Shown in pieces: positions 1 to 13,454 of a DNA stretch of 13,454 nt (positions are counted from its first letter, which is position 1; each line of letters begins with the position of its first letter). Source of the DNA: an uncultured bacterium (GTDB lineage: Bacteria; Acidobacteriota; Thermoanaerobaculia; Multivoradales; JAHZIX01); NCBI GenBank assembly GCA_965368975.1, contig CBDUPA010000049.1, positions 1 through 13,454 on the forward strand. Direction: 5' to 3'. Position numbers and translations under genes: made by a program. The notes below the pieces were generated by a model, which worked only from the letters and a program-made list of their open reading frames with translations, was not told the origin of the DNA and did no database searches.

Positions 1-116
1 TCAGGATACGCCACCTTCATTTCTGGGCTCATACACAACTTCCGACCATAGCTCCTGCAACGTCGGTCTTGAAGTCAACGTCAAACGCGCCCGCCGCGTG
101 AACCCGGTCGTTAGGA
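1..116 (+). repeat. attC-like integron cassette recombination site (left end outside window)
   Basis: Ends in GCGTGAACC-CGGTC-GTTAGGA (L' box, 5-nt spacer, GTT core at 110-116). The core GTTAGGA is complementary at 6/7 positions to the inverse core GCCTAAC (793-799) after the next gene, as expected for one cassette. Confidence 0.55.
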
Positions 117-140
117 AAGCATATAAAAAAGAGGTGTCCT

Positions 141-785
141 ATGCCTAAGAAAATCTACAAGGGATCGAACTGGCTAACTGAAGAAAGAGCCGGTAGCGTT
201 GATGATGACGGAAATATCAAAGAGGGCTCTAGCTGGCTAACTGAAGAAAGGGCTGGTCGCATTGATGACGATGGTAACCTACATAAAGGTTCCAACTGGC
301 TAACTGAAGGAAAAACTGGAAGAATCGATGACGATGGAAATATATACGAGGGATCTAGCTGGTTTACCGAAGAGAAAGTGGGTCGTATCGATGACGATGG
401 AAATATATACAAAGGATCAAGTTGGTTCACAGAGGAAAAAGTAGGGCGCGTCGATGATGACGATGATAGTGGCTGCTTTCTAACAACTGCTTGTTTAAAG
501 TTTGCGGGGCACGCGGATGACTGTTGCGAACTCAACACCCTTCGGCGCTTCAGGGATGATTACGTCGCAAAGTTGCCTGACGGCAATAAGATGCTTGAAG
601 AATACTATAGCAGTGCTCCAAAGATTCTGACGAATATTGCCGGCTCCGATCTGGAAATGAAGATCCTGGGCAATATCTACTCAAGCATCAAAGAAGCAGT
701 AGCACGCATCCAAGCGAGCGATAATCGCGGAGCTTTGATTTGCTATCGCGATATGTATCGAGAACTATCTGAGAAATATGGCTAG
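141..785 (+). CDS. Tandem-repeat protein with C-terminal CFI-box-CTERM-like domain (gene cassette)
   Basis: RBS GAGGTG before ATG. Five 21-aa repeats, then GCFLTTAC...DDCCELNTLRRFRDDY...G..ML.EYY..AP.I, matching the CFI-box pattern (CFI/LxTA...LRxFRD...YY..P). Confidence 0.85.
   Translation: MPKKIYKGSNWLTEERAGSVDDDGNIKEGSSWLTEERAGRIDDDGNLHKGSNWLTEGKTGRIDDDGNIYEGSSWFTEEKVGRIDDDGNIYKGSSWFTEEKVGRVDDDDDSGCFLTTACLKFAGHADDCCELNTLRRFRDDYVAKLPDGNKMLEEYYSSAPKILTNIAGSDLEMKILGNIYSSIKEAVARIQASDNRGALICYRDMYRELSEKYG
153..467 (+). repeat. 5 x 63-bp coding tandem repeat (consensus IYKGSSWxTEEKxGRIDDDGN)
   Basis: Read directly from the translation. Contiguous units with many synonymous differences and no spacers. 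Confidence 0.95.
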
Positions 786-792
786 TAATTTC

Positions 793-843
793 GCCTAACA
801 AACGGCTGCAGGCGACGCGATACGCGCACGACTGAGCCAGGGC
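793..843 (+). repeat. attC site with missing or degenerate R' core
   Basis: R'' GCCTAAC (RYYYAAC) 7 nt after the stop. L'' GGCTGCAG (804-811) pairs with L' CTGAGCC (832-838) with one extra G. Where GTT is expected (844) the sequence reads TAA. Confidence 0.65.
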
Positions 844-868
844 TAATGTGCTACACGCGAGATAGAGT

Positions 869-1693
869 GTGATCCCGACCATTGACATGCTGCTAGTGAT
901 CGCCTTGCTTTTGCTGTTCACAAAGGCTGCAAATCTACTCCTTCTGCCCCACCAACGGAAAGCGTTCAACGACTGGTTCGATGGATTTACACTTTGGCTC
1001 GACGAGAAGCGACCATTCACTTGGTTTCTCTCCTTGCCCCACAGAGAGAAATGGCATCTCTATCTTGCTGCTGGACTTCCAGCGCCGCTTTTTGCCGCAA
1101 TCGTTCTTTCTTCGTTTTTCGCTGCACGAACTAGTCCAGATCACCCAATTGATGACGGCTCGAAGGCCATTGCCTGCCTGATGGCATGGCTAACGACAGT
1201 GGTCATTCTGAATGCAGTCATTGTAGTCTCTCGATTAGTCAAACCTCGCCACTTGTCCATATTGTTGCTTGCAGCCGGCATCACTGCACCGCACTGGTAT
1301 CGCGGCGTAATGTCATCATATGGGATGTCGTTTGCGTCTCTACTTCGATACTTGTCCGTCGGCAAGGTCTATTGTTATCCCAACATATACTCGAATGGAA
1401 AGCCGCCGTTTTGGATTTGGGAGCCGAATGCGCTCGACAGCGTTGGCGTGCTTCATTCTCTTGGATATGCGATTGCGGGCGAATTCGCTTTCATTCTCAT
1501 GATTGCGGCGCAGATTCTCGTCGCGTTATCCGCCGCGACGCTGGGCATGGTGATTGTGTCTGTCGTCGCTCGAGTCGGTCGCGCAATTGCATGGCGTATC
1601 GCTGAATTCGACAACGGCCCGTTCCTGGGATTGATGGCGTTCATCAGCTTTGTCCTTGGCGTCACACGAATACTGCTATCAACAAGCATATAA
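869..1693 (+). CDS. Hypothetical multi-pass membrane protein (probable cassette gene; start may be ATG 887)
   Basis: 274-aa ORF with about 5-6 hydrophobic segments. Its stop TAA lies inside an inverse-core-like ATATAAC. Confidence 0.6.
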   Translation: MIPTIDMLLVIALLLLFTKAANLLLLPHQRKAFNDWFDGFTLWLDEKRPFTWFLSLPHREKWHLYLAAGLPAPLFAAIVLSSFFAARTSPDHPIDDGSKAIACLMAWLTTVVILNAVIVVSRLVKPRHLSILLLAAGITAPHWYRGVMSSYGMSFASLLRYLSVGKVYCYPNIYSNGKPPFWIWEPNALDSVGVLHSLGYAIAGEFAFILMIAAQILVALSAATLGMVIVSVVARVGRAIAWRIAEFDNGPFLGLMAFISFVLGVTRILLSTSI

Positions 1694-1810
1694 CAATCCA
1701 TGAACAGTAGTTGGCTCGCCTTTCGGTTGCGGTTTTGTCGAGATGAACAAGCAGTGCAAAGTTGCTGCGTTACGGTCAGCCGCCGAACACGCGAATAGAG
1801 CGGCGCCGCA
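1688..1810 (+). repeat. Degenerate attC-like left halves
   Basis: ATATAAC-AATCC-ATGAACAG (1688-) overlapping the stop codon, and GCCGAAC-ACGCG-AATAGAGCGG (1782-). No convincing paired L'/R' halves. Confidence 0.3.
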
Positions 1811-2203
1811 TCAGTTACACGCACGACTTTACGGAGAAGGTCAGTTGAGCGGAAAACCCCACCACATTCCACTGAGTAGTGAACTTGAATCAAGGGGGGG
1901 GGTATCGAGGGTTCCGCGCCGGATAGCGTGAGCCGCGATACGCGCTCTTGAGTCCGGTTTGAAAGCCTGCTGCTGTTGCTACAAGCTCGCAGCGCTACCC
2001 AGTAGTGCCAGGGCGATCAAAGCTACTCTCAAGGTCCATTCCAGTGACCTGTGCCGGGCTTCGGCAAAATGTCCCCGAGATCGGGCGACAAATCCCGCCC
2101 TCCCGGCACGATCTCCCGGCTCGGCACGAACTCGTATGGGCATCCCAGTTCGCGAGTTACTGGAATAGGTACCAAGTCTGACGAGGGTGTCCGCTCGCGG
2201 CCG

Positions 2204-2230
2204 GCGGGGTGGCACCTCCGCGCCACCCGC
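2204..2230. terminator. GC-rich hairpin just downstream of the 344-aa gene
   Basis: GCGGGGTGGC-N8-GCCACCCGC (one bulged G). No clear U-tract on the minus strand. Confidence 0.35.
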
Positions 2231-2237
2231 GTTCTAC

Positions 2238-3272
2238 TCACCTGTAGTGTCCCGCAGCTAAATCTCCAAGAGCAGGAACGCGTTTAGGGAATAGATTTCG
2301 GAAACGGGCTACAAAAGCAGAGTAGTGAGCCTCTGCCTCCTCGTTGACCCCAGCTTCGAAAAGTTGAATTACCTTCGGAATCTGGACCTTGAGACAATGC
2401 AGCAATGATTCTTCGTCAGATAGGCGCTCGCGAGCGATCCGTTCAAGGCGTGATTCCCGCACTAGATTCAGGTGCGTAGAAAGAGTTGTAACGAACTCTT
2501 GAGTAGCGAAGATAATCTCATCGATCGTCGCGTTGTCGGGCAAGGCTATGTGTTCTTCGAGCAAGCAAAGGACGACCTGGTCGTTCGGTAGATCGAAAAA
2601 GAACTTGAGATCTCGGGCATGGATCGAATGCAGATAGACTCTCTTACCAGCTCGTAGGTGAATAGCTCGTTCCATCCAGTCCCTGAATGCATGCCTATCG
2701 CGGATCTCGGCAACGACTACCCGCTCAAAATCACTTCCTTGCAGAACATCGTTTGCTCTAGTAAGCACCTCCTCATCAGTCAGATCCTGAGGCCCTGTAG
2801 TAGTCTTCAAGCCAAACACCGTATAGGCTAGTTGCGCAAATTCAGGCCAAGGGAATTCGCTATGCTTGCGCCGGAAAGCAGGATCCCAAATAAGGCTCTG
2901 GCGTATCCGATCCGCTGACCTGCGAATCTCTGCCAACTTCTGCTTCTCAATCTCTTCTTGCTCATGGTGCTTCGCTGCAGCCTGGGCTTCGGCATCGAGT
3001 AGCGCCTGTCGCTTCTTCGCATGTCTCTCTCTCAGATAGGAGATTCCAAGGGCCGATATTGCTAAGGCTACAAGGATCAATACGATAGTGATCGAAAGAC
3101 TCCGATCACCCGTAAGAGTATCGAGACCTTCAACCAGAGCACCGATAACTCCCAACGCAAGCACCAATCCGACAACGAGACCGCAACCGTCGTCGTCGAA
3201 GGCAGACTCAATCATTGAACCCGCAACAGACAGGACCACAAGCCCACCGAGCAACCACAAAACACATCCCAT
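2238..3272 (-). CDS. Hypothetical membrane protein (3 N-terminal TM helices, coiled coil, helical soluble domain)
   Basis: 344-aa ORF with three hydrophobic stretches in aa 1-80 and a charged A/E/Q/K-rich segment at aa ~82-125. Visibly lower GC than the recombinase block. No family recognised. Confidence 0.75.
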   Translation of the reverse strand: MGCVLWLLGGLVVLSVAGSMIESAFDDDGCGLVVGLVLALGVIGALVEGLDTLTGDRSLSITIVLILVALAISALGISYLRERHAKKRQALLDAEAQAAAKHHEQEEIEKQKLAEIRRSADRIRQSLIWDPAFRRKHSEFPWPEFAQLAYTVFGLKTTTGPQDLTDEEVLTRANDVLQGSDFERVVVAEIRDRHAFRDWMERAIHLRAGKRVYLHSIHARDLKFFFDLPNDQVVLCLLEEHIALPDNATIDEIIFATQEFVTTLSTHLNLVRESRLERIARERLSDEESLLHCLKVQIPKVIQLFEAGVNEEAEAHYSAFVARFRNLFPKRVPALGDLAAGHYR

Positions 3273-3357
3273 GATGGGCTGATCGTATCCCAGAAGCAGA
3301 GCCAGTGCTTGCCTGGCCAGCTAGTTAGCAGTCGAAGGGCAGGTGGGCTACCCGGCT

Positions 3358-3378
3358 ACTTCTGAGGAACTTCTGAGG
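3358..3378. repeat. Tandem direct repeat ACTTCTGAGG x2 (11-bp period), possible recombinase arm site
   Basis: ACTTCTGAGG at 3358-3367 and 3369-3378, just downstream of the recombinase stop. The repeat is certain; the function is inferred. Confidence 0.5.
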
Positions 3379-3389
3379 CTCTGGACAGC

Positions 3390-3409
3390 GGCTGCCAGAT
3401 CAGGCAGCC
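3390..3409 (-). terminator. Hairpin over the recombinase stop codon
   Basis: GGCTGCC-AGATCA-GGCAGCC perfect 7-bp stem. No adjacent U-tract. Confidence 0.3.
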
Positions 3410-4302
3410 AGAGAGGGAATGTCGAGGCTTTTCACAGCTTGCCGCTTGGCTGTCTCGCCTCGCCGATCGTATCTACGAGTTGTGTCGGCATTGGCGTGGC
3501 CGGCGAGTCGCTGGACGGTGAAGACGTCGACGCCAGCGTCCAGCATGTGGGAAACGTTTGAACGTCGAAGATCGTGTGCCGAGAAGTGGTCTACGCCGGC
3601 TTGCTGCTGCCGGCGGCGCAGGATGTAGGCGACGCAACTGCCGCGTAGGCGGGTGTGGCGGACCTCTCCTGTCTGGCGGATCGGGCAGAAGAGCGGGCCG
3701 GGCTCGTCGCCCCGGACGTTGAGCCAAGCGGCCAGGTACTGGCAACCGGCATCACTCAGGTAGACCATGCGCTCCTTGTTGCCCTTGCCGTGCACGAGGA
3801 TGGCACCGTCCTCCAGGTCGACGTCGGCGACGTTGAGTCGGGCGACCTCTCCTCTGCGCAGGCCACAGCCGTAGAGGACCGTGAGCAGAGCGGCGTCACG
3901 TGTGCTCTTGGGGCTGGCGTCGCTGGCGCAGGCACTGAACAACTGCACGATCTCGGGCATTTCCAGGGCGCGTCCTGCCGGCAGCTTCGAAGATCGGACG
4001 TTCGGTACTGCTGCGGCGCGTTGGTAGGTGTCGGCGTCGATCAAGCCGAGCGCCCAGCATTGCTTGAGCACACCGCGCAGCGTGGACAGGACCTTATTGA
4101 CGGTCGCGGGTTGGTAGCGCGCAACCAGGGCTTGCCGTACGGCCATGCCGTCGGCGTAGGTCAGTCGCCACCAGGGGTAGGTGTCGATGGTGTGGCTGGG
4201 ATCGAGGATGTCGACGATCTTGTCGAGGCAGCGGCGCATGCCTTGGCTGCCTTTGGACAGACTGGCCATATAGAGGCGGGCGGGGTTGGCGGTGGTGATC
4301 AT
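3400..4302 (-). CDS. Tyrosine recombinase, simple Xer-like/resolvase type without arm domain (300 aa)
   Basis: Catalytic set GLRRGE (R), GKGNK (K), HDLRR, AGH and RYDRR (Y); core-binding region PATVNKVLSTLRGVLK. Start placed at ATG 4302 after AGGAGAAAGG rather than 4410. Confidence 0.93.
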   Translation of the reverse strand: MITTANPARLYMASLSKGSQGMRRCLDKIVDILDPSHTIDTYPWWRLTYADGMAVRQALVARYQPATVNKVLSTLRGVLKQCWALGLIDADTYQRAAAVPNVRSSKLPAGRALEMPEIVQLFSACASDASPKSTRDAALLTVLYGCGLRRGEVARLNVADVDLEDGAILVHGKGNKERMVYLSDAGCQYLAAWLNVRGDEPGPLFCPIRQTGEVRHTRLRGSCVAYILRRRQQQAGVDHFSAHDLRRSNVSHMLDAGVDVFTVQRLAGHANADTTRRYDRRGETAKRQAVKSLDIPSLAA

Positions 4303-4748
4303 GGTGGGTCCTTTCTCCTGGTGGTTGACTTGAGATGTGAAGCTGGAAAGGAGTGGGCTACGCGTCGTAAGTGTCCTCTTTCTCGTCTCTTGAGTCTCCG
4401 CGTACTCCATGGATACGGGATTTCGCGATAGCTCGTCAACGGGACGGCATCGGAATTCTCGGGGAACCGTTCGGGCAATAGAGCGCCTGGTCCGGTTTGG
4501 TGATCAGGTAGCCAGCGGTGGGAAGGGGGCATGGAGAGCCCTGGAGGGCGTGACCCAGGTCACCTAGGTGGCCTGATACCCGGCAAGGGTGGTTTCAGGC
4601 TGGAGGTAGCCTCTCCACGATGGAGAGCAGCTGTAGAGCTGAGGCAGGGGCTGGGTGGGTAGCCGGAGGGTGGCTACGAAGGAGAACCGCCCCGGCGGGA
4701 GCGGCAAGCAGAGGTAGGAACTCCGAAGTCAGAGGGAGATTGGGTGCT

Positions 4749-5168
4749 TTACTTCTTGGCGCTACGCGCCTTCGGCCGGGCAGGTGGCTTGGCCGGTCGC
4801 TTCGGGCTCTCCTCCACCTTCTCCGGCAGCCGAAAGCCGACAACACCGTTGCCGAAGTCTTCGGCATCGAAGCGCTGCGCCTTCTCGGCGCTCAAGCCGT
4901 GGTGGGCAAACAAGCGCTTGCCATCGACCAGGCGCGAGACGCTGTTGCTCTGCGTGCGCAGACGGTAGGCACCTCGGACACCTTCGGACGCGGCCTTGAG
5001 ACCAACGGCGCAGTTGGATGCATCGAAGCCGAGTTGGACGTGGGTCGTGCCCTTGCCCAGCATCTCGACGGTCGCGGCGGTCAGGACCAGGACACCGCCC
5101 CGGCGGACAGTGATTTCGGCGGTCGCTGCGCTGTCGGTGGTCTTGCCTTCGTAGAACTCGAAACCCAT
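4749..5168 (-). CDS. Hypothetical protein, possibly AbrB-like swapped-hairpin DNA-binding protein with basic P/A/K tail
   Basis: Strong RBS AAGGAG. ITVRRGGVLVLTAATVEMLG..VQLGFD resembles the AbrB beta-beta-alpha-beta pattern. C-terminus is SPKRPAKPPARPKARSAKK. Confidence 0.7.
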   Translation of the reverse strand: MGFEFYEGKTTDSAATAEITVRRGGVLVLTAATVEMLGKGTTHVQLGFDASNCAVGLKAASEGVRGAYRLRTQSNSVSRLVDGKRLFAHHGLSAEKAQRFDAEDFGNGVVGFRLPEKVEESPKRPAKPPARPKARSAKK

Positions 5169-5223
5169 GGTGATCTCCTTGCGGGCTGAGCGACGGCAGC
5201 ATTGCCGCGCTCTGTGGTGGTGG

Positions 5224-5253
5224 GTTGTATTCGCGAACGCGGCGAGTGGTCAA
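5224..5253 (-). promoter_or_regulatory. Putative sigma70 promoter of the 139-aa gene
   Basis: TTGACC-N18-TACAAC on the minus strand, with the palindrome TTCGCGAA in the spacer. Confidence 0.4.
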
Positions 5254-5307
5254 CGGTGCCAGCTCGGATTTCTCGTGGAAGGGTCTTGTTTCCGGCATTT
5301 CGGCGGG

Positions 5308-6462
5308 TTACCCAACGAGAATCTCGTCCAGCCTGTCGGCCCAGCGGGCCAAAGCTTCTGTCTTCTCAGGACTGTAGGAGTGTCGATCGTAGATCACCGT
5401 GACACCGCTCTCGACGTGGTTCAGGAGCTTCGAGACGACCAGCCGAGAGACGGCCATCGACGTCATGCAGGTGGCTGCCGTGCGCCGTAGGTCGTGCGGC
5501 ACGAAGTCGACGTCAGCTTTCTTGGCGATTCGTTCGGCAGCCTTCTGCACGGCGACGATGTGCCGTCCCGGCTTGCGCGGACTCGCGAACACCCACGCTC
5601 CACTCCCAGTCGAAGGACGTAGCTCATCGAGCAGGGCCAGCGCTTGAGGCGCGAGCGGCACGCGGTGGGTGAGGCCGTTCTTTGCGACGTCGGCAGGAAT
5701 CGTCCACCAGGCACCGTCGATGCGCTGCCAGCGCATCTTCAGGACCTCGACGCCGCGCTGTGCGGTCAGAAGCCGCATGCGGAACGTCGCCGCCATCACC
5801 GGGTGCTCGTCGTCGAGGGCTCGCCACAGCCGGCGGATCTCCTCTTCGCTGAGCACCCGCTCACGCGGACGCTCACGCGCCGGCATCGGCACCAGCAGAC
5901 ACGGATTGTGCTCGACGAGGCCGCGCCCGATGCCGAAGTTGTAGATCTTCGAAATGAGCGCCTTGACCCGGTTTGCCATGATCGGCGCGCCACGCGCCAC
6001 GATCGCGTCGAGCACCTCTCCCACTTCTCTCCTCCCGATGCTCTTGGCCTTGCGGCTCTGCCAGTGCGGCAGCAGATCGACGCGCAGCTTACGTGCGTCT
6101 TCCTGCCACCGCCGTTTCTTGGTCTTGGCGTGACGCTCCAGGTAGACCTGGGCCAACTCCCCGAAGGTCACCGACTCTCGTTCGGCGACCTTCTTGACCT
6201 GAGGATCCTCGCCCTTGGCGATGGCCGCCAGCTTCTTGCGCGCCTCGTCGCGGGCTTCGGCCAGACTCATCGCCGGGTAGACGCCCAGGTTCAAGCGGCG
6301 CTTGCTGCCGCTGGCACCCTTGTAGCGCACGATAAACGTCTTGCGGCCACTCTTGGATACCCGCACCCCGAAGCCGGGCAGCTGCTCGTCCCAGTAATCG
6401 GTCATCCAGCGTCCGGCGGTGAAGGTCTCGATCGCGCGGTGGGTCAAGTGGGCTTTGGGCAT
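5308..6462 (-). CDS. P4-like tyrosine integrase with N-terminal arm-DNA-binding (DUF4102/Arm-DNA-bind_3-type) domain
   Basis: N-terminal LTHRAIE...WDEQLPGFGVRVSKSGRKTF...LGVYPAMSLAEAR; catalytic TAQRGVE, KNG, HDLRR, LNH and IYDRH. Confidence 0.95.
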   Translation of the reverse strand: MPKAHLTHRAIETFTAGRWMTDYWDEQLPGFGVRVSKSGRKTFIVRYKGASGSKRRLNLGVYPAMSLAEARDEARKKLAAIAKGEDPQVKKVAERESVTFGELAQVYLERHAKTKKRRWQEDARKLRVDLLPHWQSRKAKSIGRREVGEVLDAIVARGAPIMANRVKALISKIYNFGIGRGLVEHNPCLLVPMPARERPRERVLSEEEIRRLWRALDDEHPVMAATFRMRLLTAQRGVEVLKMRWQRIDGAWWTIPADVAKNGLTHRVPLAPQALALLDELRPSTGSGAWVFASPRKPGRHIVAVQKAAERIAKKADVDFVPHDLRRTAATCMTSMAVSRLVVSKLLNHVESGVTVIYDRHSYSPEKTEALARWADRLDEILVG

Positions 6463-6471
6463 CGGCTGACC

Positions 6472-7461
6472 TCAATGCACCGGCTGGACCTGACACCACT
6501 GCCCGGCATCCGCGATCGTAATCGAGGCGTAGAGATGTACTCCCAGCGCCGCGCCCGCCTCGCGAAGACGGTGCGTGAAGCGCTCGTCCTGTCGGCTCGG
6601 TCGCGGGTTGCCGGAGGGGTGGTTGTGCGCAACGACGATTGCGCGAGCGCTGGCCAGTAAAGCAGAAGCGAGAATCCCGCGGGGCTCGGCCTGAGTTGCG
6701 GTCATTGTTCCGATGTACGGCACGTCCCAACCAATGACGCGAAGCGCACCATCGAGGAAGAGCACGGCCACGGCTTCACGGTCGTAGCTCTGCAGGACCT
6801 GCCAGAGCAGCGCTGCGGCATCCCCGTGAGCGCGGATCTGGGGATAGGTCTGCAGCGGTGCACCTGTCTCGCGTACCAACTCGACGCGCAGGCGCGGGAG
6901 GTTCGGCAGCGAGGTTAACGCAGCTTGCCTCATCGAGCGGATCGGATGGCCTTGCGGAAGGTTCGTGCGGCACGGTCGACGTTTCATTCGATCGGCCGGC
7001 AGCGCGGCAACCAGCGGAACCAGCTCACCTTCGTCGAGCTGGATCTGATCCAGCACCGCCGCCAGCTCCGCACTGGGCCGAAGGTCGACCCAGCCGAAGC
7101 GCGATACCCGTTCGCCGACCTCGAAGCCGACTTCCTGCGCCAGGCTGCGGAAGAGTCGGTTGTGGTAGCCGCGGTGGCAGCAGTCCTTGAGACCGCGCAG
7201 GCCGTTTACCCAGTGCACCATCGCGTGCAGCAGTGCGACCAAGACCTCGGAGGTCGAACCTGTCAAGGCGTGCGCGGGTACGCGCACGCTTTGTGGTCGC
7301 TCGTCGTACTCGTGCCGTGCTCGAGGTGAGATGCCCTCGATCCGCACGCATGACGGAACATGCGCCAGCCCAGGTTCGAAGCGGTCGAGGAGCTGAGCGC
7401 AGCAGCGCTCAAGCTCCTGTTCCGCCCGTGCGACGTCGGTGCCGGTGTCCATACCCGGCAT
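6472..7461 (-). CDS. SprT-like (degenerate HExxH) domain fused to RadC/JAB (MPN+) domain
   Basis: C-terminal DREAVAVLFLD...EPRGILASALLASARAIVVAHNHPSGNPRPSRQD is RadC/JAB. N-terminal LLHAMVH...GYHNRLFRSLAQEVG is a SprT-like motif with E replaced by A. Confidence 0.85.
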   Translation of the reverse strand: MPGMDTGTDVARAEQELERCCAQLLDRFEPGLAHVPSCVRIEGISPRARHEYDERPQSVRVPAHALTGSTSEVLVALLHAMVHWVNGLRGLKDCCHRGYHNRLFRSLAQEVGFEVGERVSRFGWVDLRPSAELAAVLDQIQLDEGELVPLVAALPADRMKRRPCRTNLPQGHPIRSMRQAALTSLPNLPRLRVELVRETGAPLQTYPQIRAHGDAAALLWQVLQSYDREAVAVLFLDGALRVIGWDVPYIGTMTATQAEPRGILASALLASARAIVVAHNHPSGNPRPSRQDERFTHRLREAGAALGVHLYASITIADAGQWCQVQPVH

Positions 7462-7464
7462 CGC

Positions 7465-7875
7465 TCAGCTTTCCTGATCCGGAGCGGTGCCTAAGGTCTC
7501 TTCGAGCTGGGTTGCCTGGGCTCCCAGTTGCTCCGCCAGCTCGACCGCGAACAAGTGCAACTGCACCACCTCGGGACCGTCGACGCTGCCCGGCTCGACA
7601 CCGAGGTGGTGGATGTACCCCTGAAGCTGTCGCAGGTCACGGAGCACCGCGCGCAAGTCGGACTTGACCGGGACTTCGCCGCGCTCCTTGTAGGTCTCTT
7701 CGTGAAGCAGGGCGTTGTCGTAGAGCGTGACGCCGACACTGCGGAAAGCGTCACGGATGTGGGCTTCCGGGTACAGGTGCAGGTACGTCTCGCGGAAGAC
7801 GGCGTGCGCCTCCCAGTGGCTTGGTTGCAGAGGGTTTGGCGTTTGGGCCTTGGTAAGCTGCGGCTGGTCACTCAT
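7465..7875 (-). CDS. Hypothetical helical protein (136 aa), first gene of the integrase operon
   Basis: Start reassigned to ATG 7875 after AAGGAG (7885-7890). Its stop is 3 nt from the next start. Confidence 0.75.
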   Translation of the reverse strand: MSDQPQLTKAQTPNPLQPSHWEAHAVFRETYLHLYPEAHIRDAFRSVGVTLYDNALLHEETYKERGEVPVKSDLRAVLRDLRQLQGYIHHLGVEPGSVDGPEVVQLHLFAVELAEQLGAQATQLEETLGTAPDQES

Positions 7876-7942
7876 GGAACTCTTCTCCTTTGAGTGGCTA
7901 GGCCCGGTTCGGTGTGTCAGCATCGGATCGGGCCGTTTGCTT
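7866..7942 (+). ncRNA. Putative cis-antisense RNA (SymR-like architecture)
   Basis: Extended -10 TGgTAAGCT at 7851-7859. 14-bp hairpin at 7901-7934 is fully paired on + (3 G:U pairs), followed by GTTTGCTT. Spans the start codon and RBS of orf136 on the opposite strand. Confidence 0.55.
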
Positions 7943-8131
7943 GGGAGGTGAGCAGCCTGAGCTGGCAAGCCAGGACAGGCTGGCACCCGGATGGGCTGGT
8001 ACCACTACCTCGGAATCAGGCGACTGGTCAACCAGCCAGCCCTTTAGGCCAGCTCACCTCGCAACCTGCTTCTCTGATGATCCTGGTGCCAGTGCCGAGT
8101 GCAGCAGCTTCTGGCGTACAATCTGTTGCAC

Positions 8132-10387
8132 ATGGCTTCGCAAGTTCAAGTTTTCGTCAGCTACAGCCACCAGGACGAGAAGTACCTCGCTGAGAGTTCC
8201 CTTCTGGGCTATATGAAGGGTTTACAGCAAGAAGGCGTGGAGTTCTGGTGGGACCGGCGCATCGGCGCTGGCGAGTTGTGGAATACGGAGATCCAAGCTC
8301 GAGTTGCAAACTCCCACGTTGCACTGGTGCTGGTGAGCCAGTGGTTCCTGGATTCCGCGTACTGCCGGGACAAAGAGATCCGCGAGTTCCTGGACAAACG
8401 CATTCCCATTGTTCCCGTGGTGCTCTCTGCCTGCGAATGGGAGCGTCATCCGTGGCTAGCCGAGCGGCAATATGTACCCCGCGATGGCCAGAACTTGGAA
8501 AGCCACTTCCAGCAGGACGGCAAACGCAAGGAGCTGTTCCTAGAGCTGCGACAGAACCTGCGGCAGCAGATCGACGCGGTGAAGCAAGAGAAAGCCGGTG
8601 CCCAGGTGGCGAAGGTTCCGCAGAAGTTCGCCGACCTGGGTGCCGAACTTCAAGAGGCACTGCTGCTCAAAGAGGATCTGATCTGTGCGGAAGAGAGTGT
8701 GGAGGAGGTCGAAGAGAAGATCCTCGACCTACGTCGCAAGATTCGGCAGGGCAACATTCTGCGACCGGGCGACTTCCTCTGTGAGCGATTCAAGCTGCTG
8801 GCCAAGCTGGGTAAGGGAGGCTTTGCCGATGTCTGGAAGGCCTATGACCGCAAACGCACCCAACTGGTAGCCGTGAAAATCCTGCATCACCAATACGTTG
8901 AAGATCGCTCGCGGCGGGAGCGCTTTTTCCGAGGTGCACGCAAGATGGCAGAGCTGCGTGATCAGGGAATCGTGGATGTGCTTGACGTGGAGATGGAGGA
9001 TGATGGGCGCTACTTCTTCGTCATGGAGTTCGTGGAAGGTGGAGACCTGCGCCAAGCGATATTGAGAAGGAACATGACGGTACCGGAGAAGCTTCAGATC
9101 ATCCGACAGACTGGTAAGGCGCTGGCCGTCGCCCACGCCCGAGGCTGGGTTCACCGGGACGTCAAGCCGGAGAACATCCTGTTAGGAACTGATGGTCTGC
9201 ACAAACTAACCGACTTCGACCTGGTACGGGCAGCGGACACCACCGGGGGCACACGAACCGGCGCCATGGGTACCTTCGTCTATGCGGCACCCGAGATGCT
9301 CGAGAATGCCCAGGAAGCAGGAACCGCTGCAGATATCTTCGGCCTCGGAATGACCGCAATCTTCGCTCTGTACGGCAAGAAGCTGCCGACGAGTATCCTT
9401 CGGGATCCCGCGAAGACCATCGCCAAGCTCCCAGTGGACGACAGCATCCGCCAAGCCCTGCTGTGTGCAGTGGATTGGGAGCCGGAAGCGCGCTTCCAGA
9501 CCGTGGAGGAGTTCTATCGGCTCCTGGAATGCCAACCACTGCCACCTCCGGCCCTTGCCCTGAGTTCCGAGCAGGAGCACCCCGCGACAAAGAAGCCTCA
9601 GCCCAAGACAAGTCCTCCTCAGCGCCAAGATCTGGCAAAACCCCAGCAGCCACAAGCTGGCACCGAGTGGATTCATCCGGTGAGCGGCGTGGTGCTGGTC
9701 TACGTACCTGGTGGCGAGTACACGATCGGCTCGAACGATCACTACGACGACGAGAAGCCTGAGCACCGAGTTCTTCTGAGTCCGTTCTGGATCGGCAAGT
9801 ACCCGGTCACCAACGCGGAATACGCGACCTTCATGCACGCAACGGATCGCCGCAGGCTGGAGTGGTGGACCAACCAGGCCTTCAATCAGAAACTGCAGCC
9901 AGTAGTCAACGTCAGTTGGCACGATGCAAATGTCTATTGCAACTGGGCAGGCCTGACGCTACCGACTGAGATCCAGTGGGAAGCGGCCGCACGCGGGCTA
10001 GATGGACGTCCGTACCCTTGGGGAGAAGCCAGTCCCACAGGTCAGTACGCACACTATGACCAGGGAGATGCTGGCTGCACTGCGGCAGTCGATGCGTACC
10101 CGCTTGGTACTGGCCCCTTCGGCACGCTCGGGCAGGCCGGCAATGTCTTGGAGTGGTGCGCAGACCCGTGGGAGAGCACAGCATACAGGTGGCGCGACAC
10201 TGGATACGTAGAGGCTCCACCAGCCAAACGCCGAGCAACTCCGGATCGCGTGGTCCGTGGGGGGGCGTGGGTGGGCCGGGCCAGGGACCTACGCGCAGCA
10301 TACCGGGGCAACCGGGGGGTAGCGGAGCGCCGGTACAGGCACGTCGGTTTCCGCGTCTTGGTACCTGGCTCCGGCTCCGAACATTGA
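8132..10387 (+). CDS. TIR domain - coiled coil - Ser/Thr kinase - FGE-sulfatase (CLec-fold) multidomain protein
   Basis: TIR: VFVSYSHQD...WWDRRIGAGELW...LVLVSQWFLDSAYCRDKE. Kinase: GKGGFADV, VAVK, HRDVKPEN, DFD, APE. FGE: GKYPVTNAEY, PVVNVSWHDA, LPTEIQWEAAARG, AGNVLEW, RGGAW, GFR. ATG 8132 preferred over GTG 8099; TACAAT at 8117-8122. Confidence 0.93.
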   Translation: MASQVQVFVSYSHQDEKYLAESSLLGYMKGLQQEGVEFWWDRRIGAGELWNTEIQARVANSHVALVLVSQWFLDSAYCRDKEIREFLDKRIPIVPVVLSACEWERHPWLAERQYVPRDGQNLESHFQQDGKRKELFLELRQNLRQQIDAVKQEKAGAQVAKVPQKFADLGAELQEALLLKEDLICAEESVEEVEEKILDLRRKIRQGNILRPGDFLCERFKLLAKLGKGGFADVWKAYDRKRTQLVAVKILHHQYVEDRSRRERFFRGARKMAELRDQGIVDVLDVEMEDDGRYFFVMEFVEGGDLRQAILRRNMTVPEKLQIIRQTGKALAVAHARGWVHRDVKPENILLGTDGLHKLTDFDLVRAADTTGGTRTGAMGTFVYAAPEMLENAQEAGTAADIFGLGMTAIFALYGKKLPTSILRDPAKTIAKLPVDDSIRQALLCAVDWEPEARFQTVEEFYRLLECQPLPPPALALSSEQEHPATKKPQPKTSPPQRQDLAKPQQPQAGTEWIHPVSGVVLVYVPGGEYTIGSNDHYDDEKPEHRVLLSPFWIGKYPVTNAEYATFMHATDRRRLEWWTNQAFNQKLQPVVNVSWHDANVYCNWAGLTLPTEIQWEAAARGLDGRPYPWGEASPTGQYAHYDQGDAGCTAAVDAYPLGTGPFGTLGQAGNVLEWCADPWESTAYRWRDTGYVEAPPAKRRATPDRVVRGGAWVGRARDLRAAYRGNRGVAERRYRHVGFRVLVPGSGSEH

Positions 10388-10467
10388 CTTTTGCTCGAAC
10401 CCTTGGGTAGCCCCCAGTTGCACCAAATTGCATGCCAGCAGGCCCCGATGGAGGCCCGCACCATAGC

Positions 10468-10496
10468 TTGCCACTCACTTGATGAGCAGCTATAAT
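10468..10496 (+). promoter_or_regulatory. Near-consensus sigma70 promoter
   Basis: TTGCCA-N17-TATAAT. Confidence 0.7.
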
Positions 10497-10527
10497 GACC
10501 TAAGTATTGGGAATAAAGAGGTTGGAC

Positions 10528-10572
10528 TGGAGACGACGACCGGATTTGAACCGGTGACCTGCTGATTACGAA
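10528..10572 (-). pseudogene. 3' half of tRNA-Thr(CGT); att core of a tRNA-targeted island
   Basis: Minus strand reads TT-CGT-AA TCAGC AGGTC ACCGG-TTCAAAT-CCGGT CGTCGTC T CCA. It begins exactly at the anticodon loop; the upstream TATGT cannot pair with TCAGC and no D arm is present. Confidence 0.9.
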
Positions 10573-10704
10573 ACATACAAGCTCGGTGTTTCGTCAGGTA
10601 TTGGCAGGCTACAGAGAGATGCACATCCCCCTGTCAAATGCTGGGATTAAGAGACTTGAGGCGTTTCATCGGCTGGCATGAGGCTGCGCCAAGTTAAGGT
10701 TCCG

Positions 10705-10743
10705 TGGACCCAGATTTGGACCCAGCTGGCCCCGAATGGGTCC
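10705..10743. repeat. Integrase arm-type repeats
   Basis: TGGACCCAG at 10705-10713 and 10717-10725 (12-bp period), plus an inverted TGGGTCC at 10737-10743, about 130-170 bp from the att core. Confidence 0.6.
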
Positions 10744-10821
10744 CGCCTGGAAGAGCCGCACTGCCTTCGCTTGCCAGGTCCTCACCTTACATCGGACCAA
10801 CTTGCAGGAAACAACTCAGCT

Positions 10822-13164
10822 TCAGAAGCCGATAGTGATCCGCCCAGTAGCACGCCATGGTCTTCCATCGTAGTTAGCACGCAATAGCTTTCGGGTAGTC
10901 TCGGCATTGGTGTCGAATGCTTCGCGGCCATGGAGCAGGGCCATGTTGTCAACAATCAAGACTTGGCCTTCAGCGAGGCGAAACCGCAGGATTCTCTCCT
11001 CCCTCTTTATATAAGCGCGAATTAATTCGAAAGCAAACTCCCCCTCCTTCTTGACCGTAACTTCGGTAACCGGGCTGTCCACCCACGCCATGCCGAGAGC
11101 GCCACTTTCAAGTCTCCTAAAGACCGGCCGATTGACGTGGGTCCTGCCTCGCCTTACTGAGCAAGCATCGACATCGAAGAGCGCCCCTAGGGAGTCGGGT
11201 GCGTTCTCCCTAAGGTGCTCGTAGATGCCCTGGCAGCTGATGCAGACAGTCTCGCCGCCCACTGGGGATTGAGAGACACAGTAGAGCGCCATGACCCCCG
11301 GCGGGTCAAGCCGATACGAACCATCGGTATGAAGCGGGTGAGGCCCACTCGTTGTGCCTAAGTACTTTCGATATCCCGCTTTGGGCGCAATTTCCACGAG
11401 ACCTTGGTCGTCAGCCCGATCGTGATTGCCGTCCAACAAGCCGAAGACCCCTTCCAGGAGAAGGAGTGATTCTTCCGGGCAACGTTCCGCGCAGTCCAAT
11501 ATTGCCAATCCGTATTGATTGAACACCTCAACGAGACGCTCAACTAGGCTCTCGTCAATCAGATTCCCGCTGCGAGGTGCGGAGACCATAAGTTCCTCGA
11601 GCCTTGTGGATTGCGTTAGTATTGCTTTGATGCCAGCCGGAGCTGGGACCTCTCGCTTCGATTGGTGGTGGAACGCATCGGCCGAGGTTCCCGGGGGGGC
11701 GCCGAGATACTCTCGAATCTTCCTCACTAACCCTACCGGGTTAGCACTCATGTCATTCAGCAAGTCTCTAAGGTACTCTAGCTGCTCTTTGCCGAGTAAC
11801 CGAGCTTGGTCGTGTGTGCACAAGCTTGAGTAGTAGCTCCTAAAGGCATTCATGGATCGTGGGTCGCGAAGGACTATTGCAGTATTTAGGTCTGACGTGT
11901 CATCAGATTGTCCGCTAGCCTTGTCAGCCAGCCGAAGGACTACCTGTTGGTCATCTAAGCGGAAGTGAAGGTCATTCTCGCCCCTCGCCAGTAGGGGACT
12001 ATGAAACACTGACACGAGTGATCCCTCGACTCGATATTCATACAGACGCAGAAACTGTTCGACATTCTTCTTCAGGACTTCAAGCTCATCTTGACTCGCT
12101 TCATAAGGGATGAGGTTTGCTACTCGGTGATAATTGGTACCTGGCCTACGGACGAAATCCAGGTCGCGGCTTTGAGTTTCGGTAAATGTACCGGTCAAGC
12201 CGAGCATTCGGACTGAGTTCGCCTCAGCAAAGAATGTCTCAGTCGCACGGGAGATCTCCTCACCATCGAAGAGAGCGGTTGCGTTGATGGTCTTGATCGA
12301 AGTCTCGGAGGACTGAGTTAGATGGCGGTCTGCAAACTTGGTGAGAGCTTCGACGAGACGAGAATCAGCCGTGTAAAAGCTGAGCTCGCCCTCTCTGTCT
12401 ACGTGTTCGGGTATCGAGAAAACCGCTTTGTCGTCAACTATCCAAAGATAGAGAGGCAGGGGCACATCACTTTCTTGGACCTGCAACTTTGGCGAGCGTT
12501 GTTCCAGAGCCCTCTTGTGAAAGACATACCGAAGGTCCAAAAAGCGTTCGAGTTTCAGATTCTCTACCTTAGTAGCCTCGCTCAGATCAGGCACGTCTTT
12601 GCTGAGGAAGTCCTGCAGATCATCTCGCCACCTCTCTTTCCAGGAGTTCCAATCTCTGTCGGAGAGAGAACCGTACCTAGCTTGGCGGTATTCAATTCGC
12701 CCAAGTCCTCTCAAGACAATTGTCTTGACGGTACAGGTTCTAGACTCTGCCAGGTCATCAAGACGGCGCATCAACTCCCTCCACTCTGACCTCCGCCCAA
12801 TCTGGCCGTAAGTGAGAGTAGGACACACGATTACAACTCTGTTTCGAGCTTCTTTGAGAAGCTCCTTCACTCTTCCGAGCTGCCTTGGGTAGGCACCAAT
12901 GAAGGCGGTGGTGAGGGATGCTGAGATTTTGCCCAAGTCCTGGGCGTGCTCTTGAGCATGCTTCTGTGCTTGCCGGAGCTGCCGTATCGCAACGTACAAG
13001 CCGAGCAGCGCCAGCCCTATTGTCAGCAAAGCTGCCGGATCTAGTGGAAATCCAGTGATCGAGAAGCTCCGAACGGCGTTCAGCGCCATCTGCACAAATA
13101 GCACTATGACAATAGCAACCATCAGGCTCGGTAGAGTGATTTTCGGCAGGCGCAATCTCGACAT
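10822..13164 (-). CDS. Membrane-anchored protein with two putative degenerate PLD-fold domains and a C-terminal TauD/TfdA-family Fe(II)/2-oxoglutarate dioxygenase
   Basis: RBS GAGGAG. Two N-terminal TM helices. HPLHTDGSY (HxD), GGET, DNMALLHGR and RKLLR mark the TauD/clavaminate-synthase fold. LWIVDDKAVF...TADSRLVEAL and FRLDDQQVVL...LRDPRSMNAFRSYY resemble non-catalytic PLD-like domains (less certain). Confidence 0.85.
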   Translation of the reverse strand: MSRLRLPKITLPSLMVAIVIVLFVQMALNAVRSFSITGFPLDPAALLTIGLALLGLYVAIRQLRQAQKHAQEHAQDLGKISASLTTAFIGAYPRQLGRVKELLKEARNRVVIVCPTLTYGQIGRRSEWRELMRRLDDLAESRTCTVKTIVLRGLGRIEYRQARYGSLSDRDWNSWKERWRDDLQDFLSKDVPDLSEATKVENLKLERFLDLRYVFHKRALEQRSPKLQVQESDVPLPLYLWIVDDKAVFSIPEHVDREGELSFYTADSRLVEALTKFADRHLTQSSETSIKTINATALFDGEEISRATETFFAEANSVRMLGLTGTFTETQSRDLDFVRRPGTNYHRVANLIPYEASQDELEVLKKNVEQFLRLYEYRVEGSLVSVFHSPLLARGENDLHFRLDDQQVVLRLADKASGQSDDTSDLNTAIVLRDPRSMNAFRSYYSSLCTHDQARLLGKEQLEYLRDLLNDMSANPVGLVRKIREYLGAPPGTSADAFHHQSKREVPAPAGIKAILTQSTRLEELMVSAPRSGNLIDESLVERLVEVFNQYGLAILDCAERCPEESLLLLEGVFGLLDGNHDRADDQGLVEIAPKAGYRKYLGTTSGPHPLHTDGSYRLDPPGVMALYCVSQSPVGGETVCISCQGIYEHLRENAPDSLGALFDVDACSVRRGRTHVNRPVFRRLESGALGMAWVDSPVTEVTVKKEGEFAFELIRAYIKREERILRFRLAEGQVLIVDNMALLHGREAFDTNAETTRKLLRANYDGRPWRATGRITIGF

Positions 13165-13209
13165 GCTGATCTCCTCAGAGTTGGTAGCTGTGCATCTGCA
13201 TGGCCTTGG

Positions 13210-13269
13210 ATCATACTCTATAGCCGAAAGGATCGTGAAGGTTCATGAAGTCATTCATGAAGTCATGAG
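13210..13269 (-). promoter_or_regulatory. Putative promoter of the 780-aa gene with upstream tandem operator-like repeats
   Basis: TTCACG-N18-TATGAT on the minus strand (13239-13210). TTCATGAAGTCA occurs twice (13242-13253, 13254-13265). Confidence 0.45.
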
Positions 13270-13454
13270 GTCCGGCGTGAACTTGACAGCACCGTGATAA
13301 GGCCCGCTAGCTCGATCCAAACTTAGGAGCACCTCAAAGACCGGAGATTCTCTCGTCATCCGTGGACCAGATTTGAGGGTACAGGTCATCTAGAGGAGAT
13401 GTTAGCGGTCATCAGAAAGCGCTGCATCCTGGTCATTTCGCTCGTTTGTTTCGC

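Follow-up and report, generated by a model that had tools for sequence, protein, structure and literature searches.

The stretch of DNA analysed here comprises 13,454 nt, and is referred to below as the window. Its minus strand carries a row of genes running from orf136 (7465-7875) through a gene encoding a RadC-JAB protein (6472-7461) to the gene for a P4-type tyrosine integrase (5308-6462), and the module with which we are concerned lies at the head of this row. The first gene of the operon, orf136, starts with an ATG at 7875-7873, preceded by an AAGGAG that is the complement of 7885-7890. It is separated from the JAB gene by 3 nt, and 9 nt lie between the JAB gene and that of the integrase, in keeping with the tight gene spacing noted in the original prediction. 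A gene for a XerC-like recombinase (3400-4410) is found downstream of the integrase gene, on the same strand at lower coordinates, and small ORFs also lie in this region.

The integrase contains the Arm-DNA-bind_3, Phage_int_M and Phage_integrase domains of Pfam. The RadC-JAB protein has 329 amino acids, with a RadC-like JAB domain at its C-terminus; residues 213-318 match Pfam RadC with an E value of 5e-28, and the protein matches NCBIfam RadC families under their curated cut-offs. The N-terminal domain belongs to no recognizable family. It had been labeled SprT in the original prediction, and this label is not confirmed: a Pfam search with residues 1-200 found nothing up to E = 10, and the motif HAMVH lacks the Glu.

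The orf136 protein was modeled using AlphaFold2 as a three-helix bundle, with a mean pLDDT of 78.1 and a disordered section comprising the N-terminal 20 residues. The protein is predicted to be soluble. No family match was obtained in Pfam, NCBIfam or PHROGs, toxin families included. Comparison of the model with the PDB using Foldseek gave nothing at E ≤ 0.001, the top matches being Dps-like four-helix bundles with E about 1, and the ESM Atlas returned only low-recognition fungal clusters. A search of 5.8 billion proteins matched 13, none of them named and at least ten of them encoded on contigs equal in length to contigs of the window's own genome, and a search of public genome contigs with the single protein gave 305 pattern matches with no confirmed relatives.

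Upstream of orf136 we tentatively assign a sense promoter on the minus strand (8002-8031) from its sequence. It would comprise a TTGACC box (8031-8026) and a TAGTGG box (8007-8002), spaced by 18 nt. The boxes are kept in 12 paralogs, and in copies from the genomes G003 and G001. Its −10 box is unusual, however, and other genomes differ in the sequence upstream, where no sense promoter shared by all of them could be recognized.

On the opposite strand, the start of orf136 is overlapped by two hairpins. Hairpin 2 (7901-7934, + strand) has the arms GGCCCGGTTCGGTG (7901-7914) and CATCGGATCGGGCC (7921-7934) connected by the loop TGTCAG, and is followed by the T-rich sequence GTTTGCTT (7935-7942). 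It was the basis of the original prediction, and is present as described. All 14 pairs are formed on the + strand, and three of these are G:U, hence A•C mismatches on the mRNA strand; at the level of DNA the arms were found to be 79% complementary in a repeat search. A second + strand hairpin that was absent from the original prediction is folded by RNAfold at 7866-7899 (GGTCACTCA...TGAGTGGCT), and is termed hairpin 1. It has a variable apical loop. The complement of the start codon (CAT, 7873-7875) lies within its stem and that of the Shine-Dalgarno sequence (CTCCTT, 7885-7890) in its inner helix. The predicted antisense RNA (7866-7942, + strand) would thus comprise about 77 nt, made up of hairpin 1, a single A, hairpin 2 and the T-rich tail, and would overlap both the ATG and the AAGGAG of orf136, as had been proposed. 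Both ends are predicted, the start being placed by a gap of 6 nt that follows a −10 box described below.

The folding energy of 7866-7942 calculated for the + strand is −43.2 kcal/mol (z = −6.74), and not one of 200 shuffled sequences was as good. The corresponding values for the mRNA strand are −24.4 kcal/mol and z = −3.52. Hairpin 2 resembles a terminator, and a terminator scan accepts 7901-7934 with its tail on the + strand. By itself this is not significant, as the scan finds one site per 1.1 kb, close to the mean of 0.6 for shuffled sequence. In 34 sequences the mean fraction of T in the 9 nt following hairpin 2 is 0.42, compared with 0.24 across the whole matches. The tail GTTTGCTT is interrupted, and would be weak for an intrinsic terminator.

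We aligned 27 segments from nine genomes using MAFFT (alignment A1), comprising 13 from the genome of the window and 14 from eight others; locus L043 was omitted, having a deletion in hairpin 1. RNAalifold applied to A1 recovers both hairpins. Standard pairs occupy 93.1% of the 729 cells, compared with 81.6% when the columns are shuffled, and none of 500 shuffles reached the observed value. When the 3′ partners were slid by one to three columns the pairing fell to 35-54%. Changes on both sides are seen in 17 of the 27 base pairs. They are unevenly divided, involving six of the 13 pairs in helix 1, where 88% of cells are paired, and 11 of the 14 in helix 2, where the corresponding value is 97.9%. 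The case for covariation is thus stronger for hairpin 2 than for hairpin 1.

A potential promoter for transcription of the + strand lies within orf136. An extended −10 sequence TGgTAAGCT is found at 7851-7859, where the original prediction had it, with its hexamer (7854-7859) falling in codons 6-8 of the gene. A scan for two-hexamer promoters found no sites, and there is no −35 box. All 27 segments of A1 have the same T, A and last T in the hexamer and the same CAT opposite the start codon, and the G at position −14 is nearly invariant. In 34 strong model matches the pattern TAnnnT is always present (TAGACT in 21, TAGAAT in six, and five other variants), although the model that gathered these sequences had the promoter columns included, and the unbiased figure is 15 of 23. 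The G at −14 is found in 29 of the 34. The TG of the extended −10 is mainly a trait of the copies in the window's own genome, occurring in only three of the 34 other sequences. Taking all together, the hexamers are TAGACT, TAGAAT, TACACT, TACGAT, TAAGCT, TAAACT and TAGTCT. The gap between the hexamer and the foot of hairpin 1 is constant at 6 nt, so that the RNA would start at the foot of the hairpin.

The unbiased figure comes from loci found by protein similarity alone. Of the 27 fetched from other genomes 23 were examined, as L028 and L030 gave no tblastn match and L031 and L040 only short weak ones. In all 13 copies in the window's own genome the start codon is followed by 13 nt and then an in-frame A-n-n-n-T-A, which is TAnnnT on the other strand. 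Of the 23 copies examined elsewhere, 15 share this in-frame pattern, and the loci having it also carry both hairpins upstream. The other eight lack it, among them three copies in G001, where the leader is different. The amino acids encoded at the box vary, and include Q-L-T, Q-H-T, Q-S-T, Q-F-T, E-C-S and D-S-N among others, and the third position of codon 7 is always T, a nucleotide found at just 10% of the third positions of orf136. The N-terminal 20 residues of the protein, predicted to be disordered, leave room for constraint at the level of the nucleotides. This would illustrate clearly how a promoter located within coding sequence can shape the N-terminal residues of the protein (M-x-D-x-x-Q/E-S-T).

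Wobble pairs allow the two strands to be distinguished. On the antisense strand of A1 there are 142 cells with G:U pairs and 10 with A•C, and in 34 further sequences aligned with the model (alignment A3, which was fitted to the model's structure) there are 184 and 12; many rows of both alignments are paralogs or kin, and these counts overstate the number of independent events. Within hairpin 2 alone the numbers for A1 are 54 and 3. Canonical pairing in A1 is 93.1% when read as antisense and 75.0% as sense, and in A3 the values are 96.5 and 77.8%. All 28 segments that we folded were more stable as the antisense strand, with energies of −36 to −54 kcal/mol compared with −21 to −46 kcal/mol. Not every copy contributes. 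In paralog C55 hairpin 2 is fully Watson-Crick paired and so carries no information on polarity, and in C56 it has two mismatches. A mutational artefact is an unlikely source of the bias, because deamination of the non-template strand of orf136 would be expected to act in the opposite direction. The conserved RNA structure belongs to the antisense strand. Conservation of the −10 hexamer and of the polarity of the G:U pairs in homologs, named as a check in the original prediction, is supported by these comparisons.

These data bear on whether the hairpins might function in the sense strand, as a cis-regulatory leader of orf136 that hides the Shine-Dalgarno sequence and AUG with no antisense RNA at all. 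The mRNA strand does fold better than its shuffled counterparts and places the AUG in a stem, Watson-Crick covariation is neutral with respect to strand, and C55 pairs perfectly on both strands. Yet pairing in the sense strand reaches just 75.0-77.8%, compared with 93.1-96.5% for the antisense, and it is the less stable strand in every segment folded. A sense leader would moreover leave unexplained both the invariant TAnnnT within the coding region and the T-rich tail of the + strand. We therefore regard this as unlikely.

The module is repeated in its genome. Within the 7.1 Mb there are 12 full-length paralogs of orf136 with 76-88% identity, while contig C11 has a further copy with 40% identity, and C7 a fragment. 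Each of the 12 is accompanied by the 110 nt surrounding the module, at 82-91% identity. Three copies are found on contig C28, and two on C15. When the window was compared with its own genome using BLAST, a common core of about 3339-8034 was obtained, with homology resuming at 10414-10750. The intervening sequence (8035-10413) is a slot for variable cargo, occupied in the window by a + strand gene (8099-10387) encoding TIR, protein kinase and FGE-sulfatase domains identified with Pfam. Its size elsewhere ranges from about 120 nt in copies C15b and C28b to about 6.2 kb in C48. The islands carry defence-like cargo, of which the TIR-kinase gene in the window is an example.

Beyond the slot lies a 3′ fragment of tRNA-Thr(CGT) (10528-10575, minus strand) that is likely to be the remnant of an attachment site. 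ARAGORN found no whole tRNA in the window. An intact tRNA-Thr(CGT) adjoins copy C15b (C15:32296-32370, complement), and aligns with the fragment in the window. An arm-binding tyrosine integrase and a tRNA 3′ fragment, the features of a P4-type island at a tRNA gene, are thus both present. The module lies at the tRNA-Thr-proximal end of islands that are integrated in tandem at tRNA-Thr; the left end of the island in the window falls outside its contig.

An inverted repeat beside recombinase genes could in principle act as DNA, serving as the binding or crossover site of a tyrosine recombinase, as an operator, or as a hairpin arising in single-stranded DNA in the course of transfer. Two recombinase genes are indeed nearby, the geometry of 14-bp arms flanking a variable 6-bp spacer resembles that of recombinase core sites, and among the 12 paralogs the arms are almost invariant while the spacer varies. 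Across genomes, however, the arms covary, with changes on both sides in 11 of 14 pairs, unlike a site recognized by protein. The homology between copies continues through the site for another 100 nt, and hence this is not the junction of the element, which is at the tRNA-Thr fragment. The excess of G:T over A•C (54 to 3) favors an RNA, or at any rate one of the two strands, and a role as DNA would need no −10 box at a constant distance. We consider such a function very unlikely. A recombination guide resembling a bridge RNA was rejected, as the loops vary and yet the copies share a single tRNA-Thr site.

We give equally little credence to a further idea, in which the module would not specify a free-standing small RNA, and its + strand promoter and hairpins would instead provide the leader or attenuator of transcripts running outward into the cargo slot. 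The first large ORF of the cargo is co-oriented with the module in the window, C15a and C56, beginning 50-270 nt past the model match. Against this, the cargo is convergent or mixed in C42, C45, C28a, C28b, C55 and C48, and the slot is nearly empty in C15b and C28b. The module is conserved even in copies that have no co-oriented cargo.

The different parts of the module have diverged to different extents in the 12 paralogs. There are 0.02-0.05 differences per site in the stems, 0.32 at third codon positions and 0.57-0.62 in the two loops. Loop 1 is distinct in all 12, and loop 2 occurs in 11 distinct forms. Variation of this kind would fit either with loops that are unconstrained or with selection for copy-specific recognition.

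Relatives of orf136 having 24-49% identity were found by a six-frame protein search in 16 of 41 related genomes including G000, often in multiple copies. We also searched with a covariance model of the RNA. Model R1 matches the window with 93.7 bits over 7849-7947. In the window's own genome it finds 13 full sites, every one of them at the start of a gene of the orf136 family, and the other matches there are weak and on the reverse strand only, falling on the near-palindromic hairpin 2. Within a sample of 151 genomes of the same order, R1 gave about 440 matches (150 + 291) in 67 genomes including G000, a single genome having as many as 27. Sampling across the phylum gave matches in eight of 151 genomes, again including G000. 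The G001 copies L017, L032 and L041 gave no match to R1 at E ≤ 1e-4.

In all 34 strong matches the CAT of the model (33 sequences) or a CAC (one) is the start of an ORF, encoding 78-221 amino acids. A profile of orf136 recognizes 25 of these first ORFs and misses nine. Of 15 ORFs scanned further downstream, four have RadC or UPF0758_N domains and one encodes a transposase-like HTH protein; the remainder gave nothing above the cut-offs, and many are truncated where the locus ends. Scanning public genome contigs with a degenerate DNA pattern gave at least 119 stretches, and the 80 loci that were fetched include three strong matches to the model: L105 and L121, labeled Acidobacteriota, and L083, labeled Thermoanaerobaculia. 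A Bradyrhizobium record (L087) gave a weaker match. Six further rows below 25 bits are the weakest, two of them being second matches in L105 and L087, and the remaining fetched loci are chance matches to the pattern in GC-rich DNA. Nothing similar to the module was found in collections of plasmids and phages.

The module corresponds to none of the RNA families against which it was compared. Applied to the window at E ≤ 10, cmscan with Rfam 15 gave only two matches at chance level, both elsewhere than the module, and in eight other loci bearing the module nothing was found there at E ≤ 1. The families thus unmatched include SymR and C4, to which the original prediction had looked, as well as FinP, RNA-OUT, radC, Acido-1 and Acido-Lenti-1. 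Full-text searches of the literature did not find an antisense RNA over a RadC/integrase operon described. To our knowledge, almost no regulatory RNA has been characterized in the Acidobacteriota or Thermoanaerobaculia.

In architecture the closest match is FinP/traJ. FinP is an RNA of about 79 nt whose second stem-loop doubles as a terminator, and its loop sequences vary among related plasmids, setting specificity. This small antisense RNA of F-like plasmids is built from two stem-loops, and inhibits the translation of traJ, the first regulatory gene of a mobility operon, to whose 5′ UTR it is complementary (PMC3105414). The module is similar, in that it would be a small antisense RNA of two stem-loops directed at the 5′ region of the gene that heads a mobility operon, and would block its translation. 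In the module too the loops vary and the stems are kept. It differs in its target, which would be an operon of a helical protein, a RadC-JAB protein and a tyrosine integrase instead of an activator of conjugation, in having its predicted promoter within a coding region, and in showing no match to FinP in sequence or structure in Rfam. The ProQ/FinO domain (PF04352) gave no matches in the window's own genome, which is 99.3% complete, while a control with E. coli was positive. Hfq is present.

A second parallel may be drawn with RNA-OUT of IS10/Tn10. This stable hairpin RNA of about 70 nt is transcribed from an outward promoter located just inside the first gene near the end of the element, and is complementary to the Shine-Dalgarno sequence and AUG of the mRNA of the mobility gene (RNA-IN). 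It acts in trans, and the repression grows with copy number. The predicted promoter of the module likewise lies inside the first gene and faces outward, and its element is present in 13 copies. However, the module has two hairpins where RNA-OUT has one, gives no Rfam match, and is associated with a tyrosine integrase that is third in the operon in place of a DDE transposase.

The layout is also that of SymR/symE, as the original prediction had recognized. The promoter of SymR lies a few codons into symE, giving an RNA of about 77 nt that extends over the Shine-Dalgarno sequence and AUG. In the same manner the predicted promoter of the module is within the first codons of orf136, with a predicted RNA of about 77 nt spanning the corresponding elements. 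The prediction had also remarked that orf136 does not look like SymE, and this holds: the model is all-helical and unlike the AbrB-like SymE, with no Pfam match. Moreover the target of the module would be an operon, and SymR is not matched in Rfam.

Could this nevertheless be a type I toxin-antitoxin system, with orf136 a toxin and the antisense RNA the antitoxin that stabilizes the island? The likeness in layout to SymR/symE would favor this, and addiction modules are frequent on islands. Yet the orf136 protein is modeled as a soluble helical bundle, neither a small membrane peptide nor the AbrB-like fold of SymE, and it matches no toxin family in Pfam, NCBIfam or PHROGs. It heads an operon with the RadC-JAB and integrase genes, and in nine of the 34 strong matches the ORF that follows is one missed by the orf136 profile. 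The suggestion that orf136 is a toxin is unsupported, and we judge the whole arrangement highly unlikely to be a toxin-antitoxin pair.

A structured RNA element has been described in a similar genetic context, the radC RNA motif (RF01754) of Weinberg et al. 2010. It is conserved ahead of radC, integrase and anti-restriction genes in mobile DNA, and has several stems in a 5′ UTR structure of about 150 nt that is read on the sense strand and listed for Proteobacteria (PMC2864571). The module resembles it in lying ahead of radC and integrase genes of mobile DNA, but the published alignment looks unrelated (PMC2864571), the Rfam model does not match, and the module is read on the opposite strand. 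The radC motif and the Solibacter-1 motif from the same paper differ from the module in sequence (PMC2864571), and both were rejected as its identity.

Bringing these observations together, the interpretation that we favor, and think reasonably probable from the sequence comparisons, is that the + strand of 7851-7942 is the gene of a small antisense RNA of about 77 nt that represses the orf136-RadC-JAB-integrase operon. The module probably represents a novel antisense RNA family within a known kind of regulator. Transcription would begin at about 7866, directed by the extended −10 sequence in codons 6-8 of orf136, and end past hairpin 2 and the T-rich tail to generate the RNA. Every nucleotide of this sequence has its complement in the orf136 mRNA, across the 5′ leader, Shine-Dalgarno sequence, AUG and first three codons. 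The RNA would most likely pair with this region of the mRNA, perhaps initiated by loop-loop contacts with the mirror-image hairpins of the messenger, and this would block the binding of the ribosome or trigger cleavage of the duplex. With just 3 and 9 nt between the genes, repression would therefore spread to those of the JAB protein and the integrase. The two promoters would be convergent with a distance of about 140 bp between them, and the repression may be strengthened further by transcriptional interference. A likely role would be to keep expression of the integrase low in established copies, while allowing a burst of expression when a copy enters a cell that does not contain the RNA.

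The hypervariable loops might act as address labels, whereby the RNA of each of the dozen co-resident islands would mainly recognize its own mRNA through loop-loop kissing interactions, and the integrase operons of sister islands would be regulated independently. We regard this as a rather doubtful proposal. If true, the module would constitute an RNA-based code of immunity or incompatibility for genomic islands, under diversifying selection, by which tandem sister islands escape each other's repression. It would also be portable, being found in addition ahead of first ORFs that the orf136 profile misses.

If the module is transcribed, it would represent an undescribed and very abundant family of small RNA, with about 440 matches spread over 67 of the 151 genomes sampled from a single order. 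Repression by such an RNA, if it occurs as proposed, would provide a concrete mechanism for silencing the integrase and for sensing copy number in islands integrated in tandem at a tRNA gene.

Upstream of hairpin 2 of the predicted antisense RNA (window 7901-7934, + strand), by 60-110 nt on the sense strand, there is a box containing GGTAGTGG (8002-8031) that is repeated across loci. It is also present in nine loci from other genomes or public contigs (L170, L173, L175, L177, L180, L186, L191, L194 and L083), and a CAGTTTGAAATCC-like sequence often comes after it. In L171, L197, L047 and L190 its place is taken by GTGTCCTAACAGCGTGTTGG-like boxes. Boxes of either kind may serve as the sense promoter, as an operator or as an arm site for the integrase. 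In the copy of the module in L190, a locus of another genome, there is an Rfam match to the int-alpA RNA directly after a RadC gene (L190:2549-2621, + strand; 30.2 bits, E = 0.0084), which falls below the gathering score of 35.8.

A different leader is found in the related genome G001, where three homologs of orf136, with 45-49% identity (L017, L032 and L041), share an upstream region unlike that of the module. This comprises TTGACA, 18 nt and TACTCC, followed by a GGCCCGG...CCGGGCC hairpin. The in-frame TAnnnT pattern is absent from all three, and a search with R1, the covariance model of the antisense RNA, gave no match in them at E ≤ 1e-4. The antisense promoter may have been lost or replaced in this lineage.

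Within the product of the neighboring RadC-JAB gene (6472-7461, - strand), the domain that precedes RadC-JAB contains HAMVH at residues about 79-83, which is an HExxH motif with the catalytic glutamate replaced by alanine. No Pfam family was found for this domain, and its sole match is phrog_6361, a PHROG that lacks annotation. The conserved core of the island also encodes a second, XerC-like tyrosine recombinase (3400-4410, - strand).

Several contigs of the window's own genome (C42, C15, C55, C56, C45 and C7) start or end within the JAB or integrase genes of these islands; C42 and C15, for instance, both open at a point 1258 nt ahead of the stop codon of orf136. Evidently the island repeats broke the assembly, and the true copy number may therefore be higher than the count seen. 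BLAST against the same genome also revealed a short conserved segment (window 2039-2207) repeated in at least 10 contigs. On self-BLAST, positions 159-460 (+ strand), inside the ORF at 141-785, match themselves with ~74% identity when shifted by 63 or 126 nt. This suggests that the coding region here contains a tandem repeat whose period is ~63 nt; no family match was found for this region.

In its variable cargo slot, the island carries a gene (window 8099-10387, + strand) for a 762-amino acid protein in which TIR, Ser/Thr protein kinase and FGE-sulfatase-like domains occur together. This looks like a defence-type gene borne as island cargo.
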